Assembly: GCA_051747805.1 (NCBI GenBank)
Contig: JBNJGP010000004.1
Location: 1 to 61,376, forward strand
Length of the DNA: 61,376 nucleotides
Reading direction: 5' to 3'
DNA from: Candidatus Muiribacteriota bacterium
Lineage (GTDB): Bacteria > Muiribacteriota > Muiribacteriia > Muiribacteriales > Muiribacteriaceae
The notes beneath the pieces were generated by a model. It ran no database searches. It was not told where the DNA came from and saw nothing but the letters and a program-made list of their open reading frames with translations. Shown in pieces: positions 1-61,376 of the stretch. The position numbers were made by a program, and so were the translations under genes. The stretch's first letter is position 1. Every line of letters starts with the position of its first letter.

Positions 1-67
1 GGGGTCCAGCTTTAAGCTTAGTTTTTATATTTAATATTATGTTTTTTGTTTCAAGCACGCTTTTTTC

Positions 68-98
68 GTCACTAAAAAAGCGTTAGCTTTTTGGTCAC
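68..98. repeat. Fixed-flank palindrome GTCACTA-[AAAAAGC GTTA GCTTTTT]-GGTCAC (family A, copy 1)
   Basis: Read directly; same flanks recur at 60581, 60682 (reverse) and 60735 (reverse). Confidence 0.8.
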
Positions 99-357
99 AT
101 GTTTTTAAAGTTAAAATCAACCACTACAAAAATCCCAAAAAACCGCTTTATAAAGAGGGATTTTATCTTTTGATGGGTTTAGTTTACATATTGAAGTACT
201 TTCAATTTGCTGTATATACGCTCTTGAATTTTTTTGTGATTTTGTTCCGTAATTAATTTTAACTTTTTGTATTAAAAGCAAATGATTTTCTTATGCTCTT
301 GCTTGCGTTAAAAAAAATTTGAAAAAATCCATTAATAAATTATATAATAAAAATATT

Positions 358-684
358 ATGAAAAAAAATAATATTGTATGGTCAAGTGAAGCTGGTGATT
401 TAAGGAATAAAAAAAAGAAAAAACAGGATGAGGATTTTAACGTTAAAGACTTAAACCTGAAAATTAGACGTTTAACATCTGGTAAAGGAAGAACAGTTAT
501 TGAAATAAAAGGACTTCCTCAGAATCAGAAATGGTGTAAAAGTCTGGCAAAAGATTTAAAAAAAGCGCTTGGAACAGCCGGAACATATAAAAATGGTAAA
601 ATAGAAATTCATGGTGAACAAATTGAGCGTTTAGGTGAGCTTCTTACAAAGAAAGGGATAAAATGGAAAAAAACAGGTGGTTGA
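358..684 (+). CDS. yciH: Translation initiation factor SUI1 family protein (YciH-like)
   Basis: RRLTSGKGRTVIEIKGL...LAKDLKKALGTAGT...IEIHGE...KKTGG motifs; ATG at 358 preferred over TTG at 319. Confidence 0.85.
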   Translation: MKKNNIVWSSEAGDLRNKKKKKQDEDFNVKDLNLKIRRLTSGKGRTVIEIKGLPQNQKWCKSLAKDLKKALGTAGTYKNGKIEIHGEQIERLGELLTKKGIKWKKTGG

Positions 685-686
685 AT

Positions 687-1244
687 TTAAGGTTGAAATG
701 GTCTGTAAAAATACATATCTTCGGGGTCTGAAATATAAGAGACCATTACTACCCACTGAGTCGGCTCGTTTTTTAAAACAGGAGAGGGCTGCCACCCTTC
801 GTCGCTATCGTATCTTAAATATACTCTGCGGGCAAGATATCCCTTTCTTTCAAGATTAAACAAAAATAAATTTGCCTTATCTCCTCTTATATAATAATTT
901 CCATATGCTGAAATATTCCAGAATAATTCATTTTTTTCTGGAGGGGCAGGATAAATATCAGGATTGCTTACCAAATCCAAAGGATCGTCGCTGTAATCAA
1001 TAATGTCAATTACACCTTCCCCGTCAACAGGAATTTCAAAAAATTCTTCAAATTCCATGTGTTTTATCCCTGAGTTAATTGAGTTTTCAATTGATTTTAA
1101 AGCATCAATATACTGTCTTTCGGTTGAACGGGTAAACTGAAGTGTTTCGCGGGGCATTGTAAGCATAATTGTAAGACTTAACCCTGCAATAATTAAGAGA
1201 ATTAAAATTAATAGCATTCCTTTTCTTTTATTAAAAAAAACCAT
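687..1244 (-). CDS. Hypothetical protein with prepilin-like (class III) N-terminus
   Basis: NKRKG|MLLILILLIIAGL: basic leader, Gly, hydrophobic helix; RBS GGAGG upstream. Confidence 0.6.
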   Translation of the reverse strand: MVFFNKRKGMLLILILLIIAGLSLTIMLTMPRETLQFTRSTERQYIDALKSIENSINSGIKHMEFEEFFEIPVDGEGVIDIIDYSDDPLDLVSNPDIYPAPPEKNELFWNISAYGNYYIRGDKANLFLFNLERKGYLARRVYLRYDSDEGWQPSPVLKNEPTQWVVMVSYISDPEDMYFYRPFQP

Positions 1245-1261
1245 GGTTTATATTCCTCCCC

Positions 1262-3037
1262 TTAATCATCCACCCTTAAAATATCACCTGAACGGCGGAC
1301 AATGCTTCCGGTTTCATAAGTGCCTGTCATAAAGTTCTGAATAGCCCGCCACTCAAAATATTGAGTAACATTATCTGTTGAGTATTCATCTCCACCCCCA
1401 AAGCCAGGGTCAACAAAAACATCAAACTGCACAATATCAAACTCAGCCTCCACAGAGTTGATTAACGGCACAGAAGTTAATGGAGGCATCCCAATGTTTC
1501 CGCTTACCGGAAAATCACTGAAATCCCTTACAGGGTCGTTGGGGTCTAAAAAAAGCTCATCATTCATATTTGTTACCCAGGTATAATCGGATGGTATTTG
1601 AAACTCAATATAATCAATTAAATCCTGATAATGAGTCTTATCAGAATAGTTAAACTGTTTTGGAAGATAATGGTTAAACGGTAAATCGCTTATATCTGTT
1701 ACATATCTGTCATATGGATAAACCTGAAAAAATACAAGCAGAAATCTTCCATATAGAGGGTCTTCTATTATATCATCGCCAACTTCGTTTTTGCTTTCAA
1801 TATTTTCGAGATTGTATGTAACATTATAGGTATTTGTAGAAGAATCATATTCCTGACTATTATCAAGAAGTCCTTCATAATCCCTTGGTACTAAACTTAT
1901 CTCTTCCTGTTTAAGGGCAACATCCGGGTTAAACGGGTCAAATGTAATATCAGTTAAAACATCAACAGGATAAATTCTTGAAAGATTAGAATACCTTCTA
2001 TCATTTGTGGTGGCAGTATCATATATAATGTCGCCTAGATAGGTATGCTGATAAAAAGATTCCTGAAAGGAGTCAGAGGAGAACCAGTCAAGATTAATTT
2101 TATCCTCGTCATTTGTTGCATAAACCCACATTCTTATATTCCAGTTAACTCTGTTGCTTGCACCTGTTACTGGCGATGAATAAGGGGGGTAATAATTTTT
2201 ATGCTGCCAGGCTGCACCAGCTTCTCCATCTGTATTGACCCTTATCCAGGTTGCCTCTTCGTTTCCAGCTTCTACAATATTTGGATGAGACCCAGGATGC
2301 ATGCTGGGGTTACAGGGAGTTGGCTCAACATTGAAAAAAAGTTCGGTGTTTAAGGTTAAATCTTTCCAGTAAGCCATTCCATGGGGGGATTCTAAAACAG
2401 TATAAAATGAGTATGTGCGGTCAAAAACTGAGCTTAAAGGCCTTACTAAAACATCCTGATCGATTGTTACAAATTGTGGGTCATATTCGTACCAGTGATC
2501 GGAGGATGGGTCAATTAAAAGCCATTGCCACTGCTGAGTCTCGGCCTCTTTTGTAATAAAAAAAGGCCAGCTGTAAATATCAGTATCGTCAACATTTCCA
2601 ATATCAATATCTGTTGCAAAATACTGCTGATTAAATAAATATGGATAAAAAATCTGAGGTTCATTTAATGAAATAATATTTTGATCAAGTGTGTTGGCAT
2701 TTGCATCAATATTTTTTTGAGAAACAATCATCAAACTTGGATTTATTTTATGCTCTGTATCTTCTTCAAAATAATCCGGTCCTTTAAGTGAATTATAAGT
2801 GTAATATGCAGGCCAGTTATAATAATCGTGAAGAAACTCCGGATAGCCGAATCTAAAAACAGTATGTTCGCGGGAGTCGATCCAGCTGTCACCCTGTATT
2901 TTTTGTTCTTCAAGAAGAATACTGATTTCACCTAAAGTGTATTCTGCGTCTGGATGCGGGTTAAATTCAACTTTAAAAGAAAAAATTAAAACAGAGGAAA
3001 AAAATATTATTAAAATAGATAAAAATTGTTTTTTCAT
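1262..3037 (-). CDS. Secreted acidic, aromatic-rich hypothetical protein (about 591 aa)
   Basis: Signal peptide MKKQFLSILIIFFSSVLIFS from ATG 3037; GAGG RBS; no family recognised. Confidence 0.7.
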   Translation of the reverse strand: MKKQFLSILIIFFSSVLIFSFKVEFNPHPDAEYTLGEISILLEEQKIQGDSWIDSREHTVFRFGYPEFLHDYYNWPAYYTYNSLKGPDYFEEDTEHKINPSLMIVSQKNIDANANTLDQNIISLNEPQIFYPYLFNQQYFATDIDIGNVDDTDIYSWPFFITKEAETQQWQWLLIDPSSDHWYEYDPQFVTIDQDVLVRPLSSVFDRTYSFYTVLESPHGMAYWKDLTLNTELFFNVEPTPCNPSMHPGSHPNIVEAGNEEATWIRVNTDGEAGAAWQHKNYYPPYSSPVTGASNRVNWNIRMWVYATNDEDKINLDWFSSDSFQESFYQHTYLGDIIYDTATTNDRRYSNLSRIYPVDVLTDITFDPFNPDVALKQEEISLVPRDYEGLLDNSQEYDSSTNTYNVTYNLENIESKNEVGDDIIEDPLYGRFLLVFFQVYPYDRYVTDISDLPFNHYLPKQFNYSDKTHYQDLIDYIEFQIPSDYTWVTNMNDELFLDPNDPVRDFSDFPVSGNIGMPPLTSVPLINSVEAEFDIVQFDVFVDPGFGGGDEYSTDNVTQYFEWRAIQNFMTGTYETGSIVRRSGDILRVDD

Positions 3038-3041
3038 TTCA

Positions 3042-3779
3042 TTAATCCTCCCCAGTGGTCCATAAAATTGTATTATCAAGAATTAAGTAATCAAGATTAA
3101 GGTTTAAATAAGTATAAAAAGCTTTTTCAATATTATTACACGTTTTTGTAAGATTCACAATTCCCGCCTGCGTGTTTTTTAAATTAAAAAAATTTTGGCA
3201 GATTTTTTTTAAATCAGAAGTTATAACAGGATGAGACGGAGGTATGTACCAGGTGACCTTGTCGTTTAATTTTTTTACTAATTTTGTATTAGAAGCACAA
3301 TTATCTGTGATATAAAAAGTGTTGAAATTATCAAGAATAGACTTGTAATGAAAAATATTATCAAACTCAAAAACAATATAGGCAAAATGCTGTTTATTAT
3401 ACTTTTGAAAAAACAGCAAGTTTTTACCTTTAAAAATAATATCAGAAGTGGCACTTATTTTATTGGGAGGAACCTGCCAGTAAATTTGTTTAAAGGGAAA
3501 ATAGTAGTTTTTCTGATTATTATCTTCAAAATAAACTTTGTTTTTTTCGTTTTTTTTAAAAAATTTAAATCTATAACCAATATCTTTATGTGAGTTTAAT
3601 TCTACTTGAAAATTTTTATTTTTATCATCGGGAAACATTTCTAATTCTGAAATTGTTTTCCACATATCATCAGAATAAACAAGAAAAACTTTTTGAATTG
3701 AAGGTAAATATGGGTATTTAAATAAATGAATACCATCAGAATAGTTTTTTAAATATACATGAGTTTCTTCTGAGTTCAT
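3042..3779 (-). CDS. Hypothetical protein with possible starch-binding CBM21/CBM25-like N-terminal domain
   Basis: YSDDMWKT...FEDNNQKNYY resembles the 'W..DNN..NY' CBM pattern. Confidence 0.45.
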   Translation of the reverse strand: MNSEETHVYLKNYSDGIHLFKYPYLPSIQKVFLVYSDDMWKTISELEMFPDDKNKNFQVELNSHKDIGYRFKFFKKNEKNKVYFEDNNQKNYYFPFKQIYWQVPPNKISATSDIIFKGKNLLFFQKYNKQHFAYIVFEFDNIFHYKSILDNFNTFYITDNCASNTKLVKKLNDKVTWYIPPSHPVITSDLKKICQNFFNLKNTQAGIVNLTKTCNNIEKAFYTYLNLNLDYLILDNTILWTTGED

Positions 3780-3798
3780 ATATAAATTATATCATATA

Positions 3799-4188
3799 TT
3801 ACTTGATTTCAAAATATTCATAGCTGTCATTTAATATATTAGAAATTTTTACCTTATTATTATTAATATCTTCTACTTTAAAAACCTCTCCAATTTTATC
3901 GTTAACCCTGGCAGTTTTTATAGTATTTTCGAATTTATAATAAACAACCGGCATTTCCTTACGGTCAATACCTATAATCTCAAAATTATCAAAATCTTTG
4001 ACAACAGGGGCATGAATATTTATTCCCTTGTAGGACACAATATTTTTATCAACTTTTTCTGAATTTTTTTCATTTTCTATTATTTCTGTCCGGGGTTGAG
4101 AAGTTATAATTTTTTCTTCATTCTGTGTGAAAAAAAGTGAATAAATAGAACCGAGAACAGCTATAAATACAAAAATCCGTTTTTTCAT
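3799..4188 (-). CDS. Membrane-anchored protein, PilP/GspC-HR-like C-terminus
   Basis: N-terminal TM from MKKRIFVF; FEIIGI...TARVNDKIGEVFKVEDINNNKVKI pattern. Confidence 0.5.
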   Translation of the reverse strand: MKKRIFVFIAVLGSIYSLFFTQNEEKIITSQPRTEIIENEKNSEKVDKNIVSYKGINIHAPVVKDFDNFEIIGIDRKEMPVVYYKFENTIKTARVNDKIGEVFKVEDINNNKVKISNILNDSYEYFEIK

Positions 4189-4305
4189 AAAATACCTCGC
4201 TATAAATTGCATATTAACGTCCGTGTTTTTTTTGTTATCGATAAAAAATACCAGTAACTTTAATATTTTTTTGTCTAACACACCCTTTTATGCTAATATT
4301 TTTTT

Positions 4306-5082
4306 ATGGCAAAAATAGGAGTATTTGATTCAGGCTTAGGCGGTTTAAGTATTGTCAGAAAACTTATTGAAAAAAATTCAGAGCATGAAATAGTTTATCT
4401 TGGTGATACGGCTCACCTGCCATATGGCTCAAAATCAATTGAAAAAATAAAAGAATTTTCTCAGAAAGCTTTAAATTTTTTAACAGGAAAAAAAGTAGAT
4501 ATAATTGTAATTGCATGTAATACCGTTTCTTCTGTTGCCCTTCCTTTTTTAAGAGAAATTTATAAAGTTCCTCTTATTGGAGTTGTAGAGTCCGGAGTTG
4601 CGGCAGCATTAGAGGAACAGAAAAATAGAATTTGTATTATAGGTACGCATAATACTGTAAACTCTCGTAGATATGAACAACTATTATATGAATCTGATAA
4701 AAATTTGAAAATCAACTCAAAACCATGCCCGCTTTTTGTACCCCTGGTTGAAGAAGGGATTGTATCGGGAGAAATTGCAAAACTAATTGTTGAAAAATAT
4801 CTTTCAGAGTATAAAAACAAAATTGATTTACTAATACTTGGATGTACCCATTATCCTGCATTAAGCCAGGTTATCTCGAATTTTTTCGAAAATAGAGTAA
4901 TGCTTGTGGATGCTAGTTCTCAAATAAGTAAGTATATTAAAAAATTAAAATTAAAGAAGTCCCATTCCAGAAAATGTCTTCATGAATTTTATGTAACAGA
5001 TAGACCAGAGAATTTTAAAAAACTGGCAGGTTTATTTTTAGAAAGTAGCATTAAAAATGCAAAAACAGTAAACTTAAATTAG
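4306..5082 (+). CDS. murI: Glutamate racemase
   Basis: IGVFDSGLGG, PYGSKS, IACNT, LGCTHYP. Confidence 0.97.
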   Translation: MAKIGVFDSGLGGLSIVRKLIEKNSEHEIVYLGDTAHLPYGSKSIEKIKEFSQKALNFLTGKKVDIIVIACNTVSSVALPFLREIYKVPLIGVVESGVAAALEEQKNRICIIGTHNTVNSRRYEQLLYESDKNLKINSKPCPLFVPLVEEGIVSGEIAKLIVEKYLSEYKNKIDLLILGCTHYPALSQVISNFFENRVMLVDASSQISKYIKKLKLKKSHSRKCLHEFYVTDRPENFKKLAGLFLESSIKNAKTVNLN

Positions 5083-5232
5083 TTGTTTGATATTGACAAC
5101 ATAGTTGGAAACCTGAATTAAAGTTTAGCAAAAAATAGAAATTTTAACCGGTAGACATTTATAATGCAGTGCTGAAAGCTTTTTAAGAAAATTTGCTAAA
5201 CTCAAGATATTAAATATAATTGGGAGGATTTT

Positions 5233-5979
5233 ATGACAGATTTTAAATACATTAGAAAAGAACATAGAAAAAATGATAAAAAAAGAAAGGTTAAATTTAC
5301 AAGAAACTTTACAAAGCACGCAGAGGGTTCTGTGCTGGTAGAGTTTGGACAAACTAAGGTAATATGTAACGTTAGTGTCGATGACGGAGTGCCTCCTTTT
5401 TTAAAAGGAAAAAACCAGGGGTGGATTACTGCTGAATACGCAATGCTGCCAAGGGCAACGAACTTCAGAACCCGTAGAGAAACTACGAGAGGAAAACCTT
5501 CAGGTCGAACAATGGAAATTCAGAGGTTAATCGGCAGAGCCTTAAGGGCCGTAGTTGATTTAAAAAAAATCGGGGAAAATACATTATGGGTTGACTGTGA
5601 TGTAATTCAGGCAGACGGAGGAACTCGGACTGCTGCAATTTCCGGGGCGATGGTTGCTTTATATGATGCCCTCAACTATATGAAAAACAAAGGTAAAATA
5701 GATAAAGATCCTGTTAAGCAGTTTATTGCAGCAGTAAGTGTTGGTATTATAAAAAACAATGTTATTTTAGATTTGGATTATAATGAGGATTCACAGGCAG
5801 ATGTTGATATGAATGTTATTATGACAGAAAAAGGAGAGTATGTTGAACTGCAGGGAACAGGGGAAGAAAATACTTTTTCGCATAATCAGCTTCTGGAAAT
5901 GCTTTCAAAGGCAGAACTTGGAATTATGGAGATAATAGAAAGTCAGAAAGAAGTTTTAGGGCTTGATATTTCTAAATGA
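5233..5979 (+). CDS. rph: Ribonuclease PH
   Basis: [31 protein letters not shown]. Confidence 0.98.
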
Positions 5980-6563
5980 AAAAAATAATAATTGCCTCTT
6001 CAAATAAGAATAAAATTAAAGAAATAGTTAATATAGCTTCCTGTTTGAACTTAAATTTTAAATTTTTGAATTTAAATAATATTGAAAAGTTGTATGTTGA
6101 AGAAACAGGAAACTCATTCGAGGAAAATGCTATAATAAAAGCAAAAGCCTACTGGCAGAAATATAAAATTCCAGTGATTTCAGATGACTCCGGTTTATGT
6201 GTGGATAAATTAAATGGGTTTCCAGGCTTATATTCGTCAAGATATTCAGGGGGCGGAGACTCTTTAAATATCAAAAAACTTCTGCTGGAACTTCAGGGAG
6301 TTCCGGAAGACGCCAGAAAAGCCTCCTTTTTTTGTTCTGTCTGTTTTTGTAACGGTGATTTTCACGTTTTTAATGGTTTTGTAAAGGGTACTATTTCCCA
6401 GATCCCGTCTGGGAAAAATGGTTTTGGATATGACCCTGTTTTTTTATTTAATAAGTATAAAAAAACGTTTGCTGAGCTTTCTCTGCAGACAAAAAATAAA
6501 ATTAGTCACAGAGCTTCTGCTATTGAAAAATGTTTAAAGTTCATAAAAGAAAAAATTGTCTAA
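5976..6563 (+). CDS. rdgB: Non-canonical purine NTP pyrophosphatase (Ham1/RdgB)
   Basis: [27 protein letters not shown]; follows rph. Confidence 0.95.
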
Positions 6564-6692
6564 AATTAAAGCATTTTCTGATTAAAAAATAATCATTTCC
6601 CGTTTTCAAATTTTTTTTACCAAAGTTTTAATTATGGTTTCAAATTCTTATAGATAATGGGTTTTAAATTTAAAACATGAATTTTCAATTTT

Positions 6693-6709
6693 TTGGCACA
6701 TTATTTGCA
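6693..6709 (+). promoter_or_regulatory. Sigma54 (-24/-12) promoter
   Basis: TTGGCAC-ATTAT-TTGCA matches the TGGCAC-N5-TTGCW consensus. Confidence 0.75.
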
Positions 6710-6719
6710 TATATAGTAA

Positions 6720-6815
6720 TCGATTATTTGTATACCCTCTTGGGTAAACAAAAAGTCTCCCAGAACATATTATACTCCCTTTTGTCCCTCGGGTTTTCCC
6801 GGGGGATTTTATTTT
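6720..6815 (+). ncRNA. Candidate sigma54-dependent small RNA (about 95 nt)
   Basis: Predicted start 12 nt after the -12 element; hairpin 6727-6752; two CTCCC motifs; GC hairpin plus T tract terminator; no credible ORF. Confidence 0.6.
6785..6815 (+). terminator. Intrinsic terminator of the candidate sRNA
   Basis: TCCCTCGGG-TTTT-CCCGGGGGA followed by TTTTATTTT. Confidence 0.75.
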
Positions 6816-6981
6816 ATTTGACTAATAATCAATTCTTTTGTATTTTTAATATAAAGGACCTGGCCCTGGGTAAAATAAAAAAATTCCTCTGCCTGATTCC
6901 TGGTTCTAAGTGTTTTTTGAATCAAATTTGGATATGCAGTAAATTAAGATAGAAGAACATTAAATCATATTTGGAGGCAAA

Positions 6982-8310
6982 ATGCAGGTTAAAGAGATTG
7001 AAAGAAATAATGACGGTAATGTTTCCTATAAAGTTACTTTGCCAAGCGAAAAGGTTGATAATGCGATTGAAAGAGTATACAAAGACCTTGTTAAAAGAGT
7101 TAATATACCGGGATTCCGTAAAGGCAAAGTGCCTAAAAAAGTGCTGGAAGTACGTGTAGGCAAAGAATATTTTGAGGAAGAAGCTAAAAAAATGCTGCTT
7201 GAAGAAAGTTTTTATGATGCTTTTAAAAATATAGATGACAAAGTATTAAAGCAGGATTTAGATGATCTGGAGCTTGAGGTTGGAAAAGGTTTTTCTTATG
7301 TTATTAAACTTGAAACTGTTCCAGATGTAGATATTTCTGAAGAGACCTATAAAAATCTTAATATTGAATTAGAAAAAGAAGAATATACTGAAGAAAAATA
7401 CAAAAAAAATCTTGAAGAGTTTTTAGAAAAACATGGTACAAAAGAAGAAGTTAAGGACCGTGGGCTTAAAGAAGGTGATAATGCTGTTATAAACTTTTTA
7501 GGTAAAATTGATGGTGAGCCATTTGAAGGCGGTAAGGCTGATAATTATAATTTGAAAATTGGCTCTGGTTCTTTTATTGATAATTTTGAAGAACAGCTTG
7601 AAGGAATGAAACCCGAAGACAAAAAAACTGTTAAAGTTACTTTCCCGAAAAGTTATCAACAGGAAAAACTTGCCGGGAAAGAGGCTGAGTTTGATGTAGA
7701 ACTTTTAAAAATTGAGGCTGTAAAACTACCTGAAATCGACGAAGAACTTCTTAAAAAAATAAATTATAAAACTGAAGAAGAGCTTAAAGAAGATTTTGTT
7801 AACAAAACAAAAGAACAGGTAGAAAAAAACAATAAAATTCAACTTGAAAATAAAATAATTGATAAAATTATTTCTAATCTGGATTTAACTCCTCCAGACT
7901 CCATGATTAATTATATTGTGGATACAAAGATTAATGAATTTGAGCAGAATATGAAAAAATACTTTCCAAACTTAACTCTTGATGATTACTTGAAGGCTAC
8001 TAACTCAGACAGGGGGGCCCTGAAAAAAAATTATGAGGAATCTGCCGGAAAACAGGCTTTAATCGAACTTGTAATGAAAAATATTGCAAGAATTGAGGGC
8101 ATACAAGTTGAAAATGATGATATAGATGTTAAACTTAAAGAAGTAGCCCAGAACATGAAACAGGATGCTCAGAAAATAAAAGAGTCATTAAAAGCTTCTG
8201 GAAACCTGTCTCTTGTTAAAGAAGAAATTTTAATGGAAAAAACAATTGATTTTATAAAAAATGCTGCCGATATAAAAGAAAAAAATGAAGGTGAAAAACA
8301 GGAGGGTTAA
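6982..8310 (+). CDS. tig: Trigger factor
   Basis: [10 protein letters not shown] ribosome-binding motif, FKBP domain (FEGG...[11 protein letters not shown]); precedes clpPX. Confidence 0.97.
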
Positions 8311-8927
8311 TGTTAGTCCCAATAGTTGTTGAACAAACTGCCAAAGGTGAACGTTCATATGATATTTATTCGCGTTTATTGAAAGATAGAATTATTTTTG
8401 TAGGTCAGGATGTAGAGGATAATATGGCAAATTTAATTATTGCCCAGCTTCTATTTCTTGAATCACAGGATCCCGATAGAGAAATTATGATGTACATAAA
8501 CAGTCCTGGTGGAGTTATTACTGCGGGTCTTGCAATTTATGATACAATGCAGTATATAAAACCACCGGTTTCAACAATTTGTATAGGGCAGGCTGCCAGC
8601 ATGGGAGCTGTGCTACTGGCGGGAGGTTCTAAAGGCAAAAGATACTCACTTCCGCATTCGCGTGTGATGATACATCAACCTCTTGGCGGGGCACAGGGTC
8701 AGGCTACAGATATGGAGATAAGGGTTAAGGAAATAGTCAAGTTTAAACAGTTGTTAAATAGCATACTGGCCGGACACACTGGGCAATCTCTTAAAACAAT
8801 TGCTAAAGATACAGAAAGAGACTATTTCATGTCTGCAGAAGAGGCCCTTAAATATGGTTTAATTGATAAAATTATCGAGCCTAGAAAAAATACTGAAATA
8901 TTAAAGGGGAAGGATTCAAATGATTAA
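8310..8927 (+). CDS. clpP: ATP-dependent Clp protease proteolytic subunit
   Basis: [31 protein letters not shown]. Confidence 0.99.
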
Positions 8928-10185
8928 TAACATGAAGTCAAAAATCAGATGTTCATTCTGTGGTAGAAATGAGTCAGAGGTAAAAAAAATTTTTGCAGGA
9001 AATAACGTTTCTATATGCAATAAATGTGTAATACTCTGCCATAATATTTTGCTGGATGAAATGTCAGATGAGGTGGAAGCCGAAGTTGATACAATACCTA
9101 AACCAAGAAAAATTCATGATAGTCTTAATCAGCATATTGTTGGTCAGGAAAGAGTAAAAAGGCTTTTATCTGTCGCGGTTTATAACCATTATAAAAGAAT
9201 TAATACACCTAAAGCTATGCTGAAAGGTATTGATATTACAAAAAGTAATATTCTTCTTGTTGGTCCAACAGGTTCAGGAAAAACGCTTTTTGCTCAGACA
9301 CTTGCGAAAATACTTAATGTTCCTTTTGCAATTGGAGATGCAACTAGCTTAACAGAGGCTGGATATGTTGGAGACGATGTTGAAAATCTGCTTTTAAGAT
9401 TAATTCAGAATGCTAATTTTAATATAAAAAAAGCCGAGCAGGGAATTATTTATATTGATGAAATAGATAAGGTGGCTAAAAAGTCTGAAAACGTTTCTAT
9501 TACCAGAGATGTTTCCGGCGAAGGAGTTCAACAGGCTCTTTTAACAATGCTTGAAGGAAAAGTTGCAAGTGTTCCTCCGCAGGGTGGAAGAAAGCATCCT
9601 CATCAGGAATATTTAAAAATTGATACATCAAATATCCTTTTTATAATTGGTGGTGCATTTGTTGGACTTGAAAAAATTATTGAAGAAAGAATAGCCACAA
9701 AAGCAATGGGATTTGGTGCGGACGTTAAAGGGGAAACAGCTGATAAAGATTCTATTTATGAGCATATGCTACCACAGGATCTTGTGAGATATGGTTTTAT
9801 TCCAGAGTTTATTGGAAGAATTCCTGTTCTTGGTACTTTACATTCTCTTGATAAGGAAGCTCTTGTTAAAATACTGCGTAACCCTAAAAATTCGCTTGAA
9901 AAGCAGTATAAGGCGATGTTTGAGCTTGAAGATGTTGAGCTTAACATTACTGAAGACGCATTTGAAAAAATTGCTGAAATTGCAACAGAAAGAAAAACAG
10001 GTGCGCGTGGTTTAAGGTCTATTATGGAAGAAATCATGCTGGATATAATGTATGAACTTCCAGAACGGGAAAGTTTGCACAAGTTTTCTATAGACGCTGA
10101 TTTTATTCATGAATTTATGAAAACAAAAAATTCTGTGCACGATGTTACTAAGTTAGTCGAAGAAAAACTTAAAAAATCAGCTTAA
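8920..10185 (+). CDS. clpX: Clp protease ATP-binding subunit
   Basis: CSFCG...CNKC zinc finger, [31 protein letters not shown]. Confidence 0.99.
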
Positions 10186-10195
10186 AAATAAAAAT

Positions 10196-10249
10196 AAGGG
10201 GTCAGGCTGAACTTGATAAGCCTATTATCAAGTTTGGTCCCCTTTTTTT
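10196..10249. terminator. Long hairpin between convergent clpX and nth; REP-like family B copy, probably a bidirectional terminator
   Basis: AAGGGG..AACTTGATAA-GCCTA-TTATCAAGTT..CCCCTT plus T run; A run upstream. Confidence 0.7.
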
Positions 10250-10254
10250 AAACC

Positions 10255-10902
10255 TCATTTAGATTTGTTGTAATTACACTCAATTATTCTACATTCTTTA
10301 CAAATGGGATTTACAGGTTTGCATATATTCTGACCATATTTAACCATTAAATCATTAATCTCTTTCCAGTATTTTTCTGGCAGAATTTTTCTCAACTCAA
10401 GCTCGGTTTTGTCTGCATTTTTTGTTTTAACTAAGCCAATTCTGTTACAGATTCTATGAACATGCGTGTCCACACATATTCCGTATTTATTAAAACCTTT
10501 AATTAAGACAAGATTAGCAGTTTTTCTGCCAATTCCCTTAATTGAAAGCAAGTTTTGAAGTGTATCAGGAACTCTACCGGAAAATCTTGTGTTTAATTCT
10601 CTGCAGACATGTTTTAATGTTTTAGCTTTATTGCGGTAGAAACCGGTTTTATATATAATTTTTTCAAGTTTATTATCTGGAATATCTAATAGTTCATCAG
10701 GGTTCTGGGCTACTCTAAAAAGTTTTTCTGAAACTTCAAGAGTAGTTTCGTCTCTGGTTCTTAAAGATAATAAAGTTGAAATAAGAATATGAAAGGGTGA
10801 AATATTGAGCTTGGATAACATTGTAACCGAAGGAATTTTAAAATATTTTGTTTCTTTTTTTAAAATTGTAATAATAGAATCTATTTTATTATTATTTTTC
10901 AT
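10255..10902 (-). CDS. nth: Endonuclease III
   Basis: HhH LLSIKGIGRKTAN, VDTHVHRI, C-terminal 4-Cys Fe-S motif. Confidence 0.93.
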   Translation of the reverse strand: MKNNNKIDSIITILKKETKYFKIPSVTMLSKLNISPFHILISTLLSLRTRDETTLEVSEKLFRVAQNPDELLDIPDNKLEKIIYKTGFYRNKAKTLKHVCRELNTRFSGRVPDTLQNLLSIKGIGRKTANLVLIKGFNKYGICVDTHVHRICNRIGLVKTKNADKTELELRKILPEKYWKEINDLMVKYGQNICKPVNPICKECRIIECNYNKSK

Positions 10903-10905
10903 AAA

Positions 10906-12645
10906 TTACCTGTATAGCATTTCTTCCTGTGAACGAAGCATATCAATTTCTCTGGGGGTTAATTCATTTAAATATAGACTTATAGGTTTTCTACTTATAC
11001 CCCCATATATATGTCTTGCATAATAATTTCTTAAAAACGACGAGTAAATAATTTCCACATCCCCGGGCATAATAGTATCCCTGGCATCTGGTCCCTGTTG
11101 CCGATTTAAATTTTCAACAATAAGATTACCATTTATTTTTATTTTCTGTCCGCCTCTGATGCTTTCTTCAGAAAAAATTGAGCCGTCAACTGTTATGTTT
11201 TCGTTCATAGGTGGAATTGTAATTGGATTATTAAGAGAAATAATTTGAAGAAGTGATTTATTATCACTGTAGGCAATATTACCTTCAATAATAACATCGC
11301 CTTGAACAATAAGTGCGCCTTTTCCTTTAACATATCCGGCAATATTTAAATTCCCTCTGATATTGTACAAACCATTAATTTCAATAGGCTGATTTCTTGT
11401 GCCGTAAAGCTGTACGTTTTCGCTTGTTTCCTGATGAAAAAATCTGTCAATTTCATTGGGTTGGGTTAAAATATAATTAGTTGGGTCAAATTCCTCCGGG
11501 TTTTCCTGAGGATAATAAGAATCTGTAGAGAATCTTGTATAGGTGTCATTTCTTTCAACAGGGAAATGTCTGGATAGAACATAAGGGGCAAGTCGCCAGT
11601 AATGTTTACGTATATTTCCTTCAAAACGTGTATATCGACCTAGATAAGTATTATGAAGCCTGTTATAACAGCCTGCATATCCAACCTCTGGTTTGGAGTA
11701 ATACTGATTTTCAACAAAGTAGTTAATAATATCATCTACTTCAAAAAAAGGAAGAAAAACATGTAGAACACCGTTTGTCCTAACGCGGCCCCATCTTCTA
11801 AAATCCAGGTCAAAAAGGAGGTTAGAGGCTTCTTCCCTGATTTCACTGTCACGGTTCATTAAAACAAAATTTTTGACATAATTCAGCATGGAAGAAAAAT
11901 CATCTACGCTTGAGCTGGGTATCTGAGCTTCAGCTCTTCCGGAGAGTTCTTGTATATTATTAATTAAATTTGAAACTTGTTCCATATCAACGGTCCAGTT
12001 TGATAGTACGAAACGACCATATTTTAGATGTTCTTCATTTTGACCTCTTATAAAAAGAGTGTATTCCTCACCAATAGGGGCAATATTTGTAACTTTAATT
12101 GAGTGATTTGAGGTTAAAATATACTCCCGCCCGCGGTAAATACCCTTTGAGGTTATTTGTAAAATAGCAATATAACCCCCTAATTTACGCGAGGATTGTC
12201 CAGATTCATCACTTTTATATATATTTAATCTGTCGGGGAAATTATCCTCTTCACCGGGTTTTATTTCAACGCTTGAGGCTAAATCAGGGTTTGTTGTAAG
12301 GTTTAAAAGCTCAATAGCTATATGGAGCTCGCCATCTTCAATAAAATCATCAATTTCAATAACTTTTATAAAATCACTTGCGATTTCAGGGTCAAGTAGT
12401 GATAATTTATCATGGTTTATTTCCTGGGTTTCGTCATCAAATAAATCATCATAAAAAATATCTGAAATAGTATTTTTAGCTTTTTGAATTCCGGATTCTG
12501 CAATATATTTTGCAATAATCCTGTGTCGGTCCATTGTTTCCTGTTTGCGGGCTGTAGTGGTGAAATAAATAAAGCCAACAGAAATTATATAAACAATAGC
12601 CACAGAAAGAAGTACTAAAATATATACAGAGCCTTTATTTTTCAT
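10906..12645 (-). CDS. Large PilX-like minor pilin/prepilin-type protein
   Basis: MKNKG|SVYILVLL...AKYIAESGIQKA PilX N-terminal signature; C-terminal G-rich beta-solenoid-like repeats. Confidence 0.65.
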   Translation of the reverse strand: MKNKGSVYILVLLSVAIVYIISVGFIYFTTTARKQETMDRHRIIAKYIAESGIQKAKNTISDIFYDDLFDDETQEINHDKLSLLDPEIASDFIKVIEIDDFIEDGELHIAIELLNLTTNPDLASSVEIKPGEEDNFPDRLNIYKSDESGQSSRKLGGYIAILQITSKGIYRGREYILTSNHSIKVTNIAPIGEEYTLFIRGQNEEHLKYGRFVLSNWTVDMEQVSNLINNIQELSGRAEAQIPSSSVDDFSSMLNYVKNFVLMNRDSEIREEASNLLFDLDFRRWGRVRTNGVLHVFLPFFEVDDIINYFVENQYYSKPEVGYAGCYNRLHNTYLGRYTRFEGNIRKHYWRLAPYVLSRHFPVERNDTYTRFSTDSYYPQENPEEFDPTNYILTQPNEIDRFFHQETSENVQLYGTRNQPIEINGLYNIRGNLNIAGYVKGKGALIVQGDVIIEGNIAYSDNKSLLQIISLNNPITIPPMNENITVDGSIFSEESIRGGQKIKINGNLIVENLNRQQGPDARDTIMPGDVEIIYSSFLRNYYARHIYGGISRKPISLYLNELTPREIDMLRSQEEMLYR

Positions 12646-12715
12646 ATTTATATTATATAACTAATTGCAGATATTGTAAATAATAAATAAGAATCATCAG
12701 TAATTCTCAAGGAAC

Positions 12716-12810
12716 TTATTTCGTAATAAATTTTAATCTCTTGCTCTAATCTGCCTCTATCGTCTCACCTCTCACCTCTCACTTCTCACGGCTCTCATCT
12801 GCTCCTAACT
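12716..12810. repeat. Heptamer/decamer repeat element, copy 1 (4 x NNCTCAC)
   Basis: TTATTTCGTAATAAATTTTAA.CTCTTGCTCT then GTCTCAC CTCTCAC CTCTCAC TTCTCAC GGCTCT; direct copy at 18277. Confidence 0.85.
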
Positions 12811-12842
12811 AACCTCTGTAAAGTAGCAAATCTCAATTAGTG

Positions 12843-12870
12843 TTGAATTTTTTATTTATCAAGTTATAAT
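12843..12870 (+). promoter_or_regulatory. Putative sigma70 promoter of the ord operon
   Basis: TTGAAT-N16-TATAAT. Confidence 0.45.
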
Positions 12871-12937
12871 ACCGATAAATGAAGGTTATTTATACAATAT
12901 TATTTTAAGAGGCATTGCCACTTAAATGGGAGGAAAT

Positions 12938-13954
12938 ATGAATAAAGTTAAAGTATTACAATGGGGTTTTGGTGCAATGGGTTCTGGTATGGCCAGATTA
13001 ATGCTTGAAAAGAATACAGTAGATTTTGTTGGCGCTATTGACAGCAGACCAGATTATAAAGGAAAAGATGCGGGGGAAATATGCACAGATAAAAAATCTG
13101 GAAGCTTTGTTTACAGCAGTTTTGAAGAGGCAAAAAAAAATATTACAACAAAACCTGATGTAGTTATTCTGGCTACCGATTCTTTTACAAAAAATATTAT
13201 TTCAGACATTAAAAAAATTACCGAAGAAAAAATAAATATTATTTCAATTGCCGAAGAAATGGCGTATCCATGGGCGAGTGAACCTGAACTGGCAGAAGAG
13301 ATTCAAAAATATGCACAAAAAAATAATGTCACAGTTTTAGGAACTGGTATTAATCCCGGTTTTGTACTTGATGCTCTTGTAATTATGCTTACAGGCGTTA
13401 ATCATAATATAGATTATATAGAGGCCTCAAGAATTAATGATTTATCTCCATTTGGTCCCACAGTTATGAAAACTCAAGGCGTTGGAAGTACTCCGGAGGA
13501 ATTTAAAAAGGGAGTTGAAAACGGTGATATTGTAGGACATATAGGATTTCCGGAATCAATTTATATGATTGCAGAGGCTATTGGTTGGAAACTTGATGAG
13601 GTTAGACAGGAAAGAGAACCTATTGTAAGCAATGTTTATAGAGAAACACAATATGTAAAAGTTGATAAAGGAATGGTAGCCGGTTGTCGACATACAGGTT
13701 ATGGTATAAAGGACGGGAAAACAGTTATTAAAATGATACATCCTCAGCAGATACACCCTCATCTTGAAAATGAAAATACTGGAGATTATATTAAAATAAA
13801 GGGGGTTCCCGAAGTTAATATGGCAATTAAACCTGAAATTCCCGGAGGGATAGGTACAATGGCAATGGCTGTAAATATGCTTCATATTGTTAACGAAGCT
13901 TCTCCAGGACTTGTTACAATGTCTGATCTGCCTCTGCCTAGAATAATATCTTGA
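12938..13954 (+). CDS. ord: 2,4-diaminopentanoate dehydrogenase
   Basis: WGFGAMGSG, IAEEMAYP, GTGINPGF, NDLSPFG, GHIGFPES, PEIPGGIGT; RBS GGAGG before ATG 12938. Confidence 0.93.
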   Translation: MNKVKVLQWGFGAMGSGMARLMLEKNTVDFVGAIDSRPDYKGKDAGEICTDKKSGSFVYSSFEEAKKNITTKPDVVILATDSFTKNIISDIKKITEEKINIISIAEEMAYPWASEPELAEEIQKYAQKNNVTVLGTGINPGFVLDALVIMLTGVNHNIDYIEASRINDLSPFGPTVMKTQGVGSTPEEFKKGVENGDIVGHIGFPESIYMIAEAIGWKLDEVRQEREPIVSNVYRETQYVKVDKGMVAGCRHTGYGIKDGKTVIKMIHPQQIHPHLENENTGDYIKIKGVPEVNMAIKPEIPGGIGTMAMAVNMLHIVNEASPGLVTMSDLPLPRIIS

Positions 13955-14017
13955 GCAGATTGGGTTTTTATTGGACTAATCCTGGTTTTATTTTTTTATA
14001 AAAACTATGGAGGTTGT

Positions 14018-14299
14018 ATGTGGGTTAAAATTCAGAAAGTTATTTTAAAAAGTGAACAGAGAACCTCAAAAATACCAGAAGATACTCTGGAATGTGATTA
14101 TATTATGCATGTAAATGGTTATCTGGAGAAAGAGGCTGATCTTGGAGAAGAGGTTGAAATTGAAACAGCTGTAGGCAGAAAAGTTAAAGGCAAATTAATT
14201 CAGATTAACCCTGCTTTTAAACATGATTTTGGGCAACCGGTTGAAGAGCTGATGCATATAGGTAAATTATGCAAAAAAGAGTTGAAAGGAGGGGAATAA
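14018..14299 (+). CDS. ortA: 2-amino-4-ketopentanoate thiolase alpha subunit
   Basis: WVKI...IPEDT...NPAFKHDFG; position between ord and ortB. Confidence 0.9.
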   Translation: MWVKIQKVILKSEQRTSKIPEDTLECDYIMHVNGYLEKEADLGEEVEIETAVGRKVKGKLIQINPAFKHDFGQPVEELMHIGKLCKKELKGGE

Positions 14300-15708
14300 T
14301 GGATAAATCATATTCGGCTGTTATGGCTAGAAAAAATGATATAATGAAAAAAGCTATGGGGCTTGATTATTCTGATTATGATATAAACGGGTTTGCTTTT
14401 GATTATGAAAAAATGATGAAAGACACCCACCTTTCTCTGGAAAAAATCCGCGAAATACAGGTTTCTCAAAAGGTTGGAAATACTCCACTTCTTGAGTTGA
14501 AAAATATTACAGAGCTTGTAAGAAAACATTCCCCGGCAGGAAAAGGCGCCCGTATTTTTATTAAAGATGAAGCCTGTAATGCTTCTGGTTCTTTTAAGGC
14601 AAGAAGAGCGTCAATGTCTTCATATGTTGCAAAAATGAAAGGATATAAAGGAATTGTTGCGGCTACTTCTGGTAATTATGGGGCTGCTGTTGCAAGTCAG
14701 GCAGCCATGTATAATCTTCAATGTATTATTTTACAGGAAGTTTTTGATTCAAATTTTTCAGGACAGCCTGAAATTATAGAAAAGGGAAGAAAATGTGAAG
14801 CCTATGGGGCTGAGGTAATGCAGCTTTCTGTTGGACCAGAACTTTTTTATTGTCTTCTTGATGTACTTGAAGAAACTGGCTACTTTAATGCCTCGTTATA
14901 TACTCCTTTTGGAATAGCTGGTGTTGAAACTCTGGGGTATGAAATAGCTGATGAATGTAAAAATAATATTGGTAAACATCCCGAACATGTAATTGTAACA
15001 CACGCAGGTGGCGGTAATTTAACAGGTACTGCAAGAGGACTGGAAAAAGCGGGAGCAAAAAACAGTTCTGTTATTGCGGCCTCGGTTGATTTAACAGGAT
15101 TACATATGGCCTCAGATAGAGATTTTAATAAAAAATCATTTACAACTGGACATACTGGGTTTGGAATTCCTTTTGCCACTTGGCCGGACAGAGTTGATGT
15201 TCCAAAAAATGCTGCCCGCTCGCTTAGATATATGGATAGATACTTAACAGTTGATCAGGGCTGTGTTTTTTATACAACAGAAATGCTTGCACAGCTTGAA
15301 GGTCTTGAAAGAGGGCCTGCTGGAAATACTTCTTTGGCGGCCGCGGTTGCACTTGCACAGGAGCTTCCAGAAAATGAAGTTATTGTTGTTCAGGAAACTG
15401 AATACACTGGTGCCGGAAAACATCCAACTGCACAACTTAGCTTTGCAAAAGAGATGGGTATTGATGTTAGAGTTGGCAATCCGCGGGAAAATAAGCCTGG
15501 TAAAAATATAGTTATACCTGAAAAATTCAGTCAGATATATTTTAATGAACATTCCATGAATAAGTTAAAAAAATCATATATAAATAATGTGAAAAAGAAT
15601 TTTAATCAGTTGGACTTAAATGACCCTGATAATATTCAATTTTTAAAAGAAGAACTTAACGAGCAGAGCTTTGAGAAAATAAAATCATATTTTATGGGGG
15701 ACAAATGA
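14299..15708 (+). CDS. ortB: 2-amino-4-ketopentanoate thiolase beta subunit (PLP)
   Basis: SYSAVMARKN, KDEACNASGSFKARR, ATSGNYGAA, ERGPAGN; start ATG 14299. Confidence 0.94.
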   Translation: MDKSYSAVMARKNDIMKKAMGLDYSDYDINGFAFDYEKMMKDTHLSLEKIREIQVSQKVGNTPLLELKNITELVRKHSPAGKGARIFIKDEACNASGSFKARRASMSSYVAKMKGYKGIVAATSGNYGAAVASQAAMYNLQCIILQEVFDSNFSGQPEIIEKGRKCEAYGAEVMQLSVGPELFYCLLDVLEETGYFNASLYTPFGIAGVETLGYEIADECKNNIGKHPEHVIVTHAGGGNLTGTARGLEKAGAKNSSVIAASVDLTGLHMASDRDFNKKSFTTGHTGFGIPFATWPDRVDVPKNAARSLRYMDRYLTVDQGCVFYTTEMLAQLEGLERGPAGNTSLAAAVALAQELPENEVIVVQETEYTGAGKHPTAQLSFAKEMGIDVRVGNPRENKPGKNIVIPEKFSQIYFNEHSMNKLKKSYINNVKKNFNQLDLNDPDNIQFLKEELNEQSFEKIKSYFMGDK

Positions 15709-16070
15709 GTAGTTTTGAAAAAAGAAGAGAGCATTTAAAAAATCTTTCTGAAAAAGAACTAAGAGAACGATTCTGGGAGTTATCAAATAAAATTATGGAG
15801 CCTATTGTTCAGTTTGCCCATAATCATACTTCTCCTTCAATAGAGCGTTCTGTTCTTTTGAGAATGGGATTTACATCTTTAAGGGCAGATGGTATTGTGC
15901 AGAAAGTTAAAGAGGCTGGACTGCTTTCAAAAGGGGCTGGCGGAGTTGTTTTAAGAGTTTCTCAGGCTTTAAATATAAGCGTTGAAGAGGCTGGTGAAAA
16001 AATCGCCGAAGAAACGGATTTTAATTTTAAAGAAATAATAGGCGGAGGTAAAAATGTTAAAACAGGATGA
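15705..16070 (+). CDS. oraS: D-ornithine 4,5-aminomutase S subunit
   Basis: FEKRREHL, RFWEL, HTSPSIERSVLLRMGF, LLSKGAG. Confidence 0.93.
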   Translation: MSSFEKRREHLKNLSEKELRERFWELSNKIMEPIVQFAHNHTSPSIERSVLLRMGFTSLRADGIVQKVKEAGLLSKGAGGVVLRVSQALNISVEEAGEKIAEETDFNFKEIIGGGKNVKTG

Positions 16071-18222
16071 AAAGCTCAAAATAGATGAGATATTAAAAGA
16101 TTTAAAAAATTATAAACCAAGAAGAAAGGGATGGACATGGCGTAATAGTGAAAAAAATTTAAAAATGCATAAGTTCAACTTTAAAAATTGTTCAACCCCC
16201 TTAAAAAATTCTGTTCCTCTTCCAGCTGCTAAATACTTTGGAGACATTGACCCTCAGCCTGATTGTATTATTACTTCTGAAATTGCATCAGGAAGGTTTG
16301 AAGATGATATACGTCGTATGAGGATGGCTGCCTGGCATGGTGCTGACCATATTATGGTAATAAGAACAACAGGACAGAGTCATATTGATGGTCTTATTGA
16401 AGGAACTCCCGAAGGTATTGGAGGGGTTCCTATCACAAGAAAACAGCTTAGGGCAAGTCGTAAAGCTCTTGATTTAATTGAGGATGAAGTGGGCAGACCA
16501 ATTAATTTCCATTCTTATGTTTCCGGGGTTGCTGGACCTGAAATGGCAGTTATGTTTGCCGAAGAAGGGGTTAACGGGGCTCATCAGGATCCGCAGTACA
16601 ATGTTTTATATAGAAATATTAATATGAAAAGATCTTTTGTTGATGCTGCGGTTGCTAAAAATATTATTGGGGGAGCAGGTATTTTTCAGATAGATGGAGC
16701 GCATAATGCGAATGCAACTGCCCGAGAAGCCTGGAAAGTTATGCCTGAGCTGATGGTTCAACATGCTCTTAACTGTGCCTATTCAGTAAAATGTGGTATT
16801 CCCAGAGAAAATATTGGATTATCAACTGTGCCTCCAAATTCTCCGCCTGCGCCCAAAGTATGGTTTGATTTACCATATGCAGTTGCTTTACGTGAATTTT
16901 TTCAGGGTTTTAAATTCAGGGCCCAACAGAATACAAGATATATTGAGTCAGATACTGATGAGGCAACTGTTACTCATGTAATTGATACTTTAATATCTAA
17001 AATGACTTCTTCAGATATTCAAAGTACTATAACTCCCGACGAGGGAAGAAACGTTCCCTGGCATTATAATAGCATAAAGGGTGTAAATACCGCAAAACAG
17101 ACTTTTGTTTCCCTGGATGGTTTTATGGAAATGGTGGAGCTTAAAAATGAGGGTCCTTTAAGAGATAAAGTAAGGGAGCTGAAAGAAAGGGCTGTTTTAT
17201 TTATGGAAGAGATTGCAGAATATGGCTATTTTGAGGCCGTAAAAAAAGGCATGTTTGTAGATTCTGCTGAATATCCTGAAAGAAATGGTGATGGAATAGC
17301 AAGAGACCCGGAAAAAGGGGTTGCTGTTAACTCTATTGTTGAAAGAGACAAGGATTATCTTGCGCCCGTTTGTAGTCATTTTGGCTATAATATGGCAGAT
17401 AATACACCCTGTTCTTCTATTGGAGGATGCACGCTCTGCGATTCTTCAAAAATCAAATATATTGATGAGCTTGATGAAACTGACTGTGCGGATAAAAGGT
17501 TAAAATCAAAAGTTGAGGATGATGAAAAAGGGCTTATTTCTCCGGAAGTAGAATGGCACGGAGACGGAACTGTTTTGCTTACTCTTTTTTATCCTGAATG
17601 TCAGGAAATTGCAGAAGCAGCTGCTTTGCAGCTTGCAAAAAACATGAATATTTTAGAGCCTCAAGTTTGTCACAGGCAGGTAATGCATCCGGCTGAAGGA
17701 ACTTATATTGAGCTTAGAGGCAAAGTTGATTTAAAAATTGATAAATCAACTCTTTATATTCCACCAAAGAAAAAAGTTCTTTCTGAGGAACAGATTAGAA
17801 AGGCTGTTGATACATATAAAATAAAAGTTGTTGCCGCAACTGTTGGCGAAGATGAACACTCTGTGGGACTGAGGGAAATACTTGATATTAAACATGGAGG
17901 TGTTGAAAAATTTGGCATTAAATACAGATATCTGGGAACTTCGGTTCCTGTTGAAAAGCTTGTTGATGCTGCTGTTGAGTTTGGAGCTGATGCAATTTTA
18001 ATGTCAACAATTATTTCTCATAATGAAATACATATTAAAAATCAGAAAAAGCTTCATCAGACAGCAGTTGAAAAAGGTATAAGAGATAAGGTGCTTCTTG
18101 TTGCGGGAGGAACTCAGGTTAATAATGAGCAGTCTGTTTCGGCTGGAATGGATGCTGGTTTTGGACGTGGTTCTAAGGGAATTGAAGTTTCAAGTTTTAT
18201 TGTTGAAAACTTAAAAAGATAA
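16054..18222 (+). CDS. oraE: D-ornithine 4,5-aminomutase E subunit (AdoCbl/PLP)
   Basis: EIASGRFEDDIRRMRMAAWHGADH, cobalamin DxHxxG (EDEHSVG), PLP lysine in IKHGG. Confidence 0.96.
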   Translation: MLKQDEKLKIDEILKDLKNYKPRRKGWTWRNSEKNLKMHKFNFKNCSTPLKNSVPLPAAKYFGDIDPQPDCIITSEIASGRFEDDIRRMRMAAWHGADHIMVIRTTGQSHIDGLIEGTPEGIGGVPITRKQLRASRKALDLIEDEVGRPINFHSYVSGVAGPEMAVMFAEEGVNGAHQDPQYNVLYRNINMKRSFVDAAVAKNIIGGAGIFQIDGAHNANATAREAWKVMPELMVQHALNCAYSVKCGIPRENIGLSTVPPNSPPAPKVWFDLPYAVALREFFQGFKFRAQQNTRYIESDTDEATVTHVIDTLISKMTSSDIQSTITPDEGRNVPWHYNSIKGVNTAKQTFVSLDGFMEMVELKNEGPLRDKVRELKERAVLFMEEIAEYGYFEAVKKGMFVDSAEYPERNGDGIARDPEKGVAVNSIVERDKDYLAPVCSHFGYNMADNTPCSSIGGCTLCDSSKIKYIDELDETDCADKRLKSKVEDDEKGLISPEVEWHGDGTVLLTLFYPECQEIAEAAALQLAKNMNILEPQVCHRQVMHPAEGTYIELRGKVDLKIDKSTLYIPPKKKVLSEEQIRKAVDTYKIKVVAATVGEDEHSVGLREILDIKHGGVEKFGIKYRYLGTSVPVEKLVDAAVEFGADAILMSTIISHNEIHIKNQKKLHQTAVEKGIRDKVLLVAGGTQVNNEQSVSAGMDAGFGRGSKGIEVSSFIVENLKR

Positions 18223-18228
18223 AAAAAT

Positions 18229-18280
18229 GGGTCAGAGTTGAGTTGTATATTATGTTTATCAATTTAACCTGACCCTTTAT
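18229..18280 (+). terminator. Hairpin after oraE (REP-like family B)
   Basis: GGGTCAG-A-GTTGAGTTG...CAATTTAAC-CTGACCC then TTTAT. Confidence 0.65.
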
Positions 18281-18385
18281 TTCGTAATAAATTTTAACCT
18301 CTTGCTCTTATCGTCTCACCTCTTACTTCTCACCCCTCACTTCTCACCTCTCACGGCTCTTATCGGCTCCTATCGGCCTGACCAC
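18277..18385. repeat. Heptamer/decamer repeat element, copy 2 (6 heptamers)
   Basis: Same leader as 12716; GTCTCAC CTCTTAC TTCTCAC CCCTCAC TTCTCAC CTCTCAC; decamers GGCTCTTATC GGCTCCTATC. Confidence 0.85.
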
Positions 18386-18429
18386 TCGTTTTTCTTGTTG
18401 AAAATAAAAATTAATGATATAATCAAAAT

Positions 18430-19998
18430 ATGGTTATGGGGAACGTTTTTGGAAAAATAATTGATAAGATTGAATCTGCAGATAAAATTATTGCAATTTT
18501 ACAGCAGAGAAGTAAAATTAAAGATAATGCTGGTGCTGAGACTGAATTTACTATAGCCAGAAATTACTTTGATTCTGGCGACTACGGAAATGCATTTACT
18601 CATTTAAAAAAATCGGTGCTTTTAAATTATTCTTACTCTGTTTCCTATTTATATATTTCTAAAATATATCAGGAAAAAAATCTATTTCAGGATGCAAGAA
18701 AACTTCTGGAAGCCTGCATAAAATATAATCCCTCCTATATTATATATTCTGAACTTGCCTCTGTTTATTTAAGGTCGGGAATGAAAATGAAAATTTCAGA
18801 TTTATGGAAAAAATATATTGACAAATTTCCTGATAATGAGAAGGGTTATTTAAATCTGGGAAATTTTTATGCTTCAATGGGGCAGAATGGTAAGGCAATT
18901 TCTATTTTTGAAAAAGTTCTTAAAATTAAAAAAGATAATACTTCTGTTAAAGAAGAAATAGCTGATATTTACTTAAATGGTGGTAAAAATAAAGAGGCCG
19001 GAGATATTTTAAGAGAAATTTTTGATTCTACCGAAGTTTCGGGGATGCGGGCTGAATATGGTAGAAAACTCTTAGATATTTATTTAGCAGAAAATGAGTT
19101 AAAAAAAGCTCTTGAAATTGCCTCTGAACTTCAGACTTTTGTTAAGGAGGAAAAAGTTTTTATTAAAATTTCTGATGTTTATTTAGCATGTGGGATTTTT
19201 GAAGAAGCACTTAACTTTTTAAACCGTATCAGAAAGGTAAACCCTCTTAATTATGCCGTTTATTTCAGATATGCCTTTATTTATTCACTGAAAGAAAATA
19301 AAGAAGAAGTTTATAATAATCTGAAATTCATAATAAAATTTAATGAAAATTCAAAAGTTATTAGATTATTAAATGATTTTGACCAAATAACTTCAGATGA
19401 ACTTAAAGAAAAAACAGGCGAAATAATTGTAACTAATTCTGAAATTAAAAATGAAACTGTTAGAAACTTAATTGAAAATAAAGATATGCTTCCAGAACCA
19501 CAAGAGGAAGATAAAATTGAAATAAAAGAAAACATTGAAAATAATCAGGAAGATGAATTTACCCTGAGAACAGCTGTTAAAACTCTGGAAGAAATAAATA
19601 ATTTTTTTGAAAAACAAATGGAAAATCAGTCCAGGCTTATTGGAATTATTTCCAGGTTGATTGAAAAAAATAATTATAATAATATGGAAGAAGTGTCAAA
19701 AATCTTTTTTTTTAATAATGAACAGATAAAATATGTTCTTTCACGTGAAACACAATCCAAAGAGGAGTTTCACGAAATATTCAATAAAATAAAAAGCGGA
19801 ATTAAAAAGAGCGTATATAAAACAAGTAAAGGGAATAAGAGGATTTATAACAAAATAAATGAGTTCCGGAAAAAAAATCTGGAAACTCAGGGAATTTTAG
19901 AGAAGTATCTTTATCAGATTGAAAAAATAAACAGAAAAATTGAGTTAGACGAAGATATTGAAAGTATAATTGACAGTCTGAAGAAACTTCAGGTTTAA
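18430..19998 (+). CDS. Tetratricopeptide repeat protein with coiled-coil C-terminus
   Basis: Repeated TPR patterns (YLNLGNFYASMGQNGKAISIFEKVL); extended -10 TGaTATAAT at 18415. Confidence 0.75.
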   Translation: MVMGNVFGKIIDKIESADKIIAILQQRSKIKDNAGAETEFTIARNYFDSGDYGNAFTHLKKSVLLNYSYSVSYLYISKIYQEKNLFQDARKLLEACIKYNPSYIIYSELASVYLRSGMKMKISDLWKKYIDKFPDNEKGYLNLGNFYASMGQNGKAISIFEKVLKIKKDNTSVKEEIADIYLNGGKNKEAGDILREIFDSTEVSGMRAEYGRKLLDIYLAENELKKALEIASELQTFVKEEKVFIKISDVYLACGIFEEALNFLNRIRKVNPLNYAVYFRYAFIYSLKENKEEVYNNLKFIIKFNENSKVIRLLNDFDQITSDELKEKTGEIIVTNSEIKNETVRNLIENKDMLPEPQEEDKIEIKENIENNQEDEFTLRTAVKTLEEINNFFEKQMENQSRLIGIISRLIEKNNYNNMEEVSKIFFFNNEQIKYVLSRETQSKEEFHEIFNKIKSGIKKSVYKTSKGNKRIYNKINEFRKKNLETQGILEKYLYQIEKINRKIELDEDIESIIDSLKKLQV

Positions 19999-20022
19999 CC
20001 TTTATGTTTTCTGGAGGATTTC

Positions 20023-20367
20023 TTGAACAATAAAGGAAAACTATGGGAAAAAGTTGCCGTAAATTATCTATTAAAAGCAGATTTCAAAGTTATTATTCAA
20101 AATTTCAACTGCCGGATGGGTGAAATTGATATAATAGCTCTCAAGGGGCAATATCTTCATTTTATCGAGGTTAAATATCGAAAAAGTTATAGTTTGACTA
20201 GTTCTGCCGAGTCTGTAAATAAAAACAAAATTAAAAAAATAAAAAAGGCTGCCGGATTTTTTTTACTCATAAATAAAAAATATTCTAATTTTTATATGCA
20301 GTTTGATGTTTTATGTATTAATGGAAGTGCTGATAATATAGATTTTATAGAAAACTGTTTTTATTAA
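20023..20367 (+). CDS. yraN: YraN family (UPF0102) putative endonuclease
   Basis: G..WE..A..YL, GEIDIIA, FIEVKYR, FDV; TTG start with GGAGG. Confidence 0.9.
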   Translation: MNNKGKLWEKVAVNYLLKADFKVIIQNFNCRMGEIDIIALKGQYLHFIEVKYRKSYSLTSSAESVNKNKIKKIKKAAGFFLLINKKYSNFYMQFDVLCINGSADNIDFIENCFY

Positions 20368-20383
20368 ACTGTTGTACAGGCTT

Positions 20384-20510
20384 CAGCAATTCTCAATGAA
20401 AATAGAGAAAATCCTTGATTTGATGGGGTCAGCGCCGACATCACTTTGCGAAAAAGCAAAGTGTGTAGGCCTGACCACTAAAGGATTTTCGGCTAAATTG
20501 AGAATTGTTG
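20384..20510. mobile_element. MITE copy 1 (127 bp) with 9-bp target-site duplication
   Basis: TIRs CAGCAATTCTCAAT / ATTGAGAATTGTTG; TACAGGCTT duplicated at 20375-20383 and 20511-20519; internal long hairpin 20425-20478. Confidence 0.85.
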
Positions 20511-20527
20511 TACAGGCTTTTGCTATC

Positions 20528-20556
20528 TTGACAAAACGTTATCTATTTTTTACTAT
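20528..20556 (+). promoter_or_regulatory. Putative sigma70 promoter of glnA
   Basis: TTGACA-N17-TACTAT. Confidence 0.6.
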
Positions 20557-20606
20557 AAACCAAATAATGACCCCTTGTTAAAACATATTCAAAAAGGAGT
20601 ATAATA

Positions 20607-22016
20607 ATGTTAAAGAAAATTAAAAGTATAATTGAAAAAGAAAATGTTGAACTTATTGATTTTAAAACATCAGATTTTCTAGGAAAGCTTAATCATCTTA
20701 CTATTCCTGCAAAAAACATGACTGAAGAAATGCTTGAGGAGGGAATAGGCTTTGATGCTTCAAATTATAAATTTGCCAAAGTTGAAAATTCAGATATGGT
20801 TATGAAACCTGATTTAAATAAGTATTTTATTGATGATTTTTTTTCTCATAAAGTAATGAGTTTTTTATGTGATAGTTTTCTTGCAGATTCTGGTGAAAAA
20901 AATAATCTTGATCCAAGAAATATTTGTAAAAATGTAATGCAGCTTTTTAAAGATAAGGGAATTGCTGATGAAATTCTTTTTGGACCTGAATATGAGTTTC
21001 ATATTTTTGACAATGTTAAATTTGAATATACTTCAGAAAAAGCCTTTTTTGATGTTCTTTCTAAACAATCAACTAAAAATACTGGAAAAGTAGATTCAAA
21101 CAGAGGGTATCATTTAAACTCACATAGTGGATATCATGCTCTACAGCCTAATGATACTTTTGCTGATTTAAGAAATGAAATGACATTAAAGCTCAATAAA
21201 TTTGGTATTCCAATCAAATATAATCATCATGAGGTTGGCGGAGCCGGACAGATGGAAATTGAAACAGGTTTCATGGATCTTTTATCTGCCGCTGATAATA
21301 CTCAGATTATTAAATATGTTATAAAAAATGTTGCTGTTAAAAATGGGAAAACTGCTACATTTATGCCCAAACCTATTGAAAATGAGGCTGGTAATGGTTT
21401 TCATTCTCATATGTTCTTAAAAAAAGATGGAAAAAATATATTTACCGATGGAAATAAACAGCTTTCTGAAACCGCGTACTGTGCAATAGGAGGTATTTTA
21501 AAAAACATTAAATCACTAGTTGCCTTAACAAACCCTTCGACAAATTCCTACAAAAGACTGGTACCCGGTTTTGAGGCACCTGTCAAAATCTTTTTTGGTA
21601 AAGCTAACAGAAGTGCTGCGGTAAGGGTTCCAGCTTATGTAAAGTCTAATGAATATTTACGCTTTGAGTACAGACCTATGGATGCAATGTGTAATCCTTA
21701 TCTGGCTTTTTCTGCAATAGCTCTTGCGATGCTTGATGGTATCGAAAACAAACATGATGCCAGAAAACTTGGTTATGGTCCTGTTGACGTTAATATATTT
21801 GCTCTTGACGAAAAAGAGCTTGAGTCAATTGATTCTCTTCCACTGAATTTTGCAGAAGCTTTAAGTTACTTTGTTGAGGACAATGATTTTTTAACAAGAG
21901 ATGGAATTTTTTCAAAAGTTTTAATAGATAAATTTCTTGAGCTTAAGTACAAAGAAATACTTGAAGTAAGTAAAAAAATAACTCCTTATGAGTATGTAGC
22001 CTACTTTGATTTTTAA
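20607..22016 (+). CDS. glnA: Glutamine synthetase type I
   Basis: GFDAS, GPEYEF, HHEV, ATFMPKP, NSYKRLVPGFEAP, NRSAAVRVP, FEYRP. Confidence 0.96.
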   Translation: MLKKIKSIIEKENVELIDFKTSDFLGKLNHLTIPAKNMTEEMLEEGIGFDASNYKFAKVENSDMVMKPDLNKYFIDDFFSHKVMSFLCDSFLADSGEKNNLDPRNICKNVMQLFKDKGIADEILFGPEYEFHIFDNVKFEYTSEKAFFDVLSKQSTKNTGKVDSNRGYHLNSHSGYHALQPNDTFADLRNEMTLKLNKFGIPIKYNHHEVGGAGQMEIETGFMDLLSAADNTQIIKYVIKNVAVKNGKTATFMPKPIENEAGNGFHSHMFLKKDGKNIFTDGNKQLSETAYCAIGGILKNIKSLVALTNPSTNSYKRLVPGFEAPVKIFFGKANRSAAVRVPAYVKSNEYLRFEYRPMDAMCNPYLAFSAIALAMLDGIENKHDARKLGYGPVDVNIFALDEKELESIDSLPLNFAEALSYFVEDNDFLTRDGIFSKVLIDKFLELKYKEILEVSKKITPYEYVAYFDF

Positions 22017-22035
22017 TTTTTAAATCTATTTTACA

Positions 22036-22076
22036 GGGGTCTGAGCCGACATCAAGTTAGCTGAACTTGAATTTTT
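22036..22076 (+). repeat. Partial REP-like family B element and probable terminator after glnA
   Basis: GGGGTCTGAGCCGACATCA resembles 20425; hairpin TCAAGTT-AGCTG-AACTTGA plus T run. Confidence 0.55.
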
Positions 22077-22119
22077 AAAATAAATTAAAAAATGTTATAA
22101 TATAGAAGGAGAACTTAAA

Positions 22120-23061
22120 ATGAAAAAAACTGCTGTTGTTGCATTAGGTGGAAACAGTATAATAAAATCTTCTGAAAAAGGAACAATTGAAGAGCAGATA
22201 AAGAATTCAGTCGAAACCTGCAAATATTTAACAGAACTTGTTAAAAAGGGATATAATTTAATTATCACCCACGGTAATGGTCCGCAAGTTGGTAATATTT
22301 TACTTAGAAATGAGGCGGCCAAGCAGCTTCATAATATACCTGTTATGCCTCTTGATATTTGTGTTGCAGATTCTGAGGGAGGCATTGGTTATATGCTTCA
22401 ACGAACAATGTTTAATGAACTTCAAAAAGGAAAGATTGACAAAAAGGTTGCCACAATTATATCACAGATTATTGTATCAAAAGAAGATGATGCTTTTAAA
22501 AATCCAACAAAACCTGTTGGACCATTTTTTGATAAAGAACGTGCCCAAGAACTGCAGAGAGAAAAAGGGTGGGATATAGTTGAAGACAGCGGCCGGGGAT
22601 ATCGCAGAGTAGTTCCTTCCCCGAGGCCCGAGGGTTTTGTAGAGCTTGATATATTAAAATCTATGATAGAAAACAATTATATTGTTATTGCGGCCGGGGG
22701 CGGTGGTGTGCCGGTTTCAAAAAATACAGATGGCGAACTTGAACCGGTTGAGGCTGTTATTGATAAAGACTTCGCCTCTTCTTTTATTGCAAAAGAATTA
22801 AATGTTGACTTGTTTATGATTTTAACTGGTGTTCCAAAAGTTGCCCTTAATTTTCAGAAAGAAAACGAAAAATGGCTTGATAAAATAACTGTTTCTGAGG
22901 CTGAGAAACTGCTTAAGGAAAATCAGTTTCCACCGGGTAGTATGAAGCCTAAGATCGAGGCTGCCCTGGATTTTGTTAAAAGTACAGGTAAAGAGGTTAT
23001 TATAACCTGTTTTGAAGAGCTTGATAAAGAGGAATACGGTACAAAAATTATTTCTGATTAA
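22120..23061 (+). CDS. arcC: Carbamate kinase
   Basis: VALGGN, THGNGPQVG, NPTKPVGPF, GYRRVVPSP, VIDKD, GSMKPK. Confidence 0.96.
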   Translation: MKKTAVVALGGNSIIKSSEKGTIEEQIKNSVETCKYLTELVKKGYNLIITHGNGPQVGNILLRNEAAKQLHNIPVMPLDICVADSEGGIGYMLQRTMFNELQKGKIDKKVATIISQIIVSKEDDAFKNPTKPVGPFFDKERAQELQREKGWDIVEDSGRGYRRVVPSPRPEGFVELDILKSMIENNYIVIAAGGGGVPVSKNTDGELEPVEAVIDKDFASSFIAKELNVDLFMILTGVPKVALNFQKENEKWLDKITVSEAEKLLKENQFPPGSMKPKIEAALDFVKSTGKEVIITCFEELDKEEYGTKIISD

Positions 23062-23081
23062 AATAAAAGGATTTTTTTATT

Positions 23082-24560
23082 ATGTCAAATGAAAATCTTT
23101 TAGATGATTTGATTAAAATGGATAAAGCCTCTTCTTTTAATAATGAAGATAAAGAAGAACTTGCTATTTTAAAAAAATATAAAAAAAAACCTGAGAGTAA
23201 CCCTGTAGAAGAGGACGAATCATTAAAAAAAACTGATGATGAAGTTCCTGTTGAGTTACTCGAAGAACCTTCAGCTTTTTCTGAGGCAGAAGAAGAGGAA
23301 ATAGTCAATTATGATGATATTTTATCTGATTTTGCCTCAAAAGAGGTTTATCAGGAAGAAAACAATAATAAGGACGAAGAATTAGAAAAAAAACCTGACA
23401 AAAAAGAAAAAAACCACGAAAAAGAAGAAGTTGTCGAAATACCTGAAAACATTGAGTTTAATAAATTTTCTGATTTATATAATGAAAAGATGATTAAAAA
23501 AGCCGATAAAAGAATTGTTCTTGAGGTAAAAAAAGTTATAAACTCTTTTTTAGAGTTATTAATCACTAAAAATGGAAACGTTTTATATATTGATTCAGAC
23601 AGTTATCTGAGTCTTGTTTTGAATACAGGTCATGTTGAGACTGAAAAAAATAAATTATTTAACTTTAAGGCTCTTAATTCGTATATAGACTATATTATTC
23701 CTGGTGTTCAAAAGGAAGAATTTATTAAAAGAAATGTTTTCCGCACTCAGTACAGCTATATAAACGAAACATTCAATGTTTTAGTTTTCAGAGAAGATAA
23801 AAATGTTAAACTTTCATTTTCAAAAATAGAAAAAATTTCAAACGTAATTTTACCAGTAGTTAACTCTATTGATTATACAAGTGTTATTAATAGATATAAG
23901 GGAACTATTAATATAATTTCCGGGTTTAAGGAAGAATATTCTGTTGAAGTATCTAAACAGATTGCTGATAAACTTGCTGATGAGTTTAAAAATGTTTTTC
24001 TTATATATGAAAACAATAAATTCGATTTGAGTCAGAGGGGAATTATCTATTCTACTTTAAACAAAAATACAACTTCCGGGTCTGTAATAAAAGGAATAGT
24101 TCAATGTGTTGAACCACTTATTTTTTATGAGGCAGAGCTTAGTGAGCAGAACTTAAATAATATTATAGAAACTGCTTTTCTTGGCAAAAATGTGTTTTTT
24201 ATTATGAATAGCCGCAATTCTGCCAGTGAAATTGTAGAATTTTTTCTCAGTTCAATAAATAACCCTATGAAAAAAAGACTTTTCGCAAAATATCTTAATT
24301 CAATTTTATCTATAAATATATTATATGGACATAATTATGATAAAATACCAGTTTATGAGTATGTTTATTTTGATAAAAAGTTGAAAAGAAATTTGCTTGA
24401 GGCAAAATATGATAGTTTTTTCAGAGAGCTTCTTGAATTAAACAATGAAAATATTATCACTTTTGAAAAAAGCTTGAATAGAAGTGTTGCTTCTGATAAA
24501 ATATCAAGAAGCAATGCTCAAAAATTTTTAAATAATTTTGTTTCTGATAAAATAAACTGA
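23082..24560 (+). CDS. Degenerate PilT/PilU-like protein with acidic N-terminal extension
   Basis: C-terminal ~350 aa aligns by eye with PilT segments, but Walker A, Asp box and His box are substituted. Confidence 0.55.
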   Translation: MSNENLLDDLIKMDKASSFNNEDKEELAILKKYKKKPESNPVEEDESLKKTDDEVPVELLEEPSAFSEAEEEEIVNYDDILSDFASKEVYQEENNNKDEELEKKPDKKEKNHEKEEVVEIPENIEFNKFSDLYNEKMIKKADKRIVLEVKKVINSFLELLITKNGNVLYIDSDSYLSLVLNTGHVETEKNKLFNFKALNSYIDYIIPGVQKEEFIKRNVFRTQYSYINETFNVLVFREDKNVKLSFSKIEKISNVILPVVNSIDYTSVINRYKGTINIISGFKEEYSVEVSKQIADKLADEFKNVFLIYENNKFDLSQRGIIYSTLNKNTTSGSVIKGIVQCVEPLIFYEAELSEQNLNNIIETAFLGKNVFFIMNSRNSASEIVEFFLSSINNPMKKRLFAKYLNSILSINILYGHNYDKIPVYEYVYFDKKLKRNLLEAKYDSFFRELLELNNENIITFEKSLNRSVASDKISRSNAQKFLNNFVSDKIN

Positions 24561-24611
24561 AAAATTTTTGATAAAGTAAAAAAGTTAAAATTATAAAAAG
24601 GAGAGTATAAT

Positions 24612-25121
24612 ATGCTTGTTAAACAACTTGTTGTTGAAGCCAAAAACAGACCGGGAGAACTTCATAATATTGTAAAGCTTCTTTCTAGCAATAATGTTGA
24701 TATTAAGGCTATTGTTTCAAATGCCCAGACTTCTGACAATATTGTTATTGCTAAAGTTAGAATGATTGTTTTAAACGATGAAACAGCTATTGAAGTTCTT
24801 AAAAAAGAAGGGTATAAAGCCTATCTTGAAAATGTTGTTGTTGTTGATGTAAGCGATACACCGGGAAGTTTTGCTCCGGTTCTTGAGCTTTTTGATAAAA
24901 ATGATATTAATATTGAATATGTATATACTTTTTTAACTCATATTGAAAATAAAGCTTTAAGTGTTTTCTGCTTTGATAATAATGAAAAGGCTCTTGAGAT
25001 ATTAAAAGACAGTCAGTATACTGTTGTCACTGATAGTACAATTCAAAGTAGATATGGGGACTCAGAGTTTTACGAAGAAAGAGACCTTAGAGAATATTTA
25101 TCTACAATAATAACTCCTTAA
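24612..25121 (+). CDS. Tandem ACT-domain amino-acid-binding protein
   Basis: KQLVV..NRPGEL and DTPGSF...INIEYVY double ACT pattern. Confidence 0.8.
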   Translation: MLVKQLVVEAKNRPGELHNIVKLLSSNNVDIKAIVSNAQTSDNIVIAKVRMIVLNDETAIEVLKKEGYKAYLENVVVVDVSDTPGSFAPVLELFDKNDINIEYVYTFLTHIENKALSVFCFDNNEKALEILKDSQYTVVTDSTIQSRYGDSEFYEERDLREYLSTIITP

Positions 25122-27433
25122 TTAATTTCTCTTAAAATACCTTTATATAAATCTTCGCGGATTTTCTCAACAGGAATTCCGCGATTTTTTAATTTTTCTT
25201 CTATTTCTGGAATATCTACTCCTAAAATCTCAAGTTCTCTTTGAAGTTCAACAGTGGCTTGGAACAAAAGAATAATATCTTTAACACCCTTTTTGTGCCT
25301 GAAAACATGGTTTAATTTGTTTTCATGAATCTGATTAATTATATTTCTGACTATAAGTCCAAGCTCATATCTTGAAACTGAAATATCAGGATTAGTCGTC
25401 ATTATTTCATAATGTTTTGCGAATTTTTTGCCTAAACTAAGAACAATTTCTTTTACCCATTCGGCCCTTTCAGAAACAGAATCAGAAGGTTCTGTTTCTT
25501 CTTCATTTTTCTCTTCTTCATGGATTTCTTCTACAGTTTTTTTATCCATTTCAATAACTTCTTCTACAAGAAGCTCTGGTTGAATTTTATTAGCTGCCTC
25601 GGGTAATTTTGATGCTATTAATATATCTTCTGAAGCCGAGGCAGTGTTAAAACGCCACTCTTTTGAAATGAACGGGTTACCGACCTCATCTTTAACTCTA
25701 TCTGTAATAATTACTCTGTATTCTGTATTTGTTTTAAAAGACGATTCAGGAGTTATTTCCAGTTTATTGAATTCGGGTTCCCACGAGAAAGAAAATATTT
25801 TATTATGTACACCGTCTGATATAATAATACCATTTCTTACAGTTGACGGGTTTATGTTTTTTGAGGTAATAATTGTAATTTTACTGTTTAAAGGAACATT
25901 TTTCATTTTATTTTCAGGAAAAATATCAACTGTACGTGGTGACACTCTATCCCTAACGCGATTTTTTACAACCTGATCTTCGGGGACAAAATTTTCATAA
26001 AATGGAACGTCAATAATACTTTGGATTTTTTTCATTGCCTGATTTTCGTCAAACTCTGAGTACCTTTCGAGTTTAGTCATTATTTCCTGAGTATCATATA
26101 AAATTGTTTTAAACCCAAATGATGGAATATTTTCTAATGAATTCCCTTCAAGGTCTTTAATAGTATTTTTTAAAGATATACGATAATCAGTTTTCATATC
26201 AAGAGGAAAGTCGGGTTTAACTTCAACATTCACCCCATATTTGTTTATTTCAAAAGAGTAAGGAATTATTTTATCGCCGTCTGTTATTACAATCCCGTTT
26301 TCTAAACTATCTTTATCAATTATTTCTGAAAATTTTAACTTAATAATAGTATTTATATCTATGTTTTCAGCCCCATCTTCGGGAAAATGATTTGTTAAAT
26401 AAGGTGGAGTCAGATCTTCTGTTTTAAACTCAAAATGATAAGGTTCTAGCGGATTATGGGCTTTATCAACTATTCCCTCTTTTAAATAGACATCGTAGAA
26501 AGAGCTGTCTTGTAAAGGTTCTTCGGGAATTATTTCAATAATTTGACTTTCATAATCAAAATTTAATATTACAGCCTGCTTTTCCTTGTCCTTATACAGA
26601 GCAATATTTGACTCATTGATAGTATCTATATCCAGCTCATCATCGACAAGAATTCTTATGCGACTGTTAATATTTACTTTTCTCTGATCGGGTTCGGGTA
26701 TTGTTTCAATAATTGTTGGCGGTATATTATCAAGTGTTGTATAACTTATTTTATAATCCATACCTGATTTATTATTGTTTTCATCTTTTATATTACTGTT
26801 TATAAGAAGAGTATATGTTTTTTCGCTTTTTAATTCTTCAAGAATTCTTATTGAAACTGCAGTGCTGCTTTTCCCTTCAAACACGTCAATTTCAATCTCT
26901 TTATTATTTTTATCTTTAAACTTTATATTATTATAGGCTTCGGGGTCTATTCTTTCAGAGAAAATTAGAGAAATTTCTGGTGTAATGTCAAGTTTGTCAT
27001 AGCCATCATGGGGATTAGCAGAAACAAGAAAAGGTCGTGTTTTATCCCGGGTTCTTCCAGTTGAGAAAGTCCATATTACTGAACTTCGTAGCCTATCACC
27101 ATAAAGATCTCTTATTCCGGCAGACAAAGTCACTTTATACGTTCGATTCATGGTTAGTTTTTCAGCTGGTATAAAAACTGCTTTTTTTAAAAGTTTAAAA
27201 TATTTAATTTCTCCTGATATATCTGTATAACCGTCGTTTACAGTAAAAGTGAAGTTGTTTAAATCTCTTTTAAGAAGTTCATGATTAAAAGTAACTTCAA
27301 TATTGCTGTTTAAGGGGACATAATCACTTTCTGCAAGAGGAGATACTGAAATAACCTGTAATGGTTCTCTGCAAAAACAGAAAATTGTTAATAAAAATAA
27401 AAATATAAAGACAGTTTTTATTTTATTTAACAT
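25118..27433 (-). CDS. Secreted protein with 5 Big_5 (SbsA-type) Ig-like repeats and a C-terminal SLH-like/coiled-coil region
   Basis: Signal peptide; repeats P.V....P......V.....I...F; C-terminal EWVKEIVLSL...VSRYELGLIV...ELQRELEILGV. Confidence 0.8.
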   Translation of the reverse strand: MLNKIKTVFIFLFLLTIFCFCREPLQVISVSPLAESDYVPLNSNIEVTFNHELLKRDLNNFTFTVNDGYTDISGEIKYFKLLKKAVFIPAEKLTMNRTYKVTLSAGIRDLYGDRLRSSVIWTFSTGRTRDKTRPFLVSANPHDGYDKLDITPEISLIFSERIDPEAYNNIKFKDKNNKEIEIDVFEGKSSTAVSIRILEELKSEKTYTLLINSNIKDENNNKSGMDYKISYTTLDNIPPTIIETIPEPDQRKVNINSRIRILVDDELDIDTINESNIALYKDKEKQAVILNFDYESQIIEIIPEEPLQDSSFYDVYLKEGIVDKAHNPLEPYHFEFKTEDLTPPYLTNHFPEDGAENIDINTIIKLKFSEIIDKDSLENGIVITDGDKIIPYSFEINKYGVNVEVKPDFPLDMKTDYRISLKNTIKDLEGNSLENIPSFGFKTILYDTQEIMTKLERYSEFDENQAMKKIQSIIDVPFYENFVPEDQVVKNRVRDRVSPRTVDIFPENKMKNVPLNSKITIITSKNINPSTVRNGIIISDGVHNKIFSFSWEPEFNKLEITPESSFKTNTEYRVIITDRVKDEVGNPFISKEWRFNTASASEDILIASKLPEAANKIQPELLVEEVIEMDKKTVEEIHEEEKNEEETEPSDSVSERAEWVKEIVLSLGKKFAKHYEIMTTNPDISVSRYELGLIVRNIINQIHENKLNHVFRHKKGVKDIILLFQATVELQRELEILGVDIPEIEEKLKNRGIPVEKIREDLYKGILREIN

Positions 27434-29918
27434 GTCCTCTTCCCTCAGTATAAAAAATTAAATTATAATCTTCTTTCATATTCTTTCCTTCGGTATCCTG
27501 GATGAATTTACTTACTTCAAGCTCAAACTTTGTATTAAAAGGTAGTTCATCTTGAGGTTTAAAAATCAGCTCTCTTTTTTCAGAATCATAAACAATTTCG
27601 CCGGAATAATAAAAATTCTTATTGTCAGATAAACTTATGGTAAAACTGTTAAAAGAAACAGGATTCATATCTTTATTAAATTGTACAATAATATCAGAAG
27701 TAACAGGGAAATTTGTTTTTGTCATATAGGGGAAAGACGCTTTTACTTCAGGAAGTGTTTCTTCTGGATGTGAAATTATAAATTCCCAGGAAATATTATT
27801 TCCATACTTATTTCCAGCAATATCTTCAACTCTTTCTGATACAAATACTTTATAAATTTTTCCATATTCAAGCTCTTCATGATAATTATAAATTGCCCTG
27901 TGATTTATTTCAGAATACTCAACTACTCCCTTAACTGGTGTTCCATCCTCTTTTAACAGTCCAAAGTTAAAAGGAGAAAGGGTTTGAGTATCCATTTCTT
28001 CGTTAAAAGTAACCGATACAACGGGTTTTTTTGTATATACAGGAGCGTTTTCACGTGGAGAAACAGATAAAATAACCGGCGGGGTAATATTTGGAGGAGA
28101 ACCAACCCAGAAAGAGAATTCAAGTTCCTCGTCCATGAAATTTCCGCCAAGGTCACTTATTGCCGGACCTAGAATCACCCTGTATTGTGTGTTTTTTTGA
28201 AGGTCTTTTACCGGGGATATAAAAGCTATGTTTTTGTCAGAGTCATAGGTTATATCTGTTTTTATATAATCTTTTCCGTCAGATATCCTCACAGTAAATT
28301 TATTTAAACTTTCTGTTCTGATTTCTTCGCTGAATCTGGCTTTTATAACAACATCTTCGCTTAAATCTTCTTCTTTATCTTCGGGGTGAATTTCTACAAT
28401 TTTTGGAGGAGTCTTGTCTGGAAGAGGTTCGGTAACAAAAGCCCACTCATAAAACTTATCCAGGTTATTTCCATTAACGTCTTTTATATCTGTAGAAACT
28501 CTTACATAATAAAGTGTATTATGCCTTAAAGGTTCACGTGGTATAAACCAGGCTTTATGAGCTTTTTTATCATACTCAACATCACCCCATATATTTTTTA
28601 CTCCATCAGATAAAACAACTGTAAACTCGTTTACTGTTTCTATTCTTGGCCGTGCTGAGAATTCAATATAAATTGAGCTTTCAACATCAATATTATTTTC
28701 TCTATCACCAGGAAAATAATTTTTTACAAAAAACAGCGAGTCTTCTCTCATTAAAAATCTTTCACGCGAAGGTGTTTCTTTTTCTTCTTTTGTATCTTCA
28801 AGTTCAAGCAGCTTATGTTTAGAGTCAGATAATTTATCATGTATTAAAACTTCTTTTTGCGAACCTGTTCTAAACTCAAGTATAAAATCATCGTTTAAAA
28901 ATTTCCCCTCCGTATCTTTTACATTTCCTCTAATACGGAATTTACAGTTCATATTTGCAGGAAGGGGTTTCTCTGGTTCAAAAAGTAGCACTCTTTCTTT
29001 TTCGTTATAGGAGATATTACCCCACACATTCTGCGTACCATCTGATAAAATAACATTGAATCTGTTAAGAGTAGAAGGGTCCATCTTTTTACTGAATCTG
29101 GCAATAATTGAAGAGTTAGGAGCTACATTTTTGTCAAAATTTCCCGGATAAGTTTCTACAACTTCCGGAAACTCATCTTTTCTGACACCTGCAGTTTGAA
29201 AGCTGAACTCATAGGTTTCCTTAAGTGTTGATCCATTAATATCTTTTATGAAATTTGTTGCCATTACTCTGTAGTTAGAATCAAGCTCAAAAGGTTTAAA
29301 GGGTTTAAATATAATACTGTTATCTTTTACTTCTATTTTTCCATCAGTTTTAGCTTTCTTGCCTTTGACCATAAAAGTATAATGATTAACAGTGCTCTCA
29401 TCTATGGGAGCAGAAAATTTTACAACTATAGGGTTGGTTTTTTCAATAATTGTATTCTGCTCGGGTTCGGTGGTTAAAATAGATAAATCCTCTTTTCTTT
29501 TTGGGTTTATATCACGAGTTATATCAAAATCATCGATTGTTTGAATAATATCTGTTTTGCCTGTTACTCTGAAGGACCATACATAATTTTCTTTCAGTTT
29601 TGTTCCGTCTTCGGCTTTAACCCCTTTATAAAGCATTGCGCGGTAGGTGTTACCTTCTTTTAGATAATTATTTGGAATAAAACTTGCTTTTTTCTCTTCT
29701 GGAATATAAACAACTTTTCCACGTATGTCAGAAACGCCGTCATTTAAAATAAACGTAAATCTATTTATAAATTCTTCATCCATTTCTTTAGAAAATCTTA
29801 AATAAATTGGAGTATCTTTTGATATGGATTTCTGGGATGTAGGGTAATGTTCTCTGACAATTGAAAAAACAGGGTTAAATAGGCTTATAAGAGTAATAAG
29901 TAATATTATTTTTTTCAA
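27423..29918 (-). CDS. Secreted protein with 7 Big_5 Ig-like repeats
   Basis: Signal peptide, TTG start with AGGAGG; ~110-aa repeats ending D..GN.....W.F.T. Confidence 0.85.
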   Translation of the reverse strand: MKKIILLITLISLFNPVFSIVREHYPTSQKSISKDTPIYLRFSKEMDEEFINRFTFILNDGVSDIRGKVVYIPEEKKASFIPNNYLKEGNTYRAMLYKGVKAEDGTKLKENYVWSFRVTGKTDIIQTIDDFDITRDINPKRKEDLSILTTEPEQNTIIEKTNPIVVKFSAPIDESTVNHYTFMVKGKKAKTDGKIEVKDNSIIFKPFKPFELDSNYRVMATNFIKDINGSTLKETYEFSFQTAGVRKDEFPEVVETYPGNFDKNVAPNSSIIARFSKKMDPSTLNRFNVILSDGTQNVWGNISYNEKERVLLFEPEKPLPANMNCKFRIRGNVKDTEGKFLNDDFILEFRTGSQKEVLIHDKLSDSKHKLLELEDTKEEKETPSRERFLMREDSLFFVKNYFPGDRENNIDVESSIYIEFSARPRIETVNEFTVVLSDGVKNIWGDVEYDKKAHKAWFIPREPLRHNTLYYVRVSTDIKDVNGNNLDKFYEWAFVTEPLPDKTPPKIVEIHPEDKEEDLSEDVVIKARFSEEIRTESLNKFTVRISDGKDYIKTDITYDSDKNIAFISPVKDLQKNTQYRVILGPAISDLGGNFMDEELEFSFWVGSPPNITPPVILSVSPRENAPVYTKKPVVSVTFNEEMDTQTLSPFNFGLLKEDGTPVKGVVEYSEINHRAIYNYHEELEYGKIYKVFVSERVEDIAGNKYGNNISWEFIISHPEETLPEVKASFPYMTKTNFPVTSDIIVQFNKDMNPVSFNSFTISLSDNKNFYYSGEIVYDSEKRELIFKPQDELPFNTKFELEVSKFIQDTEGKNMKEDYNLIFYTEGRGHVK

Positions 29919-29935
29919 AAAAATCCTCCTGTTTT

Positions 29936-32900
29936 TTAATTTGCCGAAGTTTTAAATCTAATAATTTCAGCTTCTTCAATTGGTAAATTAAATTTTGATT
30001 TAATGCTTTTGGTTATTGTTAAAGTATATGTTGTATCTGCTTTCAACTCTTTTTCGGGTTTAAATGTAACTCTTCGAAGATATTCATTATAAACGAATTC
30101 ACCTTTAACAGAGGATACTCCGTCACTTAAAATCAAAGTATATTTATTAATTGTATTCTCGTCCATTATAGAGCTGAATGTAACCGAAATATTTGCAAAA
30201 GTCGAAACATTAGCAGAGTTATTTTCGGGACTTGTTAACACAATATAAGGTGGCGTTAATTCTTTTGCGTTTCCGGCAAAAAACCTGATTTCCATGGGGT
30301 TTTCCAGCACGTTTCCAACTTTATCATTAATTCCCTCTGTTAATGTTATTTTATACTGCTTATGTTTTAAAGGAGAATCGGGAATTAAAACTACCTGACT
30401 TTCTTGTTCTGAGTATTCAATTGATGCTGGTAGGCGTTCTTCAGATTCATCCTGAACATAGAAAGTGTATTTATTTATAGATTCAGGGTCAAGAGGTTTT
30501 GAAAAATAGGCTGTGATTTTTTCAGTCAGTGCCACGTTTTCTTCACCATCCGCTGGAGTAATGTTTACTAATCTTGGTTTAGTTCTATCAGGAGTTTCTT
30601 CTGTGTAAAAACGCCATATATAAGTTTTATTTAGAGGATTACCTGATTTGCAGGCAACTGATGAGGAAACAAGCATTCTGTATTCGCTTTCATATTCAAG
30701 CTCTTTATCAGGTTTAATTTCTGCAATATTTTCCTCCTCATTATAAAAAATCTCTATATCAATCTTTTTGCTTCTTTTTTCAAGTCTTATATTTTTATTA
30801 TTAACAGTTTCTTTATCAAGTTTTTTTGAGAATTCGAGAATAATATCATCCTCAACAGAGACGTCTCTTTGAAGATTTTTTGGCCTAAATTTAACAATTA
30901 CAGGTGGTTCAAGGTCGGGAAGACTTTCTGTTTTAAACTCTATAATATTACCACTTTCAACAACATTTCCGGCCAGATCGCTTGCTTCGGTAATATGTAT
31001 GGAGTAGTATTTTTCATATTCCAGTGTTTGGGCAGGTATAATATTAACAAGGTTTTCATCCTCGAGAAATTCCAGCTTAGCCCTGATAGTACTGCCCTCA
31101 TTGTCCTTTAAGTAAATATTATTTAAGTTAATTGATTTCTCAAGCATGACCTCAGAGAACCTTATGTAAAATCTATCGTTTATACCAATTTTTTCATCTT
31201 TGTCTTCGGGATAACTCTCAATTATTTCAGGAGGAATGTTATCTGGCTCAGGCTCTGTCTGAAAACTGAATATTTTAGTAGATTTCATATGATTGCCGGA
31301 TAAATCACGTACGATTCTTGAAACAGAAACAATATAATTTGTATAATAATAGAATTTATTTTCAGGTATAATAAGGGCTTCTTTTTTATCAGAATCATAT
31401 TTTATATCAGTATTAACGGCAACTCCAGATTCTTCTTCGCTGAGTTTTATAGTGAAATTATTTAAACTCTCCCTATCCATCTGTTTTGAAAATCTTATCG
31501 CTATTTTCTGGTTTACAGGAATTCTTTTATGGTTTCTTTCTGGAAAATGACTTTTTATATAGGGTCTTTCAGTATCAGGAGCTTTTTTTGTTTTAAAAGA
31601 AAATTTGAAAGCTTCAGTTAGATTGTTTCCTGCGGCACATCTCACATTATTATTTATTACAAATTGATATTCTGTATTATAATCAAGTTTTTTTTCAGGA
31701 TAAAAATCAAGCTCGTTCTGCTCGCTTTTATAGCTTACAGTACCTGGGATTTTTCGCCCTTCTTCTGAAGAGAGCATTACAGAGTACTCGTTAATTGTGG
31801 ATTCCTTCATCGATTTTGAGAAATTAATCTTTATATGAGTATCAAGTGCTACATTATCTCTTCCGGCTGATGGTTCAAAATATAATATAGATGGCGGAGT
31901 AGTGTCTGGTTTGCTTTCAACAGTAAAATTCCATACTTTATCCTGAGTCATTTCGTTTCCATATTTATCGGAAGTTGTTTTTTCAATAATGGCAGTATAG
32001 AAATTATCAAACATTAATTTTGTTTCAGGTTCTAAAATTGCTCTTTTTGATGTTTGATCATAAAATACTTCTGATTCAATCTCGTTTTTGCCGTCATTTA
32101 AGCGGAATTTCAAAGTGTCAGCATCGATATTTTTGCTGAAAGTAGCTGTTATCATTGTATCAACAGAAACGTTTGATGCATTTTCGACAGGCGAGGTAAA
32201 TAAAACAGTTGGCGCAGTAGTGTCAGGTGGCCTTTCGGCAAGGAAAAACCAGGCTTTTTCATTAAAGGCATTGCCGGCAAGGTCTTTTACATTTGGAGTT
32301 ACTAATATTTTATATTTTGTGTCATAATTCAATAAATTCACAGGTCGCATGGTTATTTTATGATTATTTTCATTATAATTAAAATCACAGTCCACAATAT
32401 TTTTACCTTCAAAAAGAAAAATGCTGCCAGGATTAATTGATTCAACACGTAATTCTTCTGAGAAAGTAAGTTCGATTACGGAATTAATTGAGACATTTGA
32501 AGAATTAGGTTCCGGTTTAATGTCAACTACTTCAGGAGGTATAATATCAGGGTTTCTTCTTGTAGTAAACCTGATTTTATGTTCTTCTTCCATCATATTT
32601 CCTGATCCGTCAGCTATTTCAGGACCAACTATAAGTATATAAGAAGTTAAGTATTCAAGATTTCCGACAGGGTTGAATTTAATTTTGTCTGTCTCTCTGC
32701 CTTCTAAGTTAAAATTCAAATATTCTCTTTCTTTTGTTTCCTTCTTAATTAACTTAATACTTTTATTTGAAACAGTTTTTGTGTTAACTGGTTCACTCAT
32801 AGTTATAATTACTTCAGGAGAAATAGATATATTAAAAGAGGCGTTTTCGGGCTGAATTTCTTTGACAAATGGAGGTGATGAGTCTGGCGGAAGCTCTGTT

Positions 32901-34291
32901 TTAAATTCCAGAGAATAAAGTTCTTTCAGTTTGTTTCCAGCAAGGTCTCTGACACCGTCGGCCTCTAAACGGTAAAGGGTTTTGTTTTCTAAGTCTTTTT
33001 CAGGAATAATCACAACTTTTGTTTCGCTTTGATTATATAAAACCATTTTATTTATAATTGTTTTTTTATCACCTATTTTATATAATTTTATTGTTTCATC
33101 ATTTAAAGTTGAGTTATCAAGTGGTTTTGAAAAAAACAGAACAATTTGATTATCAATTTTAAAATTTTCTCTATCTTCTGTAGGAATTGTCGAGGTTATT
33201 TCTGGTGGAGTTGTATCACCCTCTTCTTCTGTGTGAAATCTGAAAGAAAAATCATGAAGCATATAGTTACCGGATTTATCTTTTATTGAACGGGAAACAC
33301 TTATTTTATAATGTGTATCAAATTGTAGTTCTTCTTCAGGAAGAATAACTGTTCTGAATGATACTGATGAATATTTAATTTCAACTGGAACTTCTTCCTC
33401 GCTGGTTGATTTTATCAATTTTATATTCTGAGTGTTAATTGTATTTTTATTAATAGGCTCATTAAAAACAAAGGCGAGTTCAGAGTTAATTGAAACGTCT
33501 TTTGCGTTATCTTTTGGAGAGGTTGAAGTTATAAAAGGTGGAGTTTTGTCAGGCGCGGGTTCAACTTTAAACCTCCAGGTTTCAGGGTTTATTAAAAAGT
33601 TATTATGATTGTCTGTGATTCCAGTTGTTAAAGAAACTCTGTAAATCATTTCATTTTCTAGAGGTTTTGAAGGAGAAAAAGAGGCTCTTTTTAAGGAATG
33701 AGAATATTTAAAAGTTCCGGGCACCTTTTCTCCGTGCATATCCTCAACTCTGAAAGTGAATTCATTTATAGAAGATGGTTTTATTTCTTTGTTAAATGTA
33801 AGTAGAATTCTTGCATCTGCAGGAACTTTTTCAGCATCTGCTGCCGGGTATCTTGAAATTAATCTAGGAGGGTCTGTCTGTCCTCCCTTTAACTCGGCCG
33901 AAGAAAGAGTTTGAAAAGATATATTGTAGTTATTTCTTAAACTTTTTCCATTTATATTTTTTATTAAATAACCTGTTAAAATAATATTATAGTTTGAGCC
34001 ATAGTAAAGTGAAGAAACAGGTTTGATAAAAACTTTAAAACCTTTTTCGTCAAATGCTGTTGTAGTTTCGATCTCTTCTCCATACTCGTCATAAAGGGTT
34101 AATGAAGATTTTGTAATGCTCTTTTTATCTATCTGATGAGAAAACTCAAGGATTATTTCAGAGTCTATGCTGACATCACGCTCGTTATTTTCAGGAACAG
34201 AGCGAACTAAAGAAGGATGACCGGAACTTGAATATGATGTACATATAAAAAAGGTCAGGATTATTAAAAAAAATATTTTTTTCAGGCTCAT
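29936..34291 (-). CDS. Secreted protein with 13 Big_5 Ig-like repeats
   Basis: Signal peptide; D.TPP linkers and DLAGN motifs; 13 repeats counted by eye. Confidence 0.88.
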   Translation of the reverse strand: MSLKKIFFLIILTFFICTSYSSSGHPSLVRSVPENNERDVSIDSEIILEFSHQIDKKSITKSSLTLYDEYGEEIETTTAFDEKGFKVFIKPVSSLYYGSNYNIILTGYLIKNINGKSLRNNYNISFQTLSSAELKGGQTDPPRLISRYPAADAEKVPADARILLTFNKEIKPSSINEFTFRVEDMHGEKVPGTFKYSHSLKRASFSPSKPLENEMIYRVSLTTGITDNHNNFLINPETWRFKVEPAPDKTPPFITSTSPKDNAKDVSINSELAFVFNEPINKNTINTQNIKLIKSTSEEEVPVEIKYSSVSFRTVILPEEELQFDTHYKISVSRSIKDKSGNYMLHDFSFRFHTEEEGDTTPPEITSTIPTEDRENFKIDNQIVLFFSKPLDNSTLNDETIKLYKIGDKKTIINKMVLYNQSETKVVIIPEKDLENKTLYRLEADGVRDLAGNKLKELYSLEFKTELPPDSSPPFVKEIQPENASFNISISPEVIITMSEPVNTKTVSNKSIKLIKKETKEREYLNFNLEGRETDKIKFNPVGNLEYLTSYILIVGPEIADGSGNMMEEEHKIRFTTRRNPDIIPPEVVDIKPEPNSSNVSINSVIELTFSEELRVESINPGSIFLFEGKNIVDCDFNYNENNHKITMRPVNLLNYDTKYKILVTPNVKDLAGNAFNEKAWFFLAERPPDTTAPTVLFTSPVENASNVSVDTMITATFSKNIDADTLKFRLNDGKNEIESEVFYDQTSKRAILEPETKLMFDNFYTAIIEKTTSDKYGNEMTQDKVWNFTVESKPDTTPPSILYFEPSAGRDNVALDTHIKINFSKSMKESTINEYSVMLSSEEGRKIPGTVSYKSEQNELDFYPEKKLDYNTEYQFVINNNVRCAAGNNLTEAFKFSFKTKKAPDTERPYIKSHFPERNHKRIPVNQKIAIRFSKQMDRESLNNFTIKLSEEESGVAVNTDIKYDSDKKEALIIPENKFYYYTNYIVSVSRIVRDLSGNHMKSTKIFSFQTEPEPDNIPPEIIESYPEDKDEKIGINDRFYIRFSEVMLEKSINLNNIYLKDNEGSTIRAKLEFLEDENLVNIIPAQTLEYEKYYSIHITEASDLAGNVVESGNIIEFKTESLPDLEPPVIVKFRPKNLQRDVSVEDDIILEFSKKLDKETVNNKNIRLEKRSKKIDIEIFYNEEENIAEIKPDKELEYESEYRMLVSSSVACKSGNPLNKTYIWRFYTEETPDRTKPRLVNITPADGEENVALTEKITAYFSKPLDPESINKYTFYVQDESEERLPASIEYSEQESQVVLIPDSPLKHKQYKITLTEGINDKVGNVLENPMEIRFFAGNAKELTPPYIVLTSPENNSANVSTFANISVTFSSIMDENTINKYTLILSDGVSSVKGEFVYNEYLRRVTFKPEKELKADTTYTLTITKSIKSKFNLPIEEAEIIRFKTSAN

Positions 34292-34422
34292 TCCACCCTC
34301 TCGTTTAAAAGTTTATGCTTTTAGTTAATTTTTCGGATTATAAAGGGAATGTTGTTAATTAGACTTTTTTACCGATGCCCGGAATTTTGTATAATTGGCA
34401 ATTTTATTATATACTTTAAAAT

Positions 34423-35583
34423 ATGAAAACTAACTTTAAAATTCTTATAGTTGATGATACTGATGTGAACAGGGAATTCTTAAAAACACTTATGGAAAGT
34501 ATAGAAAGTGATTTTGAATATCTTGTTATTGAAAGCGAAGATGGCAAACATGCGCTGGAAGTTATTGATGATTCACCTAATCTGGATTTAATTATTCTTG
34601 ATATGATGATGCCTGAATATGACGGTTTTTATTTTCTTGAAAATTTTGTTAAAAATGAAAACCGTAACATTCCAGTTATTGTAATGTCTGCACTTGGTGA
34701 TAATAAAGTTATTCATAAAGCCTATGAATATGGTATATATGATTATTTTGTAAAACCGCTTTCTTCAGATCAGATAATGAGCTTTGAGCTTAAAATAAAA
34801 AATGCTTTAAAAATGAAACAGACGCTTGACGAACTGGGGCACAGGAAAAAAATTGTTGAAAATGAAATTCTGCTTGCCTCCAAAATGCAGAGAAAATTTT
34901 TACCTGCCCCAGTTGAAAATGATTTCTTTTCATTTGACTTTTTTTATCAGCCATATTCTGGTTTATCCGGAGATTATGTTGATTATTTAGCTATTGATGA
35001 TGAAAATATTCTTATTATTATGGCCGATGTTGTAGGGCACGGAACATCCTCTGCAATTCTGGGAGCTATGGTAAAAACTCATACCCGGGATTATGTAAAA
35101 AACACAGAGAATTTCAGTCTTGAAGAATTTACCAATAGTGTGAATAATGAACTTCTGAATCTCGGGGTTGAAGAAGTCCTTGTAACCGCGTTTTTTGGTC
35201 TTTATAATATTAAACACCAGGAAATAAAATATATTGTTGCGGGACATCCTTACCCATTAATTTTTAATTTTGATAAAAAAGAGGCTTTTTTTCTGTCTGA
35301 TGAGAGCTGTCTGCCGCTTGGCCTTTTTCCTGATATTAACCCGGTGCATGGAAAATACTCCCTTGAAAAAAATGACATAATGCTTGTTTTTACAGACGGA
35401 ATAATGGAGGCAAAAACCCAAAACAAAGAATTTTTTGGAATTGAAAATATAAAGGATTATATTAAAGAGCTTTTTGAGCGGGAAAAAGAATTTAATCCCG
35501 ATATTTTTACTGAACATCTAATGTCTAAACTTGTTAAAGTAAATGATGATATAAGCTTGATTTTTTTTAAAGTAAAAAAATGA
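34423..35583 (+). CDS. Response regulator receiver fused to PP2C/SpoIIE (RsbU-like) phosphatase
   Basis: IVDD, LDMMMP, VKP receiver; SGDY, ADVVGHG, AGHP, FTDG, DDIS phosphatase motifs. Confidence 0.92.
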   Translation: MKTNFKILIVDDTDVNREFLKTLMESIESDFEYLVIESEDGKHALEVIDDSPNLDLIILDMMMPEYDGFYFLENFVKNENRNIPVIVMSALGDNKVIHKAYEYGIYDYFVKPLSSDQIMSFELKIKNALKMKQTLDELGHRKKIVENEILLASKMQRKFLPAPVENDFFSFDFFYQPYSGLSGDYVDYLAIDDENILIIMADVVGHGTSSAILGAMVKTHTRDYVKNTENFSLEEFTNSVNNELLNLGVEEVLVTAFFGLYNIKHQEIKYIVAGHPYPLIFNFDKKEAFFLSDESCLPLGLFPDINPVHGKYSLEKNDIMLVFTDGIMEAKTQNKEFFGIENIKDYIKELFEREKEFNPDIFTEHLMSKLVKVNDDISLIFFKVKK

Positions 35584-35756
35584 AAAAAAAAGAATTAAAA
35601 AATAATATGAAACATGCATACCTTTGTTCAAAATGTTTAAGAGAATGTAAACAGAGTGCTGAATGTCAGATTATAAGCTGTCATAGTTTTAAGGAACAGC
35701 TTGTTTTGAACTTTAAAAGGAAGAAAAAAAGGGGAAGGAAATATGTTAAACTTTAA
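35580..35756 (+). CDS. Small Cys-rich protein (58 aa), absent from the ORF track
   Basis: Manual translation MKKKELKNNMKHAYLCSKCLRECKQSAECQIISCHSFKEQLVLNFKRKKKRGRKYVKL; ATGA overlap with the upstream stop and overlap with the downstream start. Confidence 0.65.
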   Translation: MKKKELKNNMKHAYLCSKCLRECKQSAECQIISCHSFKEQLVLNFKRKKKRGRKYVKL

Positions 35757-36309
35757 AAGGATATTATTTTCGTTTTTTTTGTTTTTTTCGTCTATAGTTG
35801 TTTTTTCTGGCTCGTTTTTTGAATTAAATATTCAAAAACCTGAAGCTGAGTTTGAACAAGATTTTTATCTGTTTAAATCGTGGGAATATAAAAATCCTGA
35901 AAAAATTATTTTTAAGGATTATTTTTTCTTTAAAAGGTTTGAACTTGAAACAGATAATGAGCATTATATAGAAATTAGAAAAAAAGATGGAACTCTCTGG
36001 TATTCAAAAACATTTGAATTTAACCAAAGTAAAGCTTTAAATTTAAAACTTGATAAACAGGAAATAGAAATTAATCTGGTTAATAAATCAGATAGACAAT
36101 TTGACCGGTTGTTTTTAAGCTGGGATGCACACTTTCTAGCGCTTCAAAAAGATGATGAAAACAACTGCTATTTTCTGAAAACACAATTTCCTGTAAAAGA
36201 AGAATTTGATTTTTATATAACTGATGGAGATGATTTTTATTTTGGTCCAGTAGAATATAAATCTGATAATATTATTAATAGAGAGATTTACCTTGAAATT
36301 AATGAATGA
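35743..36309 (+). CDS. Secreted hypothetical protein
   Basis: Signal peptide; coupled to the pseudopilin genes. Confidence 0.65.
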   Translation: MLNFKRILFSFFLFFSSIVVFSGSFFELNIQKPEAEFEQDFYLFKSWEYKNPEKIIFKDYFFFKRFELETDNEHYIEIRKKDGTLWYSKTFEFNQSKALNLKLDKQEIEINLVNKSDRQFDRLFLSWDAHFLALQKDDENNCYFLKTQFPVKEEFDFYITDGDDFYFGPVEYKSDNIINREIYLEINE

Positions 36310-36709
36310 AAAAGGATTTTCCTTAATAGAGCTGCTTGTTTCTCTTATAATTATTGCAATAATTGCCTCTGTGGCTTTTCCGGTTTCAAGAATAGGTTTT
36401 GTAAGAGAGCTTGAGGGAGATTTGAAATATTACCTTAGAAGTATAAGAGATGGAATTGATCGCTATAGAGATGAAGAAGGAAGTTATCCAGTTTCTCTTA
36501 AAGAGATGGTTGATAAATATTATATTAGACGTGTGCCTCAGGAACCTTTTGGTAAAAAGTGGCAGTACCGGAATTCAACCGGAGGAGACTGGGAAGATTT
36601 TGAAAGCTATGGCGACCAGTACCGCGCAAAAACGGGGGATGATATATTTGATGTACGTACTTCTAATAATGATTTATCAATTACTGGAGAAAAATACTCA
36701 AGCTGGTAA
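36302..36709 (+). CDS. Pseudopilin, GspG/PulG-like
   Basis: KG|FSLIELLV N-methylation site; YP.SL.EMV...YIRRVPQEPF. Confidence 0.88.
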   Translation: MNEKGFSLIELLVSLIIIAIIASVAFPVSRIGFVRELEGDLKYYLRSIRDGIDRYRDEEGSYPVSLKEMVDKYYIRRVPQEPFGKKWQYRNSTGGDWEDFESYGDQYRAKTGDDIFDVRTSNNDLSITGEKYSSW

Positions 36710-36712
36710 TGT

Positions 36713-37096
36713 ATGAATAAAAAAGGATTTTCTCTGATTGAATTAATAATATCGGTTGGAATTGTGGTTGTTCTTGTTGGAGGCGCCACGCTTTATTTTC
36801 CTAAGTTATCTTCCGAGGCTGAGGTAAATGCTCTGAAGGCTAATTTGAGTACAATTAGAAAGGTTATTGATGATTTTTACGGCGATTTTGGCCGCTATCC
36901 TAGCTCGTTAGAAGAGCTGGTAACGGAGACTCCAGGGGGGTATATTTATTTGCATAAGATTCCACCTGATCCCACAACTAAGAGCATAAACTGGGAAGTT
37001 TCCAAGGATGGAGAAAATTATTATTATTTTAATGAAGCTGATATTGAATATATTAGATATATAAGAAGCGGAAATTCTAAATATAAGGATTTATAA
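36713..37096 (+). CDS. Pseudopilin, GspG/PulG-like
   Basis: KG|FSLIELII; IDDFYGDFGRYPSSLEELV...YLHKIPPDP. Confidence 0.88.
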   Translation: MNKKGFSLIELIISVGIVVVLVGGATLYFPKLSSEAEVNALKANLSTIRKVIDDFYGDFGRYPSSLEELVTETPGGYIYLHKIPPDPTTKSINWEVSKDGENYYYFNEADIEYIRYIRSGNSKYKDL

Positions 37097-37098
37097 AA

Positions 37099-38757
37099 AT
37101 GATTAAAAAAATTGAAAATTATTTAATCCAAAAAAATTATATAAGTAAATCTCAGTTAAACTGGGCTAAAATTAGACAGGGTGAAACCGAAGAACCTTTG
37201 TATAAAATTCTTATTAAAGAAGGTTTAATTACGGAAGATAAATATTTTGAACTTCTGGCGGTTATTTATGACCGGGAATTTATTAAGATTTCAATGGAAT
37301 CATTAAACAGAGATCTTATTCAATCTTTCCCAAAAGCACTTCTTTCCAAGTATAATTTTATCCCGCTTGAAAAAACATTGAATGGGATTAAAATTGCTAC
37401 CATTGAGCCTTCAAACGTGTTTATGTTTCAGGAAATCGAGGAACTGACTGGATATAAAGTAGAATATTGTATTACAACCGTAAACTCCCTATTAAAAATA
37501 AAAAAAAATCTGGGAATAGGATATAATAAAAAGGATGAAATAGAAACTTTATCAGATATTTCAATTGATGATGTTGCCCATAAATTGAAAACCGGTAAAA
37601 TTGAAGAAGTTTCAAATGATGACGATTTGGATCATTATGATGTTCAGAATACAGATGCGCCAGTTGTAATACTTGTTAATAAACTGATTTATGATGCAGT
37701 TAAAAATGATGCAACAGATGTGCATATAGAATGTTTTCAGAAACATCTTAAAGTTAGGTATAGAATTGATGGTGTTTTATTTAAAATAATGGAAATTGAA
37801 AAAAATGCTCAGGAGGCTGTTATTACCAGGTTGAAAATAATGGCCGACCTTGATATAACAGAAAGATTTGTACCTCAGGACGGGAGGTTTCAGCTAAAAA
37901 TTTCTGAAGATTATGTTGATTTCAGAGTTACTTTTTTACCTTCAATGTATGGGCAGAATATTGGGATAAGGATTTTTAATAAAAAAAATACTCCGCTCTC
38001 TTTTAAAGAGATTGGAATAAGTGAAAATCATACAGAAACAGTATTTCAGAATTTAAAAAAGCAGCATGGCTTAATTCTGGTGGTTGGTCCCACGGGTTCT
38101 GGTAAAACAACAACTTTATATACAATGTTAAATAAAATAAATAGCGAAGAAATTAAAATCGTAACTATTGAAGACCCTGTTGAATACAGAATGGATGGTA
38201 TTCATCAAATACAGGTAAAACTTAACAGAGAAGACCCTGCTAAATCCCTTACTTTTGCCGGAGGACTAAAATCAATTTTAAGACAGGACCCCAACGTAAT
38301 AATGATTGGTGAAATAAGGGATAAAGAAACTGCTGAAATAGCTATAAATGCAGCATTAACCGGTCATCTGGTTTTTACAACTATTCACGCAAATACTACT
38401 GTTGAGGTTATTTCAAGGTTGAAGCATCTTGGAATTAATCATGAGTTGATATCTGATGCTTTAACACTTATAATTGCACAGAGACTGGCACGCAGAGTTT
38501 GTAAAGTTTGCAAAAACAAAGAAGGAGCTGTTTGTCCCGACTGTAAAAACACTGGACACTCTGGAAGAACTGGTGTTTTTGAGGTTTTAGAAATTAATGA
38601 AAAAATTAAAGAAATGATTGCTGCGGATGAAGCGGGAATTTTTATAAAAAAATATGCCCAAACCCTGGATTATTGGTGTTCGCTTGAACAGGACGCTCGA
38701 CAGAAGCTGCAACAGGGAATTATCAGCAAAGAGGAATATGAAAAAGTTGTACTATAA
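37099..38757 (+). CDS. GspE/PilB family assembly ATPase
   Basis: [40 protein letters not shown], two CxxC; degenerate MshEN-like N-terminus. Confidence 0.93.
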   Translation: MIKKIENYLIQKNYISKSQLNWAKIRQGETEEPLYKILIKEGLITEDKYFELLAVIYDREFIKISMESLNRDLIQSFPKALLSKYNFIPLEKTLNGIKIATIEPSNVFMFQEIEELTGYKVEYCITTVNSLLKIKKNLGIGYNKKDEIETLSDISIDDVAHKLKTGKIEEVSNDDDLDHYDVQNTDAPVVILVNKLIYDAVKNDATDVHIECFQKHLKVRYRIDGVLFKIMEIEKNAQEAVITRLKIMADLDITERFVPQDGRFQLKISEDYVDFRVTFLPSMYGQNIGIRIFNKKNTPLSFKEIGISENHTETVFQNLKKQHGLILVVGPTGSGKTTTLYTMLNKINSEEIKIVTIEDPVEYRMDGIHQIQVKLNREDPAKSLTFAGGLKSILRQDPNVIMIGEIRDKETAEIAINAALTGHLVFTTIHANTTVEVISRLKHLGINHELISDALTLIIAQRLARRVCKVCKNKEGAVCPDCKNTGHSGRTGVFEVLEINEKIKEMIAADEAGIFIKKYAQTLDYWCSLEQDARQKLQQGIISKEEYEKVVL

Positions 38758-38760
38758 ATT

Positions 38761-39846
38761 ATGAAAATATTTGAATCTAAAAATAAAAATATAATATTAG
38801 ATATTGGTACTAGAAATTCCAAGGCTCTTATTCTTGAAAAAGTTAATGGAAATACTTTTCAAATTAATCATGCTATGGAAGAGGCCAATTATAATTTTAA
38901 TTTTCTTCCTCTGCAGGAGTCAAAAATAAATGATGAAGAAAATATATTGGAAGTGCTTAGACTTGTTTACAGCAGGCTTAAAAGCATGGAAAAAAATGTT
39001 TTTGTAACAATACCCGATCACGTTGTTATTATAAGACTTATTAATGTTAAAAAAAGCGAAGTTGATTCAAATATAAATCCAAAGGAAGCTTTTAAAAAGG
39101 CGGTTTTGAAAAAGCTTAAACCAACATTACCTATTAGTATTGACAGATGGTTTTTTGATATGCAGGAAGTAGAAGATAATAATAAGGAAAAAATATTTCT
39201 TATTGAGGCTATATTAAGGAATAATCTTTTTGAAATAGAAAAACAGATAAGAAAACTGGGATTGAATCCTGTCGGAGTTGATATAAATTCGTTTAATGTT
39301 GTAAATTTATTTTCTGATTATATGGATCAAGAAGAAAATAAAGATAAGAATATTTCCATAGTATGTTTTAATAATAAATCAACAACAATTACAGTTTTTA
39401 GAAATGGAAAGCTTAGAACTGCCCAGACAAGACTCATAGGAAGCAATGATTTTGCAAAAAAACTCTCTGAAGCTGAAGAAATTAGTCATAAAGAGGCTGA
39501 AAAAATATTATATAATGAAACATTATTCTTGCCTGAAATCGCCGAAGAACAGGACAGCATTAAGAATTTTAAAATAATTAAACCAGTATTTTCCGAGTTG
39601 ATTATGTCACTTTTTAATGTATATGAATATTATACTGAGAATTTTAAGGAAAGTGAGATTCATAAAGTTATAATTACTGGCGGGTTTTCAAATATAAAAA
39701 ATATAAAACATCAACTAAGAGCAAGATTGAATATTGATGTTGTAAAAGGAACAGAGTTGATTAACTGTGTAGATTCATCCGGAAATGAAGTTCCCGAAAA
39801 TCAACTTGCTTTATTTCTCCCGGCACTCGGTTCTGCTATAAGATAA
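38761..39846 (+). CDS. pilM: PilM-like actin-fold assembly protein
   Basis: LDIGTRNSK, ITGGFSNI, ALGSAIR; position before pilNO. Confidence 0.75.
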   Translation: MKIFESKNKNIILDIGTRNSKALILEKVNGNTFQINHAMEEANYNFNFLPLQESKINDEENILEVLRLVYSRLKSMEKNVFVTIPDHVVIIRLINVKKSEVDSNINPKEAFKKAVLKKLKPTLPISIDRWFFDMQEVEDNNKEKIFLIEAILRNNLFEIEKQIRKLGLNPVGVDINSFNVVNLFSDYMDQEENKDKNISIVCFNNKSTTITVFRNGKLRTAQTRLIGSNDFAKKLSEAEEISHKEAEKILYNETLFLPEIAEEQDSIKNFKIIKPVFSELIMSLFNVYEYYTENFKESEIHKVIITGGFSNIKNIKHQLRARLNIDVVKGTELINCVDSSGNEVPENQLALFLPALGSAIR

Positions 39847-40016
39847 AACAATAATTCGCAATTAGAAAAAACAAAATTCTTCAAACCTTTAATAATTCTT
39901 TTTCATAATGGCAACCGGTATTTTCCTGTTTAAGTTCGTTATGTCGATAATGTAAAAAGCAGACAATTTTTAAACAATAATTTAAATAGTATTTTTTAAA
40001 AAGGGTGACTTTATAG

Positions 40017-40577
40017 ATGAAATTAAAACTGGATTTATTACCATCTGATAGAAAAAGCATATCAAGAGATTTCAAATCATGGGTTATATGCGCAATTATC
40101 ATCGTTATTACTTTTTCGTGGTACATTCCTGTTAATAATTCAAACGAAAAAAAGCTTCAGAAAATTAATTCAGAACTACAGCAGAGCGAAAGAAATTTTA
40201 ATGTAAAAGAAAATGAGGTAAATACTACAGCTAATTTGTTGGATAAACCCCTGCAAATTGAAGAAAATATAAAATTTTTAATTGACTTTCTTGGCGAATC
40301 TTCTTATTCCTGGTATGGCTTTTTTCAGGCAATTGAAGAATCAAATCCCGGAAAACTCTGGGTGGATAATATAAAAAAAGAGAAAATTAACGAGTTTGTT
40401 ATTACAGGAGAGGCTAAAAATAATTATAAGATAAGCGAGTTTTATGAAGAGTTGATGAAACAGGAAATTTTTTCTGAGGTTTTTTTACTTCAGAGTGAGA
40501 AAACTTTTAAAGAAGAAATTAACTTAAAATTATTTAATTTCAGAATTAGACTGAAGCTTAAAGAGGAACAGGTATGA
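40017..40577 (+). CDS. pilN: PilN-like protein
   Basis: LDLLP N-terminal motif, TM, coiled coil, PGKLWV...ITGEA. Confidence 0.75.
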   Translation: MKLKLDLLPSDRKSISRDFKSWVICAIIIVITFSWYIPVNNSNEKKLQKINSELQQSERNFNVKENEVNTTANLLDKPLQIEENIKFLIDFLGESSYSWYGFFQAIEESNPGKLWVDNIKKEKINEFVITGEAKNNYKISEFYEELMKQEIFSEVFLLQSEKTFKEEINLKLFNFRIRLKLKEEQV

Positions 40578-41173
40578 GTATTAGAATGAAATCCATATTA
40601 GAACGTTTTGCCTCTTATATACTAATTCTTATATTTGTTTTTCTTAATTTATACTTTGTTTTATCTGTGCAAAATCAGAGTGAAAAAATTAATTTAAAAG
40701 AAACTGAAATTGCTCAAATTGAAAGTGAAATTCAAAATTTTGAAGAGGAGATGGAAAATCTTCAGATAAAATTAAATGAAAGAAGAGTAAAACAAAGTGA
40801 GCTGAACAATAAAACAGATTTGTTTAAAGATTATTTTATAACCAGAAAAGATATACCGGCTATAATGTCTTCAATTCAGGAAATTGGCGATAAATCAAAT
40901 GTTGATATAAAACTTTTTGAATATACTCCCATGAGGGAGGTAAACCTGACAGGTTTTATAAAGCTTGATTTTGAAATTTTTTTTAAAGGGGATTATAGAA
41001 ATATAAAAACTTTTTTATTTAATTTAGAAAATCTACCCTGGATTTTAAAACAGAAAGATATTTCTTTTGTAACTCTTTTTAATTCTTCCTCATATAAACA
41101 GGAGATGGAGTTAAGTATAAAATTATTTACCTATATAAGGGAGACAAATGTTAAAGCTGTTAGAAATAATTAA
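40574..41173 (+). CDS. pilO: PilO-like protein
   Basis: TM, coiled coil, IPAIMSSI, GDYRNIKTFL..LENLP. Confidence 0.75.
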   Translation: MSIRMKSILERFASYILILIFVFLNLYFVLSVQNQSEKINLKETEIAQIESEIQNFEEEMENLQIKLNERRVKQSELNNKTDLFKDYFITRKDIPAIMSSIQEIGDKSNVDIKLFEYTPMREVNLTGFIKLDFEIFFKGDYRNIKTFLFNLENLPWILKQKDISFVTLFNSSSYKQEMELSIKLFTYIRETNVKAVRNN

Positions 41174-41885
41174 AAAGAATATTATCCAATTTAAGTTTAT
41201 TTACGCTGGACTTGCTTTAATATTAATTTTATTTGTTATTAACAAGCTCTTCTGGCAGCCTGTTTTAGAACGTGAAGAAAAAACAGTTGAAGCCCAGCAG
41301 GATAACGAAGAACTTATGAGACAGAGAGAAGAGCAGAGATTTAAAATAGATGAAAACGGTGTTGTTTTTGACCCCACAGGAAGAATAGAAGAAATAGAAA
41401 ATACGCAGACAAAACCTCAACCAACAGATGAAGATACTGTAGAAAGAAGCGAAAGTGAGGATAAAGTTTATAATTCAGATGAAATAACAGAGTTTGAAGA
41501 AAAAATTGAGGATAGAATTTCTTATTTATATAATAGATTAATTAAACAGAAGGAAATTCAAGAGGAAGAGGGAATAGAAAAAAAAGAAGTTTCTGAGGTG
41601 AAAAAGGATTTATTTATTCCTTTTTATAAAAAAGAAAAAAATACGGATGAACAAGAAGAAGAAATAAAGTATAAACCGGATTATAATCTTAATTTAATTG
41701 AGTACAGGGGCTTTTATCAGAGGGGAGGAGTCAAAACTGCAATAATACGTTATGACGGTGAAATGCTTTATTTGAGCTCTGGAGATTTTTTAAAAAATAC
41801 TGTATTAAGTCTGTCAAAGGTAGAAAGCAGTCATATAGTTTTTATAGATGAAAAAAATCAGGAAGAAAAAATAATATATAAGTAG
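41148..41885 (+). CDS. PilP/GspC-like protein
   Basis: N-terminal TM, DLFIPF, YRGF...TAII...LSSGD C-terminal domain. Confidence 0.55.
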   Translation: MLKLLEIIKKNIIQFKFIYAGLALILILFVINKLFWQPVLEREEKTVEAQQDNEELMRQREEQRFKIDENGVVFDPTGRIEEIENTQTKPQPTDEDTVERSESEDKVYNSDEITEFEEKIEDRISYLYNRLIKQKEIQEEEGIEKKEVSEVKKDLFIPFYKKEKNTDEQEEEIKYKPDYNLNLIEYRGFYQRGGVKTAIIRYDGEMLYLSSGDFLKNTVLSLSKVESSHIVFIDEKNQEEKIIYK

Positions 41886-41907
41886 CGCTGTGCTTACAGG
41901 AGGTAAT

Positions 41908-43029
41908 ATGAATATATATTTACAGATGTTGTATGAAAAAGATGAAAATGTAAAGTTATATGCTTTAAATAAAATTAAAGGTAAAAAGCTTGATCAATCT
42001 GGCTGTGAAATTCTATTTTCGGCTTTGAAAAATTCTACTGAAGCTGTTCAGATGATCTTAATTGATTTATTAAACAAGCATCAGTACTTAAAAATATCAG
42101 AATATGCTGTCAACAATATTGAAAAAACTACATCACCACTTGTAAAGGCGACTCTTGTTAAATCCCTGGGAATTGGAGGAAACGCTGATAATATTCCTTA
42201 TATTGTAAAAAATCTTATTGCAGAAAATTCAAGAATTCGCGCAAACGCGGTAGAATCAATAAGTCAGATTAAAGGTAAAAATCTTACTGAGTTTTTATTA
42301 CCTATGAAGGACGACTCTAACCATCGAGTTAGATTAAATATTTTATACGCACTTTATGATTATGCGGGAGAGGAATTTTTCCCAGAAATTGTTAAATTTG
42401 CCTCAAGTGACAATAAAATGGATAGAGCAGCCTGTGCGCATACATTATCAAGAATTCACACAAAACGAGTTTTCCCCGTATTGATTTCGCTTCTTAAAGA
42501 TGATGAGAGTATTGTTAGAAAAAACACCGTGAAGGCTCTCAGCGGTGAAAAAAACATCACGTATTTAAAACATTTTATTTCTACTTTTTTAATAGAAAAA
42601 AACGAAAATGTAAAAAAAGAACTTATTTTGGCGATGGCTGAAACTGACAGTAACAAAGCGGTAGAAACACTTTATAAAAAAGTTAAGGAAAAAGAGTATA
42701 ATCATAAATATCCTGATTTTTTAAAAGCGCTGGCTCAATTAAAGTCAGATATGAGCCTGAGTATTTTAACTAACGCTTTAGAAAGTAGTAATCCTGAAAA
42801 CAGAAGTGCCGCAATAGAAGCTATAGGAGAGTATAAAAATAAAAATATAGTTGAAATTCTTCTTCCATTTTTAAAGGACAAAGATGAGGAAGTTCAGCTT
42901 AATGCAGCTAAAATACTGTGGAAATTTGGAATTATGAACGCCTATACTTCGTTGAAGAAAATAATGGATAATGGAAACGCTAAAGTTAAAAAGAAGGCCA
43001 AGTGTATTCTTACGCTTATGGGGCTGTAA
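41908..43029 (+). CDS. HEAT repeat protein
   Basis: RIRANAVES, VRKNTVKAL, RSAAIEAIG, VQLNAAKIL repeats; AGGAGG before ATG 41908. Confidence 0.85.
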   Translation: MNIYLQMLYEKDENVKLYALNKIKGKKLDQSGCEILFSALKNSTEAVQMILIDLLNKHQYLKISEYAVNNIEKTTSPLVKATLVKSLGIGGNADNIPYIVKNLIAENSRIRANAVESISQIKGKNLTEFLLPMKDDSNHRVRLNILYALYDYAGEEFFPEIVKFASSDNKMDRAACAHTLSRIHTKRVFPVLISLLKDDESIVRKNTVKALSGEKNITYLKHFISTFLIEKNENVKKELILAMAETDSNKAVETLYKKVKEKEYNHKYPDFLKALAQLKSDMSLSILTNALESSNPENRSAAIEAIGEYKNKNIVEILLPFLKDKDEEVQLNAAKILWKFGIMNAYTSLKKIMDNGNAKVKKKAKCILTLMGL

Positions 43030-43035
43030 ACCCCA

Positions 43036-44070
43036 TTATTTTTCTAATTTAACAAGGCCGTGGTCTGTACCTACCCATATATGTTCAACAGAATCTGCAA
43101 TTGATAATATTTTGTTTGAAGGCAGTCCGTCTGTTGTTGTAAAAGTCTCCCAGTTTTCTGTAAGGTTGGCCTTTTTTCTGTCATGTAAAATAGTCAGTCC
43201 TTTATCTGTTCCAAAATATACTTTTTCATCGGTAGCCAGTAAAGTTCTGACAAAATTGTCAGCAAGGCGGTCGTCCCAGCTTGTATAATTCTGCCATGAG
43301 CTACCATCAAAAACTGAAACTCCGCCCCATGTACCTAACCATATCTCATCATCTACAGAATCAAGGGTACATATGCTGTTATTGATTAGATTAGTGCTGT
43401 GTTCATTGATGATTTCGATTTCAAGCTCTTCTTTGTTTTCGTTATTAAAATAAAATGCTCCGTTAAATTTTGTTGCAAACCAAATATTACCCCCAAATTC
43501 AGTAATATCCATTATTTCATTTGCCGGAATTCCGTCATCAATATTATAATTATGCCATGAATTTTCATCTTGCATATAGATTCCGTTTCCCCAGCTTCCG
43601 GCCCAGAGTCTATTTTTAGAATCTTTAAACATACATATAATATTTCCAAAAGGTTCTTTATTATAAGTTGTGTGAGATTTCCATTTTAAACCCTCAAGTA
43701 CAGATATTCCCCCATTAGCCTTCAGAGAAATAGAGCTTGTCCACAGATTTTCATTCGCATCTTTTGCAATATCAGTAATATGATTCTGAGCTAAACCATC
43801 AGAAGTAGTATAAGTAATCCATCTTTCAGTATCAAATTTTACCAGCCCTTTCCAGGTTCCAATCCATATAGTTTCCCGTCCGTCAATGTATTCAACAAGA
43901 ATAGAGGAAATAAAGTTGTCAGCAAGCCCGTCCCGAGTATTAAATATAACCATCTGTTTTTCATTATCATCATTACTTAAATCAACTTCCTCAGAAGCCT
44001 CATTCTGAGAACAACCAGTCAGTAAAATAAAAATTGTTAATAAAAATATGGGTAAATTTTTCATTTTCAT
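43036..44070 (-). CDS. Lipoprotein with Reg_prop-type beta-propeller repeats
   Basis: Lipobox LTGC; repeats DGL..N.I..I......IWIGT..G. Confidence 0.85.
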   Translation of the reverse strand: MKMKNLPIFLLTIFILLTGCSQNEASEEVDLSNDDNEKQMVIFNTRDGLADNFISSILVEYIDGRETIWIGTWKGLVKFDTERWITYTTSDGLAQNHITDIAKDANENLWTSSISLKANGGISVLEGLKWKSHTTYNKEPFGNIICMFKDSKNRLWAGSWGNGIYMQDENSWHNYNIDDGIPANEIMDITEFGGNIWFATKFNGAFYFNNENKEELEIEIINEHSTNLINNSICTLDSVDDEIWLGTWGGVSVFDGSSWQNYTSWDDRLADNFVRTLLATDEKVYFGTDKGLTILHDRKKANLTENWETFTTTDGLPSNKILSIADSVEHIWVGTDHGLVKLEK

Positions 44071-44906
44071 TTTTTTATATGTCCTCTCGCCATTATATCT
44101 GCAATGGTGCTTTTAGCATACTGGCTTAAAATTGTAGTATTGTTATCCATTTTTATAACTTGCTCAAAGTTTTTTAAAGCTTCGGTATATTCGCCTTTAG
44201 CCATATGAATTTCCCCTCTAGTACAGTAAGAGGAAGGGAAATCCTTATTTATTTTTATAGACTTATTTACATAAATCATAGCCTGGTCTAATTTTTTAAG
44301 TTTAAGATAACAGTCTGCAATATTGTTTAATATTTTATTATCATTATGGTCAATTTCGAGAGCTTTTTTATAATTATCAAGAGCTTTTGAATATTCTTTG
44401 GTTTCATAATGAAGGTTTCCAAGATTATATAGTGTATCAGCATTAGAATTATCAATAGATAGTGCTTTTAAATAATAGTTCTGGGCATTTTTAAAATCTT
44501 CTTTTTCGAAATAACAAAGACCCAGATTATGATAGGCAAGAGAATTTTCGGGGTTTAAAGAAATAGCCTTTTCAAGATGCTTAATAGCCTTATCTAAATC
44601 TTTAATTTGATTTAAATAAGTAAAACCAAGGTTATAATGACTTTTTTCGTGGTCTGGTTTAATTTTAATAGCGGCAAACCAGGAGTCTATAGCTTTGTCA
44701 AAATCGTTTTTCATGTAAAATGTATTGCCTAGATTATAATATGATTTAAAAAAATCTTTATCTAATTCTATTGATTTATAGTAATATTTTAAAGCTTCCT
44801 CAAAATTTTTATTATAATAGTATTGGTTCCCAATATTTTTTAAAATCTCAGGATTTTCCGGCTGTTTTTGAAGCTCATTTTTTAATTTCTGAATTTGTTT
44901 CTGCAT
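44067..44906 (-). CDS. Tetratricopeptide repeat protein
   Basis: About 7 canonical TPRs (YYNLGN..Y...F..A). Confidence 0.92.
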   Translation of the reverse strand: MQKQIQKLKNELQKQPENPEILKNIGNQYYYNKNFEEALKYYYKSIELDKDFFKSYYNLGNTFYMKNDFDKAIDSWFAAIKIKPDHEKSHYNLGFTYLNQIKDLDKAIKHLEKAISLNPENSLAYHNLGLCYFEKEDFKNAQNYYLKALSIDNSNADTLYNLGNLHYETKEYSKALDNYKKALEIDHNDNKILNNIADCYLKLKKLDQAMIYVNKSIKINKDFPSSYCTRGEIHMAKGEYTEALKNFEQVIKMDNNTTILSQYAKSTIADIMARGHIKK

Positions 44907-44982
44907 AAAAACTCCCTGAAACTTTTTTATTACTATATTTTAATGATTAAAACAAATAAAGTCAAATTTCAGCCACACAGCA

Positions 44983-45339
44983 CACCAATTCTCAATGAAG
45001 TTTTTTTCGTAATGTTTTTATGTTTTTTGTTGTCGCCCCGGTGATGTTTTATGCCGGGGTCCATTGTACGCAGGAATCCAGTGTCCCTGTTTTTAATTTT
45101 TAAGCTTTTAACCAAATCCAGATACTCTCCGGGTTTTTCAAAAATATTAAACTGTTTCACTCTTCCAATGAAAATATAAACTATATGTTCCGGGTCCTGT
45201 CGTCGGTGCAGTTTCCCAAATTGAAATTGTTTAAAACCCCAATTTAACAATTTGGAAGCCCTCTGCACTCTAGCCACCCGGCAATTTACTTTTTTTGCTT
45301 CGAATCAAGAATTTTCTCTATTTTCATTGAGAATTGCTG
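44983..45339. mobile_element. MITE copy 2 (357 bp) with 9-bp target-site duplication
   Basis: TIRs CACCAATTCTCAATGAA / TTCATTGAGAATTGCTG; CACACAGCA duplicated at 44974-44982 and 45340-45348; right 39 bp near-identical to the reverse complement of copy 1's left end. Confidence 0.85.
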
Positions 45340-45361
45340 CACACAGCAATTTGTTTTAACA

Positions 45362-45390
45362 TTGAAAAATTATACTTTAAGCTGTATAAT
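45362..45390 (+). promoter_or_regulatory. Putative sigma70 promoter of the alaS operon
   Basis: TTGAAA-N17-TATAAT. Confidence 0.6.
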
Positions 45391-45435
45391 AACTCTCAAA
45401 ATATTGAATAAATGAAAATTAAATGAGGTTTTAAA

Positions 45436-48021
45436 ATGAAAAGTAATGACATAAGAGAAAAATTTTTAAGCTTTTTTGAAAACAGAGGCCATAAAAAAGT
45501 GAAAAGTGCTTCACTTCTGCCGGTTAATGACCCAACCCTTTTATTTACAAATGCCGGGATGAATCAATTTAAGGAAGTATTTGAAGGAAAAGAAAAAAGA
45601 GAGTATAAAAAGGCGGTCAGCTGTCAGAAATGTGTTCGTGCCGGAGGAAAACATAATGACCTGGATAATGTTGGTTATACTGCAAGACATCAAACTTTTT
45701 TTGAGATGCTTGGTAATTTTTCTTTTGGAGACTATTTTAAAAAAGAGGCGATTAAATATGCATGGGAATTTTTAACTGAGGTTTTAAATATTCCAGAAAA
45801 CAAACTTTATATCTCCGTTCACAGAGACGATGAAGAAGCCTTTAAAATATGGAATGAAAAAATGCAAATTGATAAAAAAAGAATTTACAGATTAGGCGAT
45901 GAGGACAACTTCTGGGCGATGGGACCAACTGGACCATGTGGGCCAAATTCTGAAATTTTTTATGACTTTGGGCCTGAATATGGATGTAATAAACCTGACT
46001 GTCAGGTAGGCTGTGAATGCGACAGATATGTTGAAATATGGAATAACGTTTTTATGGAATTTGAACGTCAGGAGGACGGAAGCAAAAAGAAGCTGCCAAA
46101 TCCTGGAATAGATACTGGTATGGGACTTGAAAGACTTGCCGCCGTTATGCAGGGTGTTCATTCAAACTATGAAATAGATATTTTTCAGTCAATAATAAAA
46201 GAGATTGAAAAAATAACAGACTGCAATTATAAAAATTCAGATGAGAAAAAAGATATATCTTTCCGTGTAGTGGCAGATCACCTCAGGTGTTCAGTATTTT
46301 TAATAAGTGATGGAATATTACCTGGAAATGAAGGAAGAAACTATGTTTTAAGAAGAATTATCCGCAGAGCAGTAAGGTATGGAAACGCTCTTTTAAATGA
46401 GCCTTTTATGTATAAACTTGTGGATATAATAGTTAAGGAAATGGGCGCGGCTTATGCTGAAATAAAAGATAAAAAAGATTTTATAATTAAAATAATTAAA
46501 AAAGAAGAGGAGTTGTTTTTTAAAACTTTAAAACTGGGAATAAAAATTCTTGAGGATATGGTTGATAAACATAAGAAAAACAATAAAAATATTTTTTCTG
46601 GTAAAGATGCTTTTGTGCTTTACGATACATATGGTTTTCCCCTTGATTTGACAGAGATTATTTTAAAGGAAAAAAATTTAAAAGTAGATAATAAAGAGTT
46701 TGAAGAAGCTATGCAGGAACAGATTCAACGTTCACAGAAAAGCTGGAAAGGTGGAAACCTGAAACTGAAACAGGAAGAATATTATAAGTTGAGACAGCAG
46801 ACAGGTAAGGTCGAGTTTGCAGGATATGATAGCTTATCTTTGGAAAGCGAAATTATTTATTCTACTCAAAATTTTTTTATTACCAGAAAAACTCCTTTTT
46901 ACGGCGAAGGTGGTGGCCAGGCTGGTGATACTGGAAAAGTGTTTTTCCGTGGCACAGAAGAAGTTGATATAGTTGACACAAAAAAACCTGTTGAAGGATT
47001 AATTGTTCATATTATTAATAAAAAAATTGATTTTAAGAAAGGAGAAACTGTTAAATTAGCTGTTGATAAGGAAAAAAGGCTTGCAACACAGAGAAATCAC
47101 TCCGCAACTCATTTGCTTCATAAAGCCTTAAGAAATATTATCGGAAATCATGCAGAACAGTCTGGCTCCTATGTTGACTCTGAGAGATTAAGATTTGATT
47201 TTAAACATTTTGAGCCTTTAACAGAAGAACAGTTGAATAAAATAGAGTTACTTGTAAACAATAATATTTTAAAAAATAATCCGGTAAAAAAAAGTCATCA
47301 TACTATTGAAGAGGCCCGTGAGTTAGGGGCAACAGCCTTGTTTGGTGAAAAATATGGTGAAAGAGTAAGAGTTGTTCAAATGGGTGAAAGTATGGAGCTT
47401 TGTGGCGGTTGCCATGTTGATAGAACTGGAGATATTGGTCTGTTTAAAATAATAAGCGAAACGTCTATTGCGGCTTCTGTTCGTAGAATTGAGGCTGTAT
47501 GTGGACTTGAAAGTTTAAAATATATAAATGATAATCTTCAGATATTATCAGAAATGCAGAAACAGTTTAAAGTTCCAGCGGGTGAGCTTCCGCGCAGAGT
47601 AAACAGATTAAAAGAAGATATAAAAAATATGCGTAAAGAAATAAATGATGCAAAGGCAGATTTGAATACTGCTGGTGATATTTCTGGATTTAAAACAGAG
47701 GATGTGCAGATAAATATTTTAACTAAAGAGGGGTTGAATAAAAATCAAATACGTGAGGCATGCGATAAGCTTGTTGAGGGAAAAGAAAAAAATGTTGCTG
47801 TAGTGCTTTCAGCTTTTAAAAATAACGTTAATATTGCAATAAAAGTTACCAAAGATATTTCAGATAAATTTCATGCAGGTAAATTGATGAAAGAGACAGC
47901 CTCTTTCTTTGGTGGTAAAGGCGGTGGCCGTGCTGAAATGGCGCAGGGTGCCGGAAAAGATACTGATAAAATAAATAATGCTGTTGATTATTTAAAAAAA
48001 ATTATACTGGAAAAAAAATGA
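45436..48021 (+). CDS. alaS: Alanine--tRNA ligase
   Basis: DPTLLFTNAGMNQFK, FFEMLGNFSFGDYFK, IDTGMGLERL, editing NHSATHLL/ELCGGCH, GGKGGG. Confidence 0.99.
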   Translation: MKSNDIREKFLSFFENRGHKKVKSASLLPVNDPTLLFTNAGMNQFKEVFEGKEKREYKKAVSCQKCVRAGGKHNDLDNVGYTARHQTFFEMLGNFSFGDYFKKEAIKYAWEFLTEVLNIPENKLYISVHRDDEEAFKIWNEKMQIDKKRIYRLGDEDNFWAMGPTGPCGPNSEIFYDFGPEYGCNKPDCQVGCECDRYVEIWNNVFMEFERQEDGSKKKLPNPGIDTGMGLERLAAVMQGVHSNYEIDIFQSIIKEIEKITDCNYKNSDEKKDISFRVVADHLRCSVFLISDGILPGNEGRNYVLRRIIRRAVRYGNALLNEPFMYKLVDIIVKEMGAAYAEIKDKKDFIIKIIKKEEELFFKTLKLGIKILEDMVDKHKKNNKNIFSGKDAFVLYDTYGFPLDLTEIILKEKNLKVDNKEFEEAMQEQIQRSQKSWKGGNLKLKQEEYYKLRQQTGKVEFAGYDSLSLESEIIYSTQNFFITRKTPFYGEGGGQAGDTGKVFFRGTEEVDIVDTKKPVEGLIVHIINKKIDFKKGETVKLAVDKEKRLATQRNHSATHLLHKALRNIIGNHAEQSGSYVDSERLRFDFKHFEPLTEEQLNKIELLVNNNILKNNPVKKSHHTIEEARELGATALFGEKYGERVRVVQMGESMELCGGCHVDRTGDIGLFKIISETSIAASVRRIEAVCGLESLKYINDNLQILSEMQKQFKVPAGELPRRVNRLKEDIKNMRKEINDAKADLNTAGDISGFKTEDVQINILTKEGLNKNQIREACDKLVEGKEKNVAVVLSAFKNNVNIAIKVTKDISDKFHAGKLMKETASFFGGKGGGRAEMAQGAGKDTDKINNAVDYLKKIILEKK

Positions 48022-48431
48022 AGATTCTGGCTATTGATTATGGTGATGCAAGACTTGGACTTGCTGTTTCTGATGTAACAGAAACTATTGCATCGCCTTT
48101 AAGTGTAATAAAGAATGAAAATACAAATCAAAAAATACAAAAAATAGTTGAGGATAATAAAATCGAAAAAATTGTTGTTGGAATTCCTTCGGATTCTGAG
48201 GGGCAGGATACAATACAAAGTAAAAAAATAAAGAAGTTTTATAAAAAATTAAAAAAGAATCTTAATATAGAAATACACCTTTTTGATGAAAATTATACCA
48301 CAAGAGACGCCTATGATATATTAAAGAAAATGGGATACTCAATGAAAAAAAGCAAAAAAAAAGTTGATGAGGTTGCTGCATCATTGATTTTAGAGGAGTA
48401 TTTGAAATGGGTAAAAAACCAGAACTCTTAG
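48018..48431 (+). CDS. ruvX: RuvX/YqgF family nuclease
   Basis: LAIDYG..RLGLAVSD, DENYTT, VDEVAA. Confidence 0.92.
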   Translation: MKILAIDYGDARLGLAVSDVTETIASPLSVIKNENTNQKIQKIVEDNKIEKIVVGIPSDSEGQDTIQSKKIKKFYKKLKKNLNIEIHLFDENYTTRDAYDILKKMGYSMKKSKKKVDEVAASLILEEYLKWVKNQNS

Positions 48432-49642
48432 CCCCGGCCGGTGATTTTGAGAAGTTGAAATTCGCCTTAGAGTATGGAGCAGACGCAGTTTATGCGGGCC
48501 TGAAAAGCTATTCTCTTAGAAAGAGGGCTAAAAATTTTAGTGATAAAGAGGTGAAAAAGGCAGTTGAATATACTCATGAAAGAAATAAAAAAATTTATAT
48601 TGCCTTAAACTCTTATTATACTGAAAACGACTTTGACAATTTAGGCGATGTACTTAGTTTTCTTGAAAAAATTAAAGTTGATGCTCTAATTGTTTCAGAT
48701 CCGGGCGTGATAAATTATATAAAAGATAATAAATTCAAAATTCCAATTCATTTATCAACCCAAGCAAATACTACCAATGCCGAGGCTGCCAGGTTCTGGT
48801 ATAAAAACGGAGTAGAGCGTATTATACTTGCAAGAGAACTCCAGCTTGAAAACATAAAAGAAATAGTAAAAAAAGTTCCTGAAATGGAGTTTGAAGCTTT
48901 TATACACGGTGCTATGTGCGTGTCATATTCTGGAAGATGCCTTATGTCCAGCTACTTAACTGGGCGTGACTCAAATAAAGGGGATTGTTCTCATCCCTGC
49001 CGCTGGAAGTACAGGCTGTATTATCTAGAAGAACAGAAAAGAAAAAATGAATTTCTGCCTGTATATGAACACGAGAGTGGAACTTATCTTTTTAATTCCA
49101 GAGATTTAAACCTTTCAAAAAAAATACCCGCAATGTGTGATTCTAATTTAAGCTCATTAAAAATAGAGGGAAGAATAAAATCAGCATATTATGTAGCTGT
49201 GGCTGTAAAAGTTTATAGACAAATAATAGATGAATATTTTAAAAAAGGTGAAAAATTCAAGTTTAAGAAAAAATGGACAGATGAACTGGAAAAAATAAGT
49301 CATCGTGATTATACAAGTTCTGTAATAGATGACGGATTTAAACCAGATGACCAGATATATGCAAACAGCTCTTATTTAAGAACACATAAAATAATTGGAT
49401 ATATCAGTGAAACAAATGAAAAAGGGGCAAGAATTAAACTTAAAAATGAACTTCGCTATGGGCAGCAAGTTGATGTAATTGGACCTGAAGCGGGATTTAA
49501 GCAAATAGTGCATGATTTTTATAAAAAAGAGGATACTGGTGAGCTGGTCAGAACAATGAAGGCAAATCACCATGATGATATTTACATGAACTTTGATAAA
49601 CCAGTTAAAGATTTATATATAATAAGGGCAAGAGAAAATTAA
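48407..49642 (+). CDS. U32 peptidase family protein (TrhP/YegQ-like tRNA hydroxylation)
   Basis: PELLAPAG, HLSTQAN, HGAMCVSYSGRC, CSHPCRW, SLKIEGR. Confidence 0.92.
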   Translation: MGKKPELLAPAGDFEKLKFALEYGADAVYAGLKSYSLRKRAKNFSDKEVKKAVEYTHERNKKIYIALNSYYTENDFDNLGDVLSFLEKIKVDALIVSDPGVINYIKDNKFKIPIHLSTQANTTNAEAARFWYKNGVERIILARELQLENIKEIVKKVPEMEFEAFIHGAMCVSYSGRCLMSSYLTGRDSNKGDCSHPCRWKYRLYYLEEQKRKNEFLPVYEHESGTYLFNSRDLNLSKKIPAMCDSNLSSLKIEGRIKSAYYVAVAVKVYRQIIDEYFKKGEKFKFKKKWTDELEKISHRDYTSSVIDDGFKPDDQIYANSSYLRTHKIIGYISETNEKGARIKLKNELRYGQQVDVIGPEAGFKQIVHDFYKKEDTGELVRTMKANHHDDIYMNFDKPVKDLYIIRAREN

Positions 49643-49645
49643 ATA

Positions 49646-49903
49646 ATGATTTATAATACAGAAAGCATATATTATGAAATCGAGAGAAAAAATCAGTTTT
49701 TTATTATAAACGTTTTTGAAGCATATGAGGGAGTTGCTTCTGCATATACCGTTGATAAAAACAACAATATTATTGAGTTTATGGTTCACAAAACAAGGTT
49801 AGATGAATTTTTTAATATAATGAATTTTTTTGAGAAAAAACGAAAAATAGTCAGGAGGTTAGATGCTTTATCAGATAAATATAAAAACTTCAGCTCAGAC
49901 TGA
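49646..49903 (+). CDS. Small hypothetical protein (DUF4911-like)
   Basis: I...FEAYEGVA...TVD pattern; typical position after a U32 gene. Confidence 0.6.
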   Translation: MIYNTESIYYEIERKNQFFIINVFEAYEGVASAYTVDKNNNIIEFMVHKTRLDEFFNIMNFFEKKRKIVRRLDALSDKYKNFSSD

Positions 49904-50261
49904 GTTAAAAGATATAACAAGCGAGGTAAAAAATATTATTAAAAAGGCGAAAATATTAAATGGTATAATTACAATTTTTATTCCACATACAACCGCGGCC
50001 CTTACAATAAACGAAAACGCCGATCCCGATGTAAAAACAGATATTTTAAAAGAAATTAATAAGGTGATTCCTTTTGATGATGGTTATTTACATATGGAAG
50101 GTAATTCAGCCGCCCATATAAAGGCTTCACTTTTTGGTTTTGATAGAAATATTATTGTGGATGAAGGAGAACCTGTTCTGGGAACATGGCAGAATATTTA
50201 TTTTGCCGAATTTGACGGTCCAAGAACTAGAAAAGCATATATAAAAGTAATAAAAGGGTAA
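49863..50261 (+). CDS. yjbQ: YjbQ/UPF0047 family protein
   Basis: PHTTAALTINENADPDV, H.EGNSAAHIK, LGTWQ.IYFAEFDGPR. Confidence 0.93.
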   Translation: MLYQINIKTSAQTELKDITSEVKNIIKKAKILNGIITIFIPHTTAALTINENADPDVKTDILKEINKVIPFDDGYLHMEGNSAAHIKASLFGFDRNIIVDEGEPVLGTWQNIYFAEFDGPRTRKAYIKVIKG

Positions 50262-50264
50262 AAA

Positions 50265-52217
50265 ATGAATAAAAAAGATTTAATTATAATTTTTGTTTCT
50301 ATGTTGGTTTTGACCACAGTTTTTGCCGAGGAAATGCTTATTATTTCTGGAGATGCAAGAGCAATGCCTGGAAACTTGGGACAAAAAGGAGGGGTTGTTT
50401 CTTTTGCCGAGTATATAAGTGGGTTGGAAAAAGATTATTATTATATTGACTGCGGAAATGTAATTGATGTGAACAGATATACTATGGAAAATCATGGAAG
50501 GGCAGTTTATAAAATATTTGAAATAGCCGGTCTTGAAATTTTATCCCCATCAAATCATGAATTTAACTATGGAATTGAAAGTTTTAAAGAAAATACAAAA
50601 GCCTTTAATGTTGTTTCTACAAACAGTAATATTGGAAAAGATTATCATATTCTTGAAATAAACGGGGTAAGAATTCTTTTTTTAGGTCATTTAAGAGAAG
50701 ATATTCATCAGGTTTTAAGCCGGGAAATTGCAGATAACATAGAGCTTGAAAACTCAAAAAATAAGATAAAAAAAATCCTGCAGGATAAAAAAGGACAGTA
50801 CGATAAAATAATAGCCTTAAGCAGTGCGGACGAATCAGAAACAATAAATACATTCTCGTCGTTTGAGGCGATAGACCATGTATTTTATATATCAGGAAAA
50901 TCTTTTTCCGGTCTTCATTATATAAAAGGCCAGAGTGGTAGCAAAACAATGTTTTATGCCATTCCTGCCGGATATGAACTTGTATGGGAGGGAGTTTTAA
51001 AAAATAATAAACTGGAGTTTAACTATAAAAAATTAAAAAAACCATCAAAAGAAGAGTTTACGAGAGTTTTAAAAAATTTACCTTCTAAAAGAGATACTCA
51101 GATTAAAGATAAAGATTTATTTATAAAATCCCTTATGAGTTATATTAGAAAAGAAACAGAAAGTGATGTTTCACTTTTAAATACAGGAACTTTCAGATAT
51201 GATATGGATGGCTTTCAGGATTTTTTAAGATTTGACAATGTAATGCATAAAGTCAGAATTACAGGCCGGGATTTAAAAAACATGCACTTTCGCGATGATT
51301 TAATACTATATGGTCTTGAATCGGACGGGAAAAAAATTTTTAACAGAGATATAATAGATAGTTATAATTATTCAGTACTTGTTAATGATTTTTTATACAG
51401 GCAGAGAGATAATTTGAATTTGAATATGATAATGAAAAAAGAAAATGTAATAGGTAGCATAAAAAATTTTGCCTCAGAAAATATTGATAAATTAGATAAA
51501 GAATATCATTTTTTTAAAAAATATATATCAAAAGTTAATGAGTTTTCAATTGATATATCTGATATTTCAGGGCGGGGTGCAAATGCCGATTATTCTTCAG
51601 TATCAAAAATACCTTCTTCGGATACAAAATTAAGCAGAATAATTTTTAAAAATAATTATTTTAGAGATTCCAGGACAAAAACCCTTTCAAACACAATCAA
51701 TTATAGAAGAGATAGAAATGATAATGAAACAAATTTTCATAATATAAGAATGGATACTAATTTAAGAAACAAAGAAAATGGACTGTCAATTGTACAGCGC
51801 GTTGATATGTCATTAATTAAAAACAATGACGGGGACAGACCGGTTAATTACAGACTGAGTTTAGGTAATGAGCTAAATGATTATTTATACGCCGGCTTAA
51901 GTTATCAGCAGGTTTTCCCGCGCAGAGGAAGAGACCATTATATAGGTATTCAGCTTACAGGCTCAGAAAGCAAAATAAGATCAAACGGTTTAAACACCGA
52001 GCATATAATGGATATTTTTTATTCAAATACAAATGATGAATATTATGAAGGGGAATTAAAAAATAATTTCAGATTCAGACTTAGACAGAGTCTTTTTGTG
52101 GACTTAAATTTATCAAATTTTTTAGTATATGATGAAAGTATTGAAAAAAGGGCGTATAGCAGTGAAATATTTTTTGGTCTAAGCACTTCATTTTCTTCTG
52201 CAGGTTTTTATAAATGA
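50265..52217 (+). CDS. Secreted degenerate 5'-nucleotidase-like domains fused to a probable outer-membrane beta-barrel
   Basis: IDCGN, SNHEFNYG, DVSLLNTGTFR, FDN...ITGRDL; C-terminal ~230 aa of amphipathic strands. Confidence 0.55.
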   Translation: MNKKDLIIIFVSMLVLTTVFAEEMLIISGDARAMPGNLGQKGGVVSFAEYISGLEKDYYYIDCGNVIDVNRYTMENHGRAVYKIFEIAGLEILSPSNHEFNYGIESFKENTKAFNVVSTNSNIGKDYHILEINGVRILFLGHLREDIHQVLSREIADNIELENSKNKIKKILQDKKGQYDKIIALSSADESETINTFSSFEAIDHVFYISGKSFSGLHYIKGQSGSKTMFYAIPAGYELVWEGVLKNNKLEFNYKKLKKPSKEEFTRVLKNLPSKRDTQIKDKDLFIKSLMSYIRKETESDVSLLNTGTFRYDMDGFQDFLRFDNVMHKVRITGRDLKNMHFRDDLILYGLESDGKKIFNRDIIDSYNYSVLVNDFLYRQRDNLNLNMIMKKENVIGSIKNFASENIDKLDKEYHFFKKYISKVNEFSIDISDISGRGANADYSSVSKIPSSDTKLSRIIFKNNYFRDSRTKTLSNTINYRRDRNDNETNFHNIRMDTNLRNKENGLSIVQRVDMSLIKNNDGDRPVNYRLSLGNELNDYLYAGLSYQQVFPRRGRDHYIGIQLTGSESKIRSNGLNTEHIMDIFYSNTNDEYYEGELKNNFRFRLRQSLFVDLNLSNFLVYDESIEKRAYSSEIFFGLSTSFSSAGFYK

Positions 52218-52696
52218 TTAAATTAAAAATAATATTTTTTTTACTTATACTTTTGCTTTGCTGGCAGATAGAGGCTTCAAATATTTTAATTCAGGATGGA
52301 AGCAATGCCTATCTGATACCGGAAAGTTATTTTAATAACGGAATTGGTCTTTTTGAAAAGGCACTGGCTAGAAAGAGAATGACCCACCTTGAATTTACAA
52401 TTAATCCAGAAGCACTTTCTTTAAAAGGAAAATACAGAATATTTCCCTTCAGAGTAGATTTTCATTTGTTTAGAAAAGATGACAGAGAATATATACTGAG
52501 AATCAATAGTTTTAAATTCTATGGTTTAATAGGTTATTCCCGAAGTAAGCTGGCAAATATTGTAGTTAAAACATTTTCTTCAAATAAAGGTTTTTCAGAA
52601 TACATAAACCTCGAAAGCTCTGGAAATTATATTCATATCGAGTTTAAAAAAAATCTAAGCGAAATTTTTCCAGAGGAATTAGAATTTACTGAATAA
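52214..52696 (+). CDS. Secreted hypothetical protein
   Basis: Signal peptide; ATGA overlap with the upstream gene. Confidence 0.65.
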   Translation: MIKLKIIFFLLILLLCWQIEASNILIQDGSNAYLIPESYFNNGIGLFEKALARKRMTHLEFTINPEALSLKGKYRIFPFRVDFHLFRKDDREYILRINSFKFYGLIGYSRSKLANIVVKTFSSNKGFSEYINLESSGNYIHIEFKKNLSEIFPEELEFTE

Positions 52697-52702
52697 ACTG
52701 TA

Positions 52703-52734
52703 CACCAATTCTCTATTTTCATTGAGAATTGTTG
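52703..52734. mobile_element. Minimal MITE copy 3 (32 bp) with 9-bp target-site duplication
   Basis: CACCAATTCTC TATTTTCATTGAGAATTGTTG flanked by TAAACTGTA at 52694-52702 and 52735-52743. Confidence 0.8.
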
Positions 52735-52814
52735 TAAACTGTATCAATATGAGACAAAATCTCAAAATTAAACACTTCTTCAAAAACACTTTCAATTCAG
52801 AAGACAAATCCTAA

Positions 52815-52831
52815 TTGGAACAGATTATGCT
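52815..52831 (+). promoter_or_regulatory. Possible sigma54 promoter
   Basis: TTGGAAC-AGATT-ATGCT (GG-N10-GC), about 40 bp before an ORF with AAGGAGG. Confidence 0.45.
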
Positions 52832-52871
52832 TAATAGAGTTTAAAATAAGTTCTTAATTTAAGGAGGCGGC

Positions 52872-53135
52872 ATGAAATTTATTCTACTTCTTTTTTCTTT
52901 AATAATATTTATTTTATTTATCAGCTTAAATCAGATTTATACAGAAAGATTAATGATTTGCCGTGAGCTGATACTTCAGGATCCGGGTATATGGTATGAA
53001 TATCCTGACTTAAAATCCCCTGATACTCTTTTAAATAAACATGAAAAAGAGTTTAAAAAAATAGTTATTTCAACATTCTATTCTTATGATTTGTTTTTAA
53101 AAAATATAACACACTTTATTAACGAGGAGATATAA
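52872..53135 (+). CDS. Small membrane/secreted hypothetical protein
   Basis: Strong RBS AAGGAGG, hydrophobic N-terminus, abuts comM. Confidence 0.6.
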   Translation: MKFILLLFSLIIFILFISLNQIYTERLMICRELILQDPGIWYEYPDLKSPDTLLNKHEKEFKKIVISTFYSYDLFLKNITHFINEEI

Positions 53136-54668
53136 ATGTACAACAGTATTAAATCAAGTAATATATCAGGTATAGGGGCTAATATTATTAAAGTTGAGTC
53201 AGATATTTTAAGAGGGCTTCCGGGGTTCAGCATAGTAGGGCTTCCGGATACTTCGGTAAATGAAGCTAAAGAGCGCGTGAGGGCGGCAGTTTCAAACTCC
53301 GGGTTTAAGTTGCCGCCAGGAAAAATCACCGTTAATTTATCTCCGGCAGAAATTAAAAAAAATGGGTCAAATTTTGACCTGCCAATTGCAATCGGGCTTC
53401 TAATTTCTTCGGGCGAAATTAAAGTTAAAGCTCCTGAAATACTTAAAAAAACTGTTATTGTTGGCGAGCTGAGCCTGAATGGCTCAATAAAACCTGTAAA
53501 GGGTGTACTCCCAATGATAATAGATTCCTATCAGAAGGGGTATAGACACTTTGTAGTTCCTCAAGAAAACGCGGGTGAGATATCTGTATTAAATAATATG
53601 ATAATTTATAAAGCCTCTAATTTAAAAAATGTAGCTGATTTTTTAAATGAATCCTCTCAATATAATCTACCAGAGGTTAAAGTCAAGAAATTTAAATGTG
53701 TTAAAAACCGGATAAAAGAGGATTTTGCCGAGGTTAAGGGCCAGGGCATCGCAAAGCGTGCACTTGAGATTGCGGCCGCAGGCAATCACAATATTTTAAT
53801 GCTTGGAAGTCCTGGCTCTGGTAAAACAATGCTTGCCAAACGGTTATCGGGTGTGCTGCCTGAAATGAGCATGGAAGAGGTTATTCAGACAACAAAAATT
53901 TACAGTATATCAGGTAAACTGCCATCAGGTTCAGGATTAATTAGTCAGAGGCCTTTTCGTTCGCCTCATCATACAATATCAGATGTTGCCTTAATTGGCG
54001 GTGGCACAAATCCAAAGCCGGGGGAAATATCTCTTGCACATAATGGAGTGCTTTTTCTAGATGAAATGACAGAGTTTAAAAAATCTGCCCTAGAGGTTTT
54101 AAGACAACCTCTTTCTGATAAATCAGTTACAATATGCAGGGCTAAAGAAAGTGTAACTTATCCGGCAAATTTTATGCTGGTTGGAGCGGCCAATCCCTGT
54201 CCATGTGGTTTTTTATTTGATGATAAAAAACAATGTTCATGCACGCATATCCAGCAGGCCAAATATCGTCAAAAACTCTCTGGTCCAATTATGGACAGGT
54301 TTGACATTGTTGTTGAGGTTGCCAGATTAGAACCTTCTGAGCTTACAATGGTTTCAAATGGTGAAAAAAGTCAAATTGTAAGAAATCGCGTGGACAGGGC
54401 AAGGAAAAAACAGCTGAACAGATTTAAAAAAATGGATTTTTATTCAAACTCAGATATGCCTCACTCTTTTTCAGAAGAACATTGCACTATAAATAATAAT
54501 TTAAAGAAAACACTGGCAAAAGCTGTGGAAAAGTTTGGCATGAGTGCCAGAGCATATTTTAAAATACTGAAAGTTGCAAGAACAATTTCTGACCTGGAAG
54601 GCAGCAGGGATATTACAGAAGAGGCACTCTTTGAGGCAATGCAGTATAGATTAATGGATAAATGGTAG
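53136..54668 (+). CDS. comM: YifB/ComM Mg-chelatase-like AAA+ ATPase
   Basis: IVGLPD, NLSPAE.KK.G..FDLPIA, GSPGSGKT, PFRSPHH, GEISLAHNGVLFLDE, NPCPCG. Confidence 0.95.
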   Translation: MYNSIKSSNISGIGANIIKVESDILRGLPGFSIVGLPDTSVNEAKERVRAAVSNSGFKLPPGKITVNLSPAEIKKNGSNFDLPIAIGLLISSGEIKVKAPEILKKTVIVGELSLNGSIKPVKGVLPMIIDSYQKGYRHFVVPQENAGEISVLNNMIIYKASNLKNVADFLNESSQYNLPEVKVKKFKCVKNRIKEDFAEVKGQGIAKRALEIAAAGNHNILMLGSPGSGKTMLAKRLSGVLPEMSMEEVIQTTKIYSISGKLPSGSGLISQRPFRSPHHTISDVALIGGGTNPKPGEISLAHNGVLFLDEMTEFKKSALEVLRQPLSDKSVTICRAKESVTYPANFMLVGAANPCPCGFLFDDKKQCSCTHIQQAKYRQKLSGPIMDRFDIVVEVARLEPSELTMVSNGEKSQIVRNRVDRARKKQLNRFKKMDFYSNSDMPHSFSEEHCTINNNLKKTLAKAVEKFGMSARAYFKILKVARTISDLEGSRDITEEALFEAMQYRLMDKW

Positions 54669-54707
54669 TTGGTTAAGTGTTTGATAATTATAAAACCGGG
54701 AGGCGAT

Positions 54708-54893
54708 ATGTCTTTAAAAAATGATTTTGAAAACAGTATAGAAAAAAAGCTTTCTGATTCTTTTAAAATGAAATCAAGGGATAGATTAGATTATATATTA
54801 CAAAAAAAAGCGCAGTATATAATTAATAAATCAAAACCTGATCCCATAAAATATTCTCTTTCAATATTAATAAATAAATCACATAAATTTTAA
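54708..54893 (+). CDS. Small hypothetical protein
   Basis: GGAGG RBS before ATG 54708. Confidence 0.5.
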   Translation: MSLKNDFENSIEKKLSDSFKMKSRDRLDYILQKKAQYIINKSKPDPIKYSLSILINKSHKF

Positions 54894-55009
54894 ATCAAAT
54901 TTATCTATTCACCGTTAGAATTGCTGATTAAACCCTTTCCAGTTTGACTAATTATTTTCTTTAATGTTAAATTAAAACAAATATATTAAAGTTTTTTTGG
55001 AGGGTATTT

Positions 55010-55780
55010 TTGGAAAAAAGCCTTAATTTTTTAAAAGATGGCAAGAATTATATTTATTTTCCCTATGGTCGTTTTTCAAGGGGATTTGTTATAAATGAAA
55101 AACACAATAAATTCGCCAGGCTGTTACATAATCTTAATTTCCCGTTACTTATTCTTATACTTGGATATCTTTATTTTACGGCCAATCTATCTAATCTATG
55201 GATTCCCGCATTAATCACCTGGTTTGTTGGATATAATCTTATAATCTTTATTTTAATGAAAATTATTGCAGAAGATGAAGTTTACGGTGATGATTCAGAA
55301 GATTTTCATAAATTTGCAAGACATAGAAGACTTTTTCTGGAAAAAGTCAATATTTTTTATAATTTTTTATTTCCAATTTTTTTGATAGACGCTTTTATAA
55401 GGGTGTCCTACGGCAGTATCTTATTTTTAATACTTCTTATTTTTTCAAAATATCATTTTATGTATTCAATTAAAAAAGAAGAAGAATTTCTTAAGATTTC
55501 TGAAGAGGATAAAGAAAAAATTTATCCTCTTGGTTTTGGTTTAAACCGTTTTTTTTGTTATGTGTTTTTACTATTTTTTGTTTTTATGATAAGTGTGTTT
55601 GGACTTATAACTACTGGTTATTATGAGGGCAATGTTGAATTAACCCAGGGTCATATTACCGGTTATTCTCTTGTAATAATCTATTTAGTGGCTGTTTGTA
55701 TTTTTCTTATAAAACAAATAATCTTTATTACCAGAAAGAAAAAGGAGTTATCAAAAAATGCAGAAAATAAAGGAAAGTGA
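55010..55780 (+). CDS. Multi-pass membrane hypothetical protein
   Basis: About 6 hydrophobic segments; GGAGG before TTG. Confidence 0.7.
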   Translation: MEKSLNFLKDGKNYIYFPYGRFSRGFVINEKHNKFARLLHNLNFPLLILILGYLYFTANLSNLWIPALITWFVGYNLIIFILMKIIAEDEVYGDDSEDFHKFARHRRLFLEKVNIFYNFLFPIFLIDAFIRVSYGSILFLILLIFSKYHFMYSIKKEEEFLKISEEDKEKIYPLGFGLNRFFCYVFLLFFVFMISVFGLITTGYYEGNVELTQGHITGYSLVIIYLVAVCIFLIKQIIFITRKKKELSKNAENKGK

Positions 55781-56618
55781 ATTTTATAAAAAGATTCTGG
55801 ATAATCTTTATGATGGTGTTTATTTTGTAAACACAGAAAGGGAAATAACCTATTGGAATAATGGGGCAGAAAGAATTACCGGTTATTCTAAAGATGAAGT
55901 TTTAAACACAAAATGTCAGGATAATATATTAAATCATATAAACTGTGAAGGCGAAAATCTATGCACATTTAAATGCCCTCTTCATTTTACGCTTAAAGAC
56001 GGCAATTTCAGGGAAGCAGAATTGTTTTTATCTCATAAAAGTGGCTCAAGAATCCCTGTAAAAGTACGTATTTCGCCAATATTTAATGAACAGAATGAAA
56101 TAACAGGTGCTGTTGAAATATTCAGCGATAACTCCTCGGCGCTTGCAGCTTATGAAATGGTTGAGAAACTTAGAGAACTGGCTTTTGTTGATGAAGTTAC
56201 CGGTCTTCCTAATAAGAAATATATGGAGATGAAAATTGAGAATCTTTTATCTGAAACAGAATTTCATGGAATAAAGTTTGGGGTTATAGGACTCACTCTT
56301 GAAAATTATGAGTACTTAGTAAGAGAGTCGGGCAGGCATAAGGCAGATAATATTTTAAAAATAATTGCAAAAACGCTGAAGGCGGTTGTTGCTCCCTATC
56401 ATATACTGGGAACTTTTGATAAAAGTAATTTTATTGTAATAATTCCTAATGTAAATCAGAAAGAATTTGAAGAATTTAAAAAAAGAATAAAAATTATTGT
56501 TAATTCATGTAATCTTGGTATAATTGAGTTTCCGGAAGAAAAAGATGAACCCGTAAATATTTGCTTTGAGGGGAAAATCATTGAAAATAAAGACAGTATT
56601 ACAGATTTATTCTGGTAA
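55758..56618 (+). CDS. PAS domain plus degenerate GGDEF domain protein
   Basis: ITYWNNGAERITGYS PAS; DEVTGLPN entry motif; active site reads GTFDKSNF. Confidence 0.8.
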   Translation: MQKIKESEFYKKILDNLYDGVYFVNTEREITYWNNGAERITGYSKDEVLNTKCQDNILNHINCEGENLCTFKCPLHFTLKDGNFREAELFLSHKSGSRIPVKVRISPIFNEQNEITGAVEIFSDNSSALAAYEMVEKLRELAFVDEVTGLPNKKYMEMKIENLLSETEFHGIKFGVIGLTLENYEYLVRESGRHKADNILKIIAKTLKAVVAPYHILGTFDKSNFIVIIPNVNQKEFEEFKKRIKIIVNSCNLGIIEFPEEKDEPVNICFEGKIIENKDSITDLFW

Positions 56619-56623
56619 ATATT

Positions 56624-57142
56624 ATGTTTAAATTATTAATGATTTTGGTGGTGGTTTTCACGCTTGTTTTTTCTTATAAATCTTTTTTAACAGCCCCTGA
56701 AAACAATTATAAACCCAAAATTAAAGCTCATTCTGAAGAGCTGGGGGATAAAATAAATAAATCCTCAAACAAAGAAGAAGAAAAAAAACAGGTAGAAGTG
56801 CAGACATATGTTCAAACAAGTCCTGAAGAATATATTAATGTACAGATAAGGAAATCATTTAATTATTTTGATACAGGTAATTATAATAATCAGGAAGAAA
56901 AATCCCGGAAAAAATTGCAGAAAGCACTTGAAACACTGAAAGTTATAGTAGAAGATGATAGGTATAAAAATGATGCAAAATCAAGATATTTTATAGGTAA
57001 AGTTTATATGATAATGAATAATAATGAATATGCCGAAAAAAGATTAAAAGAAGCTTCAGAACTAAAAAAAAACCGGGATGATTTTTACTGGAATAATGAA
57101 TGGGGAAAACATGCCCGGATACTGCTTAAAAGGATGCAGTAA
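56624..57142 (+). CDS. Membrane-anchored hypothetical protein with a TPR-like C-terminus
   Basis: Signal/TM; SRYFIGKVYMIM...AEKRLKEA. Confidence 0.6.
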   Translation: MFKLLMILVVVFTLVFSYKSFLTAPENNYKPKIKAHSEELGDKINKSSNKEEEKKQVEVQTYVQTSPEEYINVQIRKSFNYFDTGNYNNQEEKSRKKLQKALETLKVIVEDDRYKNDAKSRYFIGKVYMIMNNNEYAEKRLKEASELKKNRDDFYWNNEWGKHARILLKRMQ

Positions 57143-57175
57143 AACATACTATATTTAAGAAAAAGGATAAGTTTA

Positions 57176-57943
57176 ATGGCTAAATGGCAGGATATTAAAT
57201 TAGAATCACCAAGAGAAAGAATAAAAAAACGAAAAAAAAGAGAAGAACAAAAAAAGCAGGAACTGAAAGCACAGAAAAACAAGGTTTTAAAAATTAAAAT
57301 AGCTATGGTTTTTGTGATTTTTATTTTTTTCATAAGCGGCGCTGTGTTTATATTTATTCAGTCAAAACAGAAAGAACAACAGCAACAGATAGAAGAAACT
57401 AAAAAAGTAAATGTACTGCCTACAACAGGTAATATAGATATTCGAAGGGTTGATGAAGTTGATTTTAAACCACCTCTAAACGAGGAGCTTTATCCAGGAG
57501 ACTCCATCAGACTTGAAAAGGGTAGCAGGGCAAGACTGGATTTTGGAAATGAAATACTTGTTTCGATCAGGGGACCGATTCAGCTTACTGTTAAAAATAT
57601 CGAAGTCCCCAGAGCAGGAATCGCTAATTTAGATATTGAATTTGAAGATGGTGTTTTAGTCGGTAGAAAGCCCACAGGACGTGGTGAAATAAAAATACAG
57701 GCTCCTCTTGGTAAAGTAGAAATAAAAACAAACAGCTTATCAGTTTTTAAAGTTGAGATGAGTGAATATAACCAGCGTATGAGGGTAGCTGTCAGAGATG
57801 GTGAGGTTGAAGTTGCACCGCAAAATTACAGAACAAAAATAGTGGTTCCTGCCAGAAAACAGCTGGTTATAGATAATACTCCGGGATATCTGGATGTCGG
57901 CAATGTCCAAGATTTAAATGCTTTAGCTGAGGGTTGGGATTAA
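57176..57943 (+). CDS. FecR-domain membrane protein
   Basis: Basic N-terminus, TM, LYPGDSIR....SRARL.F, F.V.......V.VRDGEVEV. Confidence 0.7.
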   Translation: MAKWQDIKLESPRERIKKRKKREEQKKQELKAQKNKVLKIKIAMVFVIFIFFISGAVFIFIQSKQKEQQQQIEETKKVNVLPTTGNIDIRRVDEVDFKPPLNEELYPGDSIRLEKGSRARLDFGNEILVSIRGPIQLTVKNIEVPRAGIANLDIEFEDGVLVGRKPTGRGEIKIQAPLGKVEIKTNSLSVFKVEMSEYNQRMRVAVRDGEVEVAPQNYRTKIVVPARKQLVIDNTPGYLDVGNVQDLNALAEGWD

Positions 57944-58998
57944 TCAATATATGTTTTTTTTACATATCGGGAAGTTGCAGCCGCAAGTAAGGCGCCGTAA
58001 GAAAGCATAAATTTCAAACTATCTCCAACTTTAACTTTGTGTTTTATGTTCTCCACATCAACAATTAAATGGTCCGAGGAGGCACCTAGAACTTCATAGT
58101 TTCCTGCCGGGATTAAACCATCAGGGTTTATATCCTGTCTGCCACAGGCTAAAATAGCTCTTTTATGCACCCCCTTATCTTCAAAAACAGGATTGTTTCC
58201 AAAAGCATCCTGTCCAATATTACCTATAGGAAGCGAAGGTTTATCTTTTAATTCAATAATTTCAGCCTGTAGTAAAAAAGTATCCTGATAAGTTTCAGGC
58301 CAGGGTTGACGATTAATAACATTTCTACCAAGCATAATAGCCTCGCCGATTCGAAGCATATTTATTTTTGAAGGAAGTTCACCATTTAAAACAAGAGGTA
58401 GTGAAGAAGAATTTCCACCTGATATAATATCAAAACACCGGTTTGTTTTTTGTTCAAATTTATTTTTTAAATTTAATAAATCAAGCATTTTTTTTTTATC
58501 AGGAATTACGCCGCCGTAACAGGCTAAATTAACTCCTATACCATTAATTCCTGCAAAACCTAATTTATCAGATAGATTTACAAATTCATCCATCTCATCC
58601 GGCCAAATTCCCTCTCTTAAGTCCCCTAAATCCACCATTAAAATTAGATTGATTTTTTTATTTTGTTTTCTGGCTTCTTTTTCAATTTCTAAAATAGTAT
58701 TTTTTTCAGAAATAAGGACATAATCGCATAAAGAAACAACCTTCTTAATTTCAGATAACATTGGCAATCTTAAAAGAAGTAAAGGAGTATCGGGGAAATT
58801 ATTTCTTAAAGTTTCAATATTTTCAATTCTTGAATCGCCCAGCCCATAAAGACCGCTATTGAGTAAAGCTTCTGCAACTCTGATATCAGCACAGGTAACT
58901 TTTGTAACACCGAATATTTTAATGTTTTTACACAGTTTTTGAATCTGTAATGCATTGTGTTTAATTTTATCTAAATTAATTAAAAGTTTTGGATTCAT
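57940..58998 (-). CDS. orr: Ornithine racemase (alanine racemase fold, PLP)
   Basis: GVTKV, DSRIENI, LMVDLGDLREG, NLACYGG, ISGGNSS, LRIGE, GASSDH. Confidence 0.88.
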   Translation of the reverse strand: MNPKLLINLDKIKHNALQIQKLCKNIKIFGVTKVTCADIRVAEALLNSGLYGLGDSRIENIETLRNNFPDTPLLLLRLPMLSEIKKVVSLCDYVLISEKNTILEIEKEARKQNKKINLILMVDLGDLREGIWPDEMDEFVNLSDKLGFAGINGIGVNLACYGGVIPDKKKMLDLLNLKNKFEQKTNRCFDIISGGNSSSLPLVLNGELPSKINMLRIGEAIMLGRNVINRQPWPETYQDTFLLQAEIIELKDKPSLPIGNIGQDAFGNNPVFEDKGVHKRAILACGRQDINPDGLIPAGNYEVLGASSDHLIVDVENIKHKVKVGDSLKFMLSYGALLAAATSRYVKKTYID

Positions 58999-59010
58999 AA
59001 AAAATTCCTT

Positions 59011-60351
59011 TCATTCTTTTTTTATTGACTCAATAATAAGCTCTTTAATATCAATATTGGGATAATGAAACAAAATAGTTCCGATAGAAGAGAAAATATA
59101 TTTATTATCAACGGCGCAAATTGCCTTGGCGGATGGAAGCAGAGATTCAAGGCTCTCCATACCCTTTACTTTTTCAATAATAGAGGTGGCTTCTGGTATT
59201 CTTGTTAAAGCTCCGCCAGTTCCAATAATAAAGTCTGTCTGCGTTAAATCTTTACCCTGAATCATCTCTTTTTTACCATTAGGCGTATAAAGAATCTTTT
59301 TTTTGCCTGCATGTCTGGCAATAGCAATAGTAACAGCTTTTTCTGCAAGATATCGTGTGATTTTTAAAGATTCCTGACTATCTGGAAGAGGTTTCAAAAG
59401 GCTTAAATTTATTTTTTCAGTATAAAATTTATGCTTAATTTCATTTAAATTGGAAGCGTTGATAAAAACACCAAGATCGCCCTCGACAGTTCGTTTGGCA
59501 AGGGGTTCAGGCTCTATACGTTTGACATTGTTTTCTGTCGAGTCCTCACAAACAGAATGAACATCAGAAGTTGCACCGCCCACATCAATAATAACAACAT
59601 TGCCAAGCACTTTATTAATATACTGAGCTGTTTTCATAACTGCATAAGGAGTAGGTATAATTTCCCTGGAAGTTAATATATTTAATTTTTCCATACCAGA
59701 AGCATGAATAATATGCTCAGAAAAAGTATGCTGAATAATTTCTTTGCATCCTTCAATATTCAGTTCATCAATATTAGGATAAACATTATCAGTAACAATT
59801 ATTTTTTTATTATGTTTCTGGAATAATTTTTTAACAGGAGAGGCAATTTTTTTATTACCAGCATAAATATAAGGAACATCCGGTCCTTTACTGCTTAAAA
59901 TTTCTGCATTATGATAGGTGATTTCGGTTTCGCCAAAATCAACTCCACCAGAAAGAATAATAATACCTGGTTTTGATTCTTCAAGTTCTTCAAGCTGAAA
60001 AGGCATTATTTTACCAACACCAATATATTTAATAATTGAGCCGGCCCCAAGCGAAGCCTCTTTTGCAGCACGTACAGTCATATCATAAGTTAAGCCAAAA
60101 ACAGCAATTTTTAATCCACCGGCGGCCGAGCTGTTTATAAGAAATTCAGAAACATTAATTGATTTACCGAGCTTTTTTTCTAAATCAGACAGGGCTTTTT
60201 GAACACCAATATTAACATCTTTTTCATTAACAGTAGTAAGAGAAGAAGACTGTCCCATATGAACAGGTTTTTGACCGTTTTTAATACCATCCCAGGCATT
60301 GATTTTAGTAATAGTACTTCCAATTTCAACCGTAACAATATCAATATTCAA
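59011..60351 (-). CDS. GlmL/MutL(Clostridium)-like reactivating factor for ornithine aminomutase
   Basis: EIGSTITK, SSAAGGL, DVGGATSDVHS, PEP.AKRTVEGDLG, IGTGGAL; adjacent to orr. Confidence 0.85.
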   Translation of the reverse strand: MNIDIVTVEIGSTITKINAWDGIKNGQKPVHMGQSSSLTTVNEKDVNIGVQKALSDLEKKLGKSINVSEFLINSSAAGGLKIAVFGLTYDMTVRAAKEASLGAGSIIKYIGVGKIMPFQLEELEESKPGIIILSGGVDFGETEITYHNAEILSSKGPDVPYIYAGNKKIASPVKKLFQKHNKKIIVTDNVYPNIDELNIEGCKEIIQHTFSEHIIHASGMEKLNILTSREIIPTPYAVMKTAQYINKVLGNVVIIDVGGATSDVHSVCEDSTENNVKRIEPEPLAKRTVEGDLGVFINASNLNEIKHKFYTEKINLSLLKPLPDSQESLKITRYLAEKAVTIAIARHAGKKKILYTPNGKKEMIQGKDLTQTDFIIGTGGALTRIPEATSIIEKVKGMESLESLLPSAKAICAVDNKYIFSSIGTILFHYPNIDIKELIIESIKKE

Positions 60352-60455
60352 ATTTTAACCTCCATAAAAATCACTTCATATAAAACCAAAATTATCTTAT
60401 TAAACTTATTTTAGCAAATTTTTTAAAAAGGATTTTGTGGTCAGGCCTACATAAA

Positions 60456-60524
60456 AGTAAAAAGCTTTCAGCTTAGTAAAATCACCTAAAGGTGATAGTA
60501 AAGTTATCTAACGATAACAGTAAA
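60456..60524. repeat. Array of three mini-hairpins separated by four AGTAAA spacers
   Basis: AGTAAA-AAGC tttca GCTT-AGTAAA-ATCACC taaa GGTGAT-AGTAAA-GTTATC taac GATAAC-AGTAAA. Confidence 0.75.
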
Positions 60525-60580
60525 GTAAATTAAAATTTATATTTTTTGCTAAATTCAAGTAAGAATTTGAAAAAATTCTG

Positions 60581-60763
60581 GTCACTAAAGAAAACTGAAA
60601 GTTTTCTTGGTCACCGCCTTAAGTAGTTACCGGTAAAACTTTAGATTTAACCTAGCATAGACGATTAGAATTTAAGAGCAAGTGACCGAAAAAACACTAA
60701 GTTTTTTCTAGTGACCACTCACAATAGCTCGTTAGTGACCAAACCCTGGTGGGTTTTAGTGAT
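60581..60763. repeat. Three fixed-flank palindromes (family A, copies 2-4)
   Basis: 60581-60614 forward; 60682-60715 and 60735-60763 reverse; each with a different perfect stem. Confidence 0.8.
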
Positions 60764-60792
60764 GATAAAAACGTGTTAAAATATAAAAAAGA

Positions 60793-60819
60793 TGTTATAC
60801 CAGGCTTGACCCGGTATCT
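60793..60819. repeat. REP-like palindrome
   Basis: TGTT-ATACCAGG-CTTGA-CCCGGTAT-CT. Confidence 0.5.
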
Positions 60820-60898
60820 AAGCTTTTGATTTAGACTTGTTTCAACAGGAAACAATAACTTAAAATTCTTTTATAGAATTTTAAAGAGAGGACTAAAT

Positions 60899-61376
60899 AT
60901 GCAAACAGCTATACAAAACGAAACAGAAACAATATATTCAAACCAAAAAATTAAAATTACACATGAAAACTTTCAGATAAAATATTATGAAAATAACGAA
61001 CTAAAAACAACCACCGAAAAAAAATACTATACAGATGTAAAAATAATATATGATGAAACTAAAGAAAAATATTATCTGTTAGACACAGAAAACAGCTGTA
61101 TAGATATATATACAAAAGAACATTTCACATATATGAAATCAGAAGGCAGAAAAGTTTACTGGGAAGAATTTTTAAAACATTTAAAACTACAGTATTTTGA
61201 AAACAAAAGTTATGCAGAAGATTTTAAAAAAATAAAACTTTTTTATCCAATGGATTTTATTTTAAAAGAAAATGCTTTTTATATATGGGATACAAGAAAC
61301 TTTCGAATAGTTAAAATTGAAACAGAAAATTTCACAGAAGAAAGCTTTTTATACCTTGAAAAAGAAGTTAATAAAG
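60899..61376 (+). CDS. Partial ORF running off the window, with NHL-repeat-like motifs
   Basis: GAGG RBS; manual translation open to the window end; YLLDTENSCIDIY and LFYPMDF...FYIWDTRNFRIVK. Confidence 0.6.
   Translation, partial: MQTAIQNETETIYSNQKIKITHENFQIKYYENNELKTTTEKKYYTDVKIIYDETKEKYYLLDTENSCIDIYTKEHFTYMKSEGRKVYWEEFLKHLKLQYFENKSYAEDFKKIKLFYPMDFILKENAFYIWDTRNFRIVKIETENFTEESFLYLEKEVNK

Follow-up and report, generated by a model that had tools for sequence, protein, structure and literature searches.

Small regulatory RNAs (sRNAs) that depend on sigma-54 and seeds complementary to the Shine-Dalgarno sequence are both well established in bacteria. The Qrr sRNAs of Vibrio are sigma-54/LuxO-dependent as well as Hfq-dependent, are present in up to five copies, and act in trans by base pairing. 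In the Firmicutes, RsaE/RoxS uses two unpaired C-rich motifs (UCCC/CCCC) to pair with the Shine-Dalgarno of central-metabolism mRNAs, and it carries a terminator hairpin. LhrC/Rli22 of Listeria is regulated by LisRK. In rhizobia, NfeR1 (alpha-r14) is described as having ultraconserved, unpaired anti-Shine-Dalgarno (anti-SD) motifs and stems that vary in sequence, with the motif CCUCCUCCC found in three hairpin loops (PMC10746234). It silences its targets through occlusion of the ribosome-binding site and is linked to nitrogen-stress (NtrBC) control; LsrB is its activator and NtrC its repressor, and its promoter is not of the sigma-54 type (PMC10746234). CJnc230 (FlmE) of Campylobacter jejuni is reported as a 98-nt RpoN-dependent sRNA with a single-stranded anti-SD, CCUU, and with flagellar regulators as targets (PMC11187230). 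The description of the sigma-54 regulome of Desulfovibrio vulgaris includes 4 non-coding RNAs (PMC4641369).

Here we describe a candidate of this kind in an uncultured salt-lake bacterium of the candidate phylum Muiribacteriota (genome G000), which can be compared with three relatives of the same family (G001, G002, and G003). The window, by which we mean the whole stretch of DNA that was analysed, is 61,376 nt long. Within it the element lies between rdgB, a Ham1 family gene (5976-6563, + strand; Pfam PF01725, E 1e-58), and tig, which encodes trigger factor (6982-8310, + strand; Pfam Trigger_N, FKBP_C, and Trigger_C). A preliminary description, made from the DNA letters alone, had proposed a sigma-54-dependent sRNA in this interval, and every feature it listed was located where it had been placed. 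The predicted transcript spans 6720-6817 on the + strand (~95-98 nt) according to its fold and a covariance model, with the +1 inferred from promoter geometry. We consider the locus to be a self-contained gene for a trans-acting sRNA of ~95 nt that acts at start sites, a reading to which we assign a probability of about 0.68.

Comparison among genomes indicates that the locus is a real and conserved gene. The element is found directly upstream of tig, in one copy each, in all four genomes of one family. BLAST gave matches in 3/3 same-family genomes (E 1e-10 to 1e-18) and none better than 1e-4 in 37 more distant genomes, and a covariance model recovered one copy in each of the four family genomes (E 1e-14 to 1e-16) with no accepted match among the phylum's 83 other genomes. 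The single covariance-model match outside the family, in G009 (E 0.084), was rejected, as it was without core, promoter, and terminator. All three of these parts are kept in 3/3 same-family relatives, upstream of tig, as the preliminary description would have predicted. It had also raised the prospect of paralogous units of promoter, CUCCC, and terminator, and this was not borne out, each genome having a single copy. Pattern scans of metagenomes returned 2 loci and no new variant, one locus being identical to G002 over the compared stretch, and a scan of genome contigs returned 3 records that are apparently the three relatives. Rfam likewise gave 0 matches in the window at gathering level, so that no family claims the element at threshold; the sub-threshold listing for 6500-7000 holds 14 matches at E <= 10. 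Column identity across the intergenic alignment is 57% on average, and a 30-nt core within it is invariant.

Transcription would begin from a sigma-54 type -24/-12 promoter on the + strand at 6694-6709. Its sequence, TGGCAC-N5-TTGCA, is an exact consensus, as first described, with TGGCAC at 6694-6699, a 5-nt spacer, and TTGCA at 6705-6709. This is the sole match to the sigma-54 motif in the window and has 0 mismatches. Taken alone, the promoter motif is within reach of chance, because one or more matches turn up in 40 of 100 shuffles when up to one mismatch is allowed (0.49 matches expected per window). The combination of this promoter with a pair of CTCCC motifs (promoter, 30-60 nt, CTCCC, 8-25 nt, CTCCC) exceeds chance, because its 3 occurrences in 87 genomes of the phylum are all at the sRNA locus, versus 1 match for the reversed control in the same genomes. 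The promoter is intact in G001 and G003, and in G002 the -12 element is TTGTA rather than TTGCA. Both rpoN and enhancer-binding proteins, to which the preliminary description had pointed, are encoded: rpoN is found at C63 (Sigma54_DBD, 147.5 bits, within a 476-aa open frame), and 8 of the 11 Sigma54_activat matches listed are strong (E <= 2e-24). A relaxed sigma-54 motif finds 22 sites in the genome, where the other good sigma-54 promoters precede ORFs. The same genome holds a second sigma-54-driven, C-rich sRNA candidate at G000:C27. Upstream of the promoter, no clearly conserved enhancer-binding site was found, only AT-rich words being common to the relatives. A palindrome, TGATTA-N5-TAATCA (6579-6595), is partly common to G003 and G002; it is not seen in G001, whose contig begins 86 nt upstream.

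The 96-nt RNA from 6720 to 6815 has a predicted fold of -33.7 kcal/mol (z = -4.2), and 0/200 shuffles reach an equal fold. The proposed build is a variable 5' hairpin, the mostly unpaired invariant core, UUUU, a terminator hairpin, and a U tail. In this 96-nt fold, the 5' stem-loop occupies 6722-6757 (+ strand) and contains TTTGTaTACCC/GGGTAaACAAA. The hairpin drawn in the preliminary description is therefore present in G000, but the drawn form is absent from G001, and G001-G003 carry differing 5' hairpins. The columns of UGGGUA (6741-6746, + strand) are invariant in the alignment, and this element can pair with either the upstream ACCC, in the 5' hairpin, or the CCCAG of motif 1. RNAalifold gives a 5-pair consensus helix, CUGGG/CCCAG, which shows no covariation since neither of its sides varies. 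Compensatory double changes occur in 0 of the 11 consensus pairs among the four sequences, and covariation therefore offers no structural proof.

At the 3' end, the intrinsic terminator (6784-6817, + strand) is called from its stem and T tract. The stem at 6784-6807 has 10 pairs (one more than the 9 bp counted originally), of which 7 are G-C, and a loop of 4 nt, and is followed by TTTATTTTAT. In 4/4 homologues a G+C-rich hairpin with a T tract is predicted at the same place, with differing loops and stem bases, and each of the four RNAs forms the terminator in its minimum-energy fold. The stem stands between UUUU (6780-6783) and the T tract; UUUU, terminator hairpin, and U tail would together form a typical Hfq-binding module. 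The genome has two Hfq genes (92.2 and 49.9 bits). By its sequence, then, the RNA appears to bear the marks of an Hfq-dependent sRNA, namely a genome with hfq, a U-rich stretch, a terminator, and a U tail.

The 30-nt core (6753-6782, + strand), 5'-CAUAUUAUACUCCCUUUU-3', is 100% identical in four genera and, from the alignment and folds, is predicted to be a single-stranded seed. In G000 and G002 the minimum-energy fold leaves it unpaired. Both of the CTCCC motifs singled out at the outset are present and invariant, motif 1 (CUCCC in the RNA) at 6757-6761 and motif 2 at 6775-6779 (+ strand); motif 2 lies within ACUCCCUUUU, the complement of the Shine-Dalgarno AAAAGGGAGU. Reverse complementing the core also exposes CAU at 6766-6768 (+ strand), the complement of AUG, 6 nt before motif 2. 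The reverse complement thus reads AAAAGGGAG-UAUAAU-AUG (also written GGGAG-TATAAT-ATG), that is, Shine-Dalgarno, spacer, and start codon. What is new here is that the core mirrors a whole start site, which makes it an unusually explicit predicted seed. On the genome's own start-site matrix, this reverse complement scores 12.94 bits, a score that 1.28% of 2507 called start sites and 55 of 91,722 ATG-ending 18-mers attain; it outscores 98.7% of the genome's own start sites. The 6-nt spacer matches the mode of the genome, in which GGAG-to-start spacing is 5-6 nt, and the 16S rRNA 3' end of G000 is the canonical GGAUCACCUCCUUUC. Being the complement of a ribosome start site, the core probably serves to block translation of selected messages.

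These features can be assembled into a simple mechanism. An enhancer-binding protein, activated by a presumed signal, would allow sigma-54 RNA polymerase to transcribe the sRNA from TGGCAC-N5-TTGCA, and transcription would stop at the sRNA's own intrinsic terminator, before the separate sigma-70-type promoter of tig. The core, as the exact complement of a near-ideal start site (AAAAGGGAG, 6-nt spacer, AUG), would most likely pair across the Shine-Dalgarno and start codon of chosen mRNAs and block 30S binding, so that the presumed direction of regulation is repression. It is highly probable that the element is an independently transcribed sRNA; given that, pairing at start sites is its likely mode of action. 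The earlier reading of the interval as a self-contained regulatory RNA is supported, with the results for rpoN, conservation, Rfam, and ORFs all favourable. For expression, 3 metatranscriptome runs and 1 DNA run contain parts of 6400-7400. The metatranscriptome contigs cover tig at ~7000-7500, together with a few short unrelated pieces, and leave 6546-6955 bare; they are uninformative either way on sRNA expression because they are assembled contigs of low depth and the RNA is short.

Candidate targets can be sought from the seed. Sites with <=1 mismatch were listed independently in the four genomes, giving 11-16 per genome besides the sRNA locus. A PLP-dependent aminotransferase recurs in the lists of G000, G002, and G003, its G003 site matching perfectly over 20 nt, and both ackA and glnA recur in those of G000 and G001. 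In G000 the aminotransferase gene lies at C7:8736-9983 and ackA at C34:16856-18067, both on the - strand, and glnA lies at 20607 of the window. Expressed as percentiles of the background from G000, the one genome scanned whole, the cofold energies of orthologues in the four genomes were 0.12, 0.04, 2.9, and <0.04% for the aminotransferase and 1.7, 0.04, 2.5, and 2.8% for ackA. Care must be taken with these values, since the orthologue sets were picked from top lists and only genomes outside that choice are fair tests: these gave 2.9% for the aminotransferase (G001), 0.04 and 2.5% for ackA (G002 and G003), and 0.16 and 40% for glnA (G002 and G003). The best conserved candidates are the PLP aminotransferase and acetate kinase, and glutamine synthetase is a weaker candidate. 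If the sRNA is independently transcribed, the aminotransferase or ackA may be a genuine target, though this is somewhat doubtful. Such targets would tie the sigma-54 signal to amino-acid and fermentation metabolism.

Target prediction is statistically weak. Since the seed mirrors a consensus start site, a strong start site by itself gives a gene a good score, and common descent alone may be enough to make orthologous start sites similar. Raw duplex energies and 11-nt seed counts were dropped as evidence, as neither separates the real seed from shuffled or reversed ones: the energies have similar tails (minimum -31.1 for the reversed seed versus -27.2 for the real one), and genome-wide 11-nt matches number 553 for the real seed versus 382-2949 for shuffles. 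Several other genes were considered and rejected. The ACT-domain gene at 24612-25121 ranks 1 in G000 and stands at ~41% in G002 and G003 (percentiles 0.04, 41, 0.64, and 41%), and flaG ranks 2 in G000 (0.08%) and falls at 17-63% in the other genomes. Percentiles were 21, 0.2, 5.8, and 5.5% for ptb and 3.5, 0.00, 13, and 9.3% for fliD. Within the window, only 4 genes reach -12 kcal/mol, among them glnA and the ACT-domain gene. The preliminary description had suggested rph as a target on the strength of its ribosome-binding site, a suggestion that did not hold up (dG -7.0, rank 940 of 2484); tig ranks 2132 of 2484, and rdgB and clpP are not predicted targets.

A broader role can also be considered, in which the sRNA is a sigma-54-gated general brake on translation initiation and not a regulator of one or two genes. 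Since the core is the complement of the lineage's consensus Shine-Dalgarno, 6-nt spacer, and AUG, it would compete for a whole class of mRNAs. On GGGAG-N6-AUG messages, the competition would be with the 16S rRNA tail and the initiator tRNA, and the class would include aminotransferases, ackA, ptb, glnA, and other enzymes of central carbon and nitrogen metabolism. The sRNA may even cooperate with the second sigma-54-driven C-rich sRNA at G000:C27. We regard this as unlikely; if true, a signal received by an enhancer-binding protein would, through a pair of sRNAs, reprogram fermentative metabolism at the translational level in an uncultured candidate phylum.

Less likely again is that the element is a cis-acting leader of tig-clpP-clpX, where a sigma-54 start followed by conditional read-through would supply extra, signal-dependent trigger factor and ClpXP. 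In that case the core would bind an antitermination factor or take part in an alternative structure. The element's place right before tig, on the same strand in 4/4 genomes, is what such a leader would show, and the terminator 3' arm contains GGGGGA, with which motif 1 (UCUCCC) might in principle pair. However, the folds show no competing antiterminator, and the terminator is strong (10 bp, 7 G-C, T tract) and forms in all four RNAs. Behind it lies a sigma-70-like promoter, TTGACT-17-TATTTT (6818-6846, + strand), assigned by consensus match only and probably tig's own; the three relatives have TTGAC(T/A/G) after the terminator and a TA-rich hexamer ~17 nt on. Because such a promoter follows the terminator in all four genomes, tig does not need that of the sRNA. 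Neither the distance from terminator to tig nor the sequence between them is conserved, G000 having ~80 extra nt, and a leader leaves the core's start-site complementarity unexplained.

There is little likelihood that the RNA is a protein sponge, with two CUCCC motifs and a U-rich tail sequestering an RNA-binding protein without any mRNA pairing. Repeated short single-stranded motifs are typical of sponges such as CsrB/RsmZ, and the genome encodes both Hfq (two genes) and CsrA. Yet the loops have no GGA motifs, which CsrA requires, and we know of no CUCCC-binding protein. The 13-nt spacer between the motifs, CAU included, is as invariant as the motifs themselves, and therefore extended base pairing fits better than two protein sites.

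The coding potential of the element must also be weighed. The preliminary description saw no credible ORF; a 91-aa ORF does span the element (6677-6952, + strand), but it is not conserved. In its frame, the open stretch is 92, 49, 61, and 38 codons in the four genomes, + strand open stretches differ among genomes in every frame, and no conserved ORF was found at the element on either strand. It is very improbable that the core instead starts a tiny peptide (MFWET...) or leader peptide on the - strand, from AAAAGGGAG-TATAAT-ATG-TTC-TGG-GAG-ACT. The - strand 18-mer is in the top 1.3% of real start sites and opens an ATG-initiated ORF in 4/4 genomes, but the products are 14, 34, 10, and 11 aa long and share only the core-encoded MFWET, with nothing common past residue 5. 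The conserved TACCCAG falls in different reading frames across the four genomes. No synonymous changes are seen in the five common codons or in the 15 nt upstream across four genera whose tested proteins are 45-79% identical, which points to constraint on nucleotides and not on protein. Furthermore, both the sigma-54 promoter and the T-tract terminator point along the + strand, and the ORF would run only into the promoter antisense and the end of rdgB. The idea that there is no RNA function, and that chance or a DNA-level constraint such as a protein site regulating tig or rdgB accounts for the element, has just as slight a chance, for although the promoter motif by itself is not improbable and the metatranscriptome contigs lend no expression support, a 30-nt block with 57%-identical flanks stays invariant across four genera, no other locus in 87 genomes has the composite pattern, and the terminator is kept despite sequence change.

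The preferred reading, a self-contained gene for a trans-acting sRNA, offers a cleanly delimited, conserved locus whose promoter class and seed are defined and whose candidate targets form a short, testable list. A heterologous host would allow it to be studied despite the lack of a cultured organism. Nothing established is overturned by it. In the literature on this candidate phylum, judged by titles, no description of a regulatory RNA was found. The sRNA is a new family of a known kind. Like the Qrr sRNAs, it has its own sigma-54 promoter, a length of ~100 nt, a ~30-nt invariant stretch, and its own intrinsic terminator; unlike them, it is single-copy, belongs to a different phylum, and has a C-rich seed complementary to a start site, and Qrr is not among the 14 Rfam matches at E <= 10 and has no sequence or structure match. 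With RsaE/RoxS (RF01820), it shares two unpaired C-rich motifs and a terminal terminator hairpin, but at 15.0 bits against a gathering score of 79 it is not a member; the promoter there is a sigma-A promoter, whereas here it is sigma-54, and an anti-AUG stands at a fixed distance from one of the motifs. The best sub-threshold Rfam resemblance on the right strand is to LhrC/Rli22 (clan CL00114), whose consensus likewise places CUCCCUUUU both in the loop of a hairpin and in the linker ahead of the terminator. With RF01457 rli22 at 22.0 bits against a gathering score of 80 (E 0.31), the sRNA is not a member of that family either, and the resemblance is one of convergent motif content. NfeR1, as described, is alphaproteobacterial and shows no homology, although both RNAs combine invariant anti-SD motifs with variable stems. 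In contrast to the flagellar targets described for CJnc230, complementarity to flaG and fliD in G000 is not kept in the relatives. The likeness to Desulfovibrio vulgaris, compared by description only and at different loci, is that anaerobes place free-standing non-coding RNA genes behind sigma-54 promoters. Set beside these systems, the Muiribacteriota sRNA is an independent case of a recurring design, in which a sigma-54 promoter is combined with a C-rich anti-SD sRNA.

The element at 6693-6815, which lies between rdgB (Ham1 family, 5976-6563) and tig (trigger factor, 6982-8310), is best read, with a probability of about two in three, as a small RNA that would be transcribed independently from its own sigma-54 promoter and would pair, probably with the help of Hfq, over the Shine-Dalgarno sequence and AUG of chosen mRNAs, blocking translation initiation. 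All of the parts listed in the preliminary description can be found on the forward strand. The promoter (TGGCAC at 6694-6699, N5, TTGCA at 6705-6709) and the CTCCC motifs at 6757-6761 (motif 1) and 6775-6779 (motif 2) can be read directly in the window, while folding places a 5' hairpin within 6722-6757 and a terminator stem at 6784-6807 (10 pairs, 7 of them G-C, with a 4-nt loop) ahead of TTTATTTTAT. The 5' hairpin holds for the source genome, G000, but is absent in that form from G001, one of three relatives of the same family (G001, G002 and G003). The predicted 96-nt RNA starting at 6720 folds with -33.7 kcal/mol (z -4.2), which none of 200 dinucleotide shuffles equalled. By itself the promoter motif is not improbable (with up to one mismatch, 0.49 expected per window and a match in 40 of 100 shuffles), unlike the combination of elements, which is improbable by chance: a composite of promoter, 30-60 nt, CTCCC, 8-25 nt and CTCCC has three matches in 87 genomes of the phylum, all at the sRNA locus, and one when reversed as a control. 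Beyond tig are ORFs of clpP and clpX size, which, judging by their position, are probably these two genes.

The source genome (3.0 Mb, 31% G+C, 238 contigs) encodes the sigma-54 machinery that the preliminary description presupposed. Profile searches revealed rpoN (an open frame of 476 aa with Sigma54_DBD at 147.5 bits) and enhancer-binding proteins, with eight strong Sigma54_activat matches (E <= 2e-24) among the 11 listed. The relaxed motif TGG[CT]A[CT]-N5-TTGC[AT] occurs at 22 sites, several of which precede ORFs with ribosome-binding sites, so sigma-54 promoters of this type appear to be in use. At G000:C8:32396-32417 (L002), 22 nt identical to the sRNA promoter (TTTTTGGCACATTATTTGCATA) stand ~55 nt ahead of an ATG-initiated ORF, which may be co-regulated with the sRNA by the same activator. 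A perfect palindrome, TGATTA-AAAAA-TAATCA (6579-6595), precedes the -24 element by about 115 nt, and AAAATAATCAT is seen again ahead of the G003 copy and, in reverse, ahead of the G002 copy; the surroundings are AT-rich, and an enhancer-binding site here is a weak possibility. A second candidate sRNA, on the reverse strand at G000:C27:8629-8769 (L112:330-470), has the promoter TGGCAT-N5-TTGCA and a predicted RNA of ~88 nt, in which a 13-bp hairpin with UCCCCACCCCCCCGCA in its loop is followed by a T tract (z -3.7, equalled by 0 of 200 shuffles). The same arrangement is found in G002 (L115:1460-1600, contig G002:C121, reverse strand), where promoter and C-rich loop are kept and the stem is changed on both sides; BLAST gave no match in G001 or G003. 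The number of C-rich sRNAs under sigma-54 control in the lineage thus seems to be two or more. Both sRNA promoters of G002 (L011:1603-1622; L115:1563-1578) read TGGCAC-N5-TTGTA, and the GT at -12, in place of the canonical GC, may be a tolerated lineage-specific variant.

The conservation expected of a functional element is found within the family. When 41 genomes were searched with 6690-6815 by BLAST, strong matches came from the family alone (G002, 1e-18; G001, 3e-14; G003, 1e-10); beyond it none was better than 1e-4, and those found were short fragments resembling terminators or promoters. All three relatives have the homologue immediately ahead of tig and in the same orientation. Despite a mean column identity of 57% across the intergenic alignment of the four genomes, the four genera agree in every base of the core AAGTCTCCCAGAACATATTATACTCCCTTT (6753-6782), and likewise in TTGGCAC, the TTG-A of the -12 element (TTGTA in G002, against TTGCA) and UGGGUA at 6741-6746. 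Every homologue ends in a G+C-rich hairpin and T tract whose loops and stem bases differ. Past the terminator, all four genomes have TTGAC(T/A/G), ~17 nt and a TA-rich hexamer, plausibly a separate sigma-70 promoter of tig. Sigma-54-driven read-through into tig, which would make the element a cis leader, is unlikely given this putative promoter, the strong terminator and a downstream spacer that is not conserved. Between the tig promoter and ribosome-binding site, ~80 nt (~6870-6950; alignment columns 416-480) are peculiar to G000 and absent from the three relatives. The four family sequences were made into a covariance model, which found one copy in each family genome (E 1e-14 to 1e-16; relatives 87-96% complete) and no accepted match in the phylum's remaining 83 genomes. 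Its sole outside match (E 0.084), without core, promoter or terminator, was rejected. The paralogous copies envisaged earlier did not materialize, the source genome having a single copy. Public genome and metagenome collections yielded no new variant: three genome records are apparently the three relatives, and two metagenome contigs match G002 and G003. The sRNA family is so far confined to four genera of one family.

The reverse complement of 6753-6784, CAAAAGGGAGTATAATATGTTCTGGGAGACTT, is laid out like a start site, with a Shine-Dalgarno sequence (AAAAGGGAG) separated from ATG by 6 nt of A and U. A rough gene set for G000, with 2518 ORFs covering 86% of the genome, most often has GGAG 5-6 nt ahead of the start codon (211 and 210 genes), and 14 of the 18 bases of the core-derived 18-mer are the commonest in their start-site column. 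On the start-site matrix of G000 this 18-mer scores 12.94 bits; 1.28% of the 2507 called start sites score as high or higher, as do 55 of 91,722 ATG-ending 18-mers. The 16S rRNA of the lineage has the ordinary 3' end GGAUCACCUCCUUUC, so Shine-Dalgarno pairing in it is of the standard kind. In CAU-AUUAUA-CUCCC-UUUU the sRNA thus already carries the complement of a strong start site, and the minimum-energy folds of G000 and G002 leave this segment unpaired. Motif 1 (GUCUCCCAG) may be a second seed, or the invariant CUGGG may pair with part of it; the RNAalifold consensus favours a 5-bp helix between the two, which lacks covariation because both sides are invariant, and compensatory changes occur in none of the 11 consensus pairs across the four sequences. 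G000 encodes two Hfq genes and one CsrA gene; that the RNA acts instead as a sponge for a protein seems quite improbable.

Coding potential must also be weighed. The preliminary description saw no credible ORF, which needs amending, as a 91-aa ORF (6677-6952) spans the element, and which holds in that this ORF is not conserved: open stretches on the forward strand through the core differ in length in all three frames (frame 0: 92, 49, 61 and 38 codons in the four genomes). On the reverse strand, the core provides a strong ribosome-binding site and ATG, opening ORFs of 14, 34, 10 and 11 aa. A small peptide from this strand is nevertheless very improbable: the ORFs share MFWET alone, encoded by the invariant core, the reading frame of the conserved TACCCAG varies, and promoter and T-tract terminator both face the forward strand. 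The five MFWET codons have no synonymous change, although the orthologous proteins compared between these genera are 64-79% identical, which indicates constraint on nucleotides. That the element has no RNA function at all is equally improbable.

If the small RNA does act on start sites, its targets can be sought by complementarity. Energy ranking is not discriminating (shuffled and reversed seeds have similar tails), and 11-nt seed matches in G000 are not enriched over shuffles; since the ranking is untrustworthy, genes recurring across genomes were sought instead. With up to one mismatch allowed, a degenerate 14-mer standing for the SD-spacer-AUG complement gave 12 sites in G000 and 13 in G001 (reversed control, 6 and 3) and comparably short lists in G002 and G003. 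From the relatives 36 sites were taken, and the 30 with ORFs of at least 80 aa were scanned with Pfam, plus 22 top G000 candidates. Recurring genes were a PLP aminotransferase of ~410 aa (G000, G002 and G003, the last with a perfect 20-nt match), acetate kinase (ackA), glutamine synthetase (glnA) and a phosphate butyryl/acetyl-transferase (each in G000 and G001), and an M16 peptidase (G000, G002). Cofold binding energies of orthologues in the four genomes, as percentiles of a G000 background of 2484 start regions, were 0.12, 0.04, 2.9 and <0.04% for the aminotransferase; 1.7, 0.04, 2.5 and 2.8% for ackA; 1.6, 0.16, 40 and 0.5% for glnA; 0.04, 41, 0.64 and 41% for an ACT-domain gene (rank 1 in G000); 21, 0.2, 5.8 and 5.5% for ptb; 3.5, 0.00, 13 and 9.3% for fliD; and, for flaG (rank 2 in G000), 0.08% with 17-63% in the remaining genomes. 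Care must be taken here, as gene sets chosen from top lists are fairly tested only in genomes outside the choice (aminotransferase, G001 2.9%; ackA, G002 0.04% and G003 2.5%), and start sites of orthologues may be alike through inheritance alone. As target leads, the aminotransferase and ackA are reasonable and glnA is weaker; none is established. In the G000 cofold ranking, rph, proposed earlier as a target, is not among the predicted targets, nor are tig, rdgB and clpP; only four window genes reach -12 kcal/mol. The aminotransferase, the best conserved of the candidates, has no NCBIfam equivalog above cut-off. Within G000:C7:8736-11327 (reverse strand; L043, L051) it immediately follows a gene of the PIN-PhoH2 type, the start site of which, GGGAGTAGAGTATG, likewise fits the seed but for one mismatch. 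The window also holds a cluster of amino-acid metabolism genes (16054-25121): a D-ornithine/lysine aminomutase-like gene (16054-18222), glnA (20607-22016), an amino-acid kinase (22120-23061), a 492-aa protein without Pfam match (23082-24560) and an ACT-pair protein (24612-25121). Of these, glnA and the ACT gene have start sites that complement the seed in G000.

The novelty first suggested for this RNA agrees with the Rfam search. Nothing in the window matched at gathering level, and at E <= 10 the best right-strand scores, those of rli22 (LhrC clan; 22 bits, threshold 80), His_leader (19.6, threshold 49), MicC (18, threshold 90) and RsaE (15, threshold 79), are all so far under threshold that membership was rejected; the element belongs to none of the families tested. 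Among titles of literature naming the phylum, judged as titles, none concerns RNA regulators. The element is a new family of familiar design. Like the Qrr sRNAs, it combines a sigma-54 promoter, a length of ~100 nt and an invariant core, and its C-rich seed resembles those with which RsaE/RoxS and LhrC pair with Shine-Dalgarno sequences. There are further parallels: NfeR1 has ultraconserved anti-SD motifs beside variable stems (PMC10746234), as here; CJnc230, a 98-nt RpoN-dependent RNA with a single-stranded anti-SD (PMC11187230), is similar in promoter, length and seed; and the D. vulgaris sigma-54 regulome includes four non-coding RNAs (PMC4641369), likewise under sigma-54.
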